Source: Flavobacterium sp. (lineage in GTDB: Bacteria; Bacteroidota; Bacteroidia; Flavobacteriales; Flavobacteriaceae). From it: 64,000 bases of DNA. The translations under genes were made by a program, and so were the position numbers. The notes under the pieces are model-generated. The model saw only the letters and a program-made list of their open reading frames with translations, did no database searches and was not told the origin of the DNA. Shown piece after piece: positions 1 through 64,000 of the stretch. Positions within the stretch are counted from its first letter, which is position 1. Every line of letters starts with the position of its first letter. The stretch is from positions 11,419 through 75,418 of the forward strand of contig JAAFGY010000001.1 in the NCBI GenBank assembly GCA_010365135.1, written 5' to 3'.

Positions 1-784
1 TCAATGGTTTCAAATCTGCTAATTTATATTTTTCAGGATAACGCGTGGCGAATACAATATCCAGAATGTATTTTTCGATTTTTTCGTCCATATAAACTTC
101 CCGAACAGCTTCTTGCGCACGTAAAATTTGTTCTACAGAAACTACTGAATTAACTTTTTCGTAATTTCCTTTTAGGTTTTGACGAACTACCATTCTTTCG
201 TCTTCCATTTTCGGATAATCGATGACGGTTTTCAACATAAAACGGTCGACTTGCGCTTCTGGCAATGGATAAGTTCCTTCTTGTTCGATTGGGTTTTGGG
301 TAGCCAAAACTAAAAACGGTCTGTCTAATTTGAAAGTGGTGTCACCAATAGTCACTTGCTTTTCCTGCATCGCTTCCAATAATGCGGATTGCACTTTGGC
401 TGGCGCACGATTGATCTCATCTGCAAGAACGAAATTGGCAAAAATTGGTCCTTTTTTTATAGAAAATTCATTGGATTTAATGTTGTAAATCATGGTTCCC
501 ACCACATCAGCAGGCAATAAATCTGGTGTAAACTGGATTCTGCTGAACGAACCGTGAATGGCTTGCGCCAAAGTGTTTATCGCTAATGTCTTTGCCAATC
601 CTGGAACTCCCTCAAGTAAAATGTGTCCTTGTCCTAAAAGTCCAATTAATAAGCGCTCAATCATATGTTTTTGACCCACGATTACCTTATTCATTTCCAT
701 GGTAAGTAAATCGATGAAGGCACTTTCTCTTTCTATTTTTTCATTGATTGCCCTAATGTCCAAAGTTGTTGTATTTTCTTCCAT
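1..784 (-). CDS. moxR: MoxR-family AAA+ ATPase, 5' part (runs off the left edge)
   Basis: Manual translation from ATG at 784: MEENTTTLDIRAINEKIERESAFIDLLTMEMNKVIVGQKHMIERLLIGLLGQGHILLEGVPGLAKT (MoxR Walker A). Absent from the ORF track because no stop lies in the window. Confidence 0.9.
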   Translation of the reverse strand, partial: MEENTTTLDIRAINEKIERESAFIDLLTMEMNKVIVGQKHMIERLLIGLLGQGHILLEGVPGLAKTLAINTLAQAIHGSFSRIQFTPDLLPADVVGTMIYNIKSNEFSIKKGPIFANFVLADEINRAPAKVQSALLEAMQEKQVTIGDTTFKLDRPFLVLATQNPIEQEGTYPLPEAQVDRFMLKTVIDYPKMEDERMVVRQNLKGNYEKVNSVVSVEQILRAQEAVREVYMDEKIEKYILDIVFATRYPEKYKLADLKPL

Positions 785-997
785 TTTCGTATTTTAATAA
801 CTATAAATTGTGTTCATTATTTTTGACGGTGCAAATTGAATTTTTTTTTAGAAGTAGGATGTTAAAAAATGGTTAAAACTTCTCACAAACACTGAAATTT
901 AAGGATGATTTGTGATAGTATTTTCATAATTTTAAAGTTTCAAAAAAATATGCCTTAAAATTGACGATTCTCGAATATAAATCATTAAAATAAAATC

Positions 998-1870
998 ATG
1001 AATAAAACGCTTTTTTCTAAAATAATTGCCGGAACGATGACTTGGGGTTATTGGGGCAAAAATCTGGACAAAAACCAGATGATAGAACTGATGAACTCCT
1101 GTATTGAAACTGGGATTACCACCTTTGATCATGCTGATATTTATGGCGGTTACACTACTGAAAATGCTTTTGGCAACGCTTTTGGCGAAAGCCAGATCGA
1201 CAGAAAACAAATACAGCTGATTTCGAAATGTGGCATTCAATTGCCGTCCGAAAACAGAAATACTAAAATACATCATTATAATTATTCGAAATCACACATT
1301 ATTTGGTCCGTAGAACAATCTCTTAAAAATTTGAAAACGGATTATTTGGATTTGTTTTTGGTGCACAGACCAAGCCCATTGATGCAAGTGGATGAGATTG
1401 CCGAAGCCGTTGAAAAACTCGAAACCGAAGGAAAAATTCTAGACTTTGGTGTTTCGAATTTTACTCCAATTCAAACGGATTTAATTCAGACAAAAATGAA
1501 AGTAAATTACAACCAAATCGAGTTTTCGGCTACTCATTTTGAACCCATGCTTGACGGAAGTTTAGACTACATGCAAACGCACAATATAAAGCCTTTGTGC
1601 TGGTCTCCAATGGGAACTGTTTTCAAAAAAATCGATGAAAAATCGGTTCGAGTTAAAAACTTAGCAACAAGACTGTCAGCAAAATACAATGTCGAGGTTG
1701 ATGTTTTACTTCTTGCTTGGATTCTGAAACATCCAGCTGGAATTTTACCCGTTTGCGGTACAGCCGACAAAAAAAGAATTCCTAATTTGATGAAAGCGAC
1801 TGAAATTAATTTGGAAATAGAAGATTGGTTTGCTTTTTGGACAGAAAGTGCCGGAAATCCAATTCCTTAA
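998..1870 (+). CDS. Aldo/keto reductase (YdhF-like)
   Basis: FDHADIYGGY, ISKCGI, SLKNLKTDYLDLFLVHRP, GVSNF motifs. Confidence 0.92.
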   Translation: MNKTLFSKIIAGTMTWGYWGKNLDKNQMIELMNSCIETGITTFDHADIYGGYTTENAFGNAFGESQIDRKQIQLISKCGIQLPSENRNTKIHHYNYSKSHIIWSVEQSLKNLKTDYLDLFLVHRPSPLMQVDEIAEAVEKLETEGKILDFGVSNFTPIQTDLIQTKMKVNYNQIEFSATHFEPMLDGSLDYMQTHNIKPLCWSPMGTVFKKIDEKSVRVKNLATRLSAKYNVEVDVLLLAWILKHPAGILPVCGTADKKRIPNLMKATEINLEIEDWFAFWTESAGNPIP

Positions 1871-1924
1871 AAAATGTATACCCAAATTTTTGTGAGTGTC
1901 GCACTATAATTAGCAACTTTTTAG

Positions 1925-1985
1925 ACCATTAAGGAATTAAGGATGATTAAGTATGAACGCTTAATTTTCTTAATTTCTTAATGGT
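1925..1985. repeat. Intergenic inverted array with ACCATTAAG...CTTAATGGT termini
   Basis: Perfect 9-bp terminal inverted repeat; three TTAAG units on the left arm and three CTTAA units on the right arm. Confidence 0.75.
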
Positions 1986-2081
1986 TTTTAGAAAGGAATT
2001 TAATATTGAAAACAAAAACAGCACGAAAAATGGTGGAAATAAAAAATGAAATTGTACAATTTTTTAAAAAATTTATAAAAA

Positions 2082-2843
2082 ATGAATAAAATTGCCCTAG
2101 TTACTGGAGCGACCAGCGGAATTGGAAGAGCAACAGCAAGATTATTGGCCAAAAATAATTATAAAATTATTCTCTGCGGAAGGCGCGAAGATCGATTGAA
2201 CGAACTCGAAAAAGAACTTTCTGAATTTACTGAAATTCACACTTTGTCCTTTGATGTTCGAGATAAAAAAGCGGTTTTCGAAAGTATAAATTCATTGCCT
2301 TCTGCCTTTTCTAAAATTGATGTTTTGATAAATAATGCTGGAAATGCGCACGGTTTAAGTCCCATTCAAGAAGGCAATTTAGATGATTGGGATGCGATGA
2401 TTGACATCAACGTAAAAGGACTTTTGTATGTTTCGAAAGCTATAATTCCAAAAATGATTGAACAAAAATCTGGTCATATTATCAACATTGGTTCCATTGC
2501 CGGAAAAGAAGTGTATCCGAACGGAAATGTCTATTGCGCTTCAAAATATGCCGTTGATGCACTGAATAAAAGTATGCGAATCGACTTAAATCCTTATGGA
2601 ATTCGAGTGGGAGCCATTCATCCTGGAATGGTCGAAACCGAGTTTAGTGAAGTGCGTTTCAAAGGCGACAAGGATAAAGCCGCCAACACTTATAAAGGTC
2701 TGACACCATTGCGACCTGAGGACATTGCCGATATTATTCATTTTGTAGTTTCCAGACCTTATCATGTAAATATTGCCGATTTGATTGTGTTTCCAACCGC
2801 TCAAGCCTCGGCGACAATTGTAAATCGATTTTTGGAAATTTAA
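2082..2843 (+). CDS. Short-chain dehydrogenase/reductase (YdfG-like)
   Basis: TGATSGIG, NNAG, YCASK motifs. Confidence 0.92.
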   Translation: MNKIALVTGATSGIGRATARLLAKNNYKIILCGRREDRLNELEKELSEFTEIHTLSFDVRDKKAVFESINSLPSAFSKIDVLINNAGNAHGLSPIQEGNLDDWDAMIDINVKGLLYVSKAIIPKMIEQKSGHIINIGSIAGKEVYPNGNVYCASKYAVDALNKSMRIDLNPYGIRVGAIHPGMVETEFSEVRFKGDKDKAANTYKGLTPLRPEDIADIIHFVVSRPYHVNIADLIVFPTAQASATIVNRFLEI

Positions 2844-2921
2844 TTAGTTTTTTTTTAATAAAGTGCTTATTTAAAATCTAAAAATACCGAACAATAACCA
2901 AAAACAGTTTTAGTATAAAAC

Positions 2922-2953
2922 AAAAAAACAGCCAAAAATTTGGCTGTTTTTTT
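2922..2953. terminator. Bidirectional intrinsic terminator
   Basis: A7-CAGCCAAA/TTTGGCTG-T7 hairpin between convergent genes. Confidence 0.75.
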
Positions 2954-2972
2954 ACTACTTTAAGAATTTTTT

Positions 2973-3791
2973 CTACCACGAAATGCTACCCATATTTTTA
3001 ACTGCGCCATTAACGACAATTACTTCTGGAATCGTTTTTACCAACAATCCTGAAGTTGGGTCTGGCGTTAATGTCACAATATAAGTTCCTGCAGGAATAC
3101 CATTCAATTGAAATATACCTTGTGCATTGGCATAAGCCGAAACAATTTCGGTTCCCACAACAACAGAGGCCACTACTTGCTTAGCAACAGCTATATTAGT
3201 AATTGTGCCTTTAATAACTCCGGATGTTGCCGTTGTTGAAACTTTGACAACAGGGTGTAAATTATAATTTCCAGAAGTTCCTGCTTGAACAACAATAGAG
3301 TGTGCCACATCTAAATCTAGCAAGAAATCGTATGTAGCGCCTGCCATTAATGTTTGATTAACTTTCAATTTCAAACCTGATTGTTGGGCACTTGGAGTAT
3401 TCAAGGGATAAGATGTACCATCTTTAAGTACCACCGTGTTTTTATCGCCAAGCAGCAATCTAATTTGTCCTAAATATCCTGAAGGAACCATTTTGTCTGC
3501 CAATAGAGCACTAACCCCTCCTGTCAAAGTTAGCAAATTATAAATTTTGCCTTCAGTTGGGAGATTACCAATACTAATCCATCCTTGATCGTCTAAGTCC
3601 GCATTGTTTTTTATCATAATGTCTCTCACATCTAAATTTACTTCTTTATAGTCGCCGGGAGCATCGGATAATCTAACGGTCATTGCTGAAGTTTGTGAAC
3701 CACCACTACCGTCATTGTTACAGCCTGCAAAAAAAAGACTTACGAATGCAATTACAAGAAAACTTAACACATAAACTTTAATATTTTTCAT
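2973..3791 (-). CDS. DUF4382-like lipoprotein with C-terminal carboxypeptidase-regulatory-like domain
   Basis: Lipobox FAGC; VRLSDAPGDY, LLTLTGG, QIRLLLG, SAQQSGLKL, FLLDLDVAHSIV segments typical of DUF4382. Confidence 0.75.
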   Translation of the reverse strand: MKNIKVYVLSFLVIAFVSLFFAGCNNDGSGGSQTSAMTVRLSDAPGDYKEVNLDVRDIMIKNNADLDDQGWISIGNLPTEGKIYNLLTLTGGVSALLADKMVPSGYLGQIRLLLGDKNTVVLKDGTSYPLNTPSAQQSGLKLKVNQTLMAGATYDFLLDLDVAHSIVVQAGTSGNYNLHPVVKVSTTATSGVIKGTITNIAVAKQVVASVVVGTEIVSAYANAQGIFQLNGIPAGTYIVTLTPDPTSGLLVKTIPEVIVVNGAVKNMGSISW

Positions 3792-3891
3792 AGTTTTGGG
3801 GGAATTAAAAATTAATACTTTAATATCGATAGGACAACGGGTAAAAAAATAAAAAAGTGCCTTCCTAAAATAAAATCAGTGAATTTTACAA

Positions 3892-5031
3892 ATGATTAAT
3901 AAAAGGCTTTTGATTAAAAATCTCCTTGCTCACAATGATGAGAGTAGTTTTTATGACAAAAAACGCCAGTTGAATTTGCATTCGCGCGAAGGGAAAGCCA
4001 AGTTTTTGAAACATATTTGCGCCTTATCCAACTCGAATCCTACCAATAGTTCCTATATCGTTGTGGGTGTCGAAGATCACGATAACGAAATTGTAGGCGA
4101 CGATTTTTTTGACGACAGTCGGATTCAGAATTTAGTAAATGCTTATTTGGAAAATCCACCAAAAATTCAATACGAGAATGTTCCTTTTCCTAATTTGCCA
4201 AAAGATAAAGTGGTGGGATTAGTAACTATAAAAGCCAAAAGTAAAACCTCACATTTTAAAAAAGGAATTCACACGATTCCCGCCAACACTGTTTTTATTC
4301 GTCGAGGCAGCAACACCGTTCCTACTGAAGAGGAAATCGAAAAAAATTATCAAAACACGGAAACCGTCATTGGCATTGAAAATAATTCAAGAAATAGTAT
4401 TGGTTACACTCTCGATGGTGTGATTGATTTTATGAATTTTCGGCACAAGGATATGGCGCCAAAATACAAGGTTTTCAAGGAATTATTTGTCATTTGTTGG
4501 GCTGGTGTTCCTAAAAAATCTAGAGACAAAACCTTTCTATCACGTGTTGATATTGAGTTAATAAACGAGCAAATCAAACTGTTTTATTCGGCTCAAGATG
4601 TAGTCACGATTACTTTTGACGAGGATTCTTTTACGATTATCGAATATGTTCCTTTGGGTTTGAATGACAAAACAAGCTTTTATCCGTTAGAAAAACAAAC
4701 CATTTATTTTCACGATAATGGCTATTATAAAATTGACCGAGAAATCCTTTTTCAGCCGCCAGAATTCAATCGAAAAATGTTGTTTCATATTTATAATTCG
4801 AACATTTCCTTGTTGAACAAACTTCAAAAAGGACTTTCGTTAACGGAGCGAGAACAGAAAGATTTAGAAAATTTACCCTCGACATTTATGATTTGTTGCC
4901 TCAACGGATTTGAAGAAGCCAAGCAAAAATTGATAGACGCCAAACCACTTTTGAAACCTTTCACTTCTGTATATTTGTCCTTTAAAGAAGCTTTGCGGAT
5001 TTTGAGAAAAATGAAGTATGATGTGCAATAA
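3892..5031 (+). CDS. Schlafen/AlbA_2-domain protein with uncharacterised C-terminal region
   Basis: ESSFYDKK, KHICALSN, YIVVGVED N-terminal pattern of AlbA_2. Confidence 0.7.
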   Translation: MINKRLLIKNLLAHNDESSFYDKKRQLNLHSREGKAKFLKHICALSNSNPTNSSYIVVGVEDHDNEIVGDDFFDDSRIQNLVNAYLENPPKIQYENVPFPNLPKDKVVGLVTIKAKSKTSHFKKGIHTIPANTVFIRRGSNTVPTEEEIEKNYQNTETVIGIENNSRNSIGYTLDGVIDFMNFRHKDMAPKYKVFKELFVICWAGVPKKSRDKTFLSRVDIELINEQIKLFYSAQDVVTITFDEDSFTIIEYVPLGLNDKTSFYPLEKQTIYFHDNGYYKIDREILFQPPEFNRKMLFHIYNSNISLLNKLQKGLSLTEREQKDLENLPSTFMICCLNGFEEAKQKLIDAKPLLKPFTSVYLSFKEALRILRKMKYDVQ

Positions 5032-5157
5032 AGAGTTCATTCGAAAGACCACTAACTATCTTATTAGTTGAAAATCGGATGAAAAAATGTCAAAAAATTA
5101 AAAAAACCATTTGTTTTCTACTATTTTTGCACTATCATAAATTGATATAAATACTAA

Positions 5158-5883
5158 ATGAGAACACTCGTTATCGGTGACATTCACGGTGGTTTGCGTG
5201 CTTTGCACCAAATTATGGAAAGAGCCAAAGTTACCCAAAAAGATACCTTAATATTTCTAGGTGATTATGTTGATGGCTGGAGCCAATCGCCCCAAGTGAT
5301 TGATTATTTGATCGATTTGAAAACAACTCACAATTGCATTTTCATCATTGGCAATCACGATCAATTGTTGTTGAAATGGTTAGACGAAAGCATTGATAAT
5401 CCAATGTGGTACAAACACGGCGGCGAATCGACCGTTTTGGCGTATGACCAAACCAGTGGCGAAAGCATCCAAAAACACATTAAATTTCTCAAATCATTGA
5501 AAGAATATTATCTCGATGAGCAAAATCGTTTATTTGTTCACGCAGGTTTTACCAATATGAACGGTGTGATTTATGAATATTTTCCGGAACTTTTTTATTG
5601 GGACAGAACCTTGTGGGAAACCGCATTGGCATTGGATAAAAAGCTGAAAAATAGCGATTTACTGTATCCAAAACGATTGACATTATACGAAGAAATTTAC
5701 ATTGGTCACACGCCTGTTTCAAGAATTGGCAAATCCACCCCAGTAAAAATGGGCAACGTATGGAATATTGATACAGGAGCTGCTTTTAAAGGGCCTTTAA
5801 CTATTTTGGATGTGGACACTAAAGAGTTTTGGCAGAGCGAACCTTTACCGAATTTGTACCCAAGTGAAAAAGGTAGAAATTAA
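5158..5883 (+). CDS. Calcineurin-like metallophosphoesterase (PrpA/ApaH-like)
   Basis: GDIHG, GDYVD, GNHD, HAG, GHTP, IDTGA motifs. Confidence 0.9.
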   Translation: MRTLVIGDIHGGLRALHQIMERAKVTQKDTLIFLGDYVDGWSQSPQVIDYLIDLKTTHNCIFIIGNHDQLLLKWLDESIDNPMWYKHGGESTVLAYDQTSGESIQKHIKFLKSLKEYYLDEQNRLFVHAGFTNMNGVIYEYFPELFYWDRTLWETALALDKKLKNSDLLYPKRLTLYEEIYIGHTPVSRIGKSTPVKMGNVWNIDTGAAFKGPLTILDVDTKEFWQSEPLPNLYPSEKGRN

Positions 5884-5889
5884 AACCAC

Positions 5890-5897
5890 TATATTTG
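5890..5897 (+). promoter_or_regulatory. Bacteroidota sigma-A -7 element
   Basis: TATATTTG matches TAnnTTTG, 17 nt before the ATG at 5915. Confidence 0.55.
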
Positions 5898-5914
5898 CAA
5901 AAAAAATATACACT

Positions 5915-6406
5915 ATGAAAAAGATTTTTACAATCGTATTATTAGGAGCATTTTGTTTGGTAAATGCACAAGCTTTTAAAGGAAAAGGAGATACAAAACT
6001 CGACATTGGGGCGACGCTTCAAAATGGTGGAACTGGAGTTGTAGCTTCAGCAGATTTTGGTTTGGGAGAAAACTTTTCAATCGGGGTTTTGAGTTCTTAT
6101 TTACTTGGAGCTAATGAGTACTTAGGCGAAAAACCAAGTGTTGATTATCGTTTTGATGCCAAATTAAGATTTAATGCCAATTTAGGAAATGTATTAAATG
6201 TTTCTCCTAAATTTGATTTGTATCCCGGTTTGAATATAGGTTTGAAAAACTTTGGTGGTCATATTGGCGCAAGGTATTTTTTCACGGATGGTTTTGGAGT
6301 TTTTACTGAGTTTTCAGCTCCATTTGCAAAATACGATAAGGAAGCCTCTTCAAGATACAACAATGGAACTTCTTTTAATATTGGAGCTTCGTTCAATTTA
6401 GACTAA
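5915..6406 (+). CDS. Small outer-membrane beta-barrel protein (DUF6646-like)
   Basis: Signal peptide MKKIF...NAQ from ATG 5915 (the track start at 5810 overlaps the upstream gene); alternating beta strands; ends GASFNLD. Confidence 0.75.
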   Translation: MKKIFTIVLLGAFCLVNAQAFKGKGDTKLDIGATLQNGGTGVVASADFGLGENFSIGVLSSYLLGANEYLGEKPSVDYRFDAKLRFNANLGNVLNVSPKFDLYPGLNIGLKNFGGHIGARYFFTDGFGVFTEFSAPFAKYDKEASSRYNNGTSFNIGASFNLD

Positions 6407-6421
6407 TCAATCAAAACAAAT

Positions 6422-6457
6422 AAAAAGCGGCTCGATGAAAATCTTGCCGCTTTTTTT
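6422..6457. terminator. Bidirectional intrinsic terminator
   Basis: AAAAAGCGGC...GCCGCTTTTTTT between convergent genes. Confidence 0.7.
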
Positions 6458-6471
6458 ATGGATCAGATTTT

Positions 6472-8019
6472 TTACAAATCGAATTTTATTCCTTGTGCCA
6501 ATGGCAATTGCGTTCCGTAATTGATCGTGTTGGTTTGTCTTCGCATATATGCTTTCCAAGCATCGGAACCGGATTCTCGTCCGCCACCGGTTTCTTTTTC
6601 TCCGCCAAAAGCACCTCCAATTTCGGCTCCAGAAGTTCCAATATTAACATTAGCAATACCACAATCGGAACCCGATTGCGAAAGGAATAATTCCATTTCA
6701 CGCATATTATTGGTGAAAATCGAAGACGAAAGTCCTTGTGGAACTCCGTTTTGCATCGCAATGGCTTCTTCAATTTTGCTGTATTTCATCACATACAAAA
6801 TAGGCGCAAAAGTTTCTGTTTGTACAATATCAAAATGATTTTCGGCTTCAATAATACACGGTTTTACATAACATCCGCTTTCGAAACCTTGGCCTTCAAC
6901 AACGCCGCCTTCAACAACAATCGTTGCTCCTTCTTTTTTGGCTTTTTCAATAGCATCCAAATATTCCTGAACGGCTCCTTTGTCGATAAGTGGTCCAACG
7001 TGGTTGTTTTCGTCCAATGGATTTCCGATTTTCAATTGAGAATAAGCATTTTTCAAAACGCTGATGGTTTTTTCATACACACTTTCGTGAATGATTAAAC
7101 GACGAGTCGAAGTACAACGTTGTCCTGCGGTTCCAACAGCGCCAAAAACAGCGCCAACCAAAACCATACTAATATCAGCGTGTTCCGAAACAATAATGGC
7201 ATTATTTCCGCCCAATTCTAGAATCGTATTTCCAAAACGTTCGGCAACAGTTTTGGATACGTGACGTCCAATTCGGGTTGATCCTGTAAAAGAAACCAAG
7301 GAAATTCTGTGGTCATTATTGATTAAATCACCCGATTCATTTCCAGTTACCAAGCAACTTACCCCTTCGGGAACATTATTTCTTTCGAGAACGGTTTTGA
7401 TAATATTTTGGCAAGCAATGCCACATAACGGTACTTTTGAACTGGGTTTCCAAATCGCAACATCGCCACAAACAAAGGCTATCATGGCGTTCCAACTCCA
7501 AACGGCAACCGGAAAATTAAATGCTGAAATAATTCCAACAGTTCCAATCGGGTGGTATTGCTCATACATTCGGTGCAGTGGACGTTCAGAATGCATGGTT
7601 AATCCGTATAATTGGCGCGATAATCCTACTGCAAAATCACAAATATCAATCATTTCCTGAACTTCGCCATAGCCTTCCTGAAGACTTTTGCCCATTTCGT
7701 AAGAAACTAATTTTCCTAATGGTTCTTTAAATTTTCTTAGCTCGTCTCCCATTTGGCGCACAATTTCACCTCTTCTTGGAGCAGGAATCATTCGCCATTC
7801 TAGGAAAGCTTCGGTTGCTTTTTGCATCGCTTTTTCGTAATCATCTTTGGTCGAAGTTTTTACTTTTGCGATTAAAGCTCCATCGGCTGGCGAATAGCTT
7901 TCGATGATTTTTCCGTTAGCAAAATGATTTGCTCCTGTCGAAGTCCCGTCATTTAGGGCTTCGATGCCCAATTGTTTTAGGGCTATTTCTATTCCGAATG
8001 AATTGGCTATTGTTGTCAT
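6472..8019 (-). CDS. Aldehyde dehydrogenase, ALDH7/piperideine-6-carboxylate dehydrogenase type
   Basis: ISAFNFP, FTGSTRIG, LELGGN, GQRCT, ETFAP, SGSDAWKAYMRRQT motifs. Confidence 0.9.
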   Translation of the reverse strand: MTTIANSFGIEIALKQLGIEALNDGTSTGANHFANGKIIESYSPADGALIAKVKTSTKDDYEKAMQKATEAFLEWRMIPAPRRGEIVRQMGDELRKFKEPLGKLVSYEMGKSLQEGYGEVQEMIDICDFAVGLSRQLYGLTMHSERPLHRMYEQYHPIGTVGIISAFNFPVAVWSWNAMIAFVCGDVAIWKPSSKVPLCGIACQNIIKTVLERNNVPEGVSCLVTGNESGDLINNDHRISLVSFTGSTRIGRHVSKTVAERFGNTILELGGNNAIIVSEHADISMVLVGAVFGAVGTAGQRCTSTRRLIIHESVYEKTISVLKNAYSQLKIGNPLDENNHVGPLIDKGAVQEYLDAIEKAKKEGATIVVEGGVVEGQGFESGCYVKPCIIEAENHFDIVQTETFAPILYVMKYSKIEEAIAMQNGVPQGLSSSIFTNNMREMELFLSQSGSDCGIANVNIGTSGAEIGGAFGGEKETGGGRESGSDAWKAYMRRQTNTINYGTQLPLAQGIKFDL

Positions 8020-8239
8020 TGTAACTTTAGGAGTTAGAATTGTTATATTTATTTACAAATATATCATTTTACATAGCAATTAGGAATTAAACATGACGAA
8101 TTACGTTGGGAGTAACTGTTTTTGAAGCTATAAACCTTTGCTTTTTTGACTTTAAGATGCAAAGAATCGAATGCTTAGCAGATACAAGAAAGTCGTCAGA
8201 ATGACAAATTTAACCCAAAATTTTTTCGAAATAACCATT

Positions 8240-8390
8240 CCCTAGCCCTGAGTGAAGTGGAAATCCTTGTGAAAAGAAAGGCTAATTTTTTCTTGCCAAA
8301 AAAGAGCGACCACCGGAAGCTCCTTTTTGGGTTTAGAAAAATAGCCTTTATTGAGCAAGATTGAAACGGAAGGCAGGAAACAGCTCCTGA
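8240..8390 (+). repeat. Long nested-hairpin element (Flavobacterium repeat, possibly Flavo-1-like RNA)
   Basis: Nested pairings CCTG/CAGG, AATC/GATT, CTTG/CAAG, AAAGGCTA/TAGCCTTT, TTTTTCT/AGAAAAA, CCAAAAA/TTTTTGG, GAGC/GCTC. The Flavo-1 resemblance is from memory only. Confidence 0.6.
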
Positions 8391-8395
8391 AAAAT

Positions 8396-9322
8396 CTAAA
8401 ACATATTCTTTTTCTTGAATAAAAGGACGCCAGAAACAGAGATTAAAAGGGAAATTGATAACACAATCCAAAATCCGAAAGGGGTATTTTCGAAATTATT
8501 AGGAACGTTCATTCCGTATAAACTCGCGACCAAAGTGGGGATCATCAAAATGATGGATATCGAGGTCAGCCTTTTCATTATGACATTCAAATTATTGGAA
8601 ATAACGGAAGCATAAGCGTCCATCATTCCGGTTAAAATGTTGCTATAAATGCTGGTTGTTTCTTCGGCCTGACGCAATTCGATTTCGACATCTTCGAGCA
8701 ATTCGGGGTCGTAGGTGTCTTTTTGGGCTTTCAAATTTTTGATTCTACGAAATAAAACGTCATTACCTTTCAAAGAAGTCACGAAAAAGACCAAACATTT
8801 TTCTATTTGCCACAAGGCTTGAAGTTCTTCGTTTTTGATGGATTCTTCGAGGTTGTCTTCGGCGAGTTTGATTCTTTGATTGATTTGTTTCAGGTATTTC
8901 AAAAACCAAATGCTTGAGGAAAGCAGCAATTTTAACACTAAATCGAAGTCGTTTTCAATTGAAATTTTCTTGCGTTTGGTATATAAAACAAAGTCAGAAA
9001 GGATGTCCGTTTGGTGGAAACAAAGGGAAACAAAAACATCTTCTTTGAACATTAAACCTAATGGTGCTGTGTTAAAGGGCAGTTTTGGATCGTTACTTTT
9101 GAAAGGAATTCGAAGAATGATAAGCGTCCAACCGTTTTCGATTTCGATACGTGGTCGCTCGTCAATATCTTCAATATCGCTGTAAAAATCTTCGGGAATA
9201 TGGAGTTCTTTGAGCAGAAATTTGGTTTCTTCCTTTGTGGGACAAACTACATTCATCCAGCAGCTGCCTTCACGATTTTCGGTTTGAGTTAAACCGACAT
9301 TGTTTTTGTAATACGTAATCAT
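8396..9322 (-). CDS. corA: CorA-family Mg2+/Co2+ transporter
   Basis: DIDERPRIE N-terminal motif; two C-terminal TM helices with YGMN signature. Confidence 0.92.
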   Translation of the reverse strand: MITYYKNNVGLTQTENREGSCWMNVVCPTKEETKFLLKELHIPEDFYSDIEDIDERPRIEIENGWTLIILRIPFKSNDPKLPFNTAPLGLMFKEDVFVSLCFHQTDILSDFVLYTKRKKISIENDFDLVLKLLLSSSIWFLKYLKQINQRIKLAEDNLEESIKNEELQALWQIEKCLVFFVTSLKGNDVLFRRIKNLKAQKDTYDPELLEDVEIELRQAEETTSIYSNILTGMMDAYASVISNNLNVIMKRLTSISIILMIPTLVASLYGMNVPNNFENTPFGFWIVLSISLLISVSGVLLFKKKNMF

Positions 9323-9373
9323 AATGTAATGCGATATTTAAGGAAAATCGCTACCATTATGCAACGACTATTC

Positions 9374-9412
9374 CTATGTGATTATACTTTTCTCCGAATA
9401 ATAATCGTCCAT
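9374..9412 (-). CDS. Putative leader peptide MDDYYSEKSIIT upstream of corA
   Basis: ATG at 9412 to TAG at 9376-9374, inside a ~110-nt leader downstream of a TAnnTTTG box; overlaps predicted alternative hairpins. Confidence 0.45.
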   Translation of the reverse strand: MDDYYSEKSIIT

Positions 9413-9437
9413 TGTGGATGTTTTATTTTAATTTTTG

Positions 9438-9445
9438 CAAAAGTA
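9438..9445 (-). promoter_or_regulatory. Sigma-A -7 element for corA
   Basis: TACTTTTG on the minus strand. Confidence 0.55.
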
Positions 9446-9603
9446 TCACTTTTAATCTTAAAAACTGCCAATATCGTATAAACTAAAAATATTGGCGTAG
9501 CCTTTATGATTAATTTGCAATTTTAGTGGTGTTAAATATTATTTTGAAATTTCGAAATATTGCGAATAAAGAGGTGAAATTAAACACTTCTTTTCTTTGG
9601 ATT

Positions 9604-9636
9604 AGACCTCAAAGGTTTTAAAAACTTTTGAGGTCT
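9604..9636. repeat. 33-bp REP-like palindrome
   Basis: AGACCTCAAAGGTTTT-A-AAAACTTTTGAGGTCT: 16-bp arms, one G.T pair, 1-nt centre. Confidence 0.75.
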
Positions 9637-9689
9637 GTCTTGAAAATCAATGAGTACTAAATTTAACTCTTGAATTGCAGTAATAATAA

Positions 9690-9726
9690 AACCATTAAGA
9701 AATTCTAAAAAATGATCTTAATGGTT
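9690..9726. repeat. Short inverted element AACCATTAAGA...TCTTAATGGTT
   Basis: Perfect 11-bp terminal inverted repeat with the same termini as 1925-1985. Confidence 0.7.
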
Positions 9727-9752
9727 ACCTATTGAAGCTTTAGCGCTGAAAA

Positions 9753-10127
9753 TTATTCTTTTTTCAAGACAATACTTATAGGATTATAAATTTGAGGAAT
9801 TTGTTTTGGATCGTTTTTATAAGTAGTGATTTTACCTTTTATACAGACATTTTTATCTTTCAAATCTTCGATTTTGATGTTTAGTTTTTCGAGGTAACTG
9901 TTTGAAATTACCACCGTAAAAACGCTCTCAGGATACGGCTTGTCTATGTTGATGTAATTGGTGGATTTACCCTCGGAGGCAAGTTTGAAGGAAACCACTT
10001 TTCCTATTACACAAACTTCTTTATCCATATAATCCTTGGCCTTGGCGGTGGTAATAGTGTCTTGCGAAAAACAATTTACCGATAAAACCAGAAGAAAAGC
10101 TATTGCAAAATTTTTCATTGTAAGCAT
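9753..10127 (-). CDS. Small exported OB-fold protein (putative nucleic-acid binding); alternative start 10118
   Basis: Signal peptide ending FSQ; pattern AKDYMDKEVCVIGKV...YINIDKPYP...FTVVI...VCIKGKITTY typical of stand-alone OB folds. Confidence 0.65.
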   Translation of the reverse strand: MLTMKNFAIAFLLVLSVNCFSQDTITTAKAKDYMDKEVCVIGKVVSFKLASEGKSTNYINIDKPYPESVFTVVISNSYLEKLNIKIEDLKDKNVCIKGKITTYKNDPKQIPQIYNPISIVLKKE

Positions 10128-10136
10128 TTTTTAAAA

Positions 10137-11240
10137 TTATTTTACTTCTTTTAATAAATAAATATAAACTGGAAAGTGGTCGCTATAGCCTATTTCGTTT
10201 TCCGAATGTCGAAGAGGATACCCGGCGTATCTTCCGAATTTTTCGATCATAAACGGTTTGTTATAAATTCCGGCTTTCCAATATTCAAAAGTAGAATAAT
10301 CATTCTTAATCAACGTTTCGGAAACCATAATCTGGTCAAATATATCTCCAGCATCACGATAGAATAATGATGAATTGCCCTCTTTTGCCATTTGTTCGAA
10401 AGGATTATAAACACCAAATTGTTGTACTTCTGCTTTAGTTAATTTTGCTCCAAGTCCCACTTTTACACTTTTATTATAGGTTCCGTCGTTTAGATCGCCC
10501 ATTAAAATGATTTTGGCTTTTGGATTTACTTTATAAACAGAATCCATCACTTTTCGCGCTAATCTTCCTGCGGCTTCGCGAAATGGGCTACTTTTTTTCT
10601 CACCACCGGAACGTGACGGCCAGTGATTTACCATTAAATTTATTTCTTCGCCGTCAAGAAAACCGGTCACTAAGAGAATATCTCTGGTGTAAACTCTATT
10701 GTCGAAGGCAATTTCTATTTTATCTTTGTCGGCTTTGTCTTCTTCGGTTTCTTTATCTTTTTCATTATTATTTCCTCGATAAATAATTAAGGGAATATTG
10801 ATAAAACTGGTAGGTTTAAAATATTTTTTTTGATATAAAAGTCCTACATCAATACCTCTTTTGTCAGGAGAATCAAAGTGCACAATTCCATAATCGTCTT
10901 TAATGATATTTGGTTGTTTTACTAAATCTTCAAGCACGCCACGGTTTTCGATTTCGGAACATCCAATAAAAGTGGGTGCTTCTTTTTGCATATCATTGGT
11001 ACCGATTTGCATCAATACTTTCGACAGATTTTCTAATTTTTGTTTGTATTTAGCTGAAGTCCAACGCTGAAGCCCTTTTGGAGTCCATTCCTCATCAAAA
11101 TTTGGGTTGTTAATAGTGTCGAATAAATTTTCGAAATTATAAAATGCAACTGTATGTACAATATATTTTTTCTGTTGGGCATTTGCCTGAATTACTGAAG
11201 AAAAAACAAACAAAACAGCAATAAAACTTTTAATTTTCAT
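10137..11240 (-). CDS. Exported endonuclease/exonuclease/phosphatase (EEP, DNase I-like) protein
   Basis: Signal peptide ending ANAQ; FYNFENLF, SEIEN, NHWPS, MGDLND, FDQI, YSDHFPV motifs. The ATG at 11240 fits the upstream promoter better than the track start. Confidence 0.88.
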   Translation of the reverse strand: MKIKSFIAVLFVFSSVIQANAQQKKYIVHTVAFYNFENLFDTINNPNFDEEWTPKGLQRWTSAKYKQKLENLSKVLMQIGTNDMQKEAPTFIGCSEIENRGVLEDLVKQPNIIKDDYGIVHFDSPDKRGIDVGLLYQKKYFKPTSFINIPLIIYRGNNNEKDKETEEDKADKDKIEIAFDNRVYTRDILLVTGFLDGEEINLMVNHWPSRSGGEKKSSPFREAAGRLARKVMDSVYKVNPKAKIILMGDLNDGTYNKSVKVGLGAKLTKAEVQQFGVYNPFEQMAKEGNSSLFYRDAGDIFDQIMVSETLIKNDYSTFEYWKAGIYNKPFMIEKFGRYAGYPLRHSENEIGYSDHFPVYIYLLKEVK

Positions 11241-11284
11241 GATTAGATAATATTTTAATGTGAATTTTAACAAAAACTTAAGAG

Positions 11285-11292
11285 CAAAAGTA
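11285..11292 (-). promoter_or_regulatory. Sigma-A -7 element for the EEP nuclease/OB-fold genes
   Basis: TACTTTTG on the minus strand. Confidence 0.5.
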
Positions 11293-11312
11293 GATAATAA
11301 AAATTATAAATG

Positions 11313-11320
11313 TAGTTTTG
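11313..11320 (+). promoter_or_regulatory. Sigma-A -7 element for the TonB receptor/DUF5689 genes
   Basis: TAGTTTTG matches TAnnTTTG. Confidence 0.5.
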
Positions 11321-11374
11321 TAACCGTTAAGAATGATTATTTCTTGACAAATACGAATTAACCTTTTACTATTT

Positions 11375-14140
11375 ATGAAAAAAATTATTTTTAGTACATT
11401 ATTTGTAATGCAAATAGTGTTTGCCTTTGGACAATCAAATGCTGGTATTACTGGTAAATTGATTGATTCTAAAACACAAAAACCAATTCAAAGTGTTGTT
11501 GTGTCGATTCAAAATACCAATTTAATGCAACTTTCTGACTCCAATGGAAAGTTTTCTTTTGACAAAGTGGAACTGGGAAACCAAATAGTCCGCCTCAAAA
11601 CTAACGGCTACAAGGAACAATTACTTCAAATTGAAATTATTGAAGGGCAGTTATTGAATTTAGGAACTGTAACGATGGAAGAAGACATCACCACGGAGCA
11701 ACAATCTACCCTAATAACTATTACTGACAATGATTTGAGTGACGACAATAGTGGCTCCGAAAGTACTGCAGGATTACTACAAGCCTCAAAAGACGTGTTT
11801 TTGCAAGCTGCTGCCTATAATTTTGGACAAGCAAGATTTAGCGTTAGAGGTATTGATAATGAATATTCGAATGTAATGATTAATGGCATCACCATGAATC
11901 GTGTTGCCGATGGAAGACCACAATACGGCGACTGGGGAGGATTGAATGATGCTACTCGAAACCAAGAATATACTAATGGTTTAGCGCCCTCCGATTATAC
12001 TTTTGGTGGAATTGCTGGAACACAATTTATAAACACACGAGCCTCTATTTACAGACCCGGAACAAGAATTTCTTACCTGAACACAAATACTAATTATAGT
12101 AATAGAGTTATGGTAACTCACGCCTCAGGAATGGATAAAGACGGCTGGGCTTATGTGATTTCTGGCGGAAGACGTTGGGCTCAAAATGGATACTTCGAAG
12201 GAACTACTTATGATGCAAATTCTTTGTTCGCTAGTATTGAAAAGAAAATCAACGACCACCACAGCCTTAACTTTACCTCGATTTATGCACAAAATATAAG
12301 AGGAAAAAATTCTCCAAATACTGCCGAACAATCTGATTTAGCAGGCGAAAAATACAATTCATATTGGGGATATCAAGAGGGTGAAAAAAGAAATTCAAGA
12401 GTTAAAAAAACCGAAGAGCCTATGTTTATGTTGTCGCATTATTGGAAAGTTAATCCAAAAACAAACTTAAACACTACTGTTTCTTATCAAACTGGTCAAA
12501 TAGGAAATAGCCGTTTGGATTATACCAAAGCGGACAATCCTGATCCTATTTATTATAGAAAATTACCAAGTTTTTATACCAATTCTTTTGATGCCAATAA
12601 TAATTATGTTGGAAACACTCCAAAATATATTGCATTAGCAGAACAACAAAAAATCAATTTCCTTGACAACAAGCAATTAGACTGGAAAGATTTGTACCGA
12701 ATCAACGATGAAAGTTTAGCAAATGGCAGCCGAATAGTATTGTATGAAGATAGAAGTGACGAAAACATTGCCACATTCAATACAAGGTTAAACACTCAAC
12801 TATCGGATAATGTTATAATGACAGCCGGTGCAAACTATTTAGATTCTAAAACAAAGAATTTTAAAAATATGATTGACCTTTTAGGGGGAACCTATTTTGC
12901 AGATAAAAGTACTTTTGGTAAAGGACCCCAACAATTTTCAGATTTGAACAATCCAAACAGAACGGTGGGCGTTGGCGAGCATTATGGTTACAATTATAAT
13001 ATCGATGTTACTAAATTAGATGCTTTTACCCAATTTAAATTTACGTACAAAAAAGTAGATTTCTATTTAGCACAAACCTTTTCACGCTCCAGTTATTTAA
13101 GAGAGGGTTTATATAAAAATGGCTATTATGAGAATAATTCTTATGGAAAAAGCGAAAAAGTTTTCTTCGATAACTTTGGTTTCAAAGGCGGCATGACTTA
13201 TAAATTATCTGGAAGAAATTTTATTGACGTCAATGCAGTTTATATGACTAAAGCACCTAACTCAAAAGATGTTTTTCCAAACTCTCGTGTAAACAATGAC
13301 ATAACTCCGGACATTACTAACGAAAACATCAAAGGTGGAGATGTAAGTTATATTGTTAAAGCTCCAAAATTCAAAGCGCGTTTTACAGGATATTTCTCTG
13401 AAACCTTAAACTCAACTGACATCAGTTTCTATTATGCTGATGCAGTAAGTAGTGCTGGAAATGGAGCATTTGTATCAGAAGTAGTAACTGGTTTAAATAA
13501 AAAAAATAGAGGTGTTGAAGTGGGTCTGGAATATCAATTGACTTCTACCATAAAAGTTACTGGTGTTGCTGCTTATGGCGAATATCTGCTAACAAATAAT
13601 CCAAACGTAAGTTTATCCGATGATGCTTCGGCAACAGTCACAAATTACGGAAAAACTAAATTAGAGGGTTTAAGACAATCCGGAATGCCGCAACAGGCTT
13701 ATTCATTTGGAATAGAATACAGAGACCCAAAATTCTGGTGGATTGGGGCCAATGCCAATTATCTAGCAGACAATTATCTTGATGTTTCCTCCATTAGAAG
13801 AACCGATAACTTCTATACTAATATTGACAATGCCGGATTAACAATTGATCAAGCATTAGCAGACAAATATTTGAAACAAGAAAAATTTGATTCCTTCTTT
13901 TTGTTTAACTTAGTAGGAGGAAAATCTTGGAGAATCAAAGGAAACACTTTAGGACTTTTTGCAACCGTAAATAATGTTTTAGACATTACCTATAAAACAG
14001 GTGGTTTCGAGCAATCAAGAAATGCTACTTACAGACAAGAATTTGAAGATCATCAAAGTAGCGGAGCGAGTGTATTTGCTCCAAAATATTTCTATGGATA
14101 TGGAAGATCATATATGGTAAATCTATATTTAACCTTTTAA
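11375..14140 (+). CDS. TonB-dependent receptor with N-terminal carboxypeptidase-regulatory-like domain (non-SusC type)
   Basis: Signal peptide; plug FSVRGIDNEYSNVMING; beta-barrel pattern; C-terminal YLTF; 921 aa. Confidence 0.88.
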   Translation: MKKIIFSTLFVMQIVFAFGQSNAGITGKLIDSKTQKPIQSVVVSIQNTNLMQLSDSNGKFSFDKVELGNQIVRLKTNGYKEQLLQIEIIEGQLLNLGTVTMEEDITTEQQSTLITITDNDLSDDNSGSESTAGLLQASKDVFLQAAAYNFGQARFSVRGIDNEYSNVMINGITMNRVADGRPQYGDWGGLNDATRNQEYTNGLAPSDYTFGGIAGTQFINTRASIYRPGTRISYLNTNTNYSNRVMVTHASGMDKDGWAYVISGGRRWAQNGYFEGTTYDANSLFASIEKKINDHHSLNFTSIYAQNIRGKNSPNTAEQSDLAGEKYNSYWGYQEGEKRNSRVKKTEEPMFMLSHYWKVNPKTNLNTTVSYQTGQIGNSRLDYTKADNPDPIYYRKLPSFYTNSFDANNNYVGNTPKYIALAEQQKINFLDNKQLDWKDLYRINDESLANGSRIVLYEDRSDENIATFNTRLNTQLSDNVIMTAGANYLDSKTKNFKNMIDLLGGTYFADKSTFGKGPQQFSDLNNPNRTVGVGEHYGYNYNIDVTKLDAFTQFKFTYKKVDFYLAQTFSRSSYLREGLYKNGYYENNSYGKSEKVFFDNFGFKGGMTYKLSGRNFIDVNAVYMTKAPNSKDVFPNSRVNNDITPDITNENIKGGDVSYIVKAPKFKARFTGYFSETLNSTDISFYYADAVSSAGNGAFVSEVVTGLNKKNRGVEVGLEYQLTSTIKVTGVAAYGEYLLTNNPNVSLSDDASATVTNYGKTKLEGLRQSGMPQQAYSFGIEYRDPKFWWIGANANYLADNYLDVSSIRRTDNFYTNIDNAGLTIDQALADKYLKQEKFDSFFLFNLVGGKSWRIKGNTLGLFATVNNVLDITYKTGGFEQSRNATYRQEFEDHQSSGASVFAPKYFYGYGRSYMVNLYLTF

Positions 14141-14152
14141 AAATTAATCATT

Positions 14153-15556
14153 ATGAAAAATAAAATAAAAAATATATGTATCCTTATTGCATCGGCTGGG
14201 TTATTATCGAGCTGTGTGAATGATACTTTTAACACTCCCACATTTGATGATTGTGTTAGTCCAGGTTTGACAAAAACCAAAACAATTGCCGATATTTATG
14301 CTATTGCCAAAAATCCGGTAGCAACAGCGCCAAGTGTGGTTCCGAATACGCCAACATACACTGCCGACGATATTATTGAAGCTTATGTAGTTTCAAGTGA
14401 CGAAGGCGGAAATTTTTATAAAAGTATGTATTTCCAAGCTGTAGATGGTTCAAAAGGATTCAACCTTTCTGTAGATGAAGTAAATGCTTACACCAAACAT
14501 TTGCAACCCGGTAAAAAAGTGTTTTTAAAACTAAAAGGTTTGGCTTATGCAAATCCAACTAGTTTTGGTGTTGGTTTAATCTTTGGAGCAAAACCTACCG
14601 AGCAATATGCTGTGGATAGATTATCAGGTTTAGAATATAAAAAATATTTAATTCCTTCCTGCGATGCCGTTAGTGAAGATGCTATTATCCATAAAATCAC
14701 TTTGGCTCAAGTTGGCGATGCTTACTTAAACACCCTAGTGGAATTTGACAATGTTGAGTTTGCCGATGAATCTGCCGGTGGAACATACGATTCAGTACTG
14801 TCAGATGATTATGATTCAAGTATATTCATTACCGATGGTTCAAAAACGCTAACCATTAGAACAAGTCGATTTGCGAATTTTGCAGGTTCAAAAGTCCCTA
14901 CTGGAAGAGGAAAAATAAGAGGTGTATTGACTAAATACAATTCTACCTATCAAATTATAATGAGAACAGAACGCGACGTAAATATGCCAAATCCAAGAGT
15001 AGATTATTCGCCTGCACTTGTTGGTACAAATTCCACTGTTTTCCCTGGAACTGTAAACGAAACTTTCGAAAGTTATGCTACTTCTCAAACTAATTTTCCC
15101 AATTATATCAATGATGCAGCCGTAGGTTCAAGATATTGGGGAGTGACATCATTTAATTCTAATAAATACATCCAAATGACTTCGTTTGGTTCTGGTGGTT
15201 CTAATAATGCTTATTTATTGGTTCCTGTAAATATGACGACTGCTAATAATTTTTCGTTCAAATCGAATGTGGGGTATTGGAATGGTGCCGTTTTGAATGT
15301 GTATTACGTTTTAGCCACTGATTATATTGCTGGCGGAAAGGTAGATGTTTCTAAAATGGTAAATATTACCTCCAAATTCATAATCCCTTCAACACCAACC
15401 TCTGGTTATGGAACTGGTTTTGCTGCAAGTGGAGTTTATGCAATTCCAGCAACGGTAACGGGTAACGGGTATTTTGTGTTTGAATATGCCGGAAATGCTG
15501 CTGCTTTCCCTGCCGTAACTTCCACTTTACAATTGGATAATATTACAGTAAATTAA
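14153..15556 (+). CDS. DUF5689-family surface lipoprotein
   Basis: Lipobox LSSC; EAYVVSSDEGGNFYKSMYFQ and IRTSRFANFA...GVLTKYNSTYQII segments; C-terminal beta-sandwich-like region. Confidence 0.72.
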   Translation: MKNKIKNICILIASAGLLSSCVNDTFNTPTFDDCVSPGLTKTKTIADIYAIAKNPVATAPSVVPNTPTYTADDIIEAYVVSSDEGGNFYKSMYFQAVDGSKGFNLSVDEVNAYTKHLQPGKKVFLKLKGLAYANPTSFGVGLIFGAKPTEQYAVDRLSGLEYKKYLIPSCDAVSEDAIIHKITLAQVGDAYLNTLVEFDNVEFADESAGGTYDSVLSDDYDSSIFITDGSKTLTIRTSRFANFAGSKVPTGRGKIRGVLTKYNSTYQIIMRTERDVNMPNPRVDYSPALVGTNSTVFPGTVNETFESYATSQTNFPNYINDAAVGSRYWGVTSFNSNKYIQMTSFGSGGSNNAYLLVPVNMTTANNFSFKSNVGYWNGAVLNVYYVLATDYIAGGKVDVSKMVNITSKFIIPSTPTSGYGTGFAASGVYAIPATVTGNGYFVFEYAGNAAAFPAVTSTLQLDNITVN

Positions 15557-15574
15557 TAATTTTTGAATAAATTT

Positions 15575-15607
15575 AAAAAGGCTTCCACAACGGAAGCCTT
15601 TTTTTTG
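15575..15607 (+). terminator. Intrinsic terminator after DUF5689
   Basis: AGGCTTCC-acaac-GGAAGCCT followed by a T run. Confidence 0.8.
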
Positions 15608-15661
15608 ATTTATACTTAAATCATAGTTCGAAAAATACCCAAAAGTCCTTAATTTAATGAC

Positions 15662-15669
15662 TAACTTTG
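15662..15669 (+). promoter_or_regulatory. Sigma-A -7 element for the endonuclease gene
   Basis: TAACTTTG 21 nt before the ATG at 15691. Confidence 0.55.
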
Positions 15670-15690
15670 CTTTCCAAATTTTTTTTAAAA

Positions 15691-17655
15691 ATGAAAAATA
15701 CCTTTACCCTACTTATATCCCTTCTCACTTATTTTTCCTATGGACAAGTGGTTATCAACGAACTGGATTGTGACACTCCAAGTACTGACGACAAAGAATT
15801 TATCGAATTAAAATCAACTACACCACTTTTTCCCCTTGACGGTTATGTTTTAGTATTTTTTAATGGAAATCCCACGGGAAGCACAGCAAACAGCAGCTAT
15901 CTTACCATCAACCTCAATGGATTGACTACAGATGTCAATGGAATAATTCTTATTGGAAATACCCTCATTTCTCCGGTTCCTGAAAAAATAATTTCTGACA
16001 ATCTTATTCAAAATGGTCCTGACGGCGTTGGTCTTTATCTAGGAAGTACCTCAGATTTTCCATTAAATACTTTGGCAACAAAAGTGAATTTAATCGATGC
16101 ACTCGTTTATGATACAATCGACATAGATGCTACAGTATTGATGGGTTTATTGGGTGTTACTACACAATATGACGAAGGTCAAAACAACCTTCAAATGACA
16201 CAATCCATTCAAAGAAAAAACGACGGAACCTACGAAACCAAAGCACCAACTCCCGGAGCTAATAACGACGGAAGCGGAATAATTTTTAACGGAATTACAA
16301 TAACCACAAACACAGCCGACAAAAATGAAGGAGATAGCTTCCCTATTACTTTCACCACACAAACAAATGTAACCAGTGATTTAACATTTTCTTTTTCGCT
16401 AAATAATTCTACGTTCACAACCGCCGATTTTACGGGAAACACTATCATAACTATTCCTTCGGGTTCCAAAAGTTTTACCACGACTATTACTTTAACAGAT
16501 GATATTTTAGACGAAGGTGACGAAGTTTTAAAAATTAGATTTGGAACAATTCCAGCAACATACAACCGCCTTAATGATAATATCTTAGTTCGTGTTATTG
16601 ATAATGATTATGTGGTAGCACCTTATGGAACGCCATTAAATCCAACCTACGGCATCGTTTCTAGCACTAGTCCAACCGGATATTATGATGCTCTCGAAGG
16701 GCTTTCGGGTGCCGCTTTGAAACAAGCCGTTCAAAATATTATAGCAGATCCAGCCGTGGTTCACGCTCAAAATTACGGTGACATCATAGATATTCTAAAA
16801 AAAGCCGATCAAAATCCTAAAAATAGCAATCAAGTTTGGTTAATGTACGTAGAAAAACCACGATCAAAACTTGATTTTCAAGAAACTGGAATCAACACCG
16901 GAAAATGGAATCGCGAACACATTTACCCGCAATCGCGTGGCGGTTACACCGATGGCACTTCAAGTACTGCTGATGGAATAAATATTTGGTTGCCTACAAA
17001 TGCCGACGATATTCTTGCGGGTCACGGCGATGCACACCACATTCGTGCCGAAGATGGGGCAGAAAACAGCCTTCGCAACAATAATGATTATGGATTAACA
17101 GGTTACAATGGACCGGTCGGAACAATGGGTTCTTGGAAAGGCGATGTGGCACGTTCTGTATTTTATATGGCCGTTCGCTACAATGCTTTAAGCGTTGTCA
17201 ATGGCGATATTCCCGATACAACCGTTGGGCAATTGGGCGATTTAGCTTCTTTGTTATTGTGGAATAGTTTAGATCCTTCGGATGATTTTGAGATGAACAG
17301 AAATAATTACATTTACACCTGGCAAGTCAATAGAAATCCGTTTATTGATTATCCCGATTTGGCGAATTATATTTGGGGAGCCAAAGTGGGTCAAGCTTGG
17401 CATTCCAATTTATCGACTACTAATTTTATCAATCTTGGTATAAATTTGTACCCGAATCCCGCCAAAAAATCCATTACTATTTCAGGTTTGAATGAAAAGG
17501 CAAAGATCGAAATATACAATACCATTGGAGCGAAAGTAGTAGAAAAAACATTCACAGGAGAAACAAAAATAGACATCGATTTGCCTTCAGGAATTTATTT
17601 TGCCAAAATCAATTCAGAGGACAAAACCGTTGTCAAAAAAATTTTAATTGAGTAA
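15691..17655 (+). CDS. T9SS-secreted endonuclease I (His-Me finger) with N-terminal lamin-tail-like and Calx-beta-like domains
   Basis: VINELDCD...EFIEL (LTD-like); WNREHIYPQS, DAHHIRAED, KGDVARSVFYMAVRY, RNPFIDYP; type-A CTD LYPNPA...SGIYFAKI...VKKILIE. Confidence 0.88.
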   Translation: MKNTFTLLISLLTYFSYGQVVINELDCDTPSTDDKEFIELKSTTPLFPLDGYVLVFFNGNPTGSTANSSYLTINLNGLTTDVNGIILIGNTLISPVPEKIISDNLIQNGPDGVGLYLGSTSDFPLNTLATKVNLIDALVYDTIDIDATVLMGLLGVTTQYDEGQNNLQMTQSIQRKNDGTYETKAPTPGANNDGSGIIFNGITITTNTADKNEGDSFPITFTTQTNVTSDLTFSFSLNNSTFTTADFTGNTIITIPSGSKSFTTTITLTDDILDEGDEVLKIRFGTIPATYNRLNDNILVRVIDNDYVVAPYGTPLNPTYGIVSSTSPTGYYDALEGLSGAALKQAVQNIIADPAVVHAQNYGDIIDILKKADQNPKNSNQVWLMYVEKPRSKLDFQETGINTGKWNREHIYPQSRGGYTDGTSSTADGINIWLPTNADDILAGHGDAHHIRAEDGAENSLRNNNDYGLTGYNGPVGTMGSWKGDVARSVFYMAVRYNALSVVNGDIPDTTVGQLGDLASLLLWNSLDPSDDFEMNRNNYIYTWQVNRNPFIDYPDLANYIWGAKVGQAWHSNLSTTNFINLGINLYPNPAKKSITISGLNEKAKIEIYNTIGAKVVEKTFTGETKIDIDLPSGIYFAKINSEDKTVVKKILIE

Positions 17656-17659
17656 AAAT

Positions 17660-18661
17660 ATGCGGAATAATCGGTTTTCATTTAAAAAAAGGGACGCTGT
17701 TTTTTATAAACTTCTAATGCTTATTTTTGTTTTACAATTTTCCACTATTCAAGCGCAAACACCTATGAAAATTCCGCCCAGTTTACAAAAAGGAGATACT
17801 GTAGCCATTTTGGCAACCGCAAGAAAAAACATCGATAACAATCTAAAACCAGCCATAGATTTGCTACACAGTTGGGGATTGGAAGTCGTAATTGGCAAAA
17901 CGATAGGATTGGATGACAATCAATTAGCAGGAACCGATGCACAACGCGCCGAAGATTTTCAGCATCAATTGGACAATCCAAATATTAAAGCGATTTGGTG
18001 CGTTCGCGGTGGTTATGGAACCGTTCGAATAATAGATTTGTTGGATTTTACCCAATTCAAACAAAACCCAAAATGGATTGTTGGTTTCAGCGATGTCACC
18101 ATTCTCCACAGTTATTTAAATAAATTAAAAATCGCTTCTCTTCACGCCGCAATGCCTGTAACAGTCGCAAAAGCAACGCCAGAAACTATCGAAAGTTTAC
18201 GCAAAGCTCTTTTTGGCGAAAGCCTGAAATATGAAATTCCATCCGATGCCACCAACCGTTTGGGGAATGCAAAAGGCGAAATCGTAGGCGGAAATTTATC
18301 CATTTTATACAGTTTGATGGGCTCGAACGCGCAAATCGATTGCAAAGGAAAAATTCTTTTTATCGAAGATATCGACGAATATTTATACCACATCGATCGA
18401 ATGATGATGAGCCTAAAACGCTGTGGTTGTTTTGACAATTTGAATGCCTTAATTGTGGGTGGAATGACCAAAATGAGAGATAACGACATTCCGTGGGGGA
18501 AAAACGCCAACCAAATTATACAAGAGGTGACCAAAGGATATTCTTTTCCCATACTATATAATTTCCCCGCAGGACATTTTCACGACAACAGAGCTTTGAT
18601 TTTGGGCAAACAAGTTTCTTTAGAAATAAACAAAGCCTCTTCAAAACTGATTTTCGAATGA
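17660..18661 (+). CDS. LD-carboxypeptidase (peptidase S66)
   Basis: RGGYG, GFSDVT (catalytic Ser), GGNLS, FIED, GH motifs. Start uncertain (17648 TTG or 17660 ATG). Confidence 0.9.
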   Translation: MRNNRFSFKKRDAVFYKLLMLIFVLQFSTIQAQTPMKIPPSLQKGDTVAILATARKNIDNNLKPAIDLLHSWGLEVVIGKTIGLDDNQLAGTDAQRAEDFQHQLDNPNIKAIWCVRGGYGTVRIIDLLDFTQFKQNPKWIVGFSDVTILHSYLNKLKIASLHAAMPVTVAKATPETIESLRKALFGESLKYEIPSDATNRLGNAKGEIVGGNLSILYSLMGSNAQIDCKGKILFIEDIDEYLYHIDRMMMSLKRCGCFDNLNALIVGGMTKMRDNDIPWGKNANQIIQEVTKGYSFPILYNFPAGHFHDNRALILGKQVSLEINKASSKLIFE

Positions 18662-18768
18662 AGATTAACGGTTTTAAATTGCAGATTTATTCGTTTTACT
18701 GATCTTTCCAATCTGAAATCTTCTCCACCAATCAAAAATCAAAAATCGTTAATCAAAAATCTAAAATC
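18662..18768. repeat. Heptamer-periodic intergenic array (AATC family)
   Basis: AATC at 18730, 18737, 18744, 18751, 18758, 18765 (exact period 7); degenerate complementary left arm with AGAT at 18662 and 18683. Confidence 0.8.
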
Positions 18769-18771
18769 CTC

Positions 18772-19131
18772 ATGGCCGAACACAACGATTTAGGAAAACT
18801 AGGAGAAGAATTGGCTGTCGAATTTCTTCAGAAATACGGCTATACAATTCTAGAAACTAACTGGGTTTTTCAGAAGGCAGAAGTTGATATTATTGCCAAA
18901 AAAGAGAATATACTAGCTATTGTTGAGGTAAAAACGCGCTCTTCGTTAGATTTTGGTTTGCCGCAAGACTTTGTAAAACCAAAAAAAATCCAACTTTTGG
19001 TAAAAGCCGTAAACGAATATGTTATTTCAAATGATTTGGATGTTGAAGTCCGTTTCGACATTATAGCTGTTCATAAAGAAGGCAAATCTTTTGCTATGGA
19101 ACATTTAATTGACGCTTTTTATCATTTTTAA
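18772..19131 (+). CDS. yraN: YraN-family (UPF0102) endonuclease-like protein
   Basis: LGKLGEELA, EVDII, VEVKTR, RFDIIAV motifs. Confidence 0.92.
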   Translation: MAEHNDLGKLGEELAVEFLQKYGYTILETNWVFQKAEVDIIAKKENILAIVEVKTRSSLDFGLPQDFVKPKKIQLLVKAVNEYVISNDLDVEVRFDIIAVHKEGKSFAMEHLIDAFYHF

Positions 19132-19152
19132 TCCCAGATAATTAATGTTTAA

Positions 19153-19184
19153 TTTGTAACAAATTGTTTTTTTATTTATATTTG
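19153..19184 (+). promoter_or_regulatory. Complete sigma-A promoter (-33/-7)
   Basis: TTTG (19153-56), 20-nt spacer, TATATTTG (19177-84). Confidence 0.7.
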
Positions 19185-19228
19185 CACATCTTTTTGTTAG
19201 ATTACCACAAATAATAAAACAGCAAATT

Positions 19229-19885
19229 ATGAAAACCGTTTCTTCTATTGTCGAAAATTACATCAAAACAAAGCCTTTTTTATTGAATGCATTGTCCCTT
19301 GGAATAATCAATTTGACTTCTTTGTCCAGAAATATTATGGTCGAATTGGAGTCTGATTTTGGTAAAGAAGTCAAACAAGGTGCAGTTGTAATGGCACTAA
19401 AAAGACTCACCGAAGAATTGGATTTTAGACTGAATCACAAGATTAATAAGGTTATAAAAAACATTGGCGAAATCACGGTTCGTTCGTCATTGACCGATTA
19501 TACTTTTGCAGCATCGGAAACTGTTTTGAACAAACAAGCCGATTTAATTACCGATATCAACACCTTTTCAGATATTTTTTATACTTCTTCAAGAGGGGTA
19601 AACGAAACTAATATTGTGGTGAGTAACACCGTAAATCATTTGGTTGACAAACATTTTGCAAACGAAAAACTGATCCAAAAATTAGAAAATCTGGCTTCGA
19701 TTACGGTAAAACTACCCAAAGAAAATATTGTCGTTCCAGGAATTTATTATTTCATTTTCCAACGGTTGGCTTGGGAAGGAATCATCATCAACGAAGTAAT
19801 TTCGACTTCAAACGAGTTCACTATTTTAGTAAGCGAAGACGAAGTGGATGTAGCTTTTAAAGTGATTAAGGATTTGAAGAATTAA
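19229..19885 (+). CDS. ACT-domain protein lacking a kinase domain (often auto-annotated aspartate kinase)
   Basis: C-terminal ACT-like PGIYYFIFQRLAWEGIIINEVISTSNEFTILV; helical N-terminus; 218 aa is too short for aspartokinase. Confidence 0.7.
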   Translation: MKTVSSIVENYIKTKPFLLNALSLGIINLTSLSRNIMVELESDFGKEVKQGAVVMALKRLTEELDFRLNHKINKVIKNIGEITVRSSLTDYTFAASETVLNKQADLITDINTFSDIFYTSSRGVNETNIVVSNTVNHLVDKHFANEKLIQKLENLASITVKLPKENIVVPGIYYFIFQRLAWEGIIINEVISTSNEFTILVSEDEVDVAFKVIKDLKN

Positions 19886-19902
19886 AATATCATTTCTAAA
19901 CT

Positions 19903-19935
19903 AAAGCTTCCAGCCTTTGAAAGGCTGGAAGCTTT
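19903..19935. terminator. 33-bp perfect palindrome between convergent genes (terminator/REP-like)
   Basis: AAAGCTTCCAGCCTTT-G-AAAGGCTGGAAGCTTT followed by Ts. Confidence 0.75.
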
Positions 19936-22900
19936 TTATTTCCCCAACATCTCCATCAATTCCAAAGCTCTTCTCGTAGTTTTCACATTTTCAAAAGTCA
20001 ATAAAAGTCTTAATCCAACTGGTGTTTGCTTTTCTTTCATTACACAAATGCTGTTGTTTTTTTGCACAAACTGAATCATTTTTTGGAAACGATTCGAAGT
20101 ATAAAAATCGGAGTTTTGATCCGCCACAAAATAACCAATCATCTTGCCTTTTTTCATTACCAATTTTTCGATTCCTACTCGGGTAGCCACCCATTTGATT
20201 CGGATGCTGTTCATTAAAGCAACGGCTCGCGGTGGCATTGGTCCAAAACGGTCAATCAATTTATTTTGGAAAACAACTAATTCTTCTTCATTTTTCACGT
20301 TGCCCAAATCGTTGTACAAACTCAAACGCTCTGTAACATTATTGATGTATTCATCTGAAAACAACAACTCAAAATCGGTGTCGATTTGCAGGTCTTTTAC
20401 GTATTCTTTTTCGACTCCGCTATCTTCGTTTTCATACAAATCCTTGAATTCATTTTCTTTCAATTCATCGATGGCTTCGTTCATAATTTTTTGATAGGTG
20501 TCAAAACCAATTTCGTTGATGAAACCACTTTGTTCGCCTCCCAATAAATCTCCAGCACCACGAATTTCCAAATCTTTCATCGCAATATTGAAACCGCTTC
20601 CCAATTCCGAGAATTGTTCCAATGCTTGAATTCTTTTTCGGGCATCGTCCGTCATCGCCGAATACGGCGGACAAATAAAATAACAAAACGCTTTTTTGTT
20701 ACTTCGACCCACACGACCCCGCATTTGATGCAAATCGGACAGTCCAAAATTATTAGCGTTATTGATGAAAATCGTATTCGCATTCGGAACGTCCAAACCG
20801 CTTTCGATAATTGTCGTAGCTACCAAAACATCAAATTCTCCGTTCATAAAAGCCAACATCAATTCTTCGAGTTTCCTGCCTTCCATCTGGCCGTGACCAA
20901 TTCCCACTCGGGCATCGGGAACCAAACGCTGAATCATTCCTGCCACTTCCTTGATGTTCTCTATCCGATTATTGATAAAGAAAACCTGTCCATTTCGCTG
21001 AATTTCATACGAAATCGCATCCCGAATCAACTCTTCGCTAAAACCAACAACATTGGTTTCGATAGGATAACGATTGGGTGGAGGCGTTGTAATTACGGAT
21101 AAATCGCGCGCTGCCATCAACGAAAACTGCAAAGTTCTCGGTATCGGTGTTGCCGTTAAAGTCAAAGTATCAATATTGGCGGCAATGGTTTTGAGTTTGT
21201 CTTTTACGTTGACACCGAATTTTTGTTCCTCATCCACAATCAGTAATCCCAAATCTTTAAAAACCACATTTTTGTTTACCAATTGATGCGTTCCTATGAC
21301 AATATCCAATTTTCCTTCGGCTAATTGTTTCAGGGTTTCGGCTTTTTGTTTGGCGGTTCTAAAACGGTTTAAATAACCCACAGAAACAGGCATATCCTTC
21401 AATCTTTCGGTAAAAGTCCGATAATGTTGGTACGCCAAAATTGTGGTTGGCACCAAAATCGCAACTTGTTTTGAATTGTCCACGGCTTTGAAAGCGGCAC
21501 GAATCGCAACTTCTGTTTTTCCAAAACCTACGTCGCCACAAACCAATCGATCCATTGGGCGATCGCTTTCCATATCGGCTTTGACTTCGGCAGTGGATTT
21601 CGTTTGATCTGGCGTATCTTCGTAGATGAACGAACTTTCCAATTCGTTTTGCAAATAACTATCGGGTGCAAATTGGAATCCTTTTTCCAATCGTCGTTTG
21701 GCGTACAATTGAATCAAATTGAACGCAATGTGTTTGACTCTGGCTTTCGTTTTTTGCTTTAGAATTTTCCAAGCATTCGAACCCAATTTATAAATTTTGG
21801 GTGGCGTTCCGTCTTTTCCAGTATATTTCGAAATTTTGTACAGAGAATGAATGCTCACATAAACGATATCATTGTCGGCATAAACGAGTTTTATCGCTTC
21901 TTGAGTTTTGCCTTCGACCTGTATTTTTTGCAAACCGCCAAATCGTCCAATTCCGTGATCGATGTGCGTTACATAATCGCCAACAGACAAAGTCGTCAGT
22001 TCTTTAAGAGTGATATTTTGCTTCTTGGAATAATTGCTTTTGAGACTGAATTTATGATAACGCTCAAAAATCTGGTGATCGGTATAACACGCAATTTGAT
22101 TTTCTTCGTCGATAAATCCTTGGTAAATGGGCAAGACAATCGTATTGTATTGCTTACGAATATTCTCGGCATTTTCTTCGTCTAAAGTCTCGAAAATATC
22201 GTGAAACCGTTTCGCCTGTGCTTCATTGGAACAAAACAAATAATTTTTGTAACCGTTGAAATGATTCTCATTCAAATTATTCAACAACAAATCAAATTGT
22301 TTGTTGAATGAAGGCTGCGGTTTGATATGAAAATCGAATGCGGATTTGGTTCTATAAATAGGTTTAGAACTCAATTCGATTACCGAAAAATCCAAACTTT
22401 TCTTGATGAATTCGGTTTGATTTAAAAACAATTGTTCAGGAGCAACGTGATTTATGGTTGCATTTAAATTGTGAAAAATTTCATTGGCTTTGCCAAATAA
22501 TTTATCCAATTTAGAGAAAAGCAAATCGGTATTTTGGATAAAAATAACCGTTTGATTGTTGATGTATTCCAAGAAACTTTCGCGGTTTTCCTGAAAGAAT
22601 TTGTTCTCGACATTAGGAATAATCGTGATTTTCTTTTGCTTTTCGATGGACAATTGCGTTTCTACATCAAAGCTTCGAATACTTTCGACTTCGTCACCAA
22701 AAAATTCGATTCGGTACGGATTATCATTCGAAAATGAAAACACATCGACAATTCCTCCACGAACTGAGAATTCGCCGGGCTCCGTAATGAAATCCACTCT
22801 TTTGAATTCGTATTCAAATAAGACCTCATTGATAAAATCGATGGAAACTTTGTCGCCAACAGCCACTTTCAAGGTGTTTTTATCCAACTCTTTTCGGGTA

Positions 22901-23298
22901 ACTACTTTCTCGAAAAGGGCTTCGGGATAAGTGACAATAATCGCGGGTTTCTTGCGAGAATTAATGCGGTTTAAGACTTCAGCACGAAGCAAAACATTGG
23001 CATTATCAGTGTCTTCAATTTGGTACGGACGACGATACGAACCTGGATAGAAAAGCACGTCTTCTTCGCCAATCATTTGCTCCAAATCGTTCAAATAATA
23101 AGCCGCTTCTTCCTTGTCGTTCAAGATAAGCAAAAACGGTTTTTCGGTTTTTTTGAAAAGCGATTGCACCACAAACGAAAGCGACGAACCTAGCAATCCA
23201 TTCAATTGGATTTTATTTTCAGCTTGTTGCAAACTATCGACAATTTGCTTGATTTTTGGCGAATTATCGTAAATCGAATATAGATTTTTTTTACTCAA
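19936..23298 (-). CDS. mfd: Transcription-repair coupling factor Mfd
   Basis: UvrB-like N-terminus, RID (YVTHIDHGIG), GDVGFGKT, DEEQKFG, QMRGRVGRS, TRCF domain; TTG start overlaps the upstream stop. Confidence 0.97.
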   Translation of the reverse strand: MSKKNLYSIYDNSPKIKQIVDSLQQAENKIQLNGLLGSSLSFVVQSLFKKTEKPFLLILNDKEEAAYYLNDLEQMIGEEDVLFYPGSYRRPYQIEDTDNANVLLRAEVLNRINSRKKPAIIVTYPEALFEKVVTRKELDKNTLKVAVGDKVSIDFINEVLFEYEFKRVDFITEPGEFSVRGGIVDVFSFSNDNPYRIEFFGDEVESIRSFDVETQLSIEKQKKITIIPNVENKFFQENRESFLEYINNQTVIFIQNTDLLFSKLDKLFGKANEIFHNLNATINHVAPEQLFLNQTEFIKKSLDFSVIELSSKPIYRTKSAFDFHIKPQPSFNKQFDLLLNNLNENHFNGYKNYLFCSNEAQAKRFHDIFETLDEENAENIRKQYNTIVLPIYQGFIDEENQIACYTDHQIFERYHKFSLKSNYSKKQNITLKELTTLSVGDYVTHIDHGIGRFGGLQKIQVEGKTQEAIKLVYADNDIVYVSIHSLYKISKYTGKDGTPPKIYKLGSNAWKILKQKTKARVKHIAFNLIQLYAKRRLEKGFQFAPDSYLQNELESSFIYEDTPDQTKSTAEVKADMESDRPMDRLVCGDVGFGKTEVAIRAAFKAVDNSKQVAILVPTTILAYQHYRTFTERLKDMPVSVGYLNRFRTAKQKAETLKQLAEGKLDIVIGTHQLVNKNVVFKDLGLLIVDEEQKFGVNVKDKLKTIAANIDTLTLTATPIPRTLQFSLMAARDLSVITTPPPNRYPIETNVVGFSEELIRDAISYEIQRNGQVFFINNRIENIKEVAGMIQRLVPDARVGIGHGQMEGRKLEELMLAFMNGEFDVLVATTIIESGLDVPNANTIFINNANNFGLSDLHQMRGRVGRSNKKAFCYFICPPYSAMTDDARKRIQALEQFSELGSGFNIAMKDLEIRGAGDLLGGEQSGFINEIGFDTYQKIMNEAIDELKENEFKDLYENEDSGVEKEYVKDLQIDTDFELLFSDEYINNVTERLSLYNDLGNVKNEEELVVFQNKLIDRFGPMPPRAVALMNSIRIKWVATRVGIEKLVMKKGKMIGYFVADQNSDFYTSNRFQKMIQFVQKNNSICVMKEKQTPVGLRLLLTFENVKTTRRALELMEMLGK

Positions 23299-23896
23299 TG
23301 CGAGGGCGATTTGGGTCTGTTGGTGGTTTATTTGGTATTGCTCTTGAGGTATCCAACATTTTTAATAACTCGGATTCTCCTTCTTCAAGAGGAATTTTGT
23401 TTTTTTGAACAATTTTATCCATTTGATTTTGCAAAGAAGCTAATTCCACGTTGATTTCACCAACCAAAACAATAATTTTTTGGTCAGGAATGGTATTCAA
23501 ATGAATGAATAAATCCAGCATTCTTACCTTTGTAATTAATGCGGAAATTCGAGCTTTTAATTGAGGTTTGGCAAATTCGATTGGTATATTATCATTCAAT
23601 GCCATGGCTTTTTTAGAAAGTTCAGTAGCTTTTTTTTGAAAAGCGCCGATGGTTTTCTTAGGTTTTTGGTCTAATTCTGCCAAAAATAAACGCCATTCGT
23701 TCCATCCTAAAGCAGTAGATCGGGAAGTTTCATTGATAGGATTGGCATTAAAAACCCACCCTTTTTCTATGTTTGAAAAAATTAATTCTTTCTTTTTGGC
23801 CTCTTTCTCCGTTTCAACTAGGCGTTTTTCTGTGTCGTTTTTACACGAATTCAGAACAAAAATCAGCGGAAAAAGGTATAGGATTTTAAATTTCAT
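23291..23896 (-). CDS. Uncharacterised helical lipoprotein
   Basis: Lipobox LNSC from ATG 23896; TAACTTTG box at 23915-23922. Confidence 0.7.
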   Translation of the reverse strand: MKFKILYLFPLIFVLNSCKNDTEKRLVETEKEAKKKELIFSNIEKGWVFNANPINETSRSTALGWNEWRLFLAELDQKPKKTIGAFQKKATELSKKAMALNDNIPIEFAKPQLKARISALITKVRMLDLFIHLNTIPDQKIIVLVGEINVELASLQNQMDKIVQKNKIPLEEGESELLKMLDTSRAIPNKPPTDPNRPRIE

Positions 23897-24119
23897 TGCT
23901 ACTTTGTTAGAGTGCAAAGTTACGAAGTAAATCTACAATTACGAATTACAACAATTAGAATAACAATCTATTATCTTAGAGCTACGTTTCTTACATTTAC
24001 AGAATAAATTTTAAGAAATTAAGCAAGATTATAATGGTCATTTTACAATATTCCCTGCTTTTAACATAAATATTTGATGTTTACGAAAACGTTATCTTTG
24101 TATTTCCAAAATCATACAA

Positions 24120-25058
24120 ATGAATCCCAAAATACTAATAATAGGCGCTTGCGGGCAAATTGGCACAGAACTAACGCATAAACTTCGTGAACTTTATGGA
24201 ACCGAAAATGTTGTCGCTTCGGATATTCGAAAGTTGAATAATGATATCGTAAATTCCGGCACTTTTGAGGTGGTCAATGCACTCGATTTCAATCAAATTG
24301 AACATCTTGTAGAAGTACATCACATTACCGACATTTATTTAATGGCGGCATTACTATCGGCAACAGCCGAAAAAAACCCTGCTTTTGCTTGGGATTTGAA
24401 TATGAATTCTTTGTTTCACGTTTTGAATTTGGCCAAAGCCAAGAAAATAAAAAAGATATTCTGGCCATCAAGCATAGCGGTTTTTGGGCCAACAACTCCA
24501 CGGGAAAACACGCCACAATATACCATTATGGAGCCTTCAACGGTTTATGGCATTAGCAAACAAACTGGCGAAAGATGGTGTGAATATTATCATACTCATT
24601 TTGGTGTTGATGTTCGAAGTGTTCGTTATCCGGGATTAATTAGCTGGTCAACTCCTCCTGGTGGCGGAACGACCGATTATGCTGTAGATATTTATCACAA
24701 AGCGTTGAGCGATGGAAAATATGAATGCTTTTTATCCTCAGAAACCAAAATGCCCATGATGTATATGGAGGACGCGATTGATGCTACAATACGAATTATG
24801 CAAGCTCCGGCCGAGCAAGTCAAGATTCGTTCATCCTATAATTTAGCGGCGATGAGTTTTACACCAACTGAAATTGCTGCCGAAATTAAGAAACACATTC
24901 CAGAGTTTACCATTTCTTACGAACCTGATTTTCGTCAAAAAATTGCTGATAGTTGGCCGGCAAGTATTGATGATTCGCCAGCGAGAGCGGACTGGAATTG
25001 GCATCACGAATTTAATTTAGAAACTATGACCGTCGATATGTTAGCGCATTTGAGTTAG
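24120..25058 (+). CDS. L-threonine 3-dehydrogenase (SDR/epimerase type)
   Basis: GACGQIG, LMAALLSATAE, YGISK, PGGGTTDY motifs. Confidence 0.88.
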   Translation: MNPKILIIGACGQIGTELTHKLRELYGTENVVASDIRKLNNDIVNSGTFEVVNALDFNQIEHLVEVHHITDIYLMAALLSATAEKNPAFAWDLNMNSLFHVLNLAKAKKIKKIFWPSSIAVFGPTTPRENTPQYTIMEPSTVYGISKQTGERWCEYYHTHFGVDVRSVRYPGLISWSTPPGGGTTDYAVDIYHKALSDGKYECFLSSETKMPMMYMEDAIDATIRIMQAPAEQVKIRSSYNLAAMSFTPTEIAAEIKKHIPEFTISYEPDFRQKIADSWPASIDDSPARADWNWHHEFNLETMTVDMLAHLS

Positions 25059-25142
25059 AATATTAGTCTAAAAAGACTACTTTTAGATTCATTTTTCAAA
25101 TTAAAAAATAAAACCATCGAAACCAAAAAAAAATTTAAACCA

Positions 25143-27182
25143 ATGAAGAAACTATTTATCCTCGTCTTATTCGCATATGCTACTTTGCAAGCGCAAAACA
25201 CAACTTCAAATCTTCTACTAAAGCACGATAATAAACCTATTGATTTTTCCAAAGTAAAAGCCGCTACAATTCAAGAAGCCGTTGCAATTGTCATAAAATC
25301 CTCGGACGATAAAATAAAGAAAATAGTTGCGGTTAAAAAACAAACCGTTGCCAATACATTAATGGCTTACGACAATTTAAATTATGAAATTGTTGATTTA
25401 TCAATGAAAATAGGGTTGATTTCTTCAACTTATTCAAATGAATCCGTTAGAAACACCGCTTACGCAGAAATCGAAAAGCTATCTGTGTATGGCAGCAATT
25501 TGGGGTTAAACGAACTTTTGTACAAAGCCATAAAAAGGTTTTCGACTAATAAAACAATTGAACTTAACTCGAAACAAAAAAAGTTTATATCCGATGTTGT
25601 CATCTCATTCGAAAAAAATGGAATGAAGCTGAGTACAGCCGACAGAAAACCATTGGAAGAAATCAATAATAAACTAATAAAATTTGGAAATGCATTCGAC
25701 AAAAATATTGCCGAAAGCAAAGATAGTTTGACATTTAATGAGGGCGATTTAAAAGGAATCGATGCAGAATCTCTCCATTCTTGGAAACGTCCAAATGGCA
25801 AATATGTAGTTTACGTAAATGGTCCCAATAGTATAAAAATTAACGAAAATGCCGAAAATTCTACTACTCGAAAAATTGTTGGGGAACATTATAATAATAG
25901 AGCTTATCCTCAAAACATAGTTGTATTGGATAGTTTATTATATTACAGAAATGAATACGCTAAAAAATTAGGTTTTTCCTCTTATGCTGCCTACTCACTT
26001 GTAGATAAAATGGCTGCAAAACCCGAAAATGTTTGGGCATTTGAAAATGATTTGACCAAAAAACTAACTCCTTTGGTTACTGAAGAAGTAAAAACATTAA
26101 AAGCCTTTAAAAAAGAAGTGAGTCCCACAGAATCGGAAACTTTTTATACTTGGGACTATGGATATTACAGCAAAAAGATGCTAAATGCAAAATATCAATT
26201 GAATAAAGACGAGGTAAAGGAATACTTTGAAATGAACAATACCATCGCCGGAATGTTCAAGGTGTATGAATCATTGCTTGGCATTCAGATAAAACCGGTG
26301 ACCAATATGCCGGTTTGGGATTCTAAAGTGAAAACTTTTGAAATGTGGTGCGAAGGCAAAAAGATAGGAAGTTTTTACTTAGATTTATTTCCACGGGCTA
26401 ATAAGTACAGCCATTTTGCTTGTTTTCCAATGAGTCAATATATGAAAAATGGCGCGGTAGAAACTCTGCCTCAAGCGGCACTGATTTGCAATTTCCCAGA
26501 AGGAACCGTCAACGAACCTTCACTCTTAGAACATTCTGATGTAATTACTATGTTTCACGAATTTGGACATTTAGTGCATTGGTTAGTTTCTCATCCTGAG
26601 ATTGCTTCTCAAAATTCTTTTTCTGTAAAAGGTGATTTCAGCGAAGCTCCTTCCCAGTTTTTAGAAAATTGGTGCTGGGAATATGATGCTTTGAAGATTT
26701 TTGCCAAAAACTATAAAACTGGCGAACCGCTACCAAAAGAGTTATTTGCCAAAATGAAACAAACTCAGTTAGTCAATATTGGCAGTACTTATATTAGACA
26801 AATCTATTTGGGCCTTACTGACTTTACTTATGAAGACAACTATCTGGAAACCAAACAAAAAGGAGTTTTGCAAGTCTTCAAAGAACTTGCCGCTTTAAAT
26901 CAATTACCGTTTGATGACAACACTCATATGATTTACAGTTTTGGTCATCTTAGCGGATATGGTGCCAATTATTATGGCTATTTATGGTCCAAAGTCTATG
27001 CCCAAGATATGTTTTCTGTATTTAAAAAAAATGGTGTAATGGACTCAGCAACTGGAATTAGATATCGAAAAGAGATTTTAGAAAAAGGCGCAACCACTCC
27101 CGAAATAGAAATTGTAGAAAACTTTTTAGGAAGAAAACCCAATTCTAATGCTTTTTTAGAATCCTTGGGCATCAAAAAATAA
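25143..27182 (+). CDS. Exported M3A oligopeptidase (thimet/OpdA-like)
   Basis: Signal peptide; YLDLFPRANKY, FHEFGH, DFSEAPSQ, GANYYGYLWS motifs. Confidence 0.9.
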   Translation: MKKLFILVLFAYATLQAQNTTSNLLLKHDNKPIDFSKVKAATIQEAVAIVIKSSDDKIKKIVAVKKQTVANTLMAYDNLNYEIVDLSMKIGLISSTYSNESVRNTAYAEIEKLSVYGSNLGLNELLYKAIKRFSTNKTIELNSKQKKFISDVVISFEKNGMKLSTADRKPLEEINNKLIKFGNAFDKNIAESKDSLTFNEGDLKGIDAESLHSWKRPNGKYVVYVNGPNSIKINENAENSTTRKIVGEHYNNRAYPQNIVVLDSLLYYRNEYAKKLGFSSYAAYSLVDKMAAKPENVWAFENDLTKKLTPLVTEEVKTLKAFKKEVSPTESETFYTWDYGYYSKKMLNAKYQLNKDEVKEYFEMNNTIAGMFKVYESLLGIQIKPVTNMPVWDSKVKTFEMWCEGKKIGSFYLDLFPRANKYSHFACFPMSQYMKNGAVETLPQAALICNFPEGTVNEPSLLEHSDVITMFHEFGHLVHWLVSHPEIASQNSFSVKGDFSEAPSQFLENWCWEYDALKIFAKNYKTGEPLPKELFAKMKQTQLVNIGSTYIRQIYLGLTDFTYEDNYLETKQKGVLQVFKELAALNQLPFDDNTHMIYSFGHLSGYGANYYGYLWSKVYAQDMFSVFKKNGVMDSATGIRYRKEILEKGATTPEIEIVENFLGRKPNSNAFLESLGIKK

Positions 27183-27201
27183 TGAATAACACAAAACACA
27201 A

Positions 27202-28953
27202 ATGAAAAAAATAATTTCACTTACCATTATTATGATCTTTGCTTTTATTGGATGTAATAAAAACGATAAAAATGCCATTTCGGGAGATGCTGCTTTTGAA
27301 AAATTATCCGAAGAATTTCTTGACGGCTATTTAAGTTGGCGTCCGCAAACCGGCGTTTCCTTAGGTTACCATCAATACGACGGCAAAATCACAGATTACA
27401 GCAAAACTTCATTAGATGCTGAAGTGACAAGACTAAAAGAGTATGATAAAAAACTTTCCCAAATTGATTCGGCTTCATTAAGCACCAAAAAGTTCTATGA
27501 TTGGAAAATGTTGTCTTCCAATATCAAGCGGGAAATCTTCAATTTTGAAGATTTGAAAATCTACACCAAAAATCCGATGACTTATGCTGGTGTAATTGAT
27601 GTAAACATTTATATCAAAAGGAATTTTGCGCCATTGGAACAACAAATAAAATCCATCATTGCTATTGAAAACCAAGCGCCAAAGTTATATGAAGACGCCA
27701 AGGCAAATTTGCAGGATTCATTGGCATTGCCACACATTCAATTAGCGATTGAAATTGCTAGAGGTTCGGCTTCTTTTCTTGGAAACGATCTTTTAGTAGC
27801 TTTGAAAGATGTGAAAAATGATTCACTGATGATGGCTTTCAACATCGCCAATAAAAAAGCAATCGACGCCATAAACGGCTACGCTGACTTTTTGGAAAAA
27901 GAAAAATTGCCCAAAGCGAATACGGATTATGCTATTGGTAAAGAAAATTACCAAAAAATGCTTTTGTATGGCGAAGGAATTACCATGTCTGCCGATGACA
28001 TTTTAGCCGTTGGAATGAAAGAATTGCAAAAAGAACAATCGGCTTTTAATGCTGCTGCAAAAATCATAAACCCCAACAAAAAGCCAATTGATGTGTATAA
28101 TGATATGCAAAAAGAACATCCCACGGCCGAAAGTTTAATTCCAGATGCCAAGAAAAATCTGGAAGCCATTCGCCAGTTTCTAATTGACAAAAAAATTGTG
28201 ACCATGCCTTCAGAAGTTCGAGTGAAAGTGGAAGAAACTCCTACATTTGCCAGAGCAACAAGTACCGCATCGATGGATACTCCTGGCCCTTTTGAAACAA
28301 AAGCCACCGAAGCGTATTATTACATCACTCCAGTTGAAGCTATATGGACACCGCAACAAAAAGAAGATTGGTTGGCGCAATTTAATTTTTATACTACCGA
28401 TGTGGTTTCTGTTCACGAAGCCTATCCCGGACATTACACACAGTTTTTGCATTTGAATGCTTCTGACGCCTCTAAAATTCAGAAGATTTTTGGAAGCTAT
28501 GCGTACATCGAAGGGTGGGCACATTACACTGAAAAAATGATGCTCGATGCTGGATTCGGGAATTCTGGTGACCCAATTAAAGCAGCCAAATATCGTATGG
28601 CGCAATCTGGCGATGCTTTGTTGCGCATTTGTCGTTTGTGTGTGTCTATCAATACACATTGTCACGGAATGAATGTTGAAGATGCTACCAAATTCTTTAT
28701 GAATAATTGGTATCAAGGGGACAAACCATCTCGTCAGGAAGCGTTGCGAGGCACATTCGATCCTGGATATTTATTTTATACTGTCGGGAAATTGCAAATT
28801 CTAAAGCTTCGAGAAGATTTCAAAAAACAAGAAGGAGGCAACTATAGCTTGCAAAAATTCAACGATGCAATGCTGGATAACGGGATGCCGCCAATTCAAA
28901 TGATGCGCGAATTGTTGTTGAAAGACAAAAAAACTTGGAATGATATTTTATAA
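27202..28953 (+). CDS. DUF885-family lipoprotein (zincin-like)
   Basis: Lipobox FIGC; HEAYPGHY and EGWAHYTE motifs. Confidence 0.85.
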   Translation: MKKIISLTIIMIFAFIGCNKNDKNAISGDAAFEKLSEEFLDGYLSWRPQTGVSLGYHQYDGKITDYSKTSLDAEVTRLKEYDKKLSQIDSASLSTKKFYDWKMLSSNIKREIFNFEDLKIYTKNPMTYAGVIDVNIYIKRNFAPLEQQIKSIIAIENQAPKLYEDAKANLQDSLALPHIQLAIEIARGSASFLGNDLLVALKDVKNDSLMMAFNIANKKAIDAINGYADFLEKEKLPKANTDYAIGKENYQKMLLYGEGITMSADDILAVGMKELQKEQSAFNAAAKIINPNKKPIDVYNDMQKEHPTAESLIPDAKKNLEAIRQFLIDKKIVTMPSEVRVKVEETPTFARATSTASMDTPGPFETKATEAYYYITPVEAIWTPQQKEDWLAQFNFYTTDVVSVHEAYPGHYTQFLHLNASDASKIQKIFGSYAYIEGWAHYTEKMMLDAGFGNSGDPIKAAKYRMAQSGDALLRICRLCVSINTHCHGMNVEDATKFFMNNWYQGDKPSRQEALRGTFDPGYLFYTVGKLQILKLREDFKKQEGGNYSLQKFNDAMLDNGMPPIQMMRELLLKDKKTWNDIL

Positions 28954-28971
28954 TAACATGTACCACTATAT

Positions 28972-29011
28972 AAAAAGGTCTAATTCCAAAATAGCGGAAT
29001 TAGACCTTTTT
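28972..29011. terminator. Bidirectional intrinsic terminator
   Basis: AAAAAGGTCTAATTCC-N8-GGAATTAGACCTTTTT. Confidence 0.8.
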
Positions 29012-29032
29012 TACTATTATCTTTTTTTACTA

Positions 29033-30907
29033 CTATTTTATTTCATACGAATTATCGCTCTGTTTCACATCAGCCATTAATCCGCTTGGGTCGATGGTTA
29101 TTTTTTTTATGGTGGTTTTGTTTTTGGAAATGCTAAATTCATAGGTTGGATTTGCCCAAGTCCAATCATTCAAAACCGTTCTTTTAATTGTTGGATTTGG
29201 GTTTTCTTTCTCAAAACTCATCATTCGCAGCGGAATGTAAAAACTTTCTTTTGTGCCATCGGTATATTCAACCAAAATGTCGATAGGCATTGGCATTCGA
29301 CCGATTCTTTCTAACGTAATTTTAGAAGAATTTCCATCTTCTTTAACGTCTTTAATTCCATAATCTATCGTGTTTGTAGTTTGTGTCCAATCGATTAAAT
29401 ACCAATCTAAATTGGCTCCCGAAACACGTTCGGCAGTTCTTTTAATATCATTTGGTGTTGGATGTTTGAATTTGAAATCTTGAAAATACTTTTTTAAGGT
29501 TTTAGCAACATTCTCTTTTCCAATAATATATTCTAATTGAGCCAAGAAAATTTCTCCTTTGCTGTAGGAAGAAATGCTATAAGGTCTGTTTTCGTCATAC
29601 CGATCTCCGTGAGTGGATTGTGGTTGTTCTTTGCCCGATTCCACAAGTTTATAATAGGCATTATAAGTTGGTTCGAATGGATTTTCTATCTTTTTAACTC
29701 TGATTTCATTCAGTGCCAAATCTTCGATATAAGAAGTAAATCCTTCGTCCATCCAAGGATGTTTGCTTTCATTGGAGGCTAAAATATGCTGAAACCAAGA
29801 ATGTCCCAACTCGTGTATTGCAGTTCCTAAAATTCCCTCCAGCTTTCCATTTCCAAGCATCAAAGTACACATGGCATATTCCATTCCGCCATCTCCACCT
29901 TGAATAAACGAATATTGTTTATAGGGATAATTGCCAACGGTTTTGTTATAAAAATCCATAACTTTTATCATCATTGGCTGCATGGCTTTCCAGTTGTCAA
30001 TAATTTTTGGATTATTTTTATAAAGAAAATGCAAATCGACATTATTGGGCCCTTTGACCACATCGTGAAGGTAATTTTTGTCAGCTGCCCAAGTAAAGTC
30101 GTGAACCATTGGCGCATAAAAATGCCACGTCAGGGTTTTAGCTTTCTTTGGATACGCAACAGTTATTCCGGCATCTTGATAACCGTAACCTATTTCATTT
30201 TTATTTTGCAAATAGCCCGAACCGCCTAAAATATATGCCGCATCAATCGTTATTTTTACATCAAAATTGCCCCAAACACCGTGAAATTCTCTTCCAATAT
30301 AAGGATCAGCGTGCCAACCTTCAAAATCGAATTCGGCCATCTTTGGATACCATTGCGCCATCGACAATTCGATTCCTTCAACATTATTTCTTCCCGAACG
30401 ACGAATCTGAACTGGAACTTGACCGTCAAAATCTAAGGTAAAAGTCGTTTTTGAATTGGGTAAAATGGGTTTTGCCAAAGTCACTTCTAGAATGGTTCCC
30501 ACTGTTTTTGCATTGGCAATAATGCCGTCTTGCTTGAAATTTGAAATCTTCAAATAACCAATTTCATCGGGTTTCAAGGATTTTATTCGGCTTTCTTTTA
30601 TTTCTTTGCCATCCACTTTTATTTTATTGAACATTCTAGAATCTGGATCTTTGATACTTTGAATTCTGGCGTCCATTTCGCTTCCTGGTTGAAACGCATT
30701 GTTGTACAAATGATAAAAAACACGTTTCAAAGTATCTGGCGAATTATTGGTGTAGACCAATTCCTGTTTGCCTTTGTATTGGTAATTTTTGACGTTCATT
30801 ACAACGTCCATTCTATAATCGACATGCTGTTGCCAATAGCCTGAACTTTGGGCAAACAGATTTCCAAAACTCAGTGAAATTAAAATAAATAAAAGTATTT
30901 TTTTCAT
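29033..30907 (-). CDS. Exported M1-family aminopeptidase
   Basis: GGMEY exopeptidase motif; HELGH-X18-E zinc motif. Confidence 0.9.
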   Translation of the reverse strand: MKKILLFILISLSFGNLFAQSSGYWQQHVDYRMDVVMNVKNYQYKGKQELVYTNNSPDTLKRVFYHLYNNAFQPGSEMDARIQSIKDPDSRMFNKIKVDGKEIKESRIKSLKPDEIGYLKISNFKQDGIIANAKTVGTILEVTLAKPILPNSKTTFTLDFDGQVPVQIRRSGRNNVEGIELSMAQWYPKMAEFDFEGWHADPYIGREFHGVWGNFDVKITIDAAYILGGSGYLQNKNEIGYGYQDAGITVAYPKKAKTLTWHFYAPMVHDFTWAADKNYLHDVVKGPNNVDLHFLYKNNPKIIDNWKAMQPMMIKVMDFYNKTVGNYPYKQYSFIQGGDGGMEYAMCTLMLGNGKLEGILGTAIHELGHSWFQHILASNESKHPWMDEGFTSYIEDLALNEIRVKKIENPFEPTYNAYYKLVESGKEQPQSTHGDRYDENRPYSISSYSKGEIFLAQLEYIIGKENVAKTLKKYFQDFKFKHPTPNDIKRTAERVSGANLDWYLIDWTQTTNTIDYGIKDVKEDGNSSKITLERIGRMPMPIDILVEYTDGTKESFYIPLRMMSFEKENPNPTIKRTVLNDWTWANPTYEFSISKNKTTIKKITIDPSGLMADVKQSDNSYEIK

Positions 30908-30921
30908 AATTGATTAAACAG

Positions 30922-30953
30922 AAAATGGAAGGGAGAAAAATCCCTTCCATTTT
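30922..30953 (-). terminator. Hairpin between the S8 and M1 genes
   Basis: AAAATGGAAGGGA-N6-TCCCTTCCATTTT. Confidence 0.6.
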
Positions 30954-30974
30954 ATAATTAAAAACAAATTGGTG

Positions 30975-32600
30975 TTATTTTGACATTCTTTCGGCCATTA
31001 ACAAAGCGTTGTAGGCATTGACGATTTTTCCTGATTTAGACAAATTGGCAAAAGGACGCACATCAATTGGTTTTCCGCCAACAATAACGTCAGTGGTGAT
31101 TGCAATTCCCGAATCCATCAAAATGTGTTTTACTTGTTTCGCTGATAATTTTGGATAATAAGAGCGAATTAATGCGGCAACTCCAGCAACATTTGGTGAT
31201 GCCATTGACGTTCCTTGCAAAAATTTATAAGTGTTGTTGGGTGTTGAAGCATAAATTTTTACACCAGGAGCAAAAACGTCTACATTAAGTTTTCCAATGT
31301 TAGAAAATCTTGCCACTATTGTATTTCCATATTCATAATTTAAAGCGCCAACTGTGATTAAATTATCGGCAAATTCTGTTTTTTTATCGTCAGAGTCGTT
31401 TGGAAAATTATTTTCATAATCGATATCTTTTGCATCATTTCCTGCAGCGTGAACGATTAAAACATCTTTGCTTTCGGCGTATTTTATAGCATCATAAACC
31501 CATTGTTTGTGTGGAGAAAAACTTTTTCCAAAACTTCCGTTGATTACTTTTGCTCCATTATCCACTGCATAACGAATACCAAGAGCAATATCTTTGTCGT
31601 ATTCGTCTCCGTCGGGAACTGCTCGAACAACTAGGATTTCGACATTGTCGGCAATTCCGTCTCCGCCAATATTGTTAGATCTTACTTGTGCCACAATTCC
31701 CGCAACGTGAGTTCCGTGAAGAATTTGCTCCTTATCTAGACTAATCCCCATAACATTATTATTACCATATTTGGTATCAGCAAAATCGTCTGGATTGTCT
31801 CCTACAACTTTTCTGTAATTTGTTTTAAGATTGTCACCATTTATTACACTATTATATCCCTCCAGTTCTTTTTGAACTGCCGTTTTAAATTCTGACACAG
31901 TCATTCCGAAAGAATTTACACGTTGAATCATATGTTTACTTTTCGAAATTTCAGCATCTTGAGAAGTAATAGCATTGACTTCTTCGACAGAATAGCCCGT
32001 TTTGCCTAAATATTTCGTCAAAACAATATCCGCTTTCGAAGCATTTGATAACATTTCTTCTAAACTGGCTTTTCCGTTAATAGATGTTGCAATTTTTTTG
32101 TCATTCAAAGCTTTTGCTTCATTATATGTTTTTTCATCCACAAGGCTTTTGTTGGCAATAATTCTCTCGTATTCTATATTTTCTTTCGTGATATCGCCTA
32201 GAAAATTCCAACCGTGAATATCGTCTATATATCCATTTTTATCATCATCAATTCCGTTAGCGGGTATCTCTTTTTTGTTGGTCCAAATAACGGATTTCAA
32301 ATCTTCTTGTTCTATGTCAACACCTGAATCTACGATTCCTACGATTACTTTCTTACTTTTTTTGTTTTTCAACAATTCCGCATACGCTTTGTCCACACTC
32401 ATTCCTGGAATGGTGTCTTTTACAAGATCTAAATGACTCCAGCGTTTTAAGTCACTTTCACTAATTGGAGCCTTTTTTCGAACATTTACTGGCGCGGTTT
32501 CATATAATAAAGTAGTGTTAGAAGCAGATTTTGATGCGCCACAACTAGCCAAAACTAGAACTGCAAAACCAGAAATTACAATAGATTTAAAATTATTCAT
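30975..32600 (-). CDS. S8 subtilisin-like lipoprotein peptidase
   Basis: Lipobox LASC; triad GIVDSG, HGTHVAG, GTSMASP; AAGN oxyanion motif. Confidence 0.92.
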   Translation of the reverse strand: MNNFKSIVISGFAVLVLASCGASKSASNTTLLYETAPVNVRKKAPISESDLKRWSHLDLVKDTIPGMSVDKAYAELLKNKKSKKVIVGIVDSGVDIEQEDLKSVIWTNKKEIPANGIDDDKNGYIDDIHGWNFLGDITKENIEYERIIANKSLVDEKTYNEAKALNDKKIATSINGKASLEEMLSNASKADIVLTKYLGKTGYSVEEVNAITSQDAEISKSKHMIQRVNSFGMTVSEFKTAVQKELEGYNSVINGDNLKTNYRKVVGDNPDDFADTKYGNNNVMGISLDKEQILHGTHVAGIVAQVRSNNIGGDGIADNVEILVVRAVPDGDEYDKDIALGIRYAVDNGAKVINGSFGKSFSPHKQWVYDAIKYAESKDVLIVHAAGNDAKDIDYENNFPNDSDDKKTEFADNLITVGALNYEYGNTIVARFSNIGKLNVDVFAPGVKIYASTPNNTYKFLQGTSMASPNVAGVAALIRSYYPKLSAKQVKHILMDSGIAITTDVIVGGKPIDVRPFANLSKSGKIVNAYNALLMAERMSK

Positions 32601-32675
32601 TGACTATTTTTTAAGAATTTAATTTTTTTTCAAAAGTATGTTGTTTTTTGTAAATAGAACTATAATTAACACTAA

Positions 32676-33533
32676 TTAAAGAATTTCATCACAACTAAAT
32701 ACCTCTTTCAACCGAACACCTCTTTCCGTTTTTTCGACCGTGATGATTTGATGGTGAGCATCGTGTTCCAAAAATAAATAATAATTATTCTCGGCTGCAG
32801 CAGTAAGAAATTTAGTTTTTTCAGGCATTGTCAACAGGGGTCTGGTGTCGTAACCCATCACATACGGAATGGGAATGTGTCCGGCTGTGGCCAATAAATC
32901 TGCACAAAAAACAATCGTTTTATCCTGGTATTGAATGTGCGGAATCATCATTTTTTCGGTGTGACCGTTTACAAAGAAAACCCCAAAATCGAGTTCCGAT
33001 TTTTCGACAAAATCACCTTCAGGTAAGTGTATAAAATTCAATTGTCCGCTTTCTTCAATGGGCAAAATATTTTCTGAAAGGAAGGAAGCTTTTTCGCGAA
33101 GATTGGGTTTTGTAGCCCATTCCCAATGGTTTTCGTTGGTCCAATATTTGGCATTTTTAAACGCAATTTCATAGCCCGTTTTGTCCTTGTTCCATTGCAC
33201 ACTTCCACCACAATGATCAAAATGAAGGTGTGTCAAAAAAACATCAGTAATATCATCACGGTGAAAACCGTATTTGGCCAACGAATTATCCAAAGAATGT
33301 GTTCCCCAAAGTGAATAATAGCCAAAAAACTTCTCGGATTGTTTATCTCCCATTCCGTTATCAATCAAAATAAGACGATTTCCATCTTCGATGAGCAAAC
33401 ATCTTGCAGCAAGATCAATTAAATTTTTTTCGTCGGCTGGATTGGTTTTGTTCCAAATTGTCTTTGGGACAACGCCAAACATTGCGCCACCATCAAGCTT
33501 AAAATTTCCAGTTTCGATAGGATATAATTTCAT
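32676..33533 (-). CDS. MBL-fold metallo-hydrolase (YtnP-like)
   Basis: FKLDGGAMFGVVP; THLHFDHCGG; start MKLYPIETG at 33533. Confidence 0.9.
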   Translation of the reverse strand: MKLYPIETGNFKLDGGAMFGVVPKTIWNKTNPADEKNLIDLAARCLLIEDGNRLILIDNGMGDKQSEKFFGYYSLWGTHSLDNSLAKYGFHRDDITDVFLTHLHFDHCGGSVQWNKDKTGYEIAFKNAKYWTNENHWEWATKPNLREKASFLSENILPIEESGQLNFIHLPEGDFVEKSELDFGVFFVNGHTEKMMIPHIQYQDKTIVFCADLLATAGHIPIPYVMGYDTRPLLTMPEKTKFLTAAAENNYYLFLEHDAHHQIITVEKTERGVRLKEVFSCDEIL

Positions 33534-33641
33534 AAATTGTTTTGTGTAATCAATAGGAAACAAAGTTAGGAAATACATTTACTTATAAACGAAGGCAAAT
33601 CAACTTTTTCTATCCCGTTATAGTTATAATAATGTTATATG

Positions 33642-33673
33642 TTTGACAAAAAGCATTAAATGTAATATCTTTG
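33642..33673 (+). promoter_or_regulatory. Complete sigma-A promoter of the suf cluster
   Basis: TTTG (33642-45), 20-nt spacer, TATCTTTG (33666-73). Confidence 0.72.
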
Positions 33674-33677
33674 CCCT

Positions 33678-33700
33678 TTATTTAGACAAATTCTACATAA
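33678..33700. promoter_or_regulatory. Candidate palindromic operator upstream of sufA
   Basis: TTATTTAGA-CAAAT-TCTACATAA; matches the site before sufS. Confidence 0.6.
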
Positions 33701-33703
33701 GCT

Positions 33704-34033
33704 ATGATTAAAGTTTCTGATACTGCCAAAAAGAAAATCATCGATTTAATGAAAGACGATGGTTTCGATGCTGCAATAGATTACGTGAGAGTAGGCGTAA
33801 AAAGTGGTGGATGCTCCGGATTGTCTTACGATTTAAAGTTTGACAAAAACAAAGGCCAAGACGATAAAATTTTTGTGGACAACGATATAACAATTGCCGT
33901 GGAGAAAAAATCATTCCTCTACTTAGCCGGAACAATTCTCGAATTTTCTGGAGGATTAAACGGAAAAGGGTTTGTTTTCAATAACCCCAATGCGAGCAGA
34001 ACTTGTGGATGCGGAGAGAGTTTCTCACTTTAA
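33704..34033 (+). CDS. sufA: A-type Fe-S carrier (SufA/IscA, HesB family)
   Basis: SGGCSGLSY and CGCGESF motifs. Confidence 0.9.
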   Translation: MIKVSDTAKKKIIDLMKDDGFDAAIDYVRVGVKSGGCSGLSYDLKFDKNKGQDDKIFVDNDITIAVEKKSFLYLAGTILEFSGGLNGKGFVFNNPNASRTCGCGESFSL

Positions 34034-34034
34034 A

Positions 34035-34117
34035 ATTAAATGATTGAAAAATTTAAAGATTTAAAGAGCTTCTAGCAGTTTAATTTTTCAATTTTTCAAT
34101 TTTTAAATCTTTTAATA
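34035..34117. repeat. Octamer-periodic inverted array between sufA and sufB
   Basis: Left arm ATTAAATG ATTGAAAA ATTTAAAG ATTTAAAG; complementary TTTCAAT/TTTAAAT units on the right. Confidence 0.7.
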
Positions 34118-34129
34118 TTAAAAAAGAAT

Positions 34130-35578
34130 ATGTCAAAATACACCGAAGACCATTTACGAGTTGAACTCGAAAGCAAAGAATACGAGTACGGATTTTATAC
34201 AGATATAGAGTCGGATACTTTCCCCATTGGTTTGAACGAGGACATTGTTCGGGCCATTTCCCACCGAAAAGAAGAACCGCAATGGATGACGGATTGGCGC
34301 ATCGAAGCTTTTCGCGCTTGGGAAAATATGATGGAGCCAGAATGGGCGAATGTTCAATATATAAAACCCGATTTTCAAGCTATTTCCTATTATTCAGCAC
34401 CAAAGAAAATCGATCCCAGTAAATCATTAGACGACGTCGATCCTGAACTTTTAGAAATGTACAAAAAGTTAGGAATATCTGTAGATGAACAAAAAATGAT
34501 GAATAATGTGGCAATGGATATTGTCGTCGATTCGGTTTCAGTAGCGACGACATTTAAAAAAACATTAGGCGAGAAAGGTATTATTTTTATGAGTATTTCC
34601 GAAGCCATTAAGGAACATCCTGAATTAGTCCGAAAACATCTTGGAACTGTTGTGCCTCAAAAAGATAATTTTTATGCAGCATTAAATTCAGCTGTTTTTT
34701 CTGATGGAAGTTTCTGTTATATTCCAAAAGGCATTCGCTGTCCAATGGAACTTTCCACTTATTTTCGTATCAATCAGGCAGGAACTGGACAGTTTGAAAG
34801 AACATTACTTATTGCTGACGAAGGTAGTTATGTTTCATATCTTGAAGGCTGTACCGCGCCAAGTCGCGACGAAAATCAGTTGCACGCAGCAGTTGTTGAA
34901 CTTATCGCAATGGACGGTGCGGAAATTAAATATTCAACCGTTCAAAACTGGTATCCTGGAAACAAGGAAGGAAAGGGTGGCGTTTTTAATTTTGTGACCA
35001 AAAGAGGCTTGTGCGAGAAAAACGCAAAAATTTCTTGGACACAAGTCGAAACAGGTTCTGCCGTAACGTGGAAATATCCTTCTTGTATATTGAAAGGCGA
35101 TAATTCTGTTGGTGAATTTTATTCAATTGCCGTTACCAATAATTTCCAGCAAGCCGATACCGGAACCAAGATGATTCACCTTGGAAAAAACACCAAATCA
35201 ACGATTATTTCTAAAGGAATCTCGGCAGGTAAGTCACACAATAGTTATCGAGGATTAGTAAAAGTTGGTCCCAATGCAGATAATGCAAGGAATTTTTCAC
35301 AATGCGATTCGCTGTTGATGGGAAATAATTGCAGCGCCAATACTTTTCCCTACATCGAAAGCAAAAATCCATCGGCCAAAATAGAGCACGAAGCTACGAC
35401 GAGTAAAATTGGCGAAGACCAAGTTTTCTATTGCAACCAACGAGGAATTCCAACCGAAAAAGCCATCGCCTTAATCGTAAATGGTTTTAGTAAAGACGTT
35501 TTGAACAAATTGCCCATGGAATTTGCCGTGGAAGCCCAGAAATTATTGGAAATATCTTTAGAAGGTTCTGTTGGATAA
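34130..35578 (+). CDS. sufB: Fe-S cluster assembly protein SufB
   Basis: [45 protein letters not shown] motifs. Confidence 0.98.
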
Positions 35579-35618
35579 TTTTTGTAAATTTGAAGAAACA
35601 ATGTAAATTAAGATTGTT

Positions 35619-35813
35619 ATGGAACTCATTTTAAAAAACGTTAAGAAAAAAGATTTACCTGTACTGAAATCTTTGGCAAAATCATTGGGTTTTGAAATTG
35701 AAAAAGAAGAAAAACCGTATAATCCAGAATTTGTAAAAGAAATTTTGGAGGCTGAACAAAGCATCAAAGATGGAAAAGGAGTTAAAATCAAATTAGAAGA
35801 TTTGTGGAAGTAA
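35619..35813 (+). CDS. Putative antitoxin (DUF2683-like)
   Basis: 64 aa; EKPYNPEFVKEILEAE...LEDLWK; overlaps the toxin start by 10 nt. Confidence 0.75.
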   Translation: MELILKNVKKKDLPVLKSLAKSLGFEIEKEEKPYNPEFVKEILEAEQSIKDGKGVKIKLEDLWK

Positions 35814-36076
35814 TTTATTCAGAAAAAGCTCAAAAAGATAGAGATTTTTGGAAAAAATCTGGAAATAAAGCAATAATGAATAAAATATCTGCTTTAATTA
35901 AAGATATTACCTTGCATCCTTTTGAAGGAATTGGAAAACCCGAGCCTTTAAAATATCATTTGACTGGTCGTTGGTCAAGAAGAATTAATCACGAACATCG
36001 GATTATTTATAAAGTTACCGAAAAAAACACAATTGAGATATTAGACATTTTATCATTAAAAGGGCATTACGAATAA
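35804..36076 (+). CDS. yoeB: Txe/YoeB-family toxin (GTG start)
   Basis: PFEGIGKPEPLKY, WSRRINHEHRIIY, C-terminal KGHYE. Confidence 0.93.
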   Translation: MEVIYSEKAQKDRDFWKKSGNKAIMNKISALIKDITLHPFEGIGKPEPLKYHLTGRWSRRINHEHRIIYKVTEKNTIEILDILSLKGHYE

Positions 36077-36083
36077 TTTTTTA

Positions 36084-36572
36084 ATGAAAAACACAACAGT
36101 AATCATCGTAGGAACTTCTCGAAACAACGGAAATACCACAAAAATAGCCGCTGAAATTGCAAATCAATATGCTATTGATGTAATTAATTTGAATGATTAT
36201 CAATTTTCATATTATGATTATGAAGGCAAAAATAGAGACGATGATTTTCAACCTTTAATAAAATCGATAATAGAAAAATACGACACTGTAATTTTTGCCA
36301 CACCCAATTATTGGTATAATATGAGTGGGATTATGAAGGTTTTTTTCGATAGATGTACAGATATAATTCTAATCGAAAAAGAGACCGGAAAAAGTCTTAA
36401 AGGAAAAAAATGTGCCGTGATTTCAAATTCTCATACAGATGAAATGGAGTCAGACTTTTATATTCCTTTTCGAAAATCGGCCGAATATTTAGGAATGAAA
36501 TACATAGGAAATGCTCATTTTAACGCAGATAAATTTAACCTAAAAGATAAAATAGAATTAGCTTTTATATAA
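36084..36572 (+). CDS. Flavodoxin-family protein / NADPH-dependent FMN reductase
   Basis: GTSRNNGNT and ATPNYWYNMSGIMKVFFDR motifs. Confidence 0.85.
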   Translation: MKNTTVIIVGTSRNNGNTTKIAAEIANQYAIDVINLNDYQFSYYDYEGKNRDDDFQPLIKSIIEKYDTVIFATPNYWYNMSGIMKVFFDRCTDIILIEKETGKSLKGKKCAVISNSHTDEMESDFYIPFRKSAEYLGMKYIGNAHFNADKFNLKDKIELAFI

Positions 36573-36583
36573 AATAAAAAACA

Positions 36584-37339
36584 ATGTTATCAATAAAAAA
36601 TCTACACGCCTCTATTGGAGGAGATAAAGAAATATTAAAAGGAATTAACCTTGAAGTTAAAGCGGGAGAAATCCATGCGATTATGGGGCCAAATGGTGCC
36701 GGAAAAAGTACTCTTGCTTCAATTATTGCGGGAAACGAAAACTACGAAGTGACCCAGGGAGAAATCTTTTTGGACGGCGAAGATATTTCAGAATTGGCCC
36801 CCGAAGAAAGAGCCCACAAAGGGGTTTTCCTTTCGTTCCAATATCCTGTTGAAATTCCTGGAGTTTCGGTAACCAACTTTATGAGAACGGCAATCAACGA
36901 AACTCGTAAGGCCAATAAACTCGAAGAAATGCCAGCAAATGAAATGCTGAAATTCATTCGCGAAAAATCGGAATTACTGGAAATTGACCGTAAATTTTTG
37001 TCTCGTTCGTTAAATGAAGGGTTTTCTGGTGGCGAGAAAAAACGCAACGAAATTTTCCAAATGGCAATGCTAGAACCAAAACTCGCCATCCTTGACGAAA
37101 CCGATTCTGGATTAGATATTGATGCTTTGAGAATCGTTGCCAATGGTGTAAACAAACTCAAAAGTGACAAAAACGCCATCATCGTAATCACGCATTACCA
37201 AAGACTTTTGGACTATATTGTTCCTAATTTTGTTCACGTTTTATACAATGGAAAAATTGTAAAATCCGGAGGAAAAGAATTGGCTTACGAACTCGAAGAA
37301 AAAGGTTACGACTGGATTAAACAAGAACAAGAAGCTTAA
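36584..37339 (+). CDS. sufC: Fe-S cluster assembly ATPase SufC
   Basis: [41 protein letters not shown] motifs. Confidence 0.97.
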
Positions 37340-37343
37340 AAAT

Positions 37344-37373
37344 AGTCGAAAGTCGCAAGTCATAAAGTCAAAA
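37344..37373 (+). repeat. Left heptamer arm (AGTC family) of the four-helix-bundle cassette
   Basis: AGTC at 37344, 37351, 37358, 37366. Confidence 0.75.
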
Positions 37374-37385
37374 GAAAAAAATGGG

Positions 37386-37753
37386 ATGGGTAAATTTAGT
37401 TCTTTCGAAGAAATTAATTCTTGGCAAAAATCAAGGATATTCAACAAAAGAATATATCTAATTACAGAAACATCAAGTTTTAAAAAAGACTTTGATTTTG
37501 TTAGACAAATTAGACGAGCATCAATTTCAATATCATCAAATATAGCTGAAGGTTTTGAAAGAAATACAGATAAAGAGTTTGTATACTTTTTATATGTTGC
37601 AAAAGCTTCTGCGGGGGAAGTTAGCCCCAATTATATTTGGCATACGATTTAGAATACATAACAAAAGAAGATTTCGAAATATTATTAGAATCAGTAACAG
37701 AAATATCAAAATTGTTAAGTGGTTTTATAAAATATTTGAGTCTAAAGTCATAA
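37386..37753 (+). pseudogene. Four-helix-bundle protein (IVS-protein family) with a 1-nt frameshift
   Basis: DFVRQIRRASISISSNIAEGFER and YVAKASAGEV in one frame; QLYLAYDLEYITKEDFEILLESVTEISKLLSGFIKYLSLKS-stop(37753) continues in another frame from about 37625. Confidence 0.82.
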
Positions 37754-37768
37754 AGTAATTTTGCTTTT

Positions 37769-37844
37769 GACTTTCAGACTTGTAATAAACAAAATAGTTG
37801 ACAATCTTGAGTCTTTTGACTTTTGACATTCGACTTTAAGACTT
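37769..37844 (+). repeat. Right heptamer arm (GACT family) of the four-helix-bundle cassette
   Basis: GACT at 37769 and 37777; GAC at 37818, 37825, 37832, 37840. Confidence 0.75.
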
Positions 37845-37851
37845 AAATATA

Positions 37852-39168
37852 ATGGAATTGAAAGAAAAATTACTATCGTCTTTTATGGCTTTTGAAGAGC
37901 AAGTGGATGTTCATTCCGAACTTCACAATGTGCGAACTGAGGCTTTAAAAAACTTTGAAAATAAAGGTTTCCCCACCAAAAAAGAGGAATCTTGGAAATA
38001 TACTTCGCTAAATGCCATCTTAAAAAATGACTTCACGGTATTTCCAAAGGACGAATTGACGATCGAATTCAGGGATGTAAAAAAATATTTTATCCACGAA
38101 ATCGACACTTACAAAGTGGTTTTTGTTGACGGCGTTTTTAGCTCGCATTTGTCTTCGACTACACACGAAGGAGTAGATATTTGTTTGATGTCATCGGCAT
38201 TGCACAAGCCCAAATACAAAATGGTTATCGACAATTATTTTAATAAAATTGCTAGTAAAGACGAGAGTTTAACGACATTGAATACGGCTTTTGCCAATGA
38301 AGGAGCCTATATTAACATCCCGAAAAGTACTGTAGTTCGAAAACCTATTGAGATTATGTATTTCTCGACAGGCAACGAAGCGGCTCTTATGGTTCAACCT
38401 CGAAATTTAATAATTGTTGGAGAAAATTCTCATGTTCAAATCATCGAAAGACATCAAAGTTTGAACGAAAATCCAGTTTTGACCAATTCAGTTACTGAGA
38501 TTTTTGCCCAAAAACGCGCCATCGTCGATTTCTATAAAATCCAAAACGACAATCATGAAGCCAATTTAATTGATAATACTTACGTTTCCCAAAAACAAGA
38601 AAGCCACGTTTCAGTTCACACTTTCTCTTTTGGAGGAAATTTGACTAGAAACAATTTGAATTTCTATCATTTTGGAGAAAGATTGACTAGCACACTTAAC
38701 GGAATTACGATTATTGGAGACAAACAACACGTAGATCATTATACTTTAGTACATCACGCCGCGCCAAATTGCGAAAGCTTTCAAGATTATAAAGGCATTT
38801 TTTCGGACAATTCTACGGGTGTTTTCAACGGAAAAGTTTATGTCGAAAAAGAAGCTCAAAAAACCAATGCTTTCCAAAAAAGCAACAACATTTTGTTGGG
38901 CGATAGATCAACAATAAATGCAAAACCACAATTAGAAATTTTTGCCGATGACGTTAAATGTTCGCACGGTTGCACGGTAGGACAACTCGATGAAACTGCT
39001 ATGTTCTATATGCAATCCCGAGGAATTCCTAAGAAAGAAGCTAAAGCCTTATTGATGTACGCGTTTTCAAATGCGGTTATCGAAAGCATCAAAATCCCAG
39101 AATTGAAACAACGAATTACCAAAATCATCGCTTTGAAATTAGGTGTGAAATTGGGATTTGATTTGTAG
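37852..39168 (+). CDS. sufD: Fe-S cluster assembly protein SufD
   Basis: FPTKKEESWKYT, LNTAFANEG, KPQLEIFADDVKCSHGCTVG motifs. Confidence 0.96.
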   Translation: MELKEKLLSSFMAFEEQVDVHSELHNVRTEALKNFENKGFPTKKEESWKYTSLNAILKNDFTVFPKDELTIEFRDVKKYFIHEIDTYKVVFVDGVFSSHLSSTTHEGVDICLMSSALHKPKYKMVIDNYFNKIASKDESLTTLNTAFANEGAYINIPKSTVVRKPIEIMYFSTGNEAALMVQPRNLIIVGENSHVQIIERHQSLNENPVLTNSVTEIFAQKRAIVDFYKIQNDNHEANLIDNTYVSQKQESHVSVHTFSFGGNLTRNNLNFYHFGERLTSTLNGITIIGDKQHVDHYTLVHHAAPNCESFQDYKGIFSDNSTGVFNGKVYVEKEAQKTNAFQKSNNILLGDRSTINAKPQLEIFADDVKCSHGCTVGQLDETAMFYMQSRGIPKKEAKALLMYAFSNAVIESIKIPELKQRITKIIALKLGVKLGFDL

Positions 39169-39210
39169 TTTTTAAATACAACGTTTCAAAGGTTTACGAA
39201 CGGATGAACT

Positions 39211-39278
39211 AAAAGGCGCACAATTTAATAATAACAAACTTTGCGCCCTTTTCGATTTTCTTTGTGTGCTTTGTGGTT
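39211..39278. repeat. Degenerate 9-mer inverted array (CTTTGYG family)
   Basis: AAAAGGCGCA.../...TGCGCCCTTTT, then CTTTGTGTG CTTTGTGGTT. Confidence 0.5.
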
Positions 39279-39282
39279 TAGT

Positions 39283-40629
39283 TTACCTCTTTAAACTTTT
39301 AACAATCCCACTCAACAACCTATTAAAATCAAAATCAGGAGCTTCTGTTAAACCCATTCGCACGATTACTAAATCATGGCTTGGGAAAATGGCAACCATT
39401 TGGCCTTGATATCCGCTGCAATACAACATATCTTTAGGAACATCAGCAAATTTTCCGCCGGCATTGAGCCAAAAATGAGCTCCATATTTCCCGTTTGAAG
39501 TATTGGTCGGTGTAGCGACATATTTTGCCCAATTTGTGTCAAATAGTTGCTCGCCGTTCCAATTGCCTTTGTGCAAATACAGTAATCCAAATTTTGCCCA
39601 ATCACGCGTCGTTGCCCAACCGTACGAGGAACCTACATAATTTCCAGCCATATCCGTTTCCACTATCATCGAATTCATTCCAATTTTATCAATCAAGGCC
39701 GAATACCAAAAATCTAAATATTCCTGATGCGTTTTGAATTGTTTTAGCAAAATTCCGGACAATAAATTGGTCGTTCCGGAGGAATAATTCCAATGGGAAT
39801 TGGGTTTGAATTGCGCCGGTTTTTTCAATTGAGACTGGCTCATATCTTCCGCTTGAAAAAGCATTTGAGTGGCATCACAAATTTTGGTATAATCTTCTTC
39901 CCATTCCAAACCGCTGTTCATATTGAGCAAATTGGCGATGGTGATTTTGGAGCGTTCATCATTTGCCCATTCGGTAATTGGAGCAGGTTTAAAAACATCT
40001 AATTTGCCTTGTTTTTGCATAATTCCATAGATAGTTGCCGTAATACTTTTAGTCATTGACCAGCCCAAAATTTTGGAGTTTTTATTGAAACCCGTGTCGT
40101 ATTTCTCGGCAATAATTTTGTCTTTGTAAATAACCAAAACAGCACGAGTTCTTTTACTTTTTTGGTCTTTTACGTCAAAAGCATTGGCAACAGCCGCATT
40201 CAGTTTTGTGTAATCAATGTTGGCAAAAAAAGTGTCTTTTGGCTCGTTATTTCCATAGGGAAAAGGTAAATTGTTGCTGATTTTGGTTCTTTTTGGAACT
40301 TCATACGGTTTTGAAATATCAAAAGCATCGTTGATTAAAGTTGCCCCTAAACCTTCTCTGTAAATGGCTTTCCGTTCTTTTAAACCATAAACCGAACTAG
40401 TGACAAATTTTCCGTTTTCGTTAATTTTGTTTTTCGCCAAAGTAATCATCTTGATATCATTGTCTCCTGTCTCAATTATATCTTGCGAACGATGATCTAT
40501 AAAATGTCCCGAAGCCATACTTTTGGCCGAAAAACCTGAGATTAAATCCAGCTTTGGATACGTGGTGTAGCCAAAATAAATTAGGAATAACAAAACGACA
40601 AGACCAAGAATTTTGAATATTTTTTTCAT
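39283..40629 (-). CDS. Serine hydrolase (beta-lactamase class C-like), membrane-anchored
   Basis: WSMTKS (SxxK), WNYSSG (YxS), GYQGQ motifs; N-terminal TM segment. Confidence 0.88.
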   Translation of the reverse strand: MKKIFKILGLVVLLFLIYFGYTTYPKLDLISGFSAKSMASGHFIDHRSQDIIETGDNDIKMITLAKNKINENGKFVTSSVYGLKERKAIYREGLGATLINDAFDISKPYEVPKRTKISNNLPFPYGNNEPKDTFFANIDYTKLNAAVANAFDVKDQKSKRTRAVLVIYKDKIIAEKYDTGFNKNSKILGWSMTKSITATIYGIMQKQGKLDVFKPAPITEWANDERSKITIANLLNMNSGLEWEEDYTKICDATQMLFQAEDMSQSQLKKPAQFKPNSHWNYSSGTTNLLSGILLKQFKTHQEYLDFWYSALIDKIGMNSMIVETDMAGNYVGSSYGWATTRDWAKFGLLYLHKGNWNGEQLFDTNWAKYVATPTNTSNGKYGAHFWLNAGGKFADVPKDMLYCSGYQGQMVAIFPSHDLVIVRMGLTEAPDFDFNRLLSGIVKSLKR

Positions 40630-40744
40630 TTGAAGCGAAATTTTGACCAATTTAGCAAAAATAGCATAGAGAAATCATATTTTGTTATAAATTAATACTG
40701 TTAAAAATTGTAAAATCTTGCTATTGAAACCCACCTATATTCAC

Positions 40745-40773
40745 TACTTTTGTATTTAGAATTTTTCTAAATA
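40745..40773 (+). promoter_or_regulatory. sufS -7 element immediately followed by a palindromic operator
   Basis: TACTTTTG (40745-52), then TATTTAGA-ATTTT-TCTAAATA (40753-73). Confidence 0.65.
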
Positions 40774-40778
40774 ACAAA

Positions 40779-41993
40779 ATGTTAGATATAAATAAAATTA
40801 GAGCCGATTTTCCAATACTTTCAAGAACTGTAAACGGAAAACCATTGGTATATTTTGATAATGGAGCCACCAATCAAAAGCCGCAAATAGTAATTGATGC
40901 GATTGCCAAATATTACCAGGAAATCAATGCCAATATCCATCGCGGCGTGCATACTTTGAGCCAATTAGCCACCGATGCTTATGAAGTTTCGCGTGGTAAA
41001 ATTCAAAATCATATCCATGCAAAATTCGCCCACGAAGTGATTTTTACATCGGGAACAACGCACGGAATTAACGCCGTTGCGAATGGTTTTGCTTCGCTAC
41101 TACAAGCTGGCGACGAAGTTTTGGTTTCGGCAATGGAACATCACAGCAATATTGTGCCTTGGCAAATGTTGTGTGAGAAAACTGGGGCGATTTTGAAAGT
41201 GATTCCAATGAATGAAAACGGCGAGTTGATTCTTAGCGAATTCGATAAATTATTGTCGGATAAAACAAAAGTCGTGACGGTAAATCATATTTCTAACGCT
41301 TTGGGAACCATCAATCCCATCAAATATATCATTGACAAAGCACACGAATTTGGAGCAGCGATTTTAATTGATGGAGCGCAAGCCGTTCCGCATTTGAAGC
41401 CCGATGTCCAGGAATTAGATTGTGATTTTTATGTTTTTTCTGGTCATAAAATGTGTGGGCCAACGGGAACAGGAATTTTATACGGAAAAGAAGATTGGCT
41501 TAATAAATTACCTCCTTATCAAGGTGGTGGTGAGATGATAAAAGAAGTGACTTTCAAGAAAACTACTTATGCCGATTTGCCACACAAATTTGAAGCGGGA
41601 ACGCCAAATATTGCTGGAGGAATTGTTTTGGGAACAGCCGTTGATTATTTGAATTCCGTTGGTTTTGAGAACATTCAACAACAGGAAACAGAATTGGTAG
41701 AATACGCAACGAAACGATTATTGGAAATTGAAGGTTTGAAAATTTTTGGCACAGCCAAAGAAAAAACATCGGTGATTTCGTTTAATGTTGGCGAAATTCA
41801 TCCGTATGACATTGGAACAATTATAGACAAGTTAGGAATAGCCGTACGAACCGGACATCATTGCACGCAACCTATTATGGATTATTTCAAAATTCCGGGA
41901 ACAATTCGCGCATCGTTTTCGTTTTATAATACCAAAGAAGAAATTGACGTTATGGTCGAAGCGGTTAAAAAAGCGCAATTAATGTTGTCTTAA
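40779..41993 (+). CDS. sufS: Cysteine desulfurase SufS
   Basis: YFDNGAT, EHHSNIVPW, FSGHKM (PLP Lys), RTGHHC motifs. Confidence 0.96.
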   Translation: MLDINKIRADFPILSRTVNGKPLVYFDNGATNQKPQIVIDAIAKYYQEINANIHRGVHTLSQLATDAYEVSRGKIQNHIHAKFAHEVIFTSGTTHGINAVANGFASLLQAGDEVLVSAMEHHSNIVPWQMLCEKTGAILKVIPMNENGELILSEFDKLLSDKTKVVTVNHISNALGTINPIKYIIDKAHEFGAAILIDGAQAVPHLKPDVQELDCDFYVFSGHKMCGPTGTGILYGKEDWLNKLPPYQGGGEMIKEVTFKKTTYADLPHKFEAGTPNIAGGIVLGTAVDYLNSVGFENIQQQETELVEYATKRLLEIEGLKIFGTAKEKTSVISFNVGEIHPYDIGTIIDKLGIAVRTGHHCTQPIMDYFKIPGTIRASFSFYNTKEEIDVMVEAVKKAQLMLS

Positions 41994-42003
41994 AAATAAA
42001 AAA

Positions 42004-42438
42004 ATGAAACTATTTACCATGATTTTTCTAAGTATTTTTCTTGGCAAAAGTTGTTCTAGTCAAACCAAAAATGATTTGAAAACAGCTGTTTTGGAATATA
42101 CTGCCAACACCCGAGGTTTTTATCAAAAAATTACGATTCAAGACCAAATGGTTTCCGTTTCGAAAGATAGAAATAGCAATGAAAAGCCGATTGCTACAAA
42201 AATTTCGGATAAAGATTGGAAGGAATTGGTCGGTTATTTTGAAACCATCGAATTGGATAGTTTAGCCACTTTAAAAGCACCAACCGAAAAACGCTTTCAT
42301 GATGGTGCGGCAATCGCCAATTTGAAAGTGGTTTATAAAGACAAGACTTATGAAACCGTAGCTTTCGATCACGGTTTTGCACCAACAGAAATAAAAAAAT
42401 TAGTTGATAAATTAAACACCTTTGCTAAAAAAGAATAA
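42004..42438 (+). CDS. Uncharacterised lipoprotein
   Basis: Lipobox-like GKSC; DGAAIANL...YET..FDHG pattern; stop overlaps the sufE ATG (TAATG). Confidence 0.7.
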   Translation: MKLFTMIFLSIFLGKSCSSQTKNDLKTAVLEYTANTRGFYQKITIQDQMVSVSKDRNSNEKPIATKISDKDWKELVGYFETIELDSLATLKAPTEKRFHDGAAIANLKVVYKDKTYETVAFDHGFAPTEIKKLVDKLNTFAKKE

Positions 42439-42857
42439 TGAGCATTAAAGAAATACAAGAAGAAATAATAGATGAGTTTTCGATGTTTGACGATTGGATG
42501 CAACGTTATGAATACATTATTGATTTAGGGAAAAACTTGCCGTTAATCCAGGAGGAATTCAAAACTGATGATAATATTATTAAAGGTTGCCAGTCGAAAG
42601 TTTGGCTGAAAGGAGAACAAAAAGACGATAAAATAGTCTTCACCGCCGATAGCGATGCAATTTTGACCAAAGGAATAATAGCCATATTAATTCGGGTTTT
42701 TTCAAACCAAAAAGCTTTGGATATTCTCAATGCCGATATGAATTTTATTGATGAAATTGGTTTAAAAGAACATTTATCACCAACACGAGCCAACGGATTG
42801 GTTTCGATGATTAAGAATATAAAAATGTACGCATTGGCTTTCGATGCAAATAAATAA
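42438..42857 (+). CDS. sufE: Cysteine desulfuration protein SufE
   Basis: RYEYIIDLG, IKGCQSKVW, DSDAILTKG, LSPTRANGL motifs. Confidence 0.95.
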   Translation: MSIKEIQEEIIDEFSMFDDWMQRYEYIIDLGKNLPLIQEEFKTDDNIIKGCQSKVWLKGEQKDDKIVFTADSDAILTKGIIAILIRVFSNQKALDILNADMNFIDEIGLKEHLSPTRANGLVSMIKNIKMYALAFDANK

Positions 42858-42874
42858 TAAAAGATCAATAACTT

Positions 42875-42900
42875 GAGATGGCGCCGTGCCTCGCAATGAC
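42875..42900. repeat. Remnant of a REP-like hairpin arm
   Basis: GAGATGGCGCCGTGCCTCGCAATGAC resembles, from memory, Bacteroidota ...CTCGCAATGAC repeats; a related CGTCAGAATGAC tail lies at 8194-8205. Confidence 0.45.
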
Positions 42901-42907
42901 AAAAAAT

Positions 42908-43231
42908 ATGGAAACAAAAATAGACACAAACCAACTAGGAATTGATATCGTGGCAAAACTAAAAACCATCTACGATCCGGAAATTCCCGTTGATATTTAT
43001 GAATTGGGATTGATATATGACGTAATGGTCAGTACCGATTATGAAGTTAAAATCCTGATGACCTTAACTTCCCCAAATTGTCCGGTTGCCGAAAGTTTGC
43101 CAAGAGAAGTGGAAGAAAAAGTAAAATCATTAACTCATGTAAAAGACGCCGAAGTGGAAATCACTTTCGATCCGCCTTGGAGCAAAGATTTGATGAGTGA
43201 AGAAGCAAAATTAGAACTGGGAATGCTTTAA
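42908..43231 (+). CDS. DUF59/SufT-like Fe-S assembly protein
   Basis: IYDPEIPVDIYELGLIY, MTLTSPNCPVAE, TFDPPWS motifs; ATG 42908 preferred. Confidence 0.92.
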   Translation: METKIDTNQLGIDIVAKLKTIYDPEIPVDIYELGLIYDVMVSTDYEVKILMTLTSPNCPVAESLPREVEEKVKSLTHVKDAEVEITFDPPWSKDLMSEEAKLELGML

Positions 43232-43235
43232 TATT

Positions 43236-43316
43236 AGTTGTAAAGTTAGAAAGTCGTAAAGTCTGAAAGATAGCAATTTTATGACATTCGACTTTTGACA
43301 TTCGACTTTAAGACTT
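43236..43316. repeat. Gene-less AGTC/GACT heptamer inverted array
   Basis: Left AAAGTTAG AAAGTCGT AAAGTCTG; right GAC at 43283, 43290, 43297, 43304, 43312; 43290-43316 is identical to 37818-37844. Confidence 0.85.
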
Positions 43317-43321
43317 GAATA

Positions 43322-43825
43322 ATGGAAGAAATTGTAAATAAAGTTGCCAATAGTACTTTGGAGATTTTCGATTTGGAAGATTATTATCCAAAAGGAACTC
43401 GTGCGCAAATTGATATTTCTAAATGGTTTCTGGAAGGTTTCTTGTTGAAAGAAAAAGACTTTCGAGCGCATTTACAGGAACACGATTGGTCCCAATACCA
43501 AGACCAATATGTAGCCATTCATTGCAGTACCGAAGCTATTTTTCCAGCATGGGCTTCCATTTTGGTTGCGATTAAATTATCGCCTTTTGCCAAAAAAATC
43601 GTAAACGGAACTATCGAAGATTTGGATGCTGCTTTATACGAAGAAATCCTTTCTACAATAAATTATTCGGTTTACGAAAACAAAGCTATAATTATAAAAG
43701 GCTGTTCGAAAAAACCTGTTCCAATGCGTGCTTATATTTTGGCTGCCAATTATTTACAACCTTTTGCCAGAAGTATTATGTATGGCGAAGCTTGCTCGGC
43801 AGTGCCTCTTTTTAAGAAAAAATAG
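43322..43825 (+). CDS. DUF2480-family protein
   Basis: EIVNKVANS...FDLEDYYP, LKEKDFR, IKGCS, SIMYGEACSAVPL motifs. Confidence 0.85.
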   Translation: MEEIVNKVANSTLEIFDLEDYYPKGTRAQIDISKWFLEGFLLKEKDFRAHLQEHDWSQYQDQYVAIHCSTEAIFPAWASILVAIKLSPFAKKIVNGTIEDLDAALYEEILSTINYSVYENKAIIIKGCSKKPVPMRAYILAANYLQPFARSIMYGEACSAVPLFKKK

Positions 43826-43851
43826 AATTACTATTAAACAGTATTCAAAAC

Positions 43852-43889
43852 AAAAATACCCTTTTGATTTATTTCAAAAGGGTATTTTT
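43852..43889. terminator. Bidirectional intrinsic terminator
   Basis: AAAAATACCCTTTTGA-N6-TCAAAAGGGTATTTTT. Confidence 0.8.
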
Positions 43890-45115
43890 TATTCTTCTTT
43901 TTCCACAGCATCCTTATAATCCGGATACAAAAACTTGTTGTAAGGAAAGCGCGTGATGTGAATATGTCTCACCGCTTCGTAAAGACGTTCCCTAAATTCT
44001 TCAAAATTCTCTTTGTTTGTTGCCGAAATAAACAAGGCGTTTTCTTCGCCAACACGATGCATCCAGGTGGTTTTCCATTCTTCAAGCGTTGAATGTCTAG
44101 GTGTCTTTTCAGTCATCAAATCATCGTCATCAATGGTCAAATGTTTGTAGGCATCAATCTTATTGAAAACCATAATAACCGGTTTATTGTTCGCTTTGAT
44201 ATCCAATAAAGTTTGATTTACCGATGCAATATGATCTTCAAATTCAGGATGCGAGATATCGACAACGTGCAATAGCAAATCGGCTTCGCGAACCTCATCA
44301 AGTGTACTTTTGAAAGAATCCACCAATTGTGTCGGCAGTTTGCGAATAAATCCCACTGTATCTGAAAGTAAAAAAGGAAGGTTTTTTATCACTACTTTTC
44401 GAACGGTGGTGTCTAAAGTGGCAAAAAGTTTGTTTTCTACAAAAACATCGCTTTTCCCGATGGCATTCATCAAAGTCGATTTTCCAACATTGGTATAACC
44501 CACCAAAGCCACACGAACCATGGCGCCGCGATTGCCTCTTTGGGTTCCCATTTGCTTGTCGATGGCTTTTATTTTTTCTTTCAATAACGAAATTCGATCC
44601 CGAACAATACGTCTATCTGTTTCAATTTCCGTTTCTCCCGGTCCACGCATCCCAATTCCTCCTTTTTGACGTTCCAAGTGCGTCCACAAACCAGATAATC
44701 TTGGTAACAAATAAATACATTGTGCCAATTCTACCTGCGTTCTGGCATAGGAAGTTTCGGCTCTTTGGGCAAAAATATCCAAGATAAGATTGGTTCTATC
44801 CAAGATTTTGCAATCTATGATTTTGGAAATATTTTTTTGTTGGGAAGGTGTCAATTCATCATCAAATATCAAAGTGGAAATCTCATTTTCCTTAACAAAA
44901 TGATTGATTTCTTCTATTTTTCCAGTTCCGACGAAAGTCTTGGGATTGGGACGTTCCATTTTTTGGGAAAATCGTTTCACCACTTCACCGCCTGCGGTAA
45001 AGGTCAAAAACTCCAATTCGTCTAAATACTCATTGAGTTTATCCTCGCTTTGATTTTGAGTGACGATACCAACAATGGCCGTTTTTTCAAAATTTATAAT
45101 TTCTTTTTCTAACAT
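43889..45115 (-). CDS. hflX: GTPase HflX
   Basis: GPGETEIETDRR, GYTNVGKS, FATLD, DTVGF, NKID motifs. Confidence 0.97.
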   Translation of the reverse strand: MLEKEIINFEKTAIVGIVTQNQSEDKLNEYLDELEFLTFTAGGEVVKRFSQKMERPNPKTFVGTGKIEEINHFVKENEISTLIFDDELTPSQQKNISKIIDCKILDRTNLILDIFAQRAETSYARTQVELAQCIYLLPRLSGLWTHLERQKGGIGMRGPGETEIETDRRIVRDRISLLKEKIKAIDKQMGTQRGNRGAMVRVALVGYTNVGKSTLMNAIGKSDVFVENKLFATLDTTVRKVVIKNLPFLLSDTVGFIRKLPTQLVDSFKSTLDEVREADLLLHVVDISHPEFEDHIASVNQTLLDIKANNKPVIMVFNKIDAYKHLTIDDDDLMTEKTPRHSTLEEWKTTWMHRVGEENALFISATNKENFEEFRERLYEAVRHIHITRFPYNKFLYPDYKDAVEKEE

Positions 45116-45176
45116 AATTTTTAATAAGTTGCAAATTTAATGATTTGTGAGGGACTTATGAACATTGCATCGAAAT

Positions 45177-46388
45177 CTATTCCATTGCCTTTACTCTTTT
45201 GACCAAAAAGGCGATTAAAATTCCGAACATTCCGATAAAAGCAAATGAAAATCGCAAACCAAAAAGTTCCGAAATATGACCAATAACGGGCGGTCCGATC
45301 AAAAAACCGAGGAAACTTACGCTGGAAACCGCCGTTAATGCTTCGCCTGTTGGAATTGTTGGATGTTTTCCCGCAATACTATAAAGTGTGGGAATCACGG
45401 TAGAAACGCCCAATCCTACAATCATAAAAGCAAGAGTACACGGAACAATATAAGGAAAAATCACAGCCATATACAAGCCCGACGAAATCATTACACCGCT
45501 TATCTGCATCACGGTTTTTCGCCCAAATCTGTTGATTAAACGGTCTCCTAAAAATCGTCCGCCGGCCATCATTATCATAAACGAAGTATAACCAATAACG
45601 ATTAATGAACCTGGAGCTTTGACGATGTCTTTAAAATAAACACCACTCCAATCGAACATAATTCCTTCGCTCGCCATACTGCAAAACCCAATAACTCCCA
45701 ATAAAACTAATGATTTGTCTGGTTTTCTGAATATTTTTTTCTTTTCAGGACGAACTTTCTCTTTGGCCTTTATTAAATATTTGAAATTAATCGCCACCAA
45801 GGCTAATACAACGAAAGCGACAATAACAAAATGCAAATAAGTCGTGATTTTTAGCGCCATCATTCCCAGTCCAACTAAAGCTCCAGTGAATCCTGCCAAA
45901 CTCCACATTCCGTGAAAAGAGGACATAATGGTTCGTCTAAAAAGTCCTTCGGTATAAATTCCTTGGGTATTGATAGAAATATTGGACAAGTTTCCAAAGA
46001 TTCCAAAGGAAACCAACCCCAGGGCCAATTGCCAGGCGTTTTGAGCCAAACCAATATTCGTTAAACTAAAAGCATACATCAAAGCAGAAAAAGGGAGAAT
46101 ACGATCGCTGCCAAAACGAGTCACCAATTTGCCCGAAAAAAACATCATTGTCAACTGCCCAAGAGGCAATGCAAATAGAATCGTTCCGAGTTCTCCATCA
46201 CTCAATTGCAAATCTGCTTTGATGGTTGGAATTCGGCTTGCCCAAGTGGAAAAAGACAACCCCATACCAAAATAAAATAGAGAAACACCCCAGCGAATTC
46301 GGTTCAAATAGGATTGCTTGGCGTCTCGGTAGGTTTTTTTGTATTTGCCATTTGCTTTAAAGTTGCCAATAAAATTTAAATCTATCAA
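45177..46388 (-). CDS. MFS transporter
   Basis: About 12 TM segments; WASRIP, MSSFHGMWSLAG, GRFLGD motifs. Confidence 0.88.
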   Translation of the reverse strand: MIDLNFIGNFKANGKYKKTYRDAKQSYLNRIRWGVSLFYFGMGLSFSTWASRIPTIKADLQLSDGELGTILFALPLGQLTMMFFSGKLVTRFGSDRILPFSALMYAFSLTNIGLAQNAWQLALGLVSFGIFGNLSNISINTQGIYTEGLFRRTIMSSFHGMWSLAGFTGALVGLGMMALKITTYLHFVIVAFVVLALVAINFKYLIKAKEKVRPEKKKIFRKPDKSLVLLGVIGFCSMASEGIMFDWSGVYFKDIVKAPGSLIVIGYTSFMIMMAGGRFLGDRLINRFGRKTVMQISGVMISSGLYMAVIFPYIVPCTLAFMIVGLGVSTVIPTLYSIAGKHPTIPTGEALTAVSSVSFLGFLIGPPVIGHISELFGLRFSFAFIGMFGILIAFLVKRVKAME

Positions 46389-46482
46389 AACTGTTGCCTT
46401 TTAAAATTGGATCTGCAAAAGTACAAAATCCTTCTGTTTCTGTTTACCGTTTTATTTTTAAACTGAACAATACCGTTGTTGT

Positions 46483-47532
46483 TTATATCTGGATTACTTT
46501 CTTTTGTTCACTGCTTTGAAAAGATGCTTCAATAATTCGCATCACATTAACACCGTCTTGGGCAGTAACAGGTTCGGACTTTCCATTGGCAATTGCTTGA
46601 TAAACGCCATCAAAAAAATCGTAATAATTTCCTTGAAGTGTTGGTACTTTTTCTCTACTAATTTGACCATCAATTTCCGTGTGCAAAAGTCCTTCTTGAC
46701 CTTCATTTTCGGTTCCCCAACTGGTTAAATTGGGTTTTTTTCCCACTTTCAATTCGTCTTCCTGCACATCGCCACGCGATTTTAGAAATGACCCTTTCTT
46801 GCCGTGAACCACATACGAAGGGTTGGGTTCTCTCACAAAAAAACTGGCTTTTAATTGCACTCTAAAATCCGAATAATACAGCAAAACATCCATATAATCG
46901 TCGACCACAGAATGTTCTCTAGTGATTCGAATATCGGCAAAAACAGCATTGGGCAAACCAAACAAATACAAGGCTTGGTCAATAATATGCGGTCCCAAAT
47001 CTTTCATAATTCCTGAACCCGAATTGACCGTTTCCTTATGAACTTTTGGACTCAAAACAGGATTGTAACGGTCAAAATGAAACTCGGCTTCGACGATTTC
47101 TCCTAACAATTTGGCGTCAACAATTTTTTTCACGGTTTTAAAATCGCTATCCCACCTCCTATTTTGAAACACGGACAATTTCAACCCTTTTTCTTTGGCC
47201 AAAACTGCCAATTCTTTTGCCTCGGCAACATTTGAGGTAAATGCTTTTTCGACAATAACGTGTTTTCCGGCGAGCAACACTTTTTTGGCATACTCAAAAT
47301 GAGTATCAATTGGCGTGTTAACGATTACCAAATCAATCGTTTTATCCTCCAAAATGGATTCCAGACTAGGAAAACTTTTAACTCCGGGATACTTTTCTTG
47401 AATTAATTTTGTACTTCTTTCCCAAGAACCTAAGAGCTCAAAATCAGGATGAAGTTCTAGAAACGGAGCGTGAAAAACTTTTCCTGACATTCCGTAGGAT
47501 AAGAGCGCTGTTTTTATTTTTTGCATAATCAA
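46483..47532 (-). CDS. Gfo/Idh/MocA oxidoreductase
   Basis: YGMSGKVFHAP, VIVEKAF, FQNRRWD, DLGPH motifs; start may be 47526. Confidence 0.9.
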   Translation of the reverse strand: MIMQKIKTALLSYGMSGKVFHAPFLELHPDFELLGSWERSTKLIQEKYPGVKSFPSLESILEDKTIDLVIVNTPIDTHFEYAKKVLLAGKHVIVEKAFTSNVAEAKELAVLAKEKGLKLSVFQNRRWDSDFKTVKKIVDAKLLGEIVEAEFHFDRYNPVLSPKVHKETVNSGSGIMKDLGPHIIDQALYLFGLPNAVFADIRITREHSVVDDYMDVLLYYSDFRVQLKASFFVREPNPSYVVHGKKGSFLKSRGDVQEDELKVGKKPNLTSWGTENEGQEGLLHTEIDGQISREKVPTLQGNYYDFFDGVYQAIANGKSEPVTAQDGVNVMRIIEASFQSSEQKKVIQI

Positions 47533-47535
47533 TTT

Positions 47536-47632
47536 AAGATTTTAGAGTGTAGATTTTAGATCGGTTGGAATAGAAGGTAAATTCAAAAGTTAGATTTTCT
47601 GTGATTGTAAATTCTGAAATCTGCAATCTAAA
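47536..47632. repeat. Heptamer inverted array (AGAT/ATCT family)
   Basis: AGAT/AGAG at 47537, 47544, 47551, 47558; TTCT/ATCT at 47612, 47619, 47626. Confidence 0.75.
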
Positions 47633-48697
47633 TTATTTTGCTCTTTCGTATTGTTTTGGCCAAGGCACATCTGCACCAAGTTCTTTGGCGAAATCTAAGG
47701 CCAAGTATGGATTTCTAAGAGATTCTCTGGCAAATAAAACTAAATCGGCTTTTCCTGTGGCAACAATTGCTTCCGCTTGGGTTGCTTCTGTGATTAAACC
47801 AACTGCTCCCGTTAAAATTCCGGTTTCTTTTTTGATTCTTTCGGCAAAAGGAACTTGATAACCGGGTCCCAAAGCAATTTTTTGATGCGCAACTAATCCA
47901 CCAGAAGAAACGTCTATTAAGTCCACTCCCTTTTCTTCCAATAGTTGCGAAAGTTGTACCGATTCTTCAATATTCCATCCTCCATCGGCCCAATCTGTGG
48001 CGGAGATTCTGACGAATAAAGGCAAATCGCTAGGCCATTCAGATTGTACGGCTTCGAGAACTTCGAGCAGCAAACGGATTCTGTTTTCGAAACTTCCGCC
48101 ATATTCATCGGTTCTAAAATTTGACAAAGGTGAGAGAAATTGGTGTACTAAATAGCCGTGAGCTGCGTGGATTTCGACCACTTTAAAACCCGCTTGAACT
48201 GCTCTTTTTGCCGCCGATTTAAAATCGGAAATTACTTTTTGAATGCCTATTTTGTCTAAAGCAATTGGTGCTTTTTCATTGTCATGAAAAGGAATTGCTG
48301 ATGGAGCGACCGTTTCCCAACCGCCGTGAGCCTCGTCCAAAGGTTTATTTCCGTTCCAAGGTGCTGAAACACTCGCTTTTCTTCCGGCGTGAGCCAATTG
48401 AATTCCGGGAATCGCGTTTTGGGAAATAATAAACTGATTGATAATTTTCATTTTTTCGATCTGTTCGTCTTTCCAAAGACCCAAATCTCCGGGAGAAATT
48501 CGCCCTTCGGGAGAAACCGAAGTTGCTTCCTGAATGATTAAAGCGGCACCACCACTGGCTCGACTGCCTAAATGCACAAGATGCCAATCGTTGGCAAAAC
48601 CCTCTTCTGCAGTGTATTGACACATTGGCGAAATGGCGATTCTGTTTTTAAAAAGGAGGCTTTTTATTTGAATAGTTGAAAATAATTGCGATAGCAT
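47633..48697 (-). CDS. NADH:flavin oxidoreductase (Old Yellow Enzyme, YqjM/NamA-like)
   Basis: SPMCQY, QLAHAGRK, EIHAAHGYL, YGGSFENR, RISATDW motifs; ATG 48697 preferred. Confidence 0.92.
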   Translation of the reverse strand: MLSQLFSTIQIKSLLFKNRIAISPMCQYTAEEGFANDWHLVHLGSRASGGAALIIQEATSVSPEGRISPGDLGLWKDEQIEKMKIINQFIISQNAIPGIQLAHAGRKASVSAPWNGNKPLDEAHGGWETVAPSAIPFHDNEKAPIALDKIGIQKVISDFKSAAKRAVQAGFKVVEIHAAHGYLVHQFLSPLSNFRTDEYGGSFENRIRLLLEVLEAVQSEWPSDLPLFVRISATDWADGGWNIEESVQLSQLLEEKGVDLIDVSSGGLVAHQKIALGPGYQVPFAERIKKETGILTGAVGLITEATQAEAIVATGKADLVLFARESLRNPYLALDFAKELGADVPWPKQYERAK

Positions 48698-48839
48698 TGT
48701 ATAGGATTTTATTAGTAAAATGAACCTTCGAGGTCTTTGTTTTTGTAACAAAAAGTAAAGTTAAGGCACATATAGTAAAGTAAAAAAGGAAAAGGTAGAA
48801 TTATTAACAAATAATTATCGTCTTGCTCAAAAGGAAACC

Positions 48840-48870
48840 TTTGGAACTAAAATAGAAAACCTTACTTTTG
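48840..48870 (+). promoter_or_regulatory. Sigma-A promoter of rseP
   Basis: TTTG, 19-nt spacer, TACTTTTG. Confidence 0.65.
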
Positions 48871-48898
48871 TGCGCTGTACAGAATTTAAAAACAAGAA

Positions 48899-50239
48899 AT
48901 GGAAATAGTTATCAAGCTTTCTCAATTTTTATTGAGCTTATCATTACTGATTATATTGCACGAATTAGGACATTTTATTCCTTCGAAAATATTTAAAACT
49001 AGAGTAGAAAAATTCTATTTGTTTTTTGACATCAAATACTCTTTATTCAAAAAGAAAATTGGTGAAACCGAATACGGAATCGGTTGGTTGCCTCTAGGTG
49101 GTTACGTGAAAATATCCGGAATGATTGACGAAAGCATGGACAAAGATCAAATGGCTTTGCCTCCACAACCTTGGGAATTCCGTTCCAAACCAGCTTGGCA
49201 ACGTTTGATAATTATGTTGGGTGGAGTAATGGTAAACTTTATTTTGGCGTTTGTGATTTACATCGGAATGGCTTATGCTTATGGCGATATATACCTCAAT
49301 AATTCAGAATTGAAAGACGGAATTGCGGTTACCAGTTCTGTTGGAGAAGAATTAGGTTTTAAAACAGGGGATAAAATTATTGCTATTGATGGCGAAAAAA
49401 TAGTTCATTTTGATGAAATCCCAATGAAAGTCTTGTTTTCTAAATCAGCTTTGATTAATCGTAACGGAGTCGAACAGACCATCCATTTTCCAGTAGATTT
49501 GATTGATAAGGTTCTAAAGGGTGAAAAACGCGCTTTCATTGGAATAAGAGAACCCTTTATGGTAGGAAAATTGTCTGATTCATCAGCAAACAAATCACTT
49601 CAACCCAAAGATGTAATCAAATCCATCAACGGCTTGCCTGTAAAATATGCCGATCAGGTTATTGCATTTGCAAAAATGAATAAAAACAAAACTGTTGATG
49701 CTATTGTTTTAAGAGATGAAAAAGAAGTTCCTGTAAAAATTACTGTCAACACAGAAGGAAAATTAGGAATATACGCAGCTTCAGTAGGAGTTAAAAGCCT
49801 TGAAAAACTCGGTCTTTATAAATTCAGTACGCAAGAATATAGCTTTTTTGAAGCCATCCCAGTGGGAATCGAGAAAGGAAAAAACCAATTATTGGGTTAC
49901 GGCAAACAGTTGAAAGCGATTTTCAATCCAGACACAGGCGCTTATAAGGGTGTTGGTGGATTTAAGGCTATTTTTGATATTTTTCCAAGCACTTGGAGCT
50001 GGGAAGTATTCTGGAATATCACGGCTTTATTGTCGATAATGCTAGGTGTAATGAATTTATTGCCTATTCCAGCCCTTGATGGAGGTCACGTCATCTTTTT
50101 ATTATACGAAATGGTTAGTGGTAAAAAACCCAGCGACAAGTTCTTAGAGCACGCTCAAATGGTTGGTTTCTTTCTACTTATAACTTTGTTGCTGTTTGCC
50201 AATGGTAATGACATCTACAAGGCGATTGTAGGTAAATAG
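48899..50239 (+). CDS. rseP: RIP metalloprotease RseP
   Basis: HELGH, PLGGYVKI, PDZ domains, NLLPIPALDGG. Confidence 0.96.
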   Translation: MEIVIKLSQFLLSLSLLIILHELGHFIPSKIFKTRVEKFYLFFDIKYSLFKKKIGETEYGIGWLPLGGYVKISGMIDESMDKDQMALPPQPWEFRSKPAWQRLIIMLGGVMVNFILAFVIYIGMAYAYGDIYLNNSELKDGIAVTSSVGEELGFKTGDKIIAIDGEKIVHFDEIPMKVLFSKSALINRNGVEQTIHFPVDLIDKVLKGEKRAFIGIREPFMVGKLSDSSANKSLQPKDVIKSINGLPVKYADQVIAFAKMNKNKTVDAIVLRDEKEVPVKITVNTEGKLGIYAASVGVKSLEKLGLYKFSTQEYSFFEAIPVGIEKGKNQLLGYGKQLKAIFNPDTGAYKGVGGFKAIFDIFPSTWSWEVFWNITALLSIMLGVMNLLPIPALDGGHVIFLLYEMVSGKKPSDKFLEHAQMVGFFLLITLLLFANGNDIYKAIVGK

Positions 50240-50266
50240 TTTTTTTCAATATTTTTTTCAATTTAG

Positions 50267-50297
50267 TTTGCAAAAATTAAATTTAGCACTATATTTG
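50267..50297 (+). promoter_or_regulatory. Sigma-A promoter of the tRNA locus
   Basis: TTTG, 19-nt spacer, TATATTTG. Confidence 0.7.
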
Positions 50298-50375
50298 CAA
50301 CCGCTTAAACAAACAACTATTATTAGTTAAAGCGACACAAAACGTTCATTCAAAACAAGAATAATAAATACAGTT

Positions 50376-50449
50376 TCCTTCTTAGCTCAGTTGGTTAGAG
50401 CATCTGACTGTTAATCAGAGGGTCCTTGGTTCGAGCCCAAGAGAGGGAG
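50376..50449 (+). tRNA. tRNA-Asn(GTT)
   Basis: Acceptor TCCTTCT/AGAGGGA; D arm GCTC/GAGC; anticodon arm TCTGA-CTGTTAA-TCAGA; T arm CTTGG-TTCGAGC-CCAAG; CCA not encoded. Confidence 0.95.
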
Positions 50450-50450
50450 C

Positions 50451-50480
50451 AAAAAGCTAGTCGAAAGACTAGCTTTTTTT
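50451..50480 (+). terminator. Intrinsic terminator after tRNA-Asn
   Basis: GCTAGTC-GAAA-GACTAGC followed by T7. Confidence 0.85.
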
Positions 50481-50564
50481 GTTTAAATTCGGATCTAAAT
50501 CTTTACTTAATTTTTAGAAATACCCGAAAAAAACATTTAAGTTATTACTTTAGTAGCGGTTTTC

Positions 50565-50636
50565 AGCCCCGTAGTTCAACGGATAGAATGGGAGTTTCCT
50601 AAACTTTTGATCCGAGTTCGATTCTCGGCGGGGCTA
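50565..50636 (+). tRNA. tRNA-Arg(CCT)
   Basis: Acceptor AGCCCCG/CGGGGCT; anticodon arm GGAGT-TTCCTAA-ACTTT (two G.U pairs); T arm CCGAG-TTCGATT-CTCGG. Confidence 0.9.
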
Positions 50637-50637
50637 C

Positions 50638-50670
50638 AAAAAAGACTGTCAGAAATGATGGTCTTTTTTT
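50638..50670 (+). terminator. Terminator after tRNA-Arg
   Basis: AAAGACTGTCA-GAAA-TGATGGTCTTT followed by Ts. Confidence 0.65.
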
Positions 50671-50755
50671 GTGTTAAATTGAACAAGCCACAATAGCTAG
50701 TATAAAAAGTTAAAAATAAAACCTTACTTTTATATCAACATTTAATTGAAAATCC

Positions 50756-51871
50756 ATGAAAAAAGTCAACTTATTATTACTCGCTATTATTGTTTTGAGC
50801 TGTCAGGCACAGGTAAAACCTAACGATATTGCTATTCAAGACGAAGTAATCAAATATACTTTTGAAACCGTTGCAGATGGAATTCCTATACCTTGGGGAA
50901 TGGCTTTTTTGCCTGACAATTCGATGCTTGTCACTGAAAAAAGCGGTGTTTTATACCACATAAAAAATGGAGTTAAAACGGAAGTTAAAAATGTTCCTGC
51001 AGTTTATAATCGTGGACAAGGCGGTTTACTCGATATTGTTTTACATCCTGATTATGCCAAAAATGGTTGGATTTACATTAGCTATTCTTCCTCCGAAGGC
51101 GAAGGTCAAGGCGGCAACACTAAACTCATTCGAACAAAATTAGTGGACGGAGGTCTAACACAAATTGAATCCCTTTATAAATGCGAACCGAACACAACAA
51201 AAGGACAGCATTTTGGTTCCCGAATTGTTTTTGACAAGGAGGGTTATTTGTATTTTTCGGCAGGAGAACGAGGCAATCATTTTGTGAATCCACAAGACAT
51301 CACTCGCGATAACGGAAAAATTTACCGCCTCAATGATGATGGCAGTATTCCTAAAGACAATCCTTTTGTAGGACAAGCCAATGCTAAGGAAGCAATCTAT
51401 ACTTACGGAAATCGCAATCCGCAAGGATTAGTATTAAATCCCTATACAGGCGCAATATGGGAACACGAACACGGTCCGCAAGGTGGCGATGAAATCAATA
51501 TTGTCAAAAAAGGCGCTAATTATGGTTGGCCGGTGGTTACATACGGCATCGATTATGACAACACAATTATTAGCAAAGAACAACAAAAATCGGGTATAGA
51601 AGATCCTATTTACTATTGGCTTCCTTCTATCGCGCCAAGCGGAATGCTATTTGTTACAAGCGATAAATATCCAGATTGGAAAGGAAATTTACTCGTAGGT
51701 TCTTTGAAATTTCAATACTTGGAACTGGTAAAATTAGAAGGCAATAAAATCATTGGTAGACAAAAAATTGGCACAGGAATTGGTCGTATGCGTAATGTGG
51801 CTCAAGGTCCCGATGGTTACATCTATTTAGGGGTAGAAGGAAAAGGAATTCTAAAAATTATGCCGAATTAA
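50756..51871 (+). CDS. PQQ-dependent sugar dehydrogenase (glucose/sorbosone, YliI-like), lipoprotein
   Basis: Lipobox LSC; PWGMAFLP, GQGGLLDI, HFGSRIVF, YGNRNPQG, EHGPQGGDEIN, GANYGWP motifs. Confidence 0.9.
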   Translation: MKKVNLLLLAIIVLSCQAQVKPNDIAIQDEVIKYTFETVADGIPIPWGMAFLPDNSMLVTEKSGVLYHIKNGVKTEVKNVPAVYNRGQGGLLDIVLHPDYAKNGWIYISYSSSEGEGQGGNTKLIRTKLVDGGLTQIESLYKCEPNTTKGQHFGSRIVFDKEGYLYFSAGERGNHFVNPQDITRDNGKIYRLNDDGSIPKDNPFVGQANAKEAIYTYGNRNPQGLVLNPYTGAIWEHEHGPQGGDEINIVKKGANYGWPVVTYGIDYDNTIISKEQQKSGIEDPIYYWLPSIAPSGMLFVTSDKYPDWKGNLLVGSLKFQYLELVKLEGNKIIGRQKIGTGIGRMRNVAQGPDGYIYLGVEGKGILKIMPN

Positions 51872-51911
51872 ATTGCCGCAAAGTAGTGCTCAAGAAGTAT
51901 TCAATGGAATA

Positions 51912-51951
51912 ACCGCAAATGCGCAAATTATATTAATTGTGAATTTGCGGT
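51912..51951. repeat. 9-mer inverted array ACCGCAAAT...ATTTGCGGT
   Basis: Perfect 9-bp terminal inverted repeat; CGCAAAT at 51914 and 51923. Confidence 0.6.
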
Positions 51952-51973
51952 AAAAACTAAAAAGATTAAAGTA

Positions 51974-52429
51974 ATGATTACTAAACTATATCTTGGAATT
52001 GCTTTGATGGCTTCCGTTTATTTATATTATTCGGATGCAAGTAGTGCTTCAGAAATAAAGTACCTTTCTATTGCTGAAATCCAACAACAAACTCCTTTGC
52101 AAAAGAGTATAGCAAACGGAAAAGACGTCTATGCTGATTTTTGTGTCCAATGTCATCTGGCTAACGGCAAAGGGGACGGGCTGAATATTCCACCTCTCGA
52201 TGGTTCAGATTGGCTAAAAAAGAAAAGAAGCCAAATCATTCATGTAGTGAAATACGGTCAATCTAGTGAAATTATGGTCAATTCAAAAAAATTCAACAAT
52301 ATAATGCCTGCGCCCGTGGGGTTGAGTAATCAGGAAGTAGCTGATGTGCTGAATTATGTTATGAATTCATGGAGCAATAAAAATAAAAAAATAGTTACAG
52401 CTGACCAAGTCGCTTTGGTAAAACCTTAA
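51974..52429 (+). CDS. Monoheme cytochrome c
   Basis: Signal/TM segment; CVQCH heme motif; PPLDGS; distal Met in IMPAP. Confidence 0.9.
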   Translation: MITKLYLGIALMASVYLYYSDASSASEIKYLSIAEIQQQTPLQKSIANGKDVYADFCVQCHLANGKGDGLNIPPLDGSDWLKKKRSQIIHVVKYGQSSEIMVNSKKFNNIMPAPVGLSNQEVADVLNYVMNSWSNKNKKIVTADQVALVKP

Positions 52430-52444
52430 ACTAGTTTTTCCTTA

Positions 52445-54523
52445 CTAAAAAAGATAGCTCAAGTTGATGCCACCAAAATAATTTCTGGGATTTCCAGGAT
52501 AATAGTAACGAGGTTGTACATTTCCAAAACCTACAGCATTAGGTAAAATACTGGCCGCATAATGGGTGTTGCTAACATTATTGATTCCAGCGTTTAACTC
52601 CGTTTTTAGCCTTTTCAAAATGGTAAAAGCATAGCTTGTTTTAACATCTAAAAGGCTGTAGGCTTGAGTATATTTGGAGTTTTGATCATTCATTGGAATT
52701 TTACCCACTTTTCTAAAAGAAGTATATAGGCTAAAACCACTTTTAGTACTTGCATTAAGCCCAAAATTCGATTGTGATGCGGGAGCTCCCGTGAGTTCGT
52801 TGCCAGAATAATCCTTGCCTACATCTACAAAGTCTTTGAATTTAAAGTGATTCACAGTTCCTGAAATCGTAGCGCTAAGTTGCCATTGCTCCGTTTTTAC
52901 CAACTGATAATTTAACAAATATTCTAAACCAATATGGGAACTTTCACCCGCATTGATTCCTATATATTGATCGTTGGCAGTTCGGTTTGCCACTAATAAA
53001 TTTGTAATTTGACAGCTATATAGCGCTATTTCTGTGTATAATTTATGGTTTAACCAATTTCCTTTGAAACCCAATTCATAGTTCCAGCCTATTTCTGGTT
53101 TTAATTTGGTGTTGATTTGCCCTGTTGGAGTTAAAGTTTCTGCAACAGCTGGTGTCGAAAAACCTTTGCTTATGGAGGTGTAAAAGTTTTTAGCTTTAGC
53201 AATCTGATACGAAAGACCAGCCCTTGGCGACCATACAGACCCAAAAGAATAGGACTGCTTTGGGTTATTACTATTGGGTTCGAAAACATCTTGCAAAGTA
53301 TATTGTGTCGTGTTGAATGCCAAACCTGTTTCGAGATGCAACGCTTTGGTCAATGAGAAATCCATTTGCAAAAAATAATTGCTGTACTTTCTGTTTTGCT
53401 TCATTTTACTGAATTCAGCTCCAGCGATACTTCCTTGATTGGGTTGCGATAGATACCCATTTTTGAATAGCGAAACTCCATATTTTTCAGTAGCTAATTC
53501 CGTTCCTAAACTCCCCTCGAAAGGAATAGATAACAACGTACTTTTATAATTTAAAACCGAACGCAAGCCAATAGTACTTGTTTTTTCATCCAGAATATCA
53601 AAAGGTCTCGCCTCATACGCCTTTTTGTAATTGGAAAAAATACTGCTTACAAAATTCCATTTGTCTGATAGTTTATAACTGTAGCCAATTCCCACCAGCA
53701 ATTTATCATAGGATTCATATCCTTGTGATGCAGCCCAAGTAAATGCGGCCTTCTCCGGATGATTTTCATAATCGGTTTCATTGATAGAACTTGGGATAAA
53801 AGCTTTCAATCTGGTAAAAATTCCAATGAATGATAAGCTTCCGTTCTGCTTTATTTTTTGCTTTCCGTGGAAATTAAATGATTTTCGATCATAAGCGGAA
53901 TTTTGGCGAAAGCCGTCACTTTGTAAATGAGAATAACTCGTATATACATTAGAGTTGGTAGTGGCAAACGCTCCCGAAAGTGTTTGTTTTACAAACCCGA
54001 AACTACCATAAGTGGTGGTTGATTTCCCTTCTAATTGTTGAAAACTAGCTTCTGTTGCCAAGAGATGAATTACTCCGCCAAGACCCGAACCAAAACTGGT
54101 AGAATTTGGTCCTTTGATAATTTCAATACTGCCAATGGATTCTAAATCAACATCTTCAATACTAGATTCCCCCTCAGCGGATGTCAACGGAATATTTTCA
54201 AAGTAAGTTTTTAATCTCGTAGTCCCATATTGAGCACGAGCCCCTATTCCTCTTATCGTAATCCGGTTTGTATTCAAGGTGCCTTGCAGCATAAAAACAC
54301 CAGAGATTTTGTTCAAAACAGCCGTAAGAATGACACCATCTGTTGTATTAAGTTCCTTTCTGTCAATAACCGAAACGGAATAAGCTGCGTTTTGAAGGGA
54401 AGTTTTTATAGGGGAAGTCACTATCTTAATTTCAGAAAGGGAAATAGTATCTTTTTTAACTTGACTAGAAACAAGATATACTGCAAAGAAAATTAGAAAA
54501 AAAGAAATTATATTTTTATGCAA
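52445..54523 (-). CDS. TonB-dependent receptor (YncD/PqqU-like plug)
   Basis: Plug TIRGIGARAQYG...IEIIKGPNSTSFGSGLGGVI; barrel; C-terminal YLF. Confidence 0.88.
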   Translation of the reverse strand: MHKNIISFFLIFFAVYLVSSQVKKDTISLSEIKIVTSPIKTSLQNAAYSVSVIDRKELNTTDGVILTAVLNKISGVFMLQGTLNTNRITIRGIGARAQYGTTRLKTYFENIPLTSAEGESSIEDVDLESIGSIEIIKGPNSTSFGSGLGGVIHLLATEASFQQLEGKSTTTYGSFGFVKQTLSGAFATTNSNVYTSYSHLQSDGFRQNSAYDRKSFNFHGKQKIKQNGSLSFIGIFTRLKAFIPSSINETDYENHPEKAAFTWAASQGYESYDKLLVGIGYSYKLSDKWNFVSSIFSNYKKAYEARPFDILDEKTSTIGLRSVLNYKSTLLSIPFEGSLGTELATEKYGVSLFKNGYLSQPNQGSIAGAEFSKMKQNRKYSNYFLQMDFSLTKALHLETGLAFNTTQYTLQDVFEPNSNNPKQSYSFGSVWSPRAGLSYQIAKAKNFYTSISKGFSTPAVAETLTPTGQINTKLKPEIGWNYELGFKGNWLNHKLYTEIALYSCQITNLLVANRTANDQYIGINAGESSHIGLEYLLNYQLVKTEQWQLSATISGTVNHFKFKDFVDVGKDYSGNELTGAPASQSNFGLNASTKSGFSLYTSFRKVGKIPMNDQNSKYTQAYSLLDVKTSYAFTILKRLKTELNAGINNVSNTHYAASILPNAVGFGNVQPRYYYPGNPRNYFGGINLSYLF

Positions 54524-54667
54524 TTGTTAGGAATTTTAGGTGAATAAATCGTTTATAAAATTAACCTATTCTTTCCTATTCTCAAAAAAATGCTGGGCTA
54601 GTTAACATTTAAACTATTTATTGAATGTGGTTAATGGTCACTCAAAAAAAGGCGTTCGATTAACTTA

Positions 54668-54688
54668 TTCGATTCTCGGCGGGGCTAC
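54668..54688 (+). repeat. Duplicated tRNA-Arg 3' end (att-like)
   Basis: Identical to 50617-50637. Confidence 0.85.
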
Positions 54689-54821
54689 TTGAAAGACTTT
54701 TCAGTGATATAAGGTTTTTTTTCGTATAACGATGAACCTTCCGATTTCTTCAAAGTTATTTTTGATTATATTTGGTTTTAATAAATCCACCAAATTAAAA
54801 ACATTCAAAAAACGCCCCACA

Positions 54822-55351
54822 ATGGAAAATAAAAAACGCTTGTCTGCAGAACTACGTTCGTCAATTCTCATTATATTGAAAGAGCGTTTTGAAAAAAACA
54901 CAAATCGCCACGCCAATCTTGAATGGGATTTGGTGCGAACGAAACTGGAAGCTAACCCTGAGAAACTATGGTCGCTCCACGAAATGGAAAGAACAGGCGG
55001 CGAACCAGATGTTGTACTCCCAATTCGGCCGAAAGTCCTAAAGGCCGCAGAAGCATTTGTTACGACCAAGAAGCATTGGATTCCAGAAAAGAACATAAGC
55101 CCGCAACGAGTGCTATTGAAATGGCATTAGAAATGGGCATTGAACTTTTATCAGAAGAAAACTACCGAGAATTACAACAACTTGGCAATTTCGACTCCAA
55201 AACATCGAGTTGGATAAAAACGCCTCCCGAGATTAGAAAACTTGGTGGTGCTCTTTTTGCCGATTTTCGTTATAACACCGTCTTTGTCTATCATAATGGC
55301 GCAGAATCTTATTATGCTGCAAGAGGGTTTCGAGGATTGTTAAGGGTTTAA
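54822..55351 (+). pseudogene. DUF4256-family protein disrupted by a frameshift, probably with a short deletion
   Basis: MENKK...EMERTGGEPDVV in one frame; SAESPKGRRSICYD...YYAARGFRGLLRV in another; junction near 55010-55030. Confidence 0.78.
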
Positions 55352-55539
55352 AATATTTATAAAAGCACCCTGTAAAAATGGTTTTGAATTCAAATGCACA
55401 GCGTTACTAATCATGACGAAACTATGGCGTGAATTTTGTTCATTAATCATTTTTTAGCTTCGATTTAAGGGAGTTTATACGATATACAAGAATTATTATT
55501 TTAAATCACCTACTTTTATGTCCTTATAAACGCTGCCAC

Positions 55540-56571
55540 ATGAAAAATTCTATATTTTCTTTCCTAGTTCAACTTGTTCTGTTTTATTTTATAATGATTA
55601 CTTTCAGTTGCGATAAAGTCAAAGTACTTGATACTCGAACTGAAAAAGACAAGAAAACAACCGTTCCGGCTATTGCTAAACCTGACGAAGCCTCCATTGA
55701 CACTTTAGAGTACAACCGACTGATGCTTCACTTAAGTAACAATGATAGCACGGGAAAATGGCCTGTAAAAACCCCTTATCCATTGCCAGGAGCTCTATTG
55801 CCTTACAACAGAATTATTGCTTTTTATGGGAATCTGTATTCCAAAAGAATGGGGATTTTAGGTGAATTGCCAAAAAAGGAAATGCTGAAAAAACTACAAT
55901 CTGAAGTAACTAAGTGGCAAGAAGCAGATTCTACCATAAAAACAATTCCTGCCTTGCATTATATCGCCATTACAGCACAAGGAGCACCGGGAAAAAGCAA
56001 TTTACATCGGATGCGAATGCCCTTTAAACAAATAGATACCATTGTGAGTTGGGCAAAATCAATTAATGCAATAGTTTTTTTAGATATTCAGGTGGGTCAT
56101 AGTTCAGTAAAAGATGAAGTAGCGACGCTAGAATCCTATCTTAAATTACCAAATATCCATCTAGCTATTGACCCAGAATTTTCATTAAAAAATGGAGAAA
56201 TTCCCGGAACAAAAATTGGCACATTTAAGGCAGATGACATTAATGACGCGATCGACATCTTAGTTAAAATAGTGCGTGAAAATAATCTTCCTCCTAAAAT
56301 TTTGATTGTTCATCGCTTTACACAAGGTATGGTCACCAATTACAAAAAAATAAAAACAGTCCCCGAAGTACAAATAGTTATGGATATGGATGGATTTGGT
56401 TCCAAAGTATTAAAAAAATCTACTTATGTTCGCTATATTCATAAAGAACCGGTAGAATTTACAGGATTTAAATTGTTTTATAAAAATGACAATAAAAACG
56501 GATGGCAAATGTACACCCCTGAGGAGTTATTACAATTGACCCCAAAACCCATTTACATACAATATCAGTGA
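55540..56571 (+). CDS. Uncharacterised lipoprotein, possibly glycoside-hydrolase-like barrel
   Basis: Lipobox TFSC; RIIAFYG, VFLDIQ, LAIDPEF, DMDGFG, GFKLFYK conserved-looking blocks. Confidence 0.65.
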   Translation: MKNSIFSFLVQLVLFYFIMITFSCDKVKVLDTRTEKDKKTTVPAIAKPDEASIDTLEYNRLMLHLSNNDSTGKWPVKTPYPLPGALLPYNRIIAFYGNLYSKRMGILGELPKKEMLKKLQSEVTKWQEADSTIKTIPALHYIAITAQGAPGKSNLHRMRMPFKQIDTIVSWAKSINAIVFLDIQVGHSSVKDEVATLESYLKLPNIHLAIDPEFSLKNGEIPGTKIGTFKADDINDAIDILVKIVRENNLPPKILIVHRFTQGMVTNYKKIKTVPEVQIVMDMDGFGSKVLKKSTYVRYIHKEPVEFTGFKLFYKNDNKNGWQMYTPEELLQLTPKPIYIQYQ

Positions 56572-56596
56572 TATAGCATATTTTAAAAATTTAGTT

Positions 56597-57439
56597 ATGA
56601 AATACAGTCTATTTTCGTTGCTTGTTGCTCTTCTGATAGTATCTGGATGTCAATCTAAACCCGATGGGGTAAAAAAAGATGCGGCTATCACAAAAAAAGT
56701 GGTCAAAATAGAAACCTCCAAAAAGAAAGAAGCCAGCCCTGAAGAAATTCTTGAAAAACCCGAAGTACCAGTATTATGCTATCATCGCATTCGAAATATT
56801 CTTCCTAGCGACGGGTCAGATATGAAAACCTATTCGGTCACGCCTGTTAACTTTGCCCAACAAATGAAAACACTGTCCGATAATGGATTTCACACCATTT
56901 TACCGAACCAGTTATACGAATACTTGGTATATAATAAAAAATTGCCTTCCAAACCAATCCTAATTACATTTGATGACGGCCGAGAAGAACAATATAGTTT
57001 GGGTGCAACCGAAATGAATAAATATGGTTTCAAAGGGGTGTTTTTCATAATGACGGTTGCTATGAATCGACCTGGGTATTTGACTAAAACTGACATCAAG
57101 AATTTATCGGTAAGTGGGCATTGTATTGGGGCTCATACTTGGGACCATCATGCCGTAACAAAATATGATGATAAGGATTGCGCTGTTCAACTTATAAAAC
57201 CAAAAAATAAATTGGAAGTCATTATTGGTGGGCAAGTAAATTATTTTGCGTATCCATTCGGAGTTTGGAACAAGGCTTCCCTGCCTAAAATAAAAAACAG
57301 CGGATACCAATTGGCTTTTATTCTTTCGAATAAAAGGGATTTGGATAATCCACTCTTCACCATTAGAAGATTAATTGTGGGCGGCTCTATGACTAGCACC
57401 GAAATGCTTCAGGCAATACAATCTACATTTAAGAAGTAA
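56597..57439 (+). CDS. Polysaccharide deacetylase (CE4) lipoprotein
   Basis: Lipobox VSGC; VLCYHRI, ITFDDG, GAHTWDH, FAYPFG motifs. Confidence 0.88.
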   Translation: MKYSLFSLLVALLIVSGCQSKPDGVKKDAAITKKVVKIETSKKKEASPEEILEKPEVPVLCYHRIRNILPSDGSDMKTYSVTPVNFAQQMKTLSDNGFHTILPNQLYEYLVYNKKLPSKPILITFDDGREEQYSLGATEMNKYGFKGVFFIMTVAMNRPGYLTKTDIKNLSVSGHCIGAHTWDHHAVTKYDDKDCAVQLIKPKNKLEVIIGGQVNYFAYPFGVWNKASLPKIKNSGYQLAFILSNKRDLDNPLFTIRRLIVGGSMTSTEMLQAIQSTFKK

Positions 57440-57491
57440 TCTCTATGGCTTTTCAGACATTTAGAAGCTATTTTACAAATCATTTCCTCAT

Positions 57492-58799
57492 TTACATATT
57501 AGACAACCAACTTGCTGGATTGTTATACGTTGTGTTTTGCGAAATTGTAAACTTAATTACCGTTTTACCAGTATCACCATTGGTCCTAATTTTTCCAATG
57601 TTTTGTTTCGTAGATACTTTGTCTCCTTTACTTACATTTACTGAACTTAAGTTTTGATACACTGTAAAATAATCTCCGTGTTGAATCATTACCGCTTTAT
57701 TTACGGGTGATAAAACCATAACACTGATTACTTCACCACCAAATACAGCTCTTGCATTTGCGCCTTGATCAGTGGTGATATCTATACCGCTATTGTGAAC
57801 CATTAATGAACTAATAACGGGATGTGGGTGATCTCCATAAGCTGAAGTCACGACTCCCCTTTCGACTGGCCAAGGCAGTCTTCCTCGGTTGGATTTGAAA
57901 TTATCTGACAACATTTTTGCTTCTGGAGTTAATTCAATCCTAGATGAGGATACTGCAGAAGCGGAAGAAACAATAGCTTTAGCACGAGTTTTTATTTCTT
58001 CTTTTGTGTCTCCTATTTTTGCTTCGTTTCTAGCTTTTTCCATCGCTTTTTCTAAAGCTGCTTTTCTGTTGGCTTCGGCAATGGCTTCACGAATCAATCG
58101 GTTTATTTGTTTATCGATAGTTTTTGATTCCTGCTGTCTTTTCTTTATTTCCCTTGCAATTTTATTCTTGTCTTTTTTAATAGAATTGACTAATTTTTCT
58201 TGTTCTAGTTTTGCTTTTAAAAGTGATAATCGTTCTTTTTCGTTTTCGGCAATCAGTTTTTGTTTGGCTGTTTTTTGAACATTTAACTTACCGTTATAAA
58301 CAATGAGCTCGTCTGATTTTGATTTAATTTCATCGCCTTGCATTTTTCTGTAATTCGTGTATTGCTTCATATACTGTGCCCTTTTATAAGCTTGCAAGAA
58401 ACTATTAGACGACAAGATAAACATTGCGCGACTTTGCTCAGAACGACTTTTATATGATTTTAAAATCATCTTGGCATAATCCTCTTTGAGGAGAACAAGT
58501 TCGCGATTTAATTTGTTGATTTTTACCTGATTAATATACATGTCATTTCCGAGCAACTTGGATTGCTTTTCGGTTGTATTGATCAGTTTTTCTTTCAGTT
58601 TTATTTTATTGCCCTGAATAATAATCACATTCACTGCAGATTTTTCTTTTTTCTTTACCGTCTGCAACAACCTTTCGTTATCTCTAATTTCTTGTTGTAT
58701 TTGGGCTTTTCGTTGTTCTAATTTTTCTTGTTGCGATTCTTGACTCCACATAGTTGCAGTCAGGCATATTAAAATCAGGCTTAGGAGAAATTTTGGCAT
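57492..58799 (-). CDS. envC: EnvC-family murein hydrolase activator (coiled coil plus degenerate M23 domain)
   Basis: Long coiled coil; LPWPV...HNSGIDI...HGDYFTVYQNL, where the zinc His residues are replaced. Confidence 0.88.
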   Translation of the reverse strand: MPKFLLSLILICLTATMWSQESQQEKLEQRKAQIQQEIRDNERLLQTVKKKEKSAVNVIIIQGNKIKLKEKLINTTEKQSKLLGNDMYINQVKINKLNRELVLLKEDYAKMILKSYKSRSEQSRAMFILSSNSFLQAYKRAQYMKQYTNYRKMQGDEIKSKSDELIVYNGKLNVQKTAKQKLIAENEKERLSLLKAKLEQEKLVNSIKKDKNKIAREIKKRQQESKTIDKQINRLIREAIAEANRKAALEKAMEKARNEAKIGDTKEEIKTRAKAIVSSASAVSSSRIELTPEAKMLSDNFKSNRGRLPWPVERGVVTSAYGDHPHPVISSLMVHNSGIDITTDQGANARAVFGGEVISVMVLSPVNKAVMIQHGDYFTVYQNLSSVNVSKGDKVSTKQNIGKIRTNGDTGKTVIKFTISQNTTYNNPASWLSNM

Positions 58800-58821
58800 A
58801 GTAAAATAAGTTTGTGCAAAT

Positions 58822-59619
58822 TTACTTAATTATAATTCTTTTATAACCATCTGGAACGCTATAAGGAAAAGAAAGTTCTTCATTAAAGGTTACGGTGTTG
58901 TAATCTAAATTGATTTGGGCTTTGCCTTTCTTTTGATAGCTGTCAATATTCACTGTCAATGGCAAAGTCATTTCATTAAATTCTTTTTTGTTGGAATAAA
59001 CAACTTGAATCATTCGGCCTTCGTTAGTTTGTGTAATTTCCTGTTTGTTTATCAAAAATTTATCAGCATCAAAATAGAACGACTTTTTGGTGTTATTGTC
59101 TGATGTATCGTCCAATCTATAGCCTTGATCCGTCAATGATTCGGCGTAATTTCCCTTTTTCAAATCATCAATTGCTCTTCCCAACAACAAGTTTTGAACC
59201 TTATTGAAATCCAAATCGGTGCCCAACAATTGACTTAAGGCGCTGAAATCACCTTCATAATAACTGCCATTCACTTTTTCGTAATAGCTCACCGTTGTTG
59301 GTGTAATCGATGCTTTAGCCATTGTAATTCCCAAAAATCGAATGCTTATCAAAATTTGTTCGTTTTTCTTGATTTTAATTTCGGCCGTAACATTCTGATT
59401 TTGCTTCTCAGTTGCATAATGGGCGTTCGCTTTTATATATAATGTCGAAAATTCGTTTTTATTGTTGTAGTAGTTTTCTATTATTTTATTGGCACTAAAG
59501 CGGCGGTCGTTTTTGGTCGCGTTGACTGCCACTGCTTTCGATTTACACGATACAAATGCCAATGAACTGCCGAAGCAAACCACTAAAATAACTAATATTC
59601 TTAGCAAAAATTTATTCAT
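58822..59619 (-). CDS. DUF4292-family lipoprotein
   Basis: Lipobox FVSC; RFLGITMAKA, LLGTDLDFNKVQNLLLG, FPYSVPDGY motifs. Confidence 0.82.
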   Translation of the reverse strand: MNKFLLRILVILVVCFGSSLAFVSCKSKAVAVNATKNDRRFSANKIIENYYNNKNEFSTLYIKANAHYATEKQNQNVTAEIKIKKNEQILISIRFLGITMAKASITPTTVSYYEKVNGSYYEGDFSALSQLLGTDLDFNKVQNLLLGRAIDDLKKGNYAESLTDQGYRLDDTSDNNTKKSFYFDADKFLINKQEITQTNEGRMIQVVYSNKKEFNEMTLPLTVNIDSYQKKGKAQINLDYNTVTFNEELSFPYSVPDGYKRIIIK

Positions 59620-59627
59620 TTGAATTC

Positions 59628-60977
59628 TTATTTTTTATTTTTTAATACTTGATTGGCCTTTGAAAAATACTGTTCTTTTTTCTTAAAATCGCCCAATCCA
59701 TTGTAAGCTTCACCTAATTGAATGTTGAAATTAAATTCCAAAAGCACATCGTTAACCACATAATCCATTCCCATTTCTAGCATTTCCGCGGCTTTTTTGA
59801 ATTGCTTCAATTGATTGTTTGCCAAACCTGAAAAGTAATAAAACTGCGGTTGACTTGGGTAAATTTCGACCAAAGCGGTTGCTTTTTTAGCCACTATCTC
59901 AAATTGTTTCGTTTCAACATACGATTGAACCAGCAGCAAATTCGTTTCAATATCTTCGCCCGAATTGTTTTTTAAAGCCAATTCATAATAGGAAATCGCT
60001 TTGTCCCACTGCTTTTTATTGTGATAATATTTTCCAATTTCTTTGGCAACATTTACATCTGGATCTTTGTCAAAATACGAAATTGCTTTCTCCAAATCTG
60101 GTGCAAACTGCGAATTTGTATTGACAAAAATCAAAAACTCATTCAACACCCGGTGTTTTATTTTGGAATCTATTTTGGAACTTGCCAAAACCACGTTCAT
60201 CGAATTTATAGCTTTTTGTCCTTGTTTGTTGTCCAAATAATACTTAAACAAACCCACTTGTGCCCATTCTGAACTTGGAATTTCTGCTTCCAATTTCTTT
60301 GTTATTTCGACTGCTTTTTGAGTTTCATTGTTCTCCGAATACAACTTAATTAAGGCAACATAATTCGATTCCACTTTGGGATTTTTACCAATTTGCTCGA
60401 TTAAATTATCAATTTCGGCATTTTGATATTTCCCTTGAGACAAAATCTGCATTTTATAAGACTCTCTCCTATCTGATTTTCCAACTTTGTCGTTCAACTC
60501 ATTGATAAGAACGAGCGCTTTGTCAAATTGTTGCGTGTTCATATACAACGAAACCAAATCTTCCTTATACACGTCGTCAATCTCAATCAATTTATTGACA
60601 GTAATTATGGATTGATTGTAATTCTTGGTTTGATAACTTACATCATACATTCCCAACAAAAACCACTTGTTTTTTGGGTCAATTTGCGCGGCTTTTTCAA
60701 AAGAATTATAGGCGTGTTCATACTCTTTTGTTGCCAAATAATTCTTCCCTAATTCCGAATAAACCGTAGCATTATTAGGTTTCAATTTAGAGCATTCTTC
60801 CAATGCTGTAATGGCTTTGTCATAATTTTCGATCCCTTTTTGTTTCAAGGATTCATAAAAATAATCCTGAAATTTATCCGCATCCGGCACAATTGATTCT
60901 GGTTCGGTTTGCGCCAAAAGCACCGCTGAATTGCAAAGCAAAACCAAGAATAAAAAGAAGGAAACCTTTTTTTTCAT
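59628..60977 (-). CDS. Exported tetratricopeptide-repeat protein
   Basis: Signal peptide MKKK...LLAQ; multiple TPR helices. Confidence 0.88.
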   Translation of the reverse strand: MKKKVSFFLFLVLLCNSAVLLAQTEPESIVPDADKFQDYFYESLKQKGIENYDKAITALEECSKLKPNNATVYSELGKNYLATKEYEHAYNSFEKAAQIDPKNKWFLLGMYDVSYQTKNYNQSIITVNKLIEIDDVYKEDLVSLYMNTQQFDKALVLINELNDKVGKSDRRESYKMQILSQGKYQNAEIDNLIEQIGKNPKVESNYVALIKLYSENNETQKAVEITKKLEAEIPSSEWAQVGLFKYYLDNKQGQKAINSMNVVLASSKIDSKIKHRVLNEFLIFVNTNSQFAPDLEKAISYFDKDPDVNVAKEIGKYYHNKKQWDKAISYYELALKNNSGEDIETNLLLVQSYVETKQFEIVAKKATALVEIYPSQPQFYYFSGLANNQLKQFKKAAEMLEMGMDYVVNDVLLEFNFNIQLGEAYNGLGDFKKKEQYFSKANQVLKNKK

Positions 60978-61002
60978 TGACATAAATTTCGATTGATTAC
61001 CT

Positions 61003-61035
61003 AGATTTGACAACTTTTAAAAAGTTGTCAAATCT
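61003..61035. repeat. 33-bp perfect palindrome
   Basis: AGATTTGACAACTTTT-A-AAAAGTTGTCAAATCT. Confidence 0.8.
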
Positions 61036-61067
61036 TTTTGTTTCCAGCTGAAGCTACACATTACTAA

Positions 61068-62078
61068 TTACTCCAAAACAGAATAATCGCCAATACTTAT
61101 ACTTGTAAAATCACCATCAAAACTAGCGTGACTTCCTATCATTGCGTTGTCTAAATTGGCATTTTTTATATGGGAATGCAACTGCACCAAACTGTTTTTT
61201 ATGGAGCTATTGCTCACGTGACAACCACTTCCTAAAGACACATTAGGTCCAACAGTGGCGTTAATTAAAACCACATCTTTGCCAATGTAACAAGGCGGAA
61301 TAATAGTTGAATTCTCTAATTTTACATCATAATCTACCAAATGTTCGCCGTCATTGTGCAAGAAACCTAACATTCTGGAATTCGTTTCCACGGTAACATC
61401 TTTGTTGCCGCAATCCATCCACTCGGCGACTTCTCCGGGTACAAAAACCATACCTTTTGCCATCATTTGCTTGATTCCGTCATTAATTTGGTATTCGCCA
61501 CCGTTTACAATATTATTGTCCAAGACAAATTGCAATTCGTTTTTGAGAACAGCAACATCTTTGAAATAGTAAATACCGATAACGGCAAGGTCTGAAACAA
61601 ATTCCTTAGGTTTTTCGACCAATTCAATAATTTGATTCGCTTCATTTAAATTTACCACACCAAAAGCCTCTGGTTGATCTACTTTTTTTACCCAAATCAC
61701 ACTATCGGCATTTTGATCCAAATCGAAATCCGCACGAATAAGGGTATCAGCATACGCAATTACGGCGGGTCCACTCAAAGAATCTTTGGCACACATAATG
61801 GCGTGACCCGTTCCCAATGCTTCGTTTTGATAATAAATCGTTCCTTTTGAACCCAATTTTTCGGCAATGGCGATTAAGTCTTCTTCTACTTTTTTACCAA
61901 AACTTTCGTGAATGATAAAGGCAATTTCTTCGATATCTTGGTTCAAAACTCCAGCAATATCTTCGACTAACCGGTGAACGATTGGTTTTCCAGCAATTGG
62001 AATTAAGGGTTTCGGAATCGTTAACGTGTGAGGTCTTAATCTGGAACCACGTCCAGCCATTGGTACTATTATTTTCAT
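61068..62078 (-). CDS. Sugar-phosphate nucleotidyltransferase (GT-A NTP-transferase with left-handed beta-helix tail)
   Basis: PMAGRGSRLRP, PKPL, VEKP, WMDCG motifs; C-terminal hexapeptide repeats. Confidence 0.88.
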   Translation of the reverse strand: MKIIVPMAGRGSRLRPHTLTIPKPLIPIAGKPIVHRLVEDIAGVLNQDIEEIAFIIHESFGKKVEEDLIAIAEKLGSKGTIYYQNEALGTGHAIMCAKDSLSGPAVIAYADTLIRADFDLDQNADSVIWVKKVDQPEAFGVVNLNEANQIIELVEKPKEFVSDLAVIGIYYFKDVAVLKNELQFVLDNNIVNGGEYQINDGIKQMMAKGMVFVPGEVAEWMDCGNKDVTVETNSRMLGFLHNDGEHLVDYDVKLENSTIIPPCYIGKDVVLINATVGPNVSLGSGCHVSNSSIKNSLVQLHSHIKNANLDNAMIGSHASFDGDFTSISIGDYSVLE

Positions 62079-62084
62079 TTTTTT

Positions 62085-62162
62085 ATTGAAAGATTAAATG
62101 ATTGAAAGATTTAAAAATTCCTCTTGATTCTTTAAATTTTTCAATCTTTAAATTATTAAATT
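62085..62162. repeat. Octamer-periodic inverted array between dut and the nucleotidyltransferase gene
   Basis: ATTGAAAG ATTAAATG ATTGAAAG ATTTAAAA ... CTTTAAAT TTTTCAAT CTTTAAAT; 22/23 identity with 34035-34057. Confidence 0.78.
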
Positions 62163-62597
62163 TTATTTCACTCCCGTACTTCCAAAACCGCCTTCTCCAC
62201 GAGATGTTTCGGATAATTCCTGAACTTCAATCCATTCGGCTCTTTCATGTTTGGCGATGATGAGTTGGGCTATGCGTTCGCCATTTTCTATAACGAAAAC
62301 TTCATTGGATAAATTTACTAAAATCACTCCAATTTCTCCACGATAATCAGCATCGACAGTTCCGGGCGAATTGAGAACTGTAATTCCTTTTTTGGCTGCC
62401 AAGCCGCTTCTCGGGCGAACTTGGGCTTCGGAACCTATTGGTAATTCTATGAAAAGCCCTGTTTTTACAATGGCTCTTTCTAATGGTTTCAATGTTATTG
62501 ATTCCGTAAGATTGGCACGCAAATCCATTCCTGCCGAAGCGATGGTTTCATAGTTGGGTAAGTCGTGTTGCGATTTGTTGATGATGTTAATTTTCAT
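62163..62597 (-). CDS. dut: dUTP diphosphatase
   Basis: [39 protein letters not shown] motifs. Confidence 0.98.
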
Positions 62598-62613
62598 TTT
62601 TTTATGTTTATTC

Positions 62614-62662
62614 GTAGGGACAGGTCGCGACCTGTCCGTTCTTATTGTCCGTTCTTATTGTC
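62614..62662 (+). repeat. GTAG-type REP followed by a 13-bp tandem duplication
   Basis: GTAG, then perfect palindrome GGACAGGTCGCGACCTGTCC; TGTCCGTTCTTAT twice, then TGTC. Confidence 0.75.
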
Positions 62663-62666
62663 AGTA

Positions 62667-64000
62667 TTATTTTGTTTGTTTAAGGATGCCCAATATCGTT
62701 TCTTTCTCGTTGTAATAAACAAAATACATAAACCCAATTAATAACGGAATTCCAACGAAATAATTTTCTCTAAAACCGTAGAAAGAAATGCCTGAAAAAA
62801 GGATAGATAATCCCAAATACCCGCCTATTTTCTCCATATCGTACGGAATTGGGTAATATTTATTTCCGAGTATATAGGAAATAATCATCATACTTCCGTA
62901 AGCTGCAATAGTCGCGATTGCCGAGCCATAATAACTGTATTTTGGAATTAAAACATAGTTTAGAACCAACGTTAATACTGCTCCCACAATAGAAATATAA
63001 GCCCCAATTTTCGTTTTATCGGTGAGTTTATACCAAACCGAAAGATTGTTATAAATCCCCAGAAAAAAGTTAGCCAAAATAATTAACGGCACCACTTTCA
63101 TCGCTTCCCAATACGATTTATTGTCGAGCAATAAGAACTTTAAAACATCCGCAAAAACAATAACGCTAAGAAGAATTAAAGAGCCCATAATCACAAAATA
63201 TTTAGTGATGACAGCATAAGTCTTTGGCGCATTTTCATTTCCCGAATGACTAAAAAAGAAAGGTTCTATTCCCAAACGGAATGCTGTGGCAAACAAAACC
63301 ATAAACAATCCGAGTTTGTAACAGGCAGAATAGGCTCCAACTTCGGATTTTGCAATATGTTCTGGCAGCAGATAGCCCAATAATATTTTATCGAAATGTT
63401 CATTGACCGCAAAAGCGATTCCTGCCACAAGTATTGGCAAACCGTATTTCATCATTTTTTTCCAAAGTACCTTGTCGAATTTTCGGTTTAAATAGAAATA
63501 ATTTGGCGAAAGCACGACCAAAGTCAATAAACTGGCTAATAAATTGGCAACGAAAATATACCCTATTTCAAAGTGGTCGATGTATAAATTATCAATGAAG
63601 GAATTGGGATTTGAAGCGGCTAATTTTGGCAAAAACAGTAAAAAGAAAATGTTGAGAATCAAGTTGACCATCACGTTTCCAATCTTAATAGCGGCGTACA
63701 TTGTGGGTCTTTGATTCGCACGCAGTTTCGAAAACGGCACGATTACCAATGCATCCAATGCTAAAATCCAAATAGAATAGGTGATGTATTGCACATCGAC
63801 ATTGGCCAAAGCAGCTAAAGAATTCCTGAAAATCAAGGCTCCAAAAAGAAAGAAAATCGAAGACCAAAATATGGAAATTGTGGAAGTTGCGATTACATTT
63901 TGCTTGTCTTTTTCGGAATTATAAAAACGGAAAAAAGCGGTTTCCATTCCGTAAGACAAAATCACATTGAAAAAAACCATCCAAGATAATAGGATGGACA
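62667..64000 (-). CDS. Polysaccharide-biosynthesis flippase (Wzx/MOP family), 5' end outside the window
   Basis: Frame is open to the edge (SILLSWMVFFNVILSYGMETAFFRF); multiple TM segments; EVGAYSACYKL, FRLGIEPFFF. Confidence 0.88.
   Translation of the reverse strand, partial: SILLSWMVFFNVILSYGMETAFFRFYNSEKDKQNVIATSTISIFWSSIFFLFGALIFRNSLAALANVDVQYITYSIWILALDALVIVPFSKLRANQRPTMYAAIKIGNVMVNLILNIFFLLFLPKLAASNPNSFIDNLYIDHFEIGYIFVANLLASLLTLVVLSPNYFYLNRKFDKVLWKKMMKYGLPILVAGIAFAVNEHFDKILLGYLLPEHIAKSEVGAYSACYKLGLFMVLFATAFRLGIEPFFFSHSGNENAPKTYAVITKYFVIMGSLILLSVIVFADVLKFLLLDNKSYWEAMKVVPLIILANFFLGIYNNLSVWYKLTDKTKIGAYISIVGAVLTLVLNYVLIPKYSYYGSAIATIAAYGSMMIISYILGNKYYPIPYDMEKIGGYLGLSILFSGISFYGFRENYFVGIPLLIGFMYFVYYNEKETILGILKQTK

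What the first reader, a model, noticed from the sequence alone, without database searches (positions are those of the whole stretch)
37340..37851. Four-helix-bundle gene enclosed by inverted heptamer arrays inside the suf operon
Seen: between sufC and sufD a ~120-codon four-helix-bundle gene has AGTCnnn units on the left (period 7,7,8) and complementary GACTnnn units on the right. Established: this family was first found in 23S rRNA intervening sequences and is structurally related to the DGR accessory protein Avd; its function is unknown. Inference: the arms could fold the transcript into a long stem that loops out the cassette, as in an IVS, or mark it as a mobile or excisable unit moved in trans. 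No transposase or target duplication is evident.
Basis: partly seen in the sequence, partly recalled or inferred. Interest (0 to 1): 0.72.

Follow-up and report, generated by a model that had tools for sequence, protein, structure and literature searches.

The report
Four-helix gene bracketed by heptamer arrays
A small, frameshifted gene for an Avd-like four-helix-bundle protein sits between sufC and sufD, enclosed by inverted arrays of 7-8-base repeats; the same packaging surrounds this gene family in many phyla, which ties a protein of unknown function to the unexplained heptamer repeat arrays of bacterial genomes.

Summary
AGTC units at 37344/51/58/66 (spacing 7, 7, 8) and complementary GACT units at 37818-37843 enclose a PF05635/TIGR02436 gene (37386-37753), which is broken by a 1-nt deletion. 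Zero such arrays are expected by chance.

- **Turnover.** In 80 Flavobacterium species the sufC-sufD spacer is 7 nt in 6. It is a cargo-less periodic hairpin in 52, this cassette in 12, a ~40%-identical four-helix-bundle (FHB) cassette in 9, and a PIN toxin pair in 1.
- **Association.** All 30 FHB genes in that 1.56 Mb lie in suf junctions inside periodic arrays. Of 77 diverse metagenomic FHB genes, about 78% have flanking 7-9-nt arrays, against 17% of control windows.
- **Array properties.** Arms hold about 4-5 units and have the same period on both sides in 40/46 loci. Unit type tracks the protein clade, and neighbouring genes are co-oriented.
- **Xanthomonas.** The crystallised XCC0516 orthologue lies between accB and accC, flanked by the GGGAATC heptamers known to occur about 186 times per genome.
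- **Fold and selection.** The arms are predicted to close the cassette in 12/13 orthologues. The gene is old and constrained (dN/dS 0.06).

Best reading: a cognate repeat-protein module with an intervening-sequence (IVS)-like fold. How it works is inferred. I found no paper that makes this link.

The parts
36584..37339 (+). sufC (ABC ATPase), the upstream co-oriented neighbour. Its stop codon lies 4 nt before the first AGTC unit.
   Evidence: ORF. Orthologues carry ABC_tran.
37344..37380 (+). Left arm L: AGTCGAA AGTCGCA AGTCATAA AGTCAAAAG followed by an A-run. It has four units with a conserved AGTC core and variable 3-4-nt spacers.
   Evidence: 0 expected by chance. TRF gives 4.3 copies of period 7. 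The arm is conserved across type A orthologues and pairs with R2 in the MFE and centroid folds.
37386..37753 (+). Four-helix-bundle (PF05635/TIGR02436, Avd-like) gene, disrupted by a 1-nt deletion in the C-run at about 37625-37628. As it stands it reads as an 88-aa truncated product.
   Evidence: The frameshift is reproduced in two assemblies. The AF2 model of an intact 94%-identical relative has pLDDT 89 and four helices. Foldseek gives TM 0.83 to 2rld/2gsc and 0.77 to Avd 4dwl/8ub7.
37738..37782 (+). Local hairpin just after the gene. L' (GAGTCTAAAGTCATAAAG) supplies the last codons and the TAA stop, and pairs with R1 (CTTTTGACTTTCAGACT).
   Evidence: Inverted repeats I1 and I12. The hairpin appears in the MFE and centroid folds. 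L':R1 duplex -16.5 kcal/mol, z -4.0.
37791..37813 (+). Conserved spacer motif AAAATAGTTGACAATCTTGAGTC (L''). It is a degenerate direct copy of the start of the left arm.
   Evidence: Direct repeat D3, 74% over 23 nt. The motif aaaaYAGTYGACAATC..GAGTC is near-invariant in most type A orthologues; L002 and L020 lack it.
37813..37843 (+). Right arm R2: TCTTTTGACT TTTGACA TTCGACT TTAAGACT. It is complementary to L and ends 8 nt before the sufD ATG.
   Evidence: 3.6 copies, period 7. L:R2 duplex -31.5 kcal/mol, z -7.0, with 27 pairs in the whole-cassette MFE. It is the most conserved non-coding stretch among orthologues.
37852..39168 (+). sufD, the downstream co-oriented neighbour.
   Evidence: ORF. 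It is 89-95% identical to Flavobacterium SufD proteins.
43236..43315 (+). Cargo-less hairpin of the same AGTC/GACT unit family, between an FeS_assembly_P gene and a DUF2480 gene. Its right arm is nearly identical to R2.
34029..34116 (+). Cargo-less periodic hairpin (ATTGAAAG / CTTTAAAT units, period 8) filling the sufA-sufB spacer. In two other species an FHB gene sits between arms of this same unit type at this same junction.
   Evidence: The filled homologous site is in L010 and L014.

Best explanation
**What the unit is.** The ~510-bp sufC-sufD insert is one copy, here decaying, of a cognate repeat-protein module. A PF05635 four-helix-bundle (FHB) gene is co-transcribed with a host operon and bracketed by inverted arrays of about 4-5 short units. 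Each unit has a conserved 4-nt core plus a variable spacer, with a period of 7-9 nt. The unit sequence is specific to the protein clade.

**Shown**
- The architecture at this locus.
- Strong statistical enrichment of arrays across the family.
- Co-orientation with neighbouring genes.
- The clade-to-unit correspondence.
- Cargo-less hairpins or arrays of the same unit type at other intergenic sites of the same genomes.
- Long vertical residence under purifying selection.
- Turnover of the spacer between species.

**Predicted.** In the operon transcript the outer arms L and R2 pair into a stem of about 27 bp with regular interruptions. The stem loops the gene out, as in a 23S rRNA intervening sequence (IVS). 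This juxtaposes the end of sufC and the start of sufD.

**Inferred.** The arrays are binding platforms for the homopentameric Avd-like protein, one core per subunit. They serve for autoregulation or packaging of its own message and for action on the dispersed cargo-less copies. Gain, loss and replacement happen at the DNA level. One route is recombination between the repeated arms, which would delete the gene and leave a plain hairpin. The other is homologous exchange through the conserved flanking genes. The nearest working analogy is a RAYT gene flanked by its own REP sequences.
For: **Local architecture**
- establish the arrays.
- The predicted closing stem has z -5.3 and is conserved in 12 of 13 orthologues, with duplex energies of -22 to -39 kcal/mol.

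**Flavobacterium comparison (1.56 Mb)**
- All 30 FHB genes lie in suf junctions, all co-oriented, and each is inside periodic arrays.
- In L010 and L014 the gene sits between arms of the same unit type as the hairpin that is empty at this junction in the window.
- Spacers of 7 nt and 12 nt exist, so the hairpins are additions to a minimal state.
- AGTC/GACT arrays elsewhere are commoner in type-A-positive loci: 4/13 against 2/68. These loci are not phylogenetically independent.

**Metagenomic FHB loci**
- TRF finds arrays in 60/77 upstream and 61/77 downstream flanks, against 88/511 control windows.
- The period is the same on both sides in 40/46 loci.
- Strict complementary arrays flank 25/74 genes, against 2/957 random intervals.
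- Inverted similarity of the flanks exceeds the permuted 95th percentile in 37/69 loci.
- Copy number stays at 4.3-4.8 as the period goes from 7 to 9, while array length grows from 32 to 38 nt.
- Neighbours are co-oriented in 49/50 upstream and 48/57 downstream cases.
- Protein clades share unit type and period even where the neighbouring genes differ.

**Selection on cassette and arms**
- dN/dS is 0.06, and R2 is nearly invariant despite dS of about 1.

**Xanthomonas**
- The order is accB, GGGAATC x4.4, FHB, ATTCCCn x4.3, accC, with four more arrays of the same unit within 20 kb.
- Published data report 186 such arrays per genome, a preference for 4 units, conserved positions 1-4 and 6, arrays abutting stop codons, and 70 inverted pairs. 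Repeat #15 of that study overlaps the start of XCC0516 (PMC4692102).

**The protein**
- Relatives 2gsc and 2rld each have 5 chains in the entry. XCC0516 is described as a homopentamer (PMC4990558).
- The fold matches Avd in the DGR ribonucleoprotein.
Against: - No binding, processing or mobility was observed. Only contig-level RNA data were available, and they show an uninterrupted transcript.
- A single-strand binder would see different sequences in the two arms (AGUC against GACU).
- Some arrays have more than 10 units, so a strict one-pentamer model fails for them.
- There is no excess of G.U-compatible mismatches on the sense strand (27 against 47; the test was contaminated by unpaired spacers).
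- Some cargo-less hairpins barely fold. In L005 only 4-bp cores pair (z -0.45).
- No compensatory changes are visible between L and R2. Variation in the L spacers is uncompensated.
- The family has no recognisable catalytic motif, no target-site duplication was seen, and PADLOC gave no hit.
- Enrichment of shared units elsewhere in metagenomic contigs is weak: 8/32 against 2.6 expected, driven by one contig.
- About 10-20% of FHB loci, mostly high-GC, show no arrays.
Confidence: 0.45

Rival explanations
1. **RNA-only IVS-like selfish cassette.** The arms matter only as a complementary stem. The stem insulates the insert in the operon transcript and is cut by RNase III, as in 23S rRNA intervening sequences. 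The protein does not recognise the repeats. Unit type tracks protein clade only because arms and gene are inherited or transferred together. Periodicity is a by-product of how such stems arise, through slippage and inverted duplication.
For: - FHB genes inside 23S IVSs are flanked by a 28-bp stem that RNase III cleaves (PMC4990558).
- The predicted closing stem is conserved in 12/13 orthologues.
- Co-orientation with the host operon is strict.
- The cassette is co-transcribed with its neighbours.
- FHB genes also sit between cas genes, alongside toxin-antitoxin guests (PMC3936711). The suf junctions likewise host YoeB and PIN toxin pairs.
Against: - It does not explain the conserved 4-nt core with free spacers.
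- It does not explain the near-constant 4-5 units across periods 7-9.
- It does not explain hairpins whose spacers do not pair at all (L005).
- It does not explain the roughly 186 dispersed arrays of the same unit in Xanthomonas, many of them single-armed.
- It does not explain purifying selection on the protein (dN/dS 0.06).
Confidence: 0.25
2. **Host hairpins first, gene as passenger.** Periodic hairpins are ordinary host elements of operon spacers, for example for mRNA stability or for coupling translation of adjacent genes. FHB genes are unrelated guests that are tolerated only when they land in a hairpin loop. On this view the association arises from selective retention.
For: - Cargo-less hairpins fill the same spacers in 52/80 species and lie between co-directional genes, from stop codon to just before the next start.
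- L010 and L014 look like an insertion into the loop of a hairpin that is empty elsewhere.
- Other guest genes use the same junctions without arrays.
Against: - Unit type and period follow the FHB protein clade where genomic contexts differ.
- Types A and B carry extra arms in fixed arrangements (L, gene, L'R1, L'', R2 against LR, gene, R'). These travel with the gene between junctions.
- Minimal 7-12-nt spacers show that the hairpins are not needed by the operon.
- Toxin-antitoxin guests at the same junctions are not flanked by arrays, so a loop is not required for tolerance.
Confidence: 0.17
3. **Non-functional slippage repeats.** The arrays are microsatellites of 7-9 nt, generated by replication slippage in AT-rich spacers. 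Their position next to this gene carries no meaning.
For: Heptameric simple repeats are reported as generally over-represented in bacterial genomes and have been attributed to polymerase slippage (discussion in PMC4692102).
Against: - Zero expected by chance locally.
- Complementary arrays flank 25/74 FHB genes against 2/957 random intervals.
- The arms are conserved at near-invariant level across dS of about 1.
- The period is the same on both sides in 40/46 loci.
- Copy number clusters at 4-5 rather than drifting.
Confidence: 0.03

Closest known systems
ORF-bearing intervening sequences (IVS) of 23S rRNA (Leptospira, Coxiella S23p)
   Same: Both carry a PF05635 ORF of about 110-125 codons inside a ~430-510-nt insert bordered by complementary ends. 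Those ends are predicted to form a stem of about 27-28 bp in a long host transcript. Both show sporadic distribution among relatives, and the ORF can decay (PMC4990558).
   Different: Here the host is a protein-coding operon spacer (sufC-sufD), not helix 25 or 45 of 23S rRNA. The arms are arrays of 7-8-nt units with regular mismatches, whereas the Coxiella stem is described as near-perfect with one mismatch and one bulge and periodicity is not mentioned. RNase III excision is untested here. The gene is under strong purifying selection in most orthologues.
REPIN-RAYT systems (REP hairpins and their single-copy REP-associated tyrosine transposase)
   Same: A mostly vertically inherited, constrained gene is flanked in inverted orientation by the same short repeats that are dispersed as hairpins in intergenic regions of that genome. 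Repeat type is specific to the protein clade (PMC3116915, PMC3337134).
   Different: The protein is a ~120-aa four-helix bundle with no HUH/Y1 nuclease motif. The repeats are tandem arrays of 4-5 short units, not single 20-40-nt palindromes. No transposition chemistry or duplication event has been shown.
Avd, the accessory protein of diversity-generating retroelements (DGRs)
   Same: It is a homologous pentamer-forming four-helix bundle. PHROGs matches 'Avd protein of DGR' at 1.8e-6 and Foldseek gives TM 0.77 to 4dwl/8ub7. In DGRs it is part of a ribonucleoprotein.
   Different: No reverse transcriptase, template repeat or variable repeat is nearby. The called genes within about 6 kb either side of the cassette in four loci are suf genes and unrelated genes. 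Sequence identity to Avd is only about 14%.
Heptameric intergenic repeat arrays (GGGAATC in Xanthomonas, STRR-type heptamers in Nostoc/Anabaena)
   Same: Both are 7-nt units with a preference for 4 copies and a conserved core with variable positions. Both lie between aligned ORFs and abut stop codons, are often in convergent inverted pairs, and are transcribed (PMC4692102). This matches the arms and cargo-less hairpins here.
   Different: Those arrays were interpreted as G-quadruplex formers and were not linked to any protein. The units here are AT-rich and cannot form G4 structures. I show that the Xanthomonas FHB gene is flanked by those very arrays.

Membership tests
PF05635 / TIGR02436 four-helix-bundle (23S rRNA IVS protein) family | Significant match to the family profile over its full length | tested here: met
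   After the 1-nt repair, Pfam gives 117.7 bits (cut-off 33.8) over profile positions 1-106/106, and TIGR02436 gives 120.7 bits (cut-off 24).
PF05635 / TIGR02436 four-helix-bundle (23S rRNA IVS protein) family | Four-helix up-down bundle fold like 2GSC and 2RLD | tested here: met
   The AF2 model of a 94%-identical intact relative has pLDDT 89 and four long helices. Foldseek gives TM 0.83 and rmsd 1.5-1.7 Å to 2rld and 2gsc. By sequence, E is 2.9e-12 to 2gsc.
PF05635 / TIGR02436 four-helix-bundle (23S rRNA IVS protein) family | Intact reading frame | tested here: not met
   A 1-nt deletion in the C-run at about 37625-37628 splits the ORF into 88-aa and C-terminal parts. The same sequence appears in two assemblies. 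This copy is a pseudogene or makes a truncated product.
23S rRNA intervening sequence (IVS) | Located within a 23S rRNA gene (helix 25 or 45) | tested here: not met
   It lies between sufC and sufD. No rRNA was found in the window. No conserved 23S motifs were found in any fetched FHB locus.
23S rRNA intervening sequence (IVS) | Complementary termini forming a stem that encloses the insert | tested here: met
   This is a prediction only. L:R2 contributes 27 pairs to the MFE and centroid folds (z -5.3). The pairing is present in 12/13 orthologues.
23S rRNA intervening sequence (IVS) | Excision from the transcript by RNase III | not testable with these tools
   Only assembled RNA contigs were available. 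They are continuous across both arms and show no excision joint.
Diversity-generating retroelement (Avd as a component) | Adjacent reverse transcriptase and template/variable repeat pair | tested here: not met
   No RT-family domain appears among the called genes within about 6 kb either side of the cassette in four orthologous loci. The window neighbours are suf genes, a YoeB toxin pair, an FMN reductase and a beta-lactamase-family gene. The only repeats are the short arrays.
REPIN-RAYT system | Gene encodes an HUH/Y1 (IS200/IS605-like) transposase | tested here: not met
   The only family hits are PF05635, TIGR02436 and Avd.
REPIN-RAYT system | Gene flanked by inverted copies of a repeat that is also dispersed in the same genome | tested here: met
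   The window has the arms plus a cargo-less AGTC/GACT hairpin at 43236-43315. A relative has another transcribed locus with the same arms. Xanthomonas has arms plus 4 further arrays within 20 kb, and 186 per genome in the literature.
MITE / classical transposon | Terminal inverted repeats with a target-site duplication, and a transposase in the autonomous copy | tested here: not met
   No duplication is visible when filled, hairpin-only and 7-nt minimal junctions are compared. No transposase is present.

The most novel reading that the evidence does not exclude
PF05635 four-helix-bundle proteins and short-unit tandem arrays (7-9 nt, about 4-5 units, often in inverted pairs) together form a previously unrecognised, cross-phylum repeat-protein system. 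Each pentamer clade recognises its own unit, one core per subunit, in the manner of a TRAP-like ring. The protein is encoded between two of its own sites. It also acts on, or propagates, tens to hundreds of cargo-less arrays in operon spacers. That would explain the long-noted excess of heptameric repeats in bacterial genomes (Xanthomonas GGGAATC, cyanobacterial STRR) and the ORFs of 23S rRNA intervening sequences.
Probability: 0.33. Interest if true: 0.9.

Novelty: new variant of a known kind. Interest (0 to 1): 0.78.

Why it matters
- **An orphan protein family gains a cis partner.** PF05635 is a very large family of unknown function. It is known from 23S rRNA intervening sequences, from DGR Avd homology and from structural genomics. 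Here nearly every non-DGR member examined is packaged between inverted arrays of clade-specific short repeats, which gives a concrete, testable ligand hypothesis.
- **An old repeat puzzle gains a candidate protein.** Heptamer arrays in Xanthomonas, and probably cyanobacteria, were described without any associated protein. The crystallised XCC0516 orthologue sits between two such arrays.
- **Operon junctions behave as turnover hot spots.** Junctions of essential operons (suf, accBC, gmd-fcl, cas) harbour small guest genes and hairpins that are replaced rapidly between species. This matters for annotation and for understanding expression between adjacent genes in an operon, especially in Bacteroidota, which (from general knowledge, not tested here) make little use of Shine-Dalgarno sequences.
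- **A tractable model exists.** F. johnsoniae carries an intact orthologue of this exact cassette.

Tried and rejected
- **Rfam.** Gathering thresholds on the whole window and permissive E-values on 37250-37950 gave no family for the arms. The only hits were tRNAs and Flavo-1 elsewhere.
- **Promoter and terminator scan.** Nothing above chance. There is no terminator in the cassette, so I rejected a terminator or attenuator reading.
- **RNA-level test of excision.**
  - The window comes from a metagenome with no matching RNA run.
  - Runs of a 93%-similar organism exist only as contigs. They show co-transcription, and one 'joint' turned out to be a paralogous cargo-less hairpin, not an excision product.
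- **G.U against A.C mismatch test for the transcribed strand.** There was no sense-strand signal, but the test is confounded by unpaired spacer positions.
- **Shared units elsewhere on metagenomic contigs.** The signal was weak and driven by one contig.
- **23S rRNA around the fetched FHB loci.** None found, so I could not check whether rRNA IVS arms are periodic. The 1993 Leptospira paper is not held.
- **Defence-system models.** PADLOC gave no hit.
- **Viral contigs.** Only 3 FHB loci were found. Arrays are present there too, but the sample is too small to use.
- **Literature.** Searches on PF05635, TIGR02436, four-helix-bundle with repeats, heptamer with Flavobacterium, and STRR found no paper linking this family to flanking arrays.
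- **Programmed frameshift.** Rejected. Relatives read straight through with different codons at the site.
Full report
**1. What is at the coordinates**

sufC ends at 37339. Four AGTC units follow at 37344, 37351, 37358 and 37366 (spacing 7, 7, 8), then an A-run. A three-unit version of the pattern occurs nowhere else in the 64-kb window, and 100 dinucleotide-preserving shuffles gave none.

An ORF starts at 37386. Once one C is restored in the C4 run at about 37625-37628, it reads through to a TAA at 37751-37753. It then matches PF05635 (117.7 bits) and TIGR02436 (120.7 bits) over their full lengths. Two independent assemblies of the source metagenome carry the same frameshift, so this copy is genuinely broken.

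- L' (37738-37757) is a second left-type stretch. It encodes the last residues and the stop codon.
- R1 (37759-37782) is complementary to L', and the two form a local hairpin.
- L'' (37791-37813) is a conserved motif, AAAATAGTTGACAATCTTGAGTC.
- R2 (37813-37843) is the outer right arm. It ends 8 nt before the sufD ATG at 37852.

**2. Predicted fold**

Folding 37336-37856 as RNA gives -116 kcal/mol (z -5.3). In both the MFE and the centroid, L pairs with R2 and encloses the whole cassette, while L' pairs with R1.

In 12 of 13 orthologous cassettes the MFE shows the same closure, with 17-30 L:R2 pairs. Duplex energies are -22 to -39 kcal/mol, with z from -4.6 to -9.4. The stem is interrupted regularly: the AGUC/GACU cores and adjacent A-U pairs form, and one or two spacer positions per unit do not.

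I found no Rfam family, promoter or terminator signal.

**3. The junction in relatives**

A SufD query returned 80 Flavobacterium-type genomes that are 89-95% identical. The sufC-sufD spacer takes five states:

| State of the spacer | Species |
|---|---|
| 7 nt | 6 |
| 63-96-nt cargo-less periodic hairpin | 52 |
| This 'type A' cassette (84-91% protein identity) | 12 |
| A 'type B' FHB cassette, only ~40% identical | 9 |
| PIN toxin plus antitoxin pair | 1 |

- **Empty hairpins.** They keep the format of 3-5 units per arm at period 7-8. The unit differs by species: AGTTTGC/ATAACT, GTTTAAA/TTTAAAC, TTTGTAG/CATAAAC, GTTGTCG/ATCAACC, AGTCTAA/GACAT.
- **Other FHB genes.** Eight more sit at sufA-sufB and sufB-sufC. 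All 30 FHB genes in the 1.56 Mb are in suf junctions, co-oriented with the operon, and inside periodic arrays.
- **Filled and empty versions of one site.** In L010 and L014 the gene lies between ATTGAAAG/CTTTCAAT arms. The window has the same unit type, empty, at the same junction (34029-34116).
- **Fixed arm orders.** Type B is always [L][R]-gene-[R']. Type A is always [L]-gene-[L' R1]-[L'']-[R2]. Direct-repeat arms therefore flank the gene, and recombination between them would delete it and leave a plain hairpin (inference).
- **sufA-sufB spacer.** It ranges from 12 to about 650 nt and hosts at least six hairpin families.
- **Where periodic hairpins lie.** Within these loci they concentrate in suf junctions.

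**4. Age and constraint**

Across 13 type A orthologues, median dN/dS is 0.060 for the FHB gene and 0.046 for sufD. dS is 0.78 against 1.08, and the two are correlated (r 0.62). The cassette is therefore an old, vertically inherited and functional resident, not a recent arrival.

The window copy is disrupted, and so are L020 and L056. R2 and the motif before it are almost invariant across this divergence. In L the AGTC cores are conserved while the spacers vary without compensation in R2.

RNA-seq contigs from a 93%-similar organism run unbroken through sufC, the FHB gene and sufD at uniform depth. The one apparent 'joint' is another transcribed locus that carries a cargo-less AGTC/GACT hairpin.

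**5. Family-wide test**

A profile of four FHB types retrieved 80 diverse metagenomic loci, 35-57% identical, with GC from 0.28 to 0.65. By eye nearly all are flanked by arrays.

| Measure | FHB loci | Control |
|---|---|---|
| TRF array of period 6-10, upstream flank | 60/77 | 88/511 windows (any position) |
| TRF array of period 6-10, downstream flank | 61/77 | same control windows |
| Strict exact-core complementary arrays on both sides | 25/74 | 2/957 random intervals |
| Inverted flank similarity above the permuted 95th percentile | 37/69 | 3.5 expected |

Further properties:
- The period is 7 (33 loci), 8 (13-15) or 9 (9-12), and it is the same on both sides in 40/46 loci.
- Copy number clusters at 4-5. 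Medians are 4.6, 4.8 and 4.3 for periods 7, 8 and 9, while array length rises from 32 to 38 nt.
- The upstream array typically ends within about 25 nt of the start codon. The downstream array often supplies the stop codon.
- Neighbours are co-oriented in 49/50 upstream and 48/57 downstream cases.
- Protein clades share unit type and period:
  - AGTC/GAGTC for the type A clade
  - AAAGTYnnn at period 9 for a clade of 114-aa proteins
  - GTTTMAA for type B
  - ATTGAAAG at period 8
  - AAGATTRC at period 8
  - GATTTGA for a high-GC clade of 160-aa proteins

  For several members of the 114-aa clade the downstream genes I read off the flanks differ, for example a guanylate kinase-like, a permease-like and a glycosyltransferase-like gene.
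- Recurrent hosts include the suf junctions, gmd-fcl and a permease gene.

**6. Link to published heptamer arrays**

Rehm et al. (PMC4692102) described 186 GGGAATC arrays in X. campestris. They reported a clear preference for four units, with positions 1-4 and 6 conserved. The arrays lie between aligned ORFs, close to stop codons, and are transcribed, and 70 of them form convergent inverted pairs. The authors interpreted them as G-quadruplex formers. Their supplementary table places repeat #15 six nt from bccP and overlapping the start of XCC0516, which is the crystallised FHB protein 2GSC.

I fetched an X. campestris locus and confirmed the order accB, GGGAATC x4.4, FHB, ATTCCCn x4.3, accC. 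Four further arrays of the same unit lie within 20 kb.

In the Flavobacterium set, AGTC/GACT arrays away from the junction occur in 4/13 type-A-positive loci against 2/68 others (p 0.005, not phylogenetically independent).

**7. The protein**

- **Fold.** The AF2 model of an intact relative has pLDDT 89 and four helices. Foldseek gives TM 0.83 to 2rld and 2gsc, then 0.77 to Avd in 4dwl and in the DGR ribonucleoprotein 8ub7. PHROGs matches 'Avd protein of DGR'.
- **Oligomer.** Both crystal entries contain five chains. XCC0516 is described as a homopentamer (PMC4990558).
- **Context.** No RT lies nearby, and there is no PADLOC hit.
- **Other operons.** The literature also places FHB genes between cas genes, alongside toxin-antitoxin guests (PMC3936711).

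**8. Interpretation**

*Shown.* The architecture is real and non-random. It holds across the family, tracks the protein clade, lies inside transcribed operons, and is old and constrained. It is also accompanied by cargo-less copies.

*Predicted.* A closing stem like that of an rRNA IVS.

*Inferred.* I commit to a cognate repeat-protein module in which the arrays are binding platforms for the pentamer. Five observations point that way:
- the conserved core with free spacers;
- the near-constant 4-5 units;
- the clade-specific units;
- hairpins whose spacers do not pair at all (L005, z -0.45);
- the dispersed single arrays of Xanthomonas.

None of these is explained by a stem alone. The closest working analogy is REPIN-RAYT, but the defining transposase is absent, so this is an analogy and not membership. 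It is also not an rRNA IVS by location, nor a DGR component by context.

*Weaknesses.* There are no binding or processing data. The two arms present different single-strand sequences. Some arrays are far longer than five units. There is no G.U signal. About 10-20% of loci lack arrays.

*Rivals.* These are set out with their tests in the Rival explanations section:
- an RNA-only IVS-like cassette (0.25);
- a passenger in pre-existing host hairpins (0.17);
- meaningless slippage repeats (0.03).

**9. Novelty**

Searches of the held literature found the components described separately: IVS ORFs, Avd homology, heptamer arrays, and FHB genes in cas loci. I found no statement that PF05635 genes are bracketed by inverted short-unit arrays or linked to genomic heptamer repeats. 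I rate it a new variant of a known kind, with a one-in-three chance that it marks a new class of repeat-protein system.

Noticed in passing
window 35619-36572: Three guest genes sit between sufB and sufC: a DUF2683 protein plus a YoeB-like toxin (a type II toxin-antitoxin pair), then an FMN reductase or flavodoxin-like gene. The FMN reductase is present in some F. johnsoniae-group loci and absent in others.
   Followed up: partly
L021 9383-9992: In one Flavobacterium MAG the sufC-sufD spacer is filled by a DUF2281 antitoxin-like gene plus a PIN-domain toxin, without periodic arrays. The suf junctions are a general haven for small selfish genes.
   Followed up: yes
window 1928-1982, 34029-34116, 43236-43315, 47538-47632, 62085-62165: Five cargo-less hairpins are built from 7-9-nt units with different unit sequences. 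The four whose neighbours I checked lie between co-directional genes and fill the spacer from the stop codon to just before the next start; the neighbours of 47538-47632 were not examined. Predicted stability ranges from very strong (1920-1990, z -10) to marginal.
   Followed up: partly
window 18730-18768: A one-armed array of AATCAAA x5.6 ends 4 nt before the ATG of a gene that looks YraN/UPF0102-like by eye (not checked against any family library). No complementary partner array was seen.
   Followed up: no
L168 9929-9959 and 10343-10372 (X. campestris): The orthologue of the crystallised XCC0516 lies between accB and accC. It is flanked by GGGAATC x4.4 and the complementary ATTCCCn x4.3. 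More arrays of the same unit are at 2366/2439 (an inverted pair), 13760, 17911 and 18011. The published study of these repeats did not connect them to this gene.
   Followed up: yes
L015 7020-7070; many metagenomic loci (e.g. L096, L099, L100, L106, L123): The downstream array often encodes the last residues and the stop codon of the FHB protein. In L015 the tail ...KINQKNQKD is encoded by AAAAATC units. The C-terminal tails of these proteins are therefore partly repeat-derived.
   Followed up: partly
L020, L022, L027, L042, L046, L069, L074: sufA-sufB spacer: A different, GC-rich, non-periodic REP-like hairpin family (…cccctaataggagttcccccttcgggggttagggggc…) occupies the same spacer in some species. 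It stands out against the roughly 36% GC background.
   Followed up: no
window 39283-40650 (minus strand): A beta-lactamase-family (serine hydrolase) gene lies antisense between sufD and sufS. This is conserved in the F. johnsoniae-group loci, so the 'suf operon' is split there.
   Followed up: no
window 8240-8384: A Flavo-1 RNA match just above the gathering score (45.4 against 42 bits). The 76-position model spans 145 nt, which implies a large insertion.
   Followed up: no
run X2, laid on window 37314-37343: The source sample also holds a more abundant co-resident Flavobacterium strain. Its sufC is followed by a GTTTGAAGTTTAAAG-type hairpin instead of this cassette, so the junction may differ between co-resident populations in one community.
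   Followed up: partly
L165 and L166 (IMG/VR contigs): FHB genes on putative viral contigs are flanked by arrays of the palindromic unit CAACGTT/GAACGTT. One appears to follow directly after another FHB-like gene end.
   Followed up: no

Follow-up and report, generated by a model that had tools for sequence, protein, structure and literature searches.

The spacer between the DUF59 and DUF2480 genes of a Flavobacterium suf operon is filled by a solo hairpin of 27 pairs. On balance this element, which occupies positions 43236-43315 of the window (the whole stretch of 64,000 nucleotides of DNA that was analysed), is read as an ORF-less member of a family of intercistronic palindromes made of tandem units, family A, and as kin to the stem of a cassette that resembles the intervening sequences (IVS) of ribosomal RNA. 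In the same genome family A also forms the 27-bp closing stem of a cassette with a gene for an intervening sequence protein (IVP) at the sufC-sufD junction. Stems of this kind generally enclose the IVP and GxxExxY genes of Flavobacterium operons, each protein lineage having a unit family of its own, and stop-to-ATG spacers are occupied by solo hairpins of the cassette families. The hairpin at the DUF59-DUF2480 junction is near-constant among species, but the family to which it belongs changes without relation to the flanking genes and tracks the cassette family found elsewhere in the genome. Intervening elements of the rRNA type appear to lie between the cistrons of mRNAs as well, and the solo hairpin, which is a real and general feature, is best filed as a variant of IVS- and REP-like elements.

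The genes on both sides of the solo hairpin lie on the plus strand and are identified by Pfam as FeS_assembly_P/DUF59 (PF01883, 42878-43231) and DUF2480 (PF10652, 43322-43825); sufS (40779-41993) and sufE (42438-42857) were assigned in the same way. The minimum free energy (MFE) fold of this strand consists of a left (5') arm at 43236-43267, a loop of 19 nucleotides at 43268-43286 and a right (3') arm at 43287-43315, with four extra pairs inside the loop (43270-43273 with 43279-43282). The left arm, which is confirmed by the pair table, is built of AAAGTY-type units of 7-8 nucleotides (TRF period 16, 2.1 copies, at 43236-43269) and starts 4 nucleotides past the DUF59 stop codon (43229-43231). 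The right arm, which is also recovered by TRF and by alignment with 18 orthologous type-A hairpins, reads GACATTC-GACTTTT-GACATTC-GACTTTAA-GACTT and ends 6 nucleotides 5' of the DUF2480 ATG. It contains a perfect tandem repeat of 14 nucleotides in two copies (43282-43309, TRF), and in the alignment the window carries an extra repeat unit relative to the 18 orthologues. An earlier note on this DNA had placed the left AAAGTC arm only about 12 nucleotides from the right arm, and this is the distance measured between 43236-43269 and the repeat that begins at 43282. The element at 43236-43321, with its 19-nucleotide loop, holds no ORF, and Rfam has no family for 37300-43400, neither at the gathering score nor at E <=10. 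Elsewhere in the window Rfam places a Flavo-1 RNA at 8240-8384 (45.4 bits; gathering score 42), which is unrelated to the solo hairpin.

A long stable hairpin located directly 3' of a gene could serve as a transcription attenuator or terminator within the operon, and related palindromes do precede T-runs, for example at 1929-1981 of the window (TTTTT) and in several metagenome copies. Such a role for the solo hairpin is very improbable because no U-run follows the stem past 43315, where TGAATAATG is found instead. The stem is AT-rich with only about six G-C pairs, and the terminator scan misses it, yet calls a bidirectional terminator after DUF2480 (43852-43889) as the end of the suf operon. 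The palindrome at 1929-1981 is made of tandem units of another family (ACCATTAAGGAATTAAGG...CTTAATTTCTTAATGGT, MFE -34.7), lies between the co-directional ORFs 998-1870 and 2082-2843 and has its TTTTT directly 3'; this CATTAAG family also fills the sufE-DUF59 junction in several other species. A sigma-70-type promoter match inside the right arm (43295-43323, TTGACA-17-AATAAT, 11/12, the best of the region) was discounted since promoters of Bacteroidetes are of another kind and its second hexamer runs into the ATG.

The cassette of the window spans 37344-37843 on the plus strand, between sufC (ABC ATPase, 36584-37339) and sufD (SufBD, 37852-39168), both identified by Pfam. Its left arm (37344-37375) consists of AGTCRAA heptads (TRF period 7, 4.3 copies, at 37344-37374) and starts 4 nucleotides past the sufC stop codon (37337-37339). 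The right arm (37812-37843; TRF period 7 at 37813-37837) includes the first copy of a 27-mer discussed below and ends 8 nucleotides 5' of the sufD ATG at 37852. In the fold the two arms pair over 27 bp to form an outer stem with a duplex energy of about -31 kcal/mol. The cargo is a 23S_rRNA_IVP/four-helix-bundle gene (PF05635, TIGR02436; 37386-37758, Pfam E 2.5e-23). It is a pseudogene: three-frame translation against intact homologues reveals the net loss of 1 nt near 37623-37628, after which the reading frame changes from 0 to 2. Two runs of the same sample yielded contigs with the identical frameshifted sequence. The IVP stop codon is overlapped by a nested, solo-type inner hairpin of type A (37738-37781, 19 bp by fold), and the 64-kb window holds three type-A hairpin structures. 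The solo hairpin and the cassette stem have in common their heptad family, the stem length of 27 bp and the geometry of placement, as both stems start 4 nucleotides past the upstream stop codon and end 6-8 nucleotides before the next ATG.

Several observations on this region stand apart from the comparison of the stems. A conserved, non-repetitive motif, ATAGT(C/T)GACAATC, lies at 37794-37806 between the inner hairpin and the right arm; it is found in lineage-1 cassettes and is equivalently placed in L017, L026, L033, L041, L051, L060, L063, L068, L078, L094 and L113, and some solo type-A hairpins (L003, L047, L050) have a similar (A)TAG(T/C)TGAC in their loop. The motif could be a remnant that links solo hairpins to cassettes, or an internal signal. 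The sequencing runs that contain the window are DNA metagenomes, and RNA runs share only 5% of words with it. Run X2 also contains another, more abundant strain (word depth about 88 vs 27), in which an identical sufC 3' end is followed by TTGTTTGAAGTTTAAAGTTTAAAGTTG, a type-B hairpin which replaces the A-type cassette (compared with 37300-37343 of the window). An FMN-reductase-family gene at 36084-36572 between sufB and sufC is present in the window and in L202-L204 and absent in L201, so the sufB-sufC junction is also variable among species. The charge of the IVP was considered as a hint of nucleic acid binding and is uninformative, the protein being only mildly basic (pI about 8-8.8).

The two elements had first been linked by a shared stretch of 27 nucleotides, and exact search finds GACTTTTGACATTCGACTTTAAGACTT in precisely two copies in the window, at 37818-37844 and 43290-43316, both on the plus strand. 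None occurs in 100 shuffles (0 expected by chance), and the window holds no third copy when up to three mismatches are allowed. The copies end 7 nucleotides 5' of the sufD ATG (37852) and 5 nucleotides 5' of the DUF2480 ATG (43322), just as had been noticed, and both genes are confirmed by Pfam. For random sequence an identity of 27 nucleotides is far beyond chance. The 27-mer corresponds to four successive heptad units of the conserved family-A repeat and is near the family-A consensus; in another species, L043, the orthologous DUF59-DUF2480 junction has an exact copy, and versions with one or two mismatches occur in several further species, L003 and L049 being one base off. Within family A the identity is only moderately unusual, because 2.6% of right-arm pairs drawn from different genomes and different junctions share at least 27 identical bases. 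Among eight genomes it is nevertheless only in the window that the two paralogous arms share 27 nucleotides, compared with 10-16 nucleotides in the others. Gene conversion between the copies, as proposed in the earlier note, is possible, and this one genome in eight points faintly towards it, as does the correlation of the arm families of the two junctions within genomes; a recent homogenisation of the two copies in the window genome is plausible but not required.

The DUF59-DUF2480 junction was compared across 80 Flavobacterium loci, orthologous regions around DUF2480 in which many counts are not independent of each other. A hairpin of tandem units occupies the orthologous spacer, 65-160 nucleotides long, in about 75 of 79 species, and each of the 72 testable junction spacers forms a far more stable fold than its shuffles (mean -28.2 vs -9.6 kcal/mol, median z -6.6). 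In about 72 species the first pair of the stem lies around 4 nucleotides past the stop codon and the stem ends 5-14 nucleotides (about 11) before the ATG. The units belong to family B (GTTTCAG/CTGAAAC) in 29 cases, family A (AAAGTC/GACTTT) in 22, family C (CAGTCG/CGACTG) in 16 and family D in 5. Two hairpins stand in tandem at the junction in some species, and since those of L041 and L043 are two different A-type copies, the hairpin is a discrete and copyable unit. At least five species lack the hairpin, which is dispensable there; one species has a spacer of only 15 nucleotides, and four have a gene for a 610-aa ABC transporter at this place, without arms or hairpin.

The family of the hairpin is not a function of the similarity of the flanking genes. 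The fraction of pairs with the same family is about 0.3 in every bin of flanking-gene identity up to 95%, and the 90 coding nucleotides flanking each side are no closer in same-family than in different-family pairs (0.855 vs 0.854), which argues against slow drift in place and against allelic recombination, the latter being rejected as the cause of the turnover. Instead, the family at the junction correlates with that of the sufC-sufD arms of the same genome at a distance of 6 kb, with an odds ratio of 11.6 for A with A (p = 3.6e-4) and of 4.1 for B with B (p = 0.02), an association that could be partly phylogenetic. Among the 18 orthologous type-A hairpins no pair is altered on both sides, and family A offers no compensatory changes because its sequence is too conserved. 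At the DUF59-DUF2480 junction sense and antisense strands fold equally well, with no G-U signature of selection on the mRNA strand.

This last result and the dispensability of the element in several species agree with the explanation that the hairpins are a functionless, selfish or mutational by-product, in which replication slippage of heptads and switching templated by hairpins generate and homogenise the palindromes at the DNA level, and the products persist in stop-to-ATG spacers only because they do no harm there. The perfect 14-nucleotide duplication in the right arm of the window and the varying number of units among orthologous hairpins are of the same kind, and heptamers are the commonest long simple repeats in bacteria (PMC4679880). 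On this explanation the link with IVP would come about because both accumulate in the same safe sites, and the frequent decay of the cargo genes (4 of about 34 IVP genes and 5 of about 30 GxxExxY genes are broken) fits it too. The by-product explanation is held to be unlikely, however, in view of the near-universal occupancy of the junction despite complete turnover of its sequence, of the way in which IVP type and arm family are paired, and of the genomic distribution described further below.

At the sufC-sufD junction of the 80 loci an IVP gene is present in roughly every second species. Genes of lineage 1 share 64-94% identity with the IVP of the window and are always found within A arms; those of lineage 2 share about 40% identity with it and are always within B arms, also when located upstream of sufC. 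Lineages 3 and 4 reside at other suf junctions within two further unit families, and all four lineages belong to PF05635. It is this pairing of IVP type and arm family by lineage, at several sites, that speaks against the by-product explanation. A second type of cargo, a GxxExxY/PDDEXK_3 gene (TIGR04256), occupies the sufE-DUF59 junction between CATATAAG/CTTATATG arms in about 29 species (for example L006:8931-9574 and L202:16110-16520), and in other species solo hairpins with the same arms are found there; in the window this spacer measures only 20 nucleotides (42858-42877). The sufC-sufD spacers that lack an IVP gene consist of 65-81 nucleotides of tandem heptads, some of which form strong hairpins with B-type arms as at the filled sites. 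Pairs of filled and empty sites with the same arms at one place therefore exist, for type B at sufC-sufD and for CATATAAG at sufE-DUF59.

The proposal that cassette and solo hairpin are the filled and empty states of one element thus holds at the level of the family, in the common heptads, 27-bp stem and geometry and in these paired sites. It is not borne out at the DUF59-DUF2480 junction itself, where no relative among about 79 species has IVP cargo and the ABC-transporter gene of four species is armless. A further type of empty sufC-sufD spacer, type E, has (TAACTYA)n as its right half directly before the sufD ATG in about 20 species, with (TAACTCA/TAACTTA)n ends in L016, L023, L037, L040 and about 16 others, a one-nucleotide variant of TAACTGA. 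Type-E spacers are probably not hairpins of the sense strand, because in 27 of 31 empty sufC-sufD spacers the antisense strand is the more stable. Nor is the nested stem universal for PF05635, as an IVP ORF on the minus strand of a high-G+C contig (L166, 11367-11834 in reverse-complement numbering) has flanks with no obvious heptad arms. The duplex energy of the flanks was tried as a discriminator and rejected: medians of -28.7 and -28.5 for IVP and GxxExxY genes stand against -20.2 for control ORFs, a control that is contaminated because ordinary genes are also flanked by single-family hairpins. No transposase is linked to any of the cassettes.

Beyond the suf operon, a 19-base core of the A arm is present in at least 120 metagenome contigs. 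A census of 1.5 Mb recovered 125 tandem-unit palindromes, compared with 8 in shuffled sequence, of which 74 lie between co-directional genes, 26 between convergent and only 2 between divergent genes. Both the excess over shuffled sequence and the scarcity between divergent genes, the rest being in transcribed spacers beside the end or start of a gene, speak against the by-product explanation. The A-arm pattern has no match in 2.9 million viral contigs, and an origin from phage was rejected on this ground. IVP or GxxExxY genes enclosed by heptad stems within operons are not described in any publication returned by a literature search, which was not exhaustive; in RepRanger many palindromes of two Flavobacterium genomes are catalogued but not characterised.

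The position of the repeats before start codons had suggested a role in translation initiation. The heptads just 5' of the ATG might bind a ribosome-associated or other RNA-binding protein, or the hairpin might couple termination to initiation. In the latter variant the ribosome that terminates would open the base of the stem and bring stop codon and ATG within about 10 nucleotides of each other, in an organism that does without Shine-Dalgarno pairing. A fixed place before start codons is indeed seen at the DUF59-DUF2480 junction, in about 72 species, and the cassette has the same geometry with respect to stop and ATG. The near-constant distance to the ATG follows, though, from the hairpin filling the whole spacer, and the fixed place does not extend to the A-arm matches listed from metagenomes, only about one fifth of which lie within 30 nucleotides 5' of the start of an ORF on the same strand. 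The other listed copies adjoin the ends of genes, separate convergent genes, precede T-runs or belong to long arrays, and for 53 of the 124 listed the context is an array or another one in which no local hairpin forms. When the type-A copies that do have a local hairpin are deduplicated, the GACNTTCGACTTTAAGACTT arm is on the sense strand before a start 23 times and in the opposite orientation 7 times, a count in favour of translation that is inflated by orthologous contexts. In its favour, too, the (TAACTYA)n of empty sufC-sufD spacers is one nucleotide away from the TAACTGA repeats (PMC4679880). Against it stand the 26 census elements between convergent genes, the leaders from stem to ATG, which differ by family and have no motif in common, and the left arm, which is conserved as well as the right arm in the junction spacers and would not need to be if the right arm were a single-stranded binding site. 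As a whole the evidence on a translational role of the hairpin is neutral, and a translation element is considered a rather improbable account of it.

The favoured reading, an ORF-less member of family A related to the cassette stem, suggests how such elements may arise and act. Solo hairpins would be non-autonomous relatives of cassettes; they would either derive from cassettes by loss of the cargo or represent sites whose loops receive cargo, and they may be copied and homogenised within a genome via slippage, template switching or gene conversion. Insertion of an element, with or without cargo, would keep both cistrons physically juxtaposed, because the stem closes 4 nucleotides past the stop codon and 6 nucleotides before the ATG; insertion would therefore be harmless and tolerated even inside an essential operon. 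By analogy with the Coxiella IVS, the architecture of which matches that of the cassette, both stems may be regarded as RNase III substrates or decay barriers, and the solo hairpin is probably an RNase III or stability element in mRNA. On the polycistronic suf mRNA the 27-bp stem might act like the stem of an rRNA IVS, that is as a double-stranded substrate of RNase III, and/or as a barrier to 3' exonucleases. In this way it would set the DUF59 segment apart from that of DUF2480, or stabilise them, and DUF2480 would be left with a short A/U-rich leader.

A bolder and rather doubtful extension is that IVP, and in parallel GxxExxY/PDDEXK_3, is the trans-acting partner of the lineage-specific heptad palindromes, in an autonomous/non-autonomous pair like that of RAYT and REP. 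The protein of a cassette would then bind, process or propagate those ORF-less hairpins that share its unit family, whether they lie in mRNA spacers or in rRNA helices. The partnership, if true, would provide a function for the 'intervening sequence protein', which is not known to have had one since 1993, and it would join rRNA IVSs, the intercistronic hairpins of Bacteroidetes and the unexplained heptamer repeats of Beggiatoaceae and Cyanobacteria. If the favoured reading is true, rRNA IVS elements are one face of a wider class that colonises stop-to-start spacers, even those of essential operons, and that leaves behind or recruits many ORF-less hairpins in Flavobacterium. This would explain the scatter of "four helix bundle" and "GxxExxY" genes among unrelated genes and would make the function of the IVP family accessible to tests. 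It would further reveal what is probably a layer of mRNA processing or of cistron coupling, in a phylum that does not rely on Shine-Dalgarno initiation, and it would be a warning for annotation and operon prediction, because spacers with heptad hairpins are neither promoters nor terminators.

Among known systems, MITEs have the terminal inverted repeats of an IS and target-site duplications. The solo hairpin has no IS relative, the whole of its arm is repetitive, and its flanks TTTAATATT / GAATAATG contain no direct duplication. The Correia (CREE) elements of Neisseria and other bacterial MITEs are short, ORF-less inverted repeats which are co-transcribed with their neighbours, and the stems of Correia elements are cut by RNase III. 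The solo hairpin is likewise a short ORF-less inverted-repeat element among the genes of an operon. REP/BIME elements of Enterobacteria and Pseudomonas are similar in being extragenic, imperfect palindromes located past stop codons of co-directional or convergent genes, sometimes in tandem clusters, and in forming families that are homogenised within a genome. However, REPs measure about 35 nucleotides, have no heptad periodicity and are linked to RAYT, whereas the elements described here have arms of tandem repeats and are associated with four-helix-bundle and GxxExxY genes; the GTAG head of REP is not visible in the solo arms.

TAACTGA repeats are found immediately 5' of start codons in Beggiatoaceae, Cyanobacteria and some Bacteroidetes, where a translational regulation has been proposed; they are direct repeats only, with one indirect set reported, and no link to IVP is reported for them (PMC4679880, MacGregor 2015). 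Like them, the elements of Flavobacterium are tandem heptamers in spacers that end a few nucleotides before start codons in Shine-Dalgarno-poor genomes, Bacteroidetes included. The period-7 arrays of the window end 5-7 nucleotides before an ATG, but their unit GACTTTY differs from TAACTGA, and unlike the TAACTGA repeats they are always accompanied by a complementary array with which they form a hairpin of 25-30 bp.

The closest parallel is offered by the IVS of 23S rRNA. The IVS in helix 45 of the Coxiella burnetii 23S rRNA has a stem of 28-bp terminal inverted repeats with a decaying S23p ORF in its loop, contains tandem heptameric repeats of variable copy number and is cut by RNase III in the stem (PMC4990558). 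IVS in the 23S rRNA of Leptospira are cited in the same source as encoding S23p/IVP too (Ralph & McClelland 1993, cited in PMC4990558). Unlike these, the elements of the window are hosted by mRNA spacers of the suf operon with no rRNA helix involved, and a search with Rfam detects no rRNA anywhere in the window. In Coxiella the excision by RNase III has been demonstrated; here it is suggested by analogy. A further difference from the IVP-bearing IVS is that the solo element at 43236-43321 is without a PF05635 ORF, its sibling at 37344-37843 carrying a pseudogene. The resemblance lies in a long stem (28 bp in Coxiella, 27 bp in the cassette) whose loop contains a PF05635 ORF, in heptameric repeats of variable number, in the decay of the ORF and in the occurrence of short ORF-less versions at similar sites.

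Follow-up and report, generated by a model that had tools for sequence, protein, structure and literature searches.

When the 3′ end of a tRNA gene is found repeated, integrase-mediated integration is normally regarded as proven. In the islands formed by tyrosine integrases (Williams 2002, PMC100330; Islander, PMC4383910), among them the 10K island in tRNA-Arg of Riemerella anatipestifer (PMC6764341), an intact tRNA gene stands at one end and a direct copy of its 3′ fragment at the other. Integrase-free hotspots of horizontal gene transfer hold variable content between fixed core genes in close relatives, turned over by homologous recombination in the conserved flanking DNA (Oliveira et al. 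2017, PMC5635113), while the tycheposons of Prochlorococcus are associated with island growth in which integrations target tRNAs again and again and leave partial tRNAs scattered behind them (bioRxiv 10.1101/2020.12.28.424599).

Here we analysed a 64,000-nucleotide stretch of a Flavobacterium sp. draft genome (hereafter the window), in which a duplication of the 3′ end of tRNA-Arg(CCT) brackets about 4 kb. The bracketed DNA is a horizontally exchanged cassette, probably for scavenging PQQ, a vitamin-like cofactor, and most likely not a working integrase island. It lies within a stretch running from RseP through tRNA-Asn and tRNA-Arg to the gene hyp343, which is a hotspot of gene turnover in this Flavobacterium clade.

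Results

An exact repeat of the tRNA-Arg(CCT) 3′ end

The left edge of the variable region is formed by tRNA-Asn(GTT) (50376..50450, + strand; ARAGORN; Rfam 66.8 bits), behind which a terminator scan placed a strong terminator at 50451-50478. Downstream of it lies tRNA-Arg(CCT) (50565..50637, + strand; ARAGORN and Rfam), which is intact, is the sole such gene of the genome, and is identical at 73/73 positions to tRNA-Arg of the relatives G279, G172, G395 and G329 and to the second copy in G117. The 21-mer TTCGATTCTCGGCGGGGCTAC ends this gene (50617-50637) and recurs at 54668-54688, with both copies on the + strand and 4,051 bp apart, which bears out the original prediction of an exact 21-bp repeat beginning in the T loop and bracketing about 4 kb. 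The block opens with the first T-loop base and closes one base beyond the discriminator base, at which the Rfam tRNA model stops (50636). At up to 2 mismatches there are exactly two copies across the whole 3.64-Mb draft genome, and no third copy was found in the window at up to 3 mismatches. We rejected a chance repeat or an assembly artefact, whose probability is close to nil: no matches were expected by chance (0 in 100 shuffles), the repeated sequence is the exact tRNA 3′ end, and the distal copy with its surroundings was 100% identical in two independent Logan assemblies (SRR8820263, SRR8820264). Contigs on record for this locus carry the occupied form only.

Around the distal copy, nhmmer aligned tRNA positions 27-73, a weak match (E = 0.26), and anchored alignment of the DNA upstream found no significant homology to the 5′ portion of the tRNA or to the DNA preceding it (p = 0.19), such that nothing there directly proves a former full gene. 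In both size and sublocation, a 21-bp remnant starting exactly at the T loop matches a genuine att core such as the 19-bp repeat of an integrase element in G279, and a random deletion end-point would fall at this place with a chance of ~1/10; both observations count against a decayed tRNA gene.

Foreign DNA begins after the tRNA-Arg terminator

The working tRNA-Arg is followed by a functional terminator (50638..50680, + strand; fold −15.2 kcal/mol, z −4.75). The tRNA and this terminator together (50561-50680) share 95% identity with the G279 allele, which lacks the cassette, and homology stops at ~50680, which indicates that foreign DNA begins after the terminator and not at the T loop or the 21-bp core. 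The trailer of the distal copy (54689..54722, + strand) forms a weak hairpin (−5.2 kcal/mol, z −0.66), on which basis we judged it a decayed, terminator-like sequence. The original prediction had described the sequence after the distal copy as loosely like that after the tRNA. This likeness exceeded shuffled sequence in anchored alignment (p = 0.0006), but is generic to tRNA terminators, since the 3′ flank of tRNA-Val gives just as good an alignment. The proximal and distal terminators differ by ~35% beside a perfect 21-mer, and such 21/21 identity next to a decayed trailer fits a recombination core more easily than a vestige, or else needs a recent import.

The distal flank of the window (TTGAAAGACTTTTCAG...) showed no significant similarity to the native G279 flank (p = 0.12) and leads into a DUF4256 pseudogene (54822..55351, + strand), in which Pfam matches are split across two frames by a frameshift near 55121-55130 that is also present in two Logan contigs. 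In relatives DUF4256 is encoded in a single frame at another location and is absent from this site, so we counted it within the variable stretch. The first conserved gene on the right, hyp343 (55540..56571, + strand), directly follows tRNA-Arg in cassette-free alleles. G279 is the closest match to the hyp343 of the window from ~55760 onward, and sliding identity over hyp343 and the deacetylase gene, covering the right flank only, gave no clear recombination breakpoint.

The bracketed genes resemble a PQQ-scavenging module

Between the two copies lie three genes. The first encodes a YliI-like PQQ-dependent soluble aldose/sugar dehydrogenase of the GSDH family (50756..51871, + strand; Pfam PF07995, E = 1.8e-128), with 2g8s and 7cdy as its best solved-structure matches. 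It is followed by a small c-type cytochrome (51974..52429, + strand; Pfam Cytochrom_C), which adjoins GSDH in most relatives and is the probable electron acceptor of the dehydrogenase. The third, on the opposite strand, encodes a PqqU-like TonB-dependent receptor with plug and barrel domains (52445..54523, − strand), which is probably a PQQ importer. PqqU was its top NCBIfam match (180 bits, under the 1200-bit equivalog cut-off), and its sole PDB matches at E ≤ 1e-10 were the PqqU/YncD structures 9c4o and 6v81, aligned over the full length (residues 38-692, E = 3.5e-37). We did not find pqqC in this genome, and Bacteroidota with PqqU are described as being without PQQ synthesis (Sci Adv 2025, PMC12124388). 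Composition was flat across the stretch, and comparison of the cassette with plasmids and phages returned nothing beyond short pieces.

The cassette and the tRNA change places among relatives

The empty site sought in relatives exists: in the close relatives G279, G172 and G395, an identical tRNA-Arg is followed by hyp343 after 260-360 nt. The cassette is present in the same neighbourhood in ~45 other species, among which tRNA-Arg lies left of it, right of it, on both sides or is absent. In 8 species an intact tRNA-Arg(CCT) takes the place where the window has just the 21-mer. Oriented as in the window, it lies between the receptor and hyp343 in 6 of them and after cytochrome c in the other 2; it occupies the position of the distal 21-mer in F. 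frigoris PS1, GL94, L069, L071, L072 and G280, and the loci L073, L077 and L110 likewise have it between the receptor and hyp343. The order in G117 (contig C4; RseP 87% identical) is tRNA-Arg, cassette, three genes and tRNA-Arg. Both of its full tRNA-Arg copies contain the 21-mer, copy 1 has a G7C mismatch in the acceptor stem, and ~100 nt of the 3′ flank is repeated. Other relics of tRNA-Arg occur at the locus in G321 (positions ~36-71) and G329 (positions 1-26), with weaker ones in G408 and G065. In G321, the closest relative, an islet of a single gene separates tRNA-Arg from a displaced 3′ fragment whose flank is orthologous to the native flank.

RseP identity within the clade was 87-95%, while among the window, GL94 and G117 GSDH was 77-82% and the receptor 61-73% identical, and cytochrome c ~54% identical in the only comparable pair (window and GL94). 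The cassette proteins of close relatives were no closer than those of distant species. This divergence of the cargo is at odds with the flanks, and the cassette has therefore been exchanged horizontally.

Circular permutation converts the left-type arrangement into the right-type one, as would be expected if the locus had been rearranged internally and no foreign DNA had entered. A cassette upstream of tRNA-Arg would have been duplicated in tandem together with the tRNA, the first cassette deleted and the second tRNA left to decay, so that the tRNA switched sides. Tandem duplications do occur at the locus: G321 has a pair of identical Fic genes where metagenome contig L098 has one, and two copies of tRNA-Asn enclose GSDH in G065. 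Equally in favour, the region upstream of the window tRNA-Arg (GAAATACC...AAGTTATTACTTTAGT..GTTTTC; 50520..50564, + strand) also precedes the right-hand copies in G117 and GL94, as sequence comparison showed. This match makes a simple one-step history awkward for a vestige on the right. We nevertheless consider internal rearrangement improbable, as it requires three separate events, one of them a nearly precise deletion, and it sits poorly with terminators that differ by about a third around a perfect 21-mer and with cassettes whose divergence from those of close relatives points to foreign origin or replacement.

Integrase search and origin of the repeat

No recombinase is encoded between the 21-mer copies, as the original prediction had stated, the open reading frames there being GSDH, cytochrome c and the TonB receptor. 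PF00589 (Phage_integrase) had no match on the contig of the window (C12). A search of the genome, suggested with the prediction, placed all 3 Phage_integrase matches on other contigs and gave no further copy of the core. Neither the ~45 homologous cassette loci of relatives nor their variable inserts scanned with Pfam contained an integrase. An 18.2-kb element in the adjacent tRNA-Asn of G279 does encode one (Arm-DNA-bind_5, SAM_5 and Phage_integrase domains), and its 19-bp flanking repeat likewise starts in the T loop.

These results bear on whether the locus is a classical island, in which a circular element entered tRNA-Arg(CCT) through a tyrosine integrase with a T-loop crossover, the 21-mers being attL and attR cores and the integrase since lost, or the element a satellite served by an integrase elsewhere. 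The canonical layout of a perfect block from the T loop to the 3′ end fits such an island, as do the G279 element, the one-gene islet of G321, the tandem att-like units that follow tRNA-Cys in the genome of the window, its two non-Xer tyrosine recombinases (contigs C149 and C226) and the published Riemerella island in tRNA-Arg (PMC6764341). We still hold this origin to be unlikely. No integrase occurs in the islet or in its homologues, the lack of a further core copy leaves no attP, and the DNA after a regenerated tRNA should belong to the element, whereas here it matches the cassette-free allele. Moreover, most species have the cassette upstream of tRNA-Arg or have no tRNA-Arg beside it, arrangements that T-loop integration cannot yield, and G117 has two full-length tRNA copies with repeated 3′ flank. 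The idea of a reduced island thus survives in part: accessory DNA beside a tRNA, an island-like layout, horizontal cargo and an integrase element in the same tRNA pair of G279 agree with it, but the integrase-free cassette loci, the variable side of tRNA-Arg and foreign DNA that does not start at the 21-bp core do not.

On balance, we find it probable that the distal 21-mer is what remains of a second tRNA-Arg(CCT) gene after recombination at a hotspot anchored on the tRNA, and not a working attachment site. The three-gene PQQ cassette is swapped between Flavobacterium species and arrives nearly always here, beside tRNA-Arg(CCT), with host homologous or illegitimate recombination, and not an integrase, as the presumed mechanism. 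If the tRNA gene, being highly conserved, served as the region of homology, recombination would place a tRNA-Arg on each side of the cassette; the occasion may have been import of DNA from a species with the cassette just upstream of tRNA-Arg, or recombination between the arrangement types. G117 still keeps this two-copy arrangement. With one copy redundant, the right-hand tRNA-Arg in the window would have lost its upstream region and first 52 nt while its terminator decayed, and the left-hand copy with its strong terminator is the working gene.

A bolder extension of the vestige reading, which we put forward tentatively and think rather doubtful, is that the cassette moves between Flavobacterium species integrase-free, with its own tRNA-Arg(CCT) travelling along to serve as a homology arm. 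Recombination by the host between this arm and the resident tRNA-Arg would then insert the cassette and create two tRNA copies, and whichever copy decayed would set whether the tRNA ends up left, right or gone, which would account for the left-type, right-type, two-copy and relic arrangements across the genus.

Discussion

As it stands, the repeat together with the cassette is an ordinary, well-explained feature of a hotspot. Its wider interest is that the footprint usually ascribed to an integrase can also arise where duplicated tRNA genes turn over at a hotspot of recombination, which calls for caution with automated island callers. The locus also shows a self-contained cofactor-scavenging module (PQQ importer, PQQ enzyme and electron acceptor, as assigned by homology) that is passed between members of a genus and itself contains no mobility genes. 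The neighbouring tRNA-Asn is a host of genuine integrase elements. A portable tRNA homology arm, if true, would add a simple route of cassette mobility that uses host enzymes only.

Compared with the described systems of PQQ import by PqqU/YncD and PQQ-dependent dehydrogenases (PMC12124388; bioRxiv 10.1101/2022.06.07.495086), the receptor of the window likewise aligns over its full length, and to PqqU only, in a genome where pqqC was not found. It differs in its low score (180 vs 1200 bits) and in that, in this genus, a YliI-like dehydrogenase and a cytochrome c are physically coupled to it.

With the islands of tyrosine integrases in tRNA genes, the locus shares the intact tRNA with a direct 3′ fragment at the opposite end, the stretch of identity from T loop to 3′ end, accessory cargo and cassette-free alleles in relatives. 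It departs from them in that no integrase is present here or at homologous loci, the DNA after the tRNA is native, other species have the same cargo left or right of the tRNA, a relative carries the full tRNA twice, and the islet spans only 4 kb without a compositional signal. Tycheposons resemble it in their partial tRNAs marking old events and in nutrient-scavenging islands beside a tRNA with uptake and acquisition cargo, but they carry integrases and replication genes, with none of which the cassette of the window is associated.

The integrase-free hotspots (PMC5635113) likewise show variable content between fixed core genes of close relatives, and the window matches them further in its lack of mobility genes, in a cargo phylogeny that disagrees with the flanks and in tRNA genes at the edge. 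What sets the window apart is the tRNA duplicate and the remnant left behind, which point to recombination inside the tRNA gene itself and not only in flanking protein genes.

Results

The tRNA-Arg(CCT) gene (50565-50637, + strand, discriminator base at 50636 by Rfam) follows a tRNA-Asn(GTT) gene (50376-50450, + strand), and its 3′ end, the 21-mer TTCGATTCTCGGCGGGGCTAC at 50617-50637, recurs exactly at 54668-54688. The repeated stretch begins at base 1 of the T loop and extends a single base beyond the discriminator. A chance origin was ruled out because no match is expected by chance, and no further match at up to 3 mismatches was found in the window. These two are also the only copies anywhere in the 3.64-Mb draft genome (239 contigs; 93% complete), which holds one tRNA-Arg(CCT) gene. 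Two independent Logan assemblies (SRR8820263 and SRR8820264) match the distal copy and the sequence around it exactly, so that the exact repeat of the tRNA-Arg(CCT) 3′ end from the T loop, as first described, is real. The terminator fold was -5.2 kcal/mol after the distal copy vs. -15.2 kcal/mol after the proximal one. The similar downstream terminator was rejected as a sign of a longer duplication, since the tRNA-Val flank matches the distal flank equally well.

Three genes lie between the copies, none encoding a recombinase, in agreement with the original description of an islet without an integrase. They encode a GSDH-family PQQ sugar dehydrogenase (50756-51871; Pfam E = 1.8e-128; best solved relatives 2g8s and 7cdy), a small cytochrome c (51974-52429) and a TonB-dependent receptor on the - strand (52445-54523). 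PqqU is the receptor's best NCBIfam match at 180 bits, far under the 1200-bit cut-off, and its only solved relatives are structures of the PQQ transporter PqqU/YncD, with a full-length alignment (E = 3.5e-37). We did not detect pqqC in the genome, a weak negative as control genomes also lacked it, which agrees with published PqqU-bearing Bacteroidota in which PQQ synthesis is missing (PMC12124388). Gene content and pqqC absence together predict that the islet is a coherent PQQ-scavenging oxidation module. Directly upstream of the receptor gene, a motif at 54548-54592, TTTATAAA(A/G)TTA...ATTCT...TCAAAAA, is conserved in many species irrespective of tRNA arrangement and is probably the receptor promoter or a regulatory site. 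To the right of the distal copy is a frameshifted DUF4256 gene (54822-55351, frameshift near 55121-55130), followed by hyp343, the first conserved right-flank gene (55540-56571), and a conserved gene row. The frameshift is common to both Logan assemblies, indicating a real pseudogene. Co-travelling of DUF4256 with the tRNA-Arg fragment was rejected, as in 20 relatives the gene has a single frame, is located elsewhere in the genome and never adjoins tRNA-Arg.

The three-gene cassette was found in 40 of 401 sampled Flavobacterium species (E ≤ 1e-200). The ~45 distinct loci examined share one neighbourhood, with RseP and tRNA-Asn on the left and hyp343, a polysaccharide deacetylase and three more genes on the right, and DUF4256 occurs at this site in none of them. 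An intact tRNA-Arg(CCT) lies between receptor and hyp343 in F. frigoris PS1, GL94, L069, L071, L072 and G280, exactly where the window holds the 21-mer alone. It follows cytochrome c in two genomes (G073 and G020) and precedes GSDH in the window as well as in G064 and G037; two more genomes carry weak left-hand relics (G065 and G408), and most remaining loci have no tRNA-Arg(CCT) nearby. One of the relic-bearing genomes also has GSDH on its own, with a complete tRNA-Asn gene on either side and a decayed tRNA-Arg-like sequence upstream of GSDH (G065, L034 8701-10826).

RseP identity to the window, typically ~72% in the genus, identified the closest relatives: G321 (93%), G279 and GL94 (~90%), G329 (89%) and G117 (87%). 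The proposed comparison with relatives for an empty site revealed such alleles in G279, G172 and G395, where a tRNA-Arg identical to the window's (73/73) is followed by hyp343 260-360 nt on. The window's tRNA-Arg and strong terminator (50561-50680) are 95% identical to G279; homology ends after the terminator and picks up again inside hyp343, within which no recombination breakpoint is visible. G117 has a two-copy state (tRNA-Arg, GSDH, cytochrome c, receptor, three genes, tRNA-Arg), with the 21-mer in both tRNA copies, ~100 nt of 3′ flank repeated and a G7C acceptor-stem mismatch in copy 1. In GL94 the cassette is placed exactly between the tRNA-Asn terminator and the tRNA-Arg 5′ end. In G321, which has no cassette, a PepSY-like gene separates tRNA-Arg from a decayed 3′ relic (positions ~36-71), whose flank is clearly orthologous to the native flank of G279 (score 95 vs. 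17 in shuffles). The tRNA-Asn of G321 is followed by two identical tandem Fic genes, up to a duplicated tRNA-Asn 3′ end with terminator (L082 3441-8840), and the Fic and PepSY-like islets are two small adjacent integrase-free islets. A metagenome contig (L098) has one Fic gene vs. two in G321. A tRNA-Asn 3′ remnant with the tRNA-Asn terminator lies directly upstream of tRNA-Arg in G321, G117, G172 and G395, itself directly preceded by one or two Fic genes in G321 and G117. In G329 the first 26 nt of tRNA-Arg follow the tRNA-Asn terminator beside a polysaccharide-utilisation locus (L084, contig C164), and the full gene is on another contig by the right-flank genes, inverted there (L128, C382), which indicates a rearrangement with a putative breakpoint inside tRNA-Arg.

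Protein identities among the cassettes of the window, GL94 and G117 were 77-82% for GSDH and 61-73% for the receptor (RseP in the clade, 87-95%), and ~54% for cytochrome c, compared between the window and GL94 only. Identities within the clade were no closer than to species with 72% RseP identity. Divergence so far above that of RseP indicates that the three genomes hold different cassette alleles, each in a configuration of its own around the same tRNA; their nearest relatives have no cassette. These comparisons show horizontal exchange of the cassette. Beside this pattern, a history of internal duplication and deletion without import appears quite improbable.

Signals of mobility were sought more widely. 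GC content is flat (~0.36), giving no compositional island, and carriage of the cassette on plasmids or phages was rejected, as only short matches to the dehydrogenase or tRNA were found. All three tyrosine recombinases in the genome, one of them XerD, are on other contigs. Searches of JGI metagenomes for the junction or flank returned only one G321-like and one unrelated contig, and exact protein look-up for other alleles gave just two contigs, which are identical and carry the occupied allele. In IMG/VR the 21-mer matched a full tRNA-Arg(CCT) from a different organism, identical over its last 21 bases (L131, IMGVR_UViG_3300012889_000156); this tRNA lies on the margin of a phage-like region with a primase-helicase gene, and no integrase was seen within the part of the contig retrieved. 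Elsewhere in the window's genome (contig C136, 42678-42990), two ~91-bp units in tandem come after tRNA-Cys(GCA), each made up of the final 24 nt of the tRNA, a terminator and a spacer; beyond them, AT-rich DNA with a small HTH-like ORF extends to the contig end. The arrangement resembles a genuine att-type array bounding an island.

Classical integration at the T loop by an integrase, the mechanism originally proposed, has a true counterpart in the clade. In G279 an 18.2-kb integrative element (contig C22, ~19.46-37.66 kb) lies inside tRNA-Asn at the same locus (L083 4461-5907, L127 4658), flanked by an exact 19-bp repeat, CGAGCCCAAGAGAGGGAGC, from T loop to tRNA 3′ end, and encodes a Bacteroidetes-type integrase (Arm-DNA-bind_5, SAM_5 and Phage_integrase domains), AAA_24, DUF3871 and AAA_25. 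The 21-bp remnant has the exact size and sublocation of that att core, its perfect 21/21 match next to a decayed trailer fits a crossover core, and no significant homology to the 5′ portion of the tRNA or to the sequence upstream of it survives ahead of the distal copy. The small islet of G321 looks canonical, and the tRNA-Cys units are att-like. Such integration nevertheless predicts that at least some homologous islands encode an integrase, that the cargo invariably lies 3′ of the tRNA and that element DNA comes right after the regenerated tRNA; none of these was borne out, and we regard this mechanism as unlikely. No integrase was found 3′ of tRNA-Arg in relatives, where the genes are DUF6544, PepSY-like, DUF2452, VTC/DUF4956, ATP-grasp/transglutaminase and Fic.

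Discussion

The feature is a degraded islet that lacks an integrase and lies at a tRNA hotspot. We lean, with modest confidence, towards the distal 21-mer being the product of tRNA-anchored recombination at this hotspot, in which a second tRNA-Arg copy decayed. The order of events that we infer begins with tRNA genes, which are the sole stretches of near-perfect identity between diverged species, such that recombination involving them would duplicate tRNA-Arg around the cassette, the state seen in G117. One copy would decay afterwards; in the window this would be the right-hand copy, minus its first 52 nt and with a terminator that no longer folds. The initial view of a reduced island thus holds in that the islet is accessory, horizontally acquired at a tRNA and has empty alleles, but its integrase mechanism is probably wrong.

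The locus provides a worked example that a tRNA 3′-end repeat alone is no proof of integrase action, and its analysis describes a mobile cassette for PQQ scavenging in Flavobacterium. The proposed route fits the model of integrase-free hotspots (Oliveira et al. 2017, PMC5635113), to which it would add a crossover in the tRNA itself.

Follow-up and report, generated by a model that had tools for sequence, protein, structure and literature searches.

Gene content and flanks of the locus

The locus lies in the genome of a Flavobacterium sp. (assembly GCA_010365135.1), within a 64,000-nucleotide stretch of contig JAAFGY010000001.1 that was analysed as a whole and is referred to here as the window. 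Three open reading frames were confirmed at the coordinates given in Table 1. The gene of the TonB-dependent transporter (TBDT) is convergent to those of the dehydrogenase and the cytochrome c. The pairing of RseP and tRNA-Asn genes on the left of the locus is kept throughout the genus. The initial annotation had described an islet filled by exactly these three genes. The 3' end of tRNA-Arg(CCT) is present as two 21-nt copies, and there is indeed no other gene between them. A terminator-like hairpin follows the right copy. The same repeat layout is found in F. franklandianum (locus L112), while a complete tRNA-Arg gene occupies the right-repeat position in locus L065 and is located on the same TBDT-proximal side in loci L048, L056 and L105. 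A strain-specific islet was considered and rejected: across dozens of Flavobacterium species, these three genes are flanked by orf343 as they are here.

Table 1. Features of the locus, with positions in the window
Feature	Position	Strand	Remarks
tRNA-Asn(GTT)	50376..50450	+	ARAGORN; adjoins upstream M50 protease (RseP-like) gene
tRNA-Arg(CCT), complete gene	50565..50637	+	ARAGORN; final 21 nt form the left direct-repeat copy
Left 21-nt direct-repeat copy	50617-50637		tRNA-Arg(CCT) 3' end
P0001, predicted YliI/Asd-type six-bladed PQQ-dependent aldose (glucose/sorbosone) dehydrogenase, 371 aa	50756..51871	+	PF07995; PDB 2g8s
Monoheme class I cytochrome c, 151 aa	51974..52429	+	PF00034, 52 bits; PF13442, 36 bits
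P0003, predicted class 2 PqqU-like TBDT, 692 aa	52445..54523	-	TTG start; signal peptide
Right 21-nt direct-repeat copy, TTCGATTCTCGGCGGGGCTAC	54668..54688	+	tRNA-Arg 3' end fragment

The dehydrogenase, the cytochrome c and the supply of PQQ

P0001 matches the Pfam family GSDH (PF07995) with 429 bits and aligns over its full length with E. coli YliI (PDB 2g8s, E 7e-85). The family HMM, the catalytic histidine and the PQQ/Ca motifs together assign it, as far as sequence can tell, to the six-bladed GSDH/YliI-type PQQ dehydrogenases. The motifs HFGxR, RNPQG, EHGPxGGDE and NYGWP are common to both proteins, the first and third reading HFGSR and EHGPQGGDE in P0001. The latter, the metal motif, is of the YliI/Ca type and not NERD...D; the lanthanide-type motif NERD...D/NGRD...D (Voutsinos 2026) is absent from the P0001 sequence. 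The N-terminus (MKKVNLLLLAIIVLSC) carries a lipobox-like VLSC in the signal peptide, a motif by which the enzyme is probably lipid-anchored. The cytochrome c has an N-terminal hydrophobic anchor or signal and a CVQCH haem motif (residues 57-61); the Met in NIMPAP is a candidate ligand. Its gene comes after that of the dehydrogenase in 49 of 80 related loci, an adjacency that suggests electron transfer from the dehydrogenase to the cytochrome.

The soluble aldose sugar dehydrogenase YliI/Asd of E. coli (2G8S) is alike in its catalytic and PQQ/Ca motifs. P0001 differs from it by the lipobox-like signal peptide and the dedicated cytochrome c neighbour. No electron acceptor of E. coli YliI is known. 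In Bacteroidetes, a six-bladed PQQ dehydrogenase and a monoheme cytochrome c551 have been modelled as a complex with a PQQ-haem distance of ~12 Å (10.64898/2026.07.10.737718). The pairs described by Voutsinos resemble the present cassette in that the monoheme cytochrome c comes immediately after the six-bladed dehydrogenase. However, they carry the lanthanide-type NERD...D motif, belong to Sphingobacteriales, Chitinophagales and Cytophagales and have no reported linked PqqU-like TBDT, whereas the cassette combines a YliI-like enzyme (EHGPQGGDE) with a TBDT.

The window had been said to hold no pqq biosynthesis gene; this holds and extends to the whole assembly, which is 93% complete. The PqqC/TenA-fold profile PF03070 had no match across the assembly and matched in 6 control genomes. 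It was adopted in place of TIGR02111, which had no match in the assembly but also none in 14 control genomes. For PqqE, the assembly yields generic radical-SAM matches only, at no more than 76 bits against a cut-off of 381. MAGs bearing the names Klebsiella pneumoniae, Variovorax paradoxus and Porticoccaceae were dropped as PqqC controls: they are 2.1-3.0 Mb in size, include contigs with the Flavobacterium-type cassette and look mislabelled. That the Flavobacterium genome cannot make PQQ is a strong conclusion, if not an absolute one because of the degree of completeness. No eight-bladed quinoprotein is present in the 93%-complete genome. A PF13360 match was rejected as such, the protein being a Metallophos-propeller fusion. 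The candidate PQQ clients of the genome are P0001 and a single T9SS-tailed GSDH paralogue, which is not of the NERD type.

The transporter and its putative ligand pocket

The assignment of P0003 as a TonB-dependent transporter draws on its Plug (PF07715) and TonB_dep_Rec barrel (PF00593) domains in Pfam, the barrel strands in the AF2 secondary structure and a TonB-box-like SEIKIVTS that aligns with the TMIVSA segment of the E. coli protein. Its top NCBIfam match is the PqqU model NF041535, with an alignment running from end to end (15-675 of 676 positions) and a score of 180 bits against an equivalog cut-off of 1200. In searches of the PDB, the single sequence finds PqqU with E 3.5e-37 (next match 2e-6) and the profile of its family finds PqqU with 309 bits (next FecA, 97). 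The AF2 model (pLDDT 77, pTM 0.80) superimposes on PQQ-bound 9c4o in Foldseek with TM 0.86/0.90, rmsd 2.7 and E 2e-47; FoxA follows with TM 0.77, and siderophore receptors range over 0.77-0.80. PqqU is the nearest characterised relative of P0003 by a wide margin. The plug motif that the initial annotation likened to that of PqqU does align with E. coli PqqU SIRGFGSRSTYG...GIPATMPDGQGQTSNIDL, including the PQQ-stacking Tyr99, and no grouping with siderophore or B12 transporters is seen, since PqqU tops the NCBIfam, PDB sequence and fold matches. The anatomy proposed initially, PQQ dehydrogenase plus cytochrome c plus PqqU-like receptor, is correct, but the receptor, at 180 of 1200 bits, is not PqqU itself.

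E. coli PqqU (YncD; 6V81/9C4O; PMC12124388) and P0003 are 22-strand TBDTs of equal size with an aromatic residue at plug position 99. E. coli also resembles this host in lacking PQQ synthesis, in having periplasmic PQQ enzymes and in needing no inner-membrane transporter. However, the two proteins are only ~24% identical, and the gene of P0003 adjoins that of the presumed client enzyme, while in E. coli pqqU has no linkage to gcd or yliI. Judged on its sequence, P0003 is not a PqqU orthologue but a member of a sister family, called here class 2. The case for PQQ import is accordingly built on synteny, co-occurrence and mutual exclusivity with true PqqU, not on orthology. Class 1 denotes the signature-positive PqqU of marine Flavobacteriaceae, 27-35% identical to E. 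coli PqqU; these are probably the homologues that entered the count of Munder et al. (e.g. MS024-2A, Muricauda and Arcticimaribacter). The two classes have in common the bacterial family, the K274E state and the presumed role.

The published PqqU signature consists, in E. coli positions, of an aromatic residue (Y/F/W) at 99, R304 and R365 (Munder et al. 2025, PMC12124388), and the two arginines are also sensitive to charge swaps in E. coli PqqU (PMC12124388). Pocket equivalences were taken from three concordant alignments together with strand parity from the predicted secondary structure. The pocket positions of P0003 are N84, Y99, E270, K300, E304, R306, V350 and Q519, and the differences from E. 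coli PqqU are Q84N, Q121S/T, K274E, R304K, Q308E, Q310R, R365V and R536Q. The aromatic residue is thus kept, as Y in P0003 and as F or Y in all 141 class 2 sequences. Position 304 is occupied not by arginine but by K300, with K in 26 of 28 close family members; in the wider class 2 family (n=141) the residue is R in 59, K in 24 and another in 58. Position 365 is likewise not arginine: it is V350 in P0003 and W, F or Y in the class 2 family. The equivalence of V350 and R365 was obtained by MAFFT, whether or not class 1 bridging sequences were included, and by alignment of the profile to 9c4o. A pairwise phmmer alignment sets K354, a residue that is not conserved, opposite R365 instead. Class 1 retains the full signature (F99, R304, R365), and Q84, Q121, R304 and R365 are invariant among the 24 class 1 control sequences. 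The receptor identity put forward by the initial annotation is accordingly upheld at position 99 and fails at the other two signature residues (K300 for R304, V350 for R365).

The presence of Y99 and of the K274E state, which is seen also in signature-positive PqqU homologues, suggests that P0003 retains part of the PQQ pocket. Conversely, the absence of two of the three defining residues, the replacement of R536 by Q and the low score against the PqqU model argue against PQQ import. Within class 2, E270, E304 and R306 are invariant, K or R is present at 300 and E354 is frequent. This acidic pocket is one reason to consider a LutH-like role for the TBDT, which would supply the dehydrogenase with a metal (a lanthanide or some other cation, either free or bound to a small chelator) and not with PQQ. 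Lanthanide TBDTs are reportedly misannotated as YncD/PqqU, lack the PQQ residues and have PqqU as their best PDB match (10.64898/2026.07.10.737718), and one class 2 subclade adjoins NERD...D enzymes predicted to depend on lanthanides. Metal import nevertheless appears quite improbable. The PQQ-stacking aromatic residue is invariant; the genome has no predicted lanthanide enzyme, given the YliI/Ca type of P0001, the non-NERD paralogue and the lack of eight-bladed quinoproteins; the cassette includes neither the ~120-aa periplasmic partner nor the pqq operon reported beside lanthanide TBDTs; and there are no Bacteroidota among the reported hosts of such transporters. The genomic company of class 2, described below, also speaks against it.

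Genomic linkage of class 2 and its possible meaning

A search for related loci, started from a 25-sequence alignment, found the TBDT, cytochrome c and GSDH genes together in 49 of 80 loci, mostly of Flavobacterium species; 3 more have only the GSDH gene and contig ends truncate another 2, so that class 2 is counted beside a GSDH-family gene in 54 of 80 loci. A GSDH-family gene adjoins the class 2 TBDT in 12 of 14 other Flavobacteriaceae genera, in varying order and strand. Only 1 of 26 class 1 genes has a GSDH neighbour (Fisher 2e-7); in one genus, class 1 PqqU adjoins an orthologue of P0001 (L176, 53% identity). In the genus, GSDH is present in all 11 TBDT-positive genomes and the TBDT in none of 22 GSDH-less genomes, and at the family level the odds ratio for TBDT-GSDH co-occurrence is 15, uncorrected for phylogeny. 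Class 2 occurs in about half of the Flavobacteriaceae genera; at 50% identity and E <= 1e-30, ~1000 representatives are obtained, a count that includes true PqqU-level relatives.

It is very unlikely that this adjacency is incidental and that the TBDT is a receptor for siderophores, haem or another nutrient with no bearing on the dehydrogenase. Homologues are labelled 'iron complex outermembrane receptor protein' in source databases and the siderophore receptor model TIGR01783 is the second-best NCBIfam match of P0003 (146 bits), but the linkage is kept across genera and loci despite rearranged order, and the profile and fold margins point to PqqU. Moreover, in the few loci annotated, neither periplasmic binding protein or ABC genes nor a Fur-type context was found beside class 2, whereas the outgroup TBDT L027 adjoins a Peripla_BP_2 gene. 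The lack of binding protein and ABC genes fits a ligand that is used in the periplasm.

The neighbouring enzyme alternates between YliI-like (EHGPxGGDE) and NERD...D (predicted lanthanide-type) forms within the class 2 tree; for example, the dehydrogenase beside a 41% TBDT clade (L021) has VNERDELGDD. Such switching between Ca-type and predicted lanthanide-type neighbours implies that the shared need is PQQ and not one metal or substrate. Classes 1 and 2 were never found together among 301 genomes, one per genus (0/27 vs 148/274, p 5e-9), with four candidates scored per genome; these exclusivity statistics, like those of co-occurrence, ignore phylogeny. Exclusivity is as expected for isofunctional alternatives and is not expected of a metal importer.

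Import of the substrate of the dehydrogenase (a sugar, oligosaccharide or aldose-like compound), in a minimal catabolic unit of uptake and oxidation, is also to be weighed. Bacteroidota often pair TBDTs with enzymes that process the imported compound, oligosaccharide import followed by oxidation by PQQ-dependent six-bladed enzymes has been the subject of speculation (10.64898/2026.07.10.737718), and synteny by itself does not separate cofactor from substrate import. Yet this explanation seems unlikely: the cassette has no SusD-like ORF and no CAZyme or regulator genes, P0003 scores 39 bits with the SusC/RagA model TIGR04056 (cut-off 368), and its nearest family is a cofactor importer whose ligand-stacking aromatic residue is retained. 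The association of one TBDT family with two dehydrogenase types interspersed in its tree is a further point against substrate import, which also leaves the exclusivity with true PqqU unexplained.

On balance, it is rather probable that the locus serves to take up PQQ, possibly chelated to a metal, across the outer membrane for a periplasmic line from dehydrogenase to cytochrome c; we infer both the ligand and its transport. The class 2 TBDT would carry PQQ from outside the cell, either free or chelated with Ca/Ln, over the outer membrane; an inner-membrane step would be unnecessary because the client enzyme is periplasmic. PQQ would then load the YliI-type aldose dehydrogenase, probably lipid-anchored, which would oxidise sugars at C1 and pass electrons to the adjacent monoheme cytochrome c and thence, presumably, to a terminal oxidase.

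A related arrangement exists in P. aeruginosa, where PA2289 and PA2290 (gcd) are adjacent. PA2289 encodes PqqU, and the two genes are neighbours by their locus-tag numbers (10.64898/2026.04.27.721047). As in the cassette, a PQQ importer gene stands directly beside that of a PQQ-dependent sugar dehydrogenase. However, the client is the eight-bladed membrane enzyme Gcd, the host makes PQQ and the pair includes no cytochrome c gene.

Scavenging of PQQ via PqqU is established, and Bacteroidota have been described as pure scavengers (PMC12124388). The PqqU census relied on the three-residue signature and on eight-bladed quinoproteins only (PF01011, PF13360, PF13570) (PMC12124388). In the part of the published PqqU genome list that covers at least 142 Flavobacteriaceae rows, the names 'Flavobacterium', 'Mesonia', 'Aquaticitalea' and 'Paucihalobacter' do not appear, which is suggestive only. 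Literature searches brought up no earlier description of a module of TBDT, GSDH and cytochrome c. Others have already put forward the concept of scavenging (Munder 2025; Voutsinos 2026 preprint), but the class 2 importer family is probably unpublished. Two gaps emerge: in Flavobacteriaceae, the TBDTs with genomic ties to PQQ enzymes are those of a sister family whose pocket differs, and the clients are six-bladed GSDH-type enzymes that were uncounted in the census.

It is conceivable, if doubtful in this full form, that class 2 represents an undescribed and widespread second family of PQQ importers, missed by the census for want of R365 and with a variable R304, whose invariant E270/E304/R306 pocket binds a chelate of PQQ with Ca2+ or Ln3+ and delivers ready-made cofactor to the six-bladed quinoproteins encoded next door. 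A second importer family would explain where 'PqqU-less' Bacteroidota that have PQQ enzymes get their cofactor. Whatever class 2 proteins transport, the cassette, with its three genes, is compact and lends itself to tests in laboratory strains of Flavobacterium. If class 2 proteins transport something else, they would mark an unrecognised requirement of six-bladed quinoproteins. If they transport PQQ, the number of PQQ-scavenging bacteria has been underestimated, the R304/R365 rule is not general and the acidic pocket would offer a direct test of the proposed co-transport of PQQ and metal.

A tRNA-bounded cassette and its flanks

ORF calling in the window places three genes exactly where the initial annotation had put them (table below). 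P0001, a GSDH-family PQQ dehydrogenase, matches E. coli YliI/Asd (PDB 2g8s) over its full length (E 7e-85), with the HFGxR, RNPQG, EHGPxGGDE and NYGWP motifs kept; a lipobox-like VLSC can be read in its N-terminal sequence (MKKVNLLLLAIIVLSC). The genes for cytochrome c (P0002) and the TonB-dependent transporter (TBDT, P0003) are convergent, with 15 nt between their stop codons. The cassette is preceded by an RseP-like M50 protease gene, tRNA-Asn and tRNA-Arg(CCT). Downstream, a second copy of the last 21 nt of tRNA-Arg comes first, then a DUF4256 gene with a frameshift and orf343, a conserved ORF of 343 aa.

Coordinates of the cassette, its flanks and related features
Feature	Location	Strand	Remarks
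M50 protease gene (RseP-like)	window 48899-50239		upstream flank
21-nt repeat	window 50617-50637		end of full tRNA-Arg(CCT)
P0001, GSDH-family six-bladed PQQ dehydrogenase, 371 aa	window 50756-51871	+	PF07995, 429 bits
P0002, monoheme class I cytochrome c, 151 aa	window 51974-52429	+	CVQCH; PF00034, PF13442
P0003, plug-plus-barrel TBDT, 692 aa	window 52445-54523	-	Pfam plug and barrel domains
21-nt repeat	window 54668-54688		copy of tRNA-Arg 3' end
DUF4256 gene	window 54732-55351		two overlapping frames, 54732-55130 and 54968-55351
orf343, 343 aa	window 55540-56571		no Pfam match
tRNA-Arg(CCT), TBDT side	L065:4278-4350		
tRNA-Arg 3' end sequences	L112:5863-5883, 9534-9554		F. franklandianum
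GSDH-family paralogue, 457 aa	C6:6907-8280		T9SS-type C-terminal sorting tail
Phosphoesterase-propeller fusion, 612 aa	C29 (L123:589-2427)		calcineurin-like domain fused to PQQ_2/BamB-like beta-propeller
183-aa protein	L021:10241-10792		no Pfam family; directly after class 2 TBDT

The 21-nt repeat pair was confirmed. The window and F. franklandianum share one layout, with tRNA-Arg 3' end sequences flanking the cassette on either side: a full tRNA-Arg(CCT) on one and the 21-nt copy on the other. Which side carries the tRNA-Arg(CCT) gene varies: it is the RseP side in the window, L050 and L060, and the TBDT side in L065, L105, L048 and L056. Relatives without the cassette retain RseP-tRNA-Asn and carry other cargo downstream; the region following tRNA-Asn acts like a variable hotspot. 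No integrase is present. RseP of the window and RseP of L065 share 90% identity, whereas for the window's cytochrome c and TBDT the L041/L046/L082 group is closer (66-70% and 65-67%; L041, 68% and 67%) than L065 (51% and 61%). This discordance suggests allelic replacement of the cassette. Together, the distribution of the cassette by orf343, the tRNA-Arg sequences and their varying side, the other cargo in relatives and the discordant similarities point to exchange of cassettes at a hotspot bounded by tRNA genes.

A strain-specific cassette was rejected, the same genes lying by orf343 in dozens of species. orf343 is kept at 55-80% identity by the TBDT start in most cassette-bearing Flavobacterium loci, about 320 bp from it in relatives, and may be plain chromosomal flank or functionally linked to the cassette. 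The DUF4256 gene, between the tRNA-Arg fragment and orf343, is not found at that position in relatives; its split form reflects either a pseudogene with a frameshift or an error in the assembly. Flavobacterium-type cassette contigs (60-67% identity) also occur in MAGs labelled Porticoccaceae bacterium, Klebsiella pneumoniae and Variovorax paradoxus (L048, L060, L090). These genomes (2.1-3.0 Mb) lack pqqC, and their taxonomic labels look wrong.

P0003 and E. coli PqqU

The initial annotation had described the receptor as PqqU-like. PqqU is the best match of P0003 at every level compared, by HMM, sequence, profile and fold, and no grouping with siderophore or B12 transporters was seen. The top NCBIfam match is TonB_rec_PqqU, aligned end to end; the best PDB match by sequence is 9c4o/6v81 (E 3.5e-37, second-best 2e-6); and a profile of 141 family representatives scores 309 bits against PqqU and 97 against FecA. 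The AF2 model (pLDDT 77, pTM 0.80) superposes on PQQ-bound PqqU with TM 0.86/0.90 and rmsd 2.7 Å, compared with TM 0.77-0.80 for siderophore receptors. Among 1.84 billion representatives, 976 are retrieved by the query at E <= 1e-30; the best 150 of these are 33-55% identical, and many carry some 70 extra residues at the N-terminus.

The PqqU signature comprises Y/F/W99, R304 and R365, with K274 often replaced by E and R536 semi-conserved (Munder et al. 2025, PMC12124388). E. coli numbering was rebuilt from the alignment printed in that paper and agrees with all the mutated residues it names. Equivalences rest on three concordant alignments: MAFFT with 151 relatives, profile against 9c4o, and MAFFT with bridging sequences.

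Pocket positions of E. coli PqqU and P0003 (counts from the 141-sequence family unless the close family is stated)
E. coli PqqU	P0003	Class 2 state
Q84	N84	N 112/141
Y99	Y99	F or Y throughout
K274	E270	E invariant
R304	K300	R 59, K 24, other 58 (wider family)
Q308	E304	E invariant
Q310	R306	R invariant in close family; 132/141 wider
R365	V350	W 89/141 wider family; F or Y close family
R536	Q519	Q commonest

The PqqU-like description thus stands as to nearest relative. It does not extend to orthology: P0003 is not a PqqU orthologue (180 bits against the TonB_rec_PqqU equivalog cut-off of 1200; K300 and V350 in place of R304 and R365). In the AF2 secondary structure, residues 300, 302, 304 and 306 lie on the same side of a predicted strand (289-305), at its extracellular end; this matches the register in which R304, Q308 and Q310 of E. 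coli PqqU face the lumen.

Two receptor classes and their gene neighbourhoods in Flavobacteriaceae

Matches to E. coli PqqU in 301 Flavobacteriaceae genomes, one per genus, split in two: class 1 (27 genomes, many of them small and marine; 27-35% identity, 180-317 bits) and class 2 (about 148 genomes of varied size; 22-28%, 100-165 bits). With its 128 bits here, P0003 belongs to class 2, which in a tree forms a clade apart from class 1 plus E. coli PqqU. Q84, F99, Q121, E274, R304 and R365 are retained in 24/24 class 1 sequences. Class 2 occurs in 0/27 class 1 genomes versus 148/274 others (Fisher 5e-9, not phylogeny-corrected, four candidates scored per genome). Class 1 is presumably the set counted by the published PqqU census; the census rows listed for Flavobacteriaceae are of marine genera (MS024-2A, Muricauda and Arcticimaribacter among them), and Flavobacterium is absent among the supplement rows listed (Munder et al. 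2025, PMC12124388).

The family pattern retrieved 80 species loci, almost all from Flavobacterium. The TBDT adjoins cytochrome c and GSDH genes in 49 of them and a GSDH gene only in 3; 2 are cut by a contig end and 26 have the TBDT alone, with a GSDH orthologue elsewhere in the genome in at least 2 cases. Within the genus, 11/11 TBDT-positive genomes have a GSDH gene (>=37% identity) and the TBDT is found in 0/22 GSDH-less genomes; across the family, a GSDH gene is present in 171/175 TBDT-positive versus 93/126 TBDT-negative genomes. A GSDH-family neighbour is found in 1/26 class 1 loci (p 2e-7 versus class 2), the single case (L176) being a P0001 orthologue (53% identity). A siderophore-type receptor whose adjacency is incidental is contradicted by the conserved linkage of class 2 to GSDH-family genes and is highly improbable.

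The linked enzymes are of two metal types. P0001 has a YliI-like motif (EHGPQGGDE). In large-genome Flavobacterium, a 41%-identical class 2 clade adjoins another GSDH-family lipoprotein, of 427 aa, whose motif is VNERDELGDD; the NERD...D type is predicted to be lanthanide-dependent (Voutsinos et al. 2026 preprint, 10.64898/2026.07.10.737718). The 183-aa protein is conserved in this clade, with equivalents of about 183 aa in L022-L026. In 14 other genera the class 2 neighbour is YliI-type in 7 (whether or not a cytochrome c gene is there too), NERD-type in 3, distantly GSDH-like in 2 and none of these in 2; strand and gene order vary.

Import of a lanthanide or other metal is a reading encouraged by the report that Ln-TBDTs resemble PqqU in their matches yet lack the PQQ residues (Voutsinos et al. 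2026 preprint). It is nevertheless quite unlikely: YliI-type and NERD-type neighbours are interspersed in the class 2 tree, position 99 is always aromatic, the genome has no predicted Ln enzyme, and the partner protein reported beside Ln-TBDTs is missing here.

PQQ supply and the ligand of P0003

The lack of pqq genes that the initial annotation saw in the window extends to the assembly (3.64 Mb, 93% complete; window, C12:11419-75418); the closest homologues belong to Flavobacterium. PF03070, which covers the PqqC fold, has 0 matches in the genome and is positive in six controls; TIGR02111 finds no PqqC, but none in the controls either; and for PqqE only generic radical-SAM matches appear (<=76 bits against a cut-off of 381). 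No eight-bladed quinoprotein dehydrogenase is encoded in the genome: the sole PF13360 match was rejected as such, being the Metallophos-propeller fusion on C29. The one other GSDH-family gene (C6) has a metal motif neither YliI-like nor NERD...D, and its product would be a six-bladed propeller either exposed at the cell surface or secreted. With no eight-bladed enzyme and a single, T9SS-tailed paralogue, P0001 is the main periplasmic PQQ client, perhaps the only one.

Cofactor scavenging is the best reading of the cassette, and a reasonably probable one. The TBDT would import PQQ into the periplasm, where it would load the dehydrogenase, which would hand electrons to cytochrome c and then to an oxidase. 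PQQ is favoured as ligand since the nearest characterised relative imports it, the stacking aromatic and K274E state are kept, the host lacks PQQ synthesis, and class 2 and true PqqU are mutually exclusive; it is also the common denominator of the linked enzymes, both metal types of which use it. A periplasmic destination fits the lack of binding-protein or ABC genes in the class 2 loci annotated here. In P. aeruginosa, PA2289 next to PA2290 provides a precedent for an importer gene adjoining that of its client. Import of the dehydrogenase's substrate instead of its cofactor is compatible with synteny; homology to a cofactor importer, exclusivity with PqqU and the lack of SusC/SusD features make it unlikely.

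PqqU with K274E has been suggested to bind a metal together with PQQ (Munder et al. 2025, PMC12124388). In the class 2 pocket, E270 is joined by another invariant glutamate, E304, and by R306, an arginine invariant in the close family; this makes a PQQ-metal chelate an attractive candidate ligand.

That Bacteroidota without pqq genes scavenge PQQ is published (Munder et al. 2025, PMC12124388), as are pairs of six-bladed PQQ dehydrogenase and monoheme cytochrome c in Bacteroidetes (Voutsinos et al. 2026 preprint, 10.64898/2026.07.10.737718). In the literature searched, no description was found of a separate sister family of PqqU whose pocket is E/E/R, of its near-obligate linkage to six-bladed quinoproteins, or of the mutual exclusion between it and signature-positive PqqU. 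Class 2 would have dropped out of the published census at the R304/R365 filter, and GSDH-type clients lay outside the census search (Munder et al. 2025, PMC12124388). The scavenging idea is known and the putative importer family probably not described; the cassette represents a candidate PQQ-scavenging unit with a class 2 TBDT.
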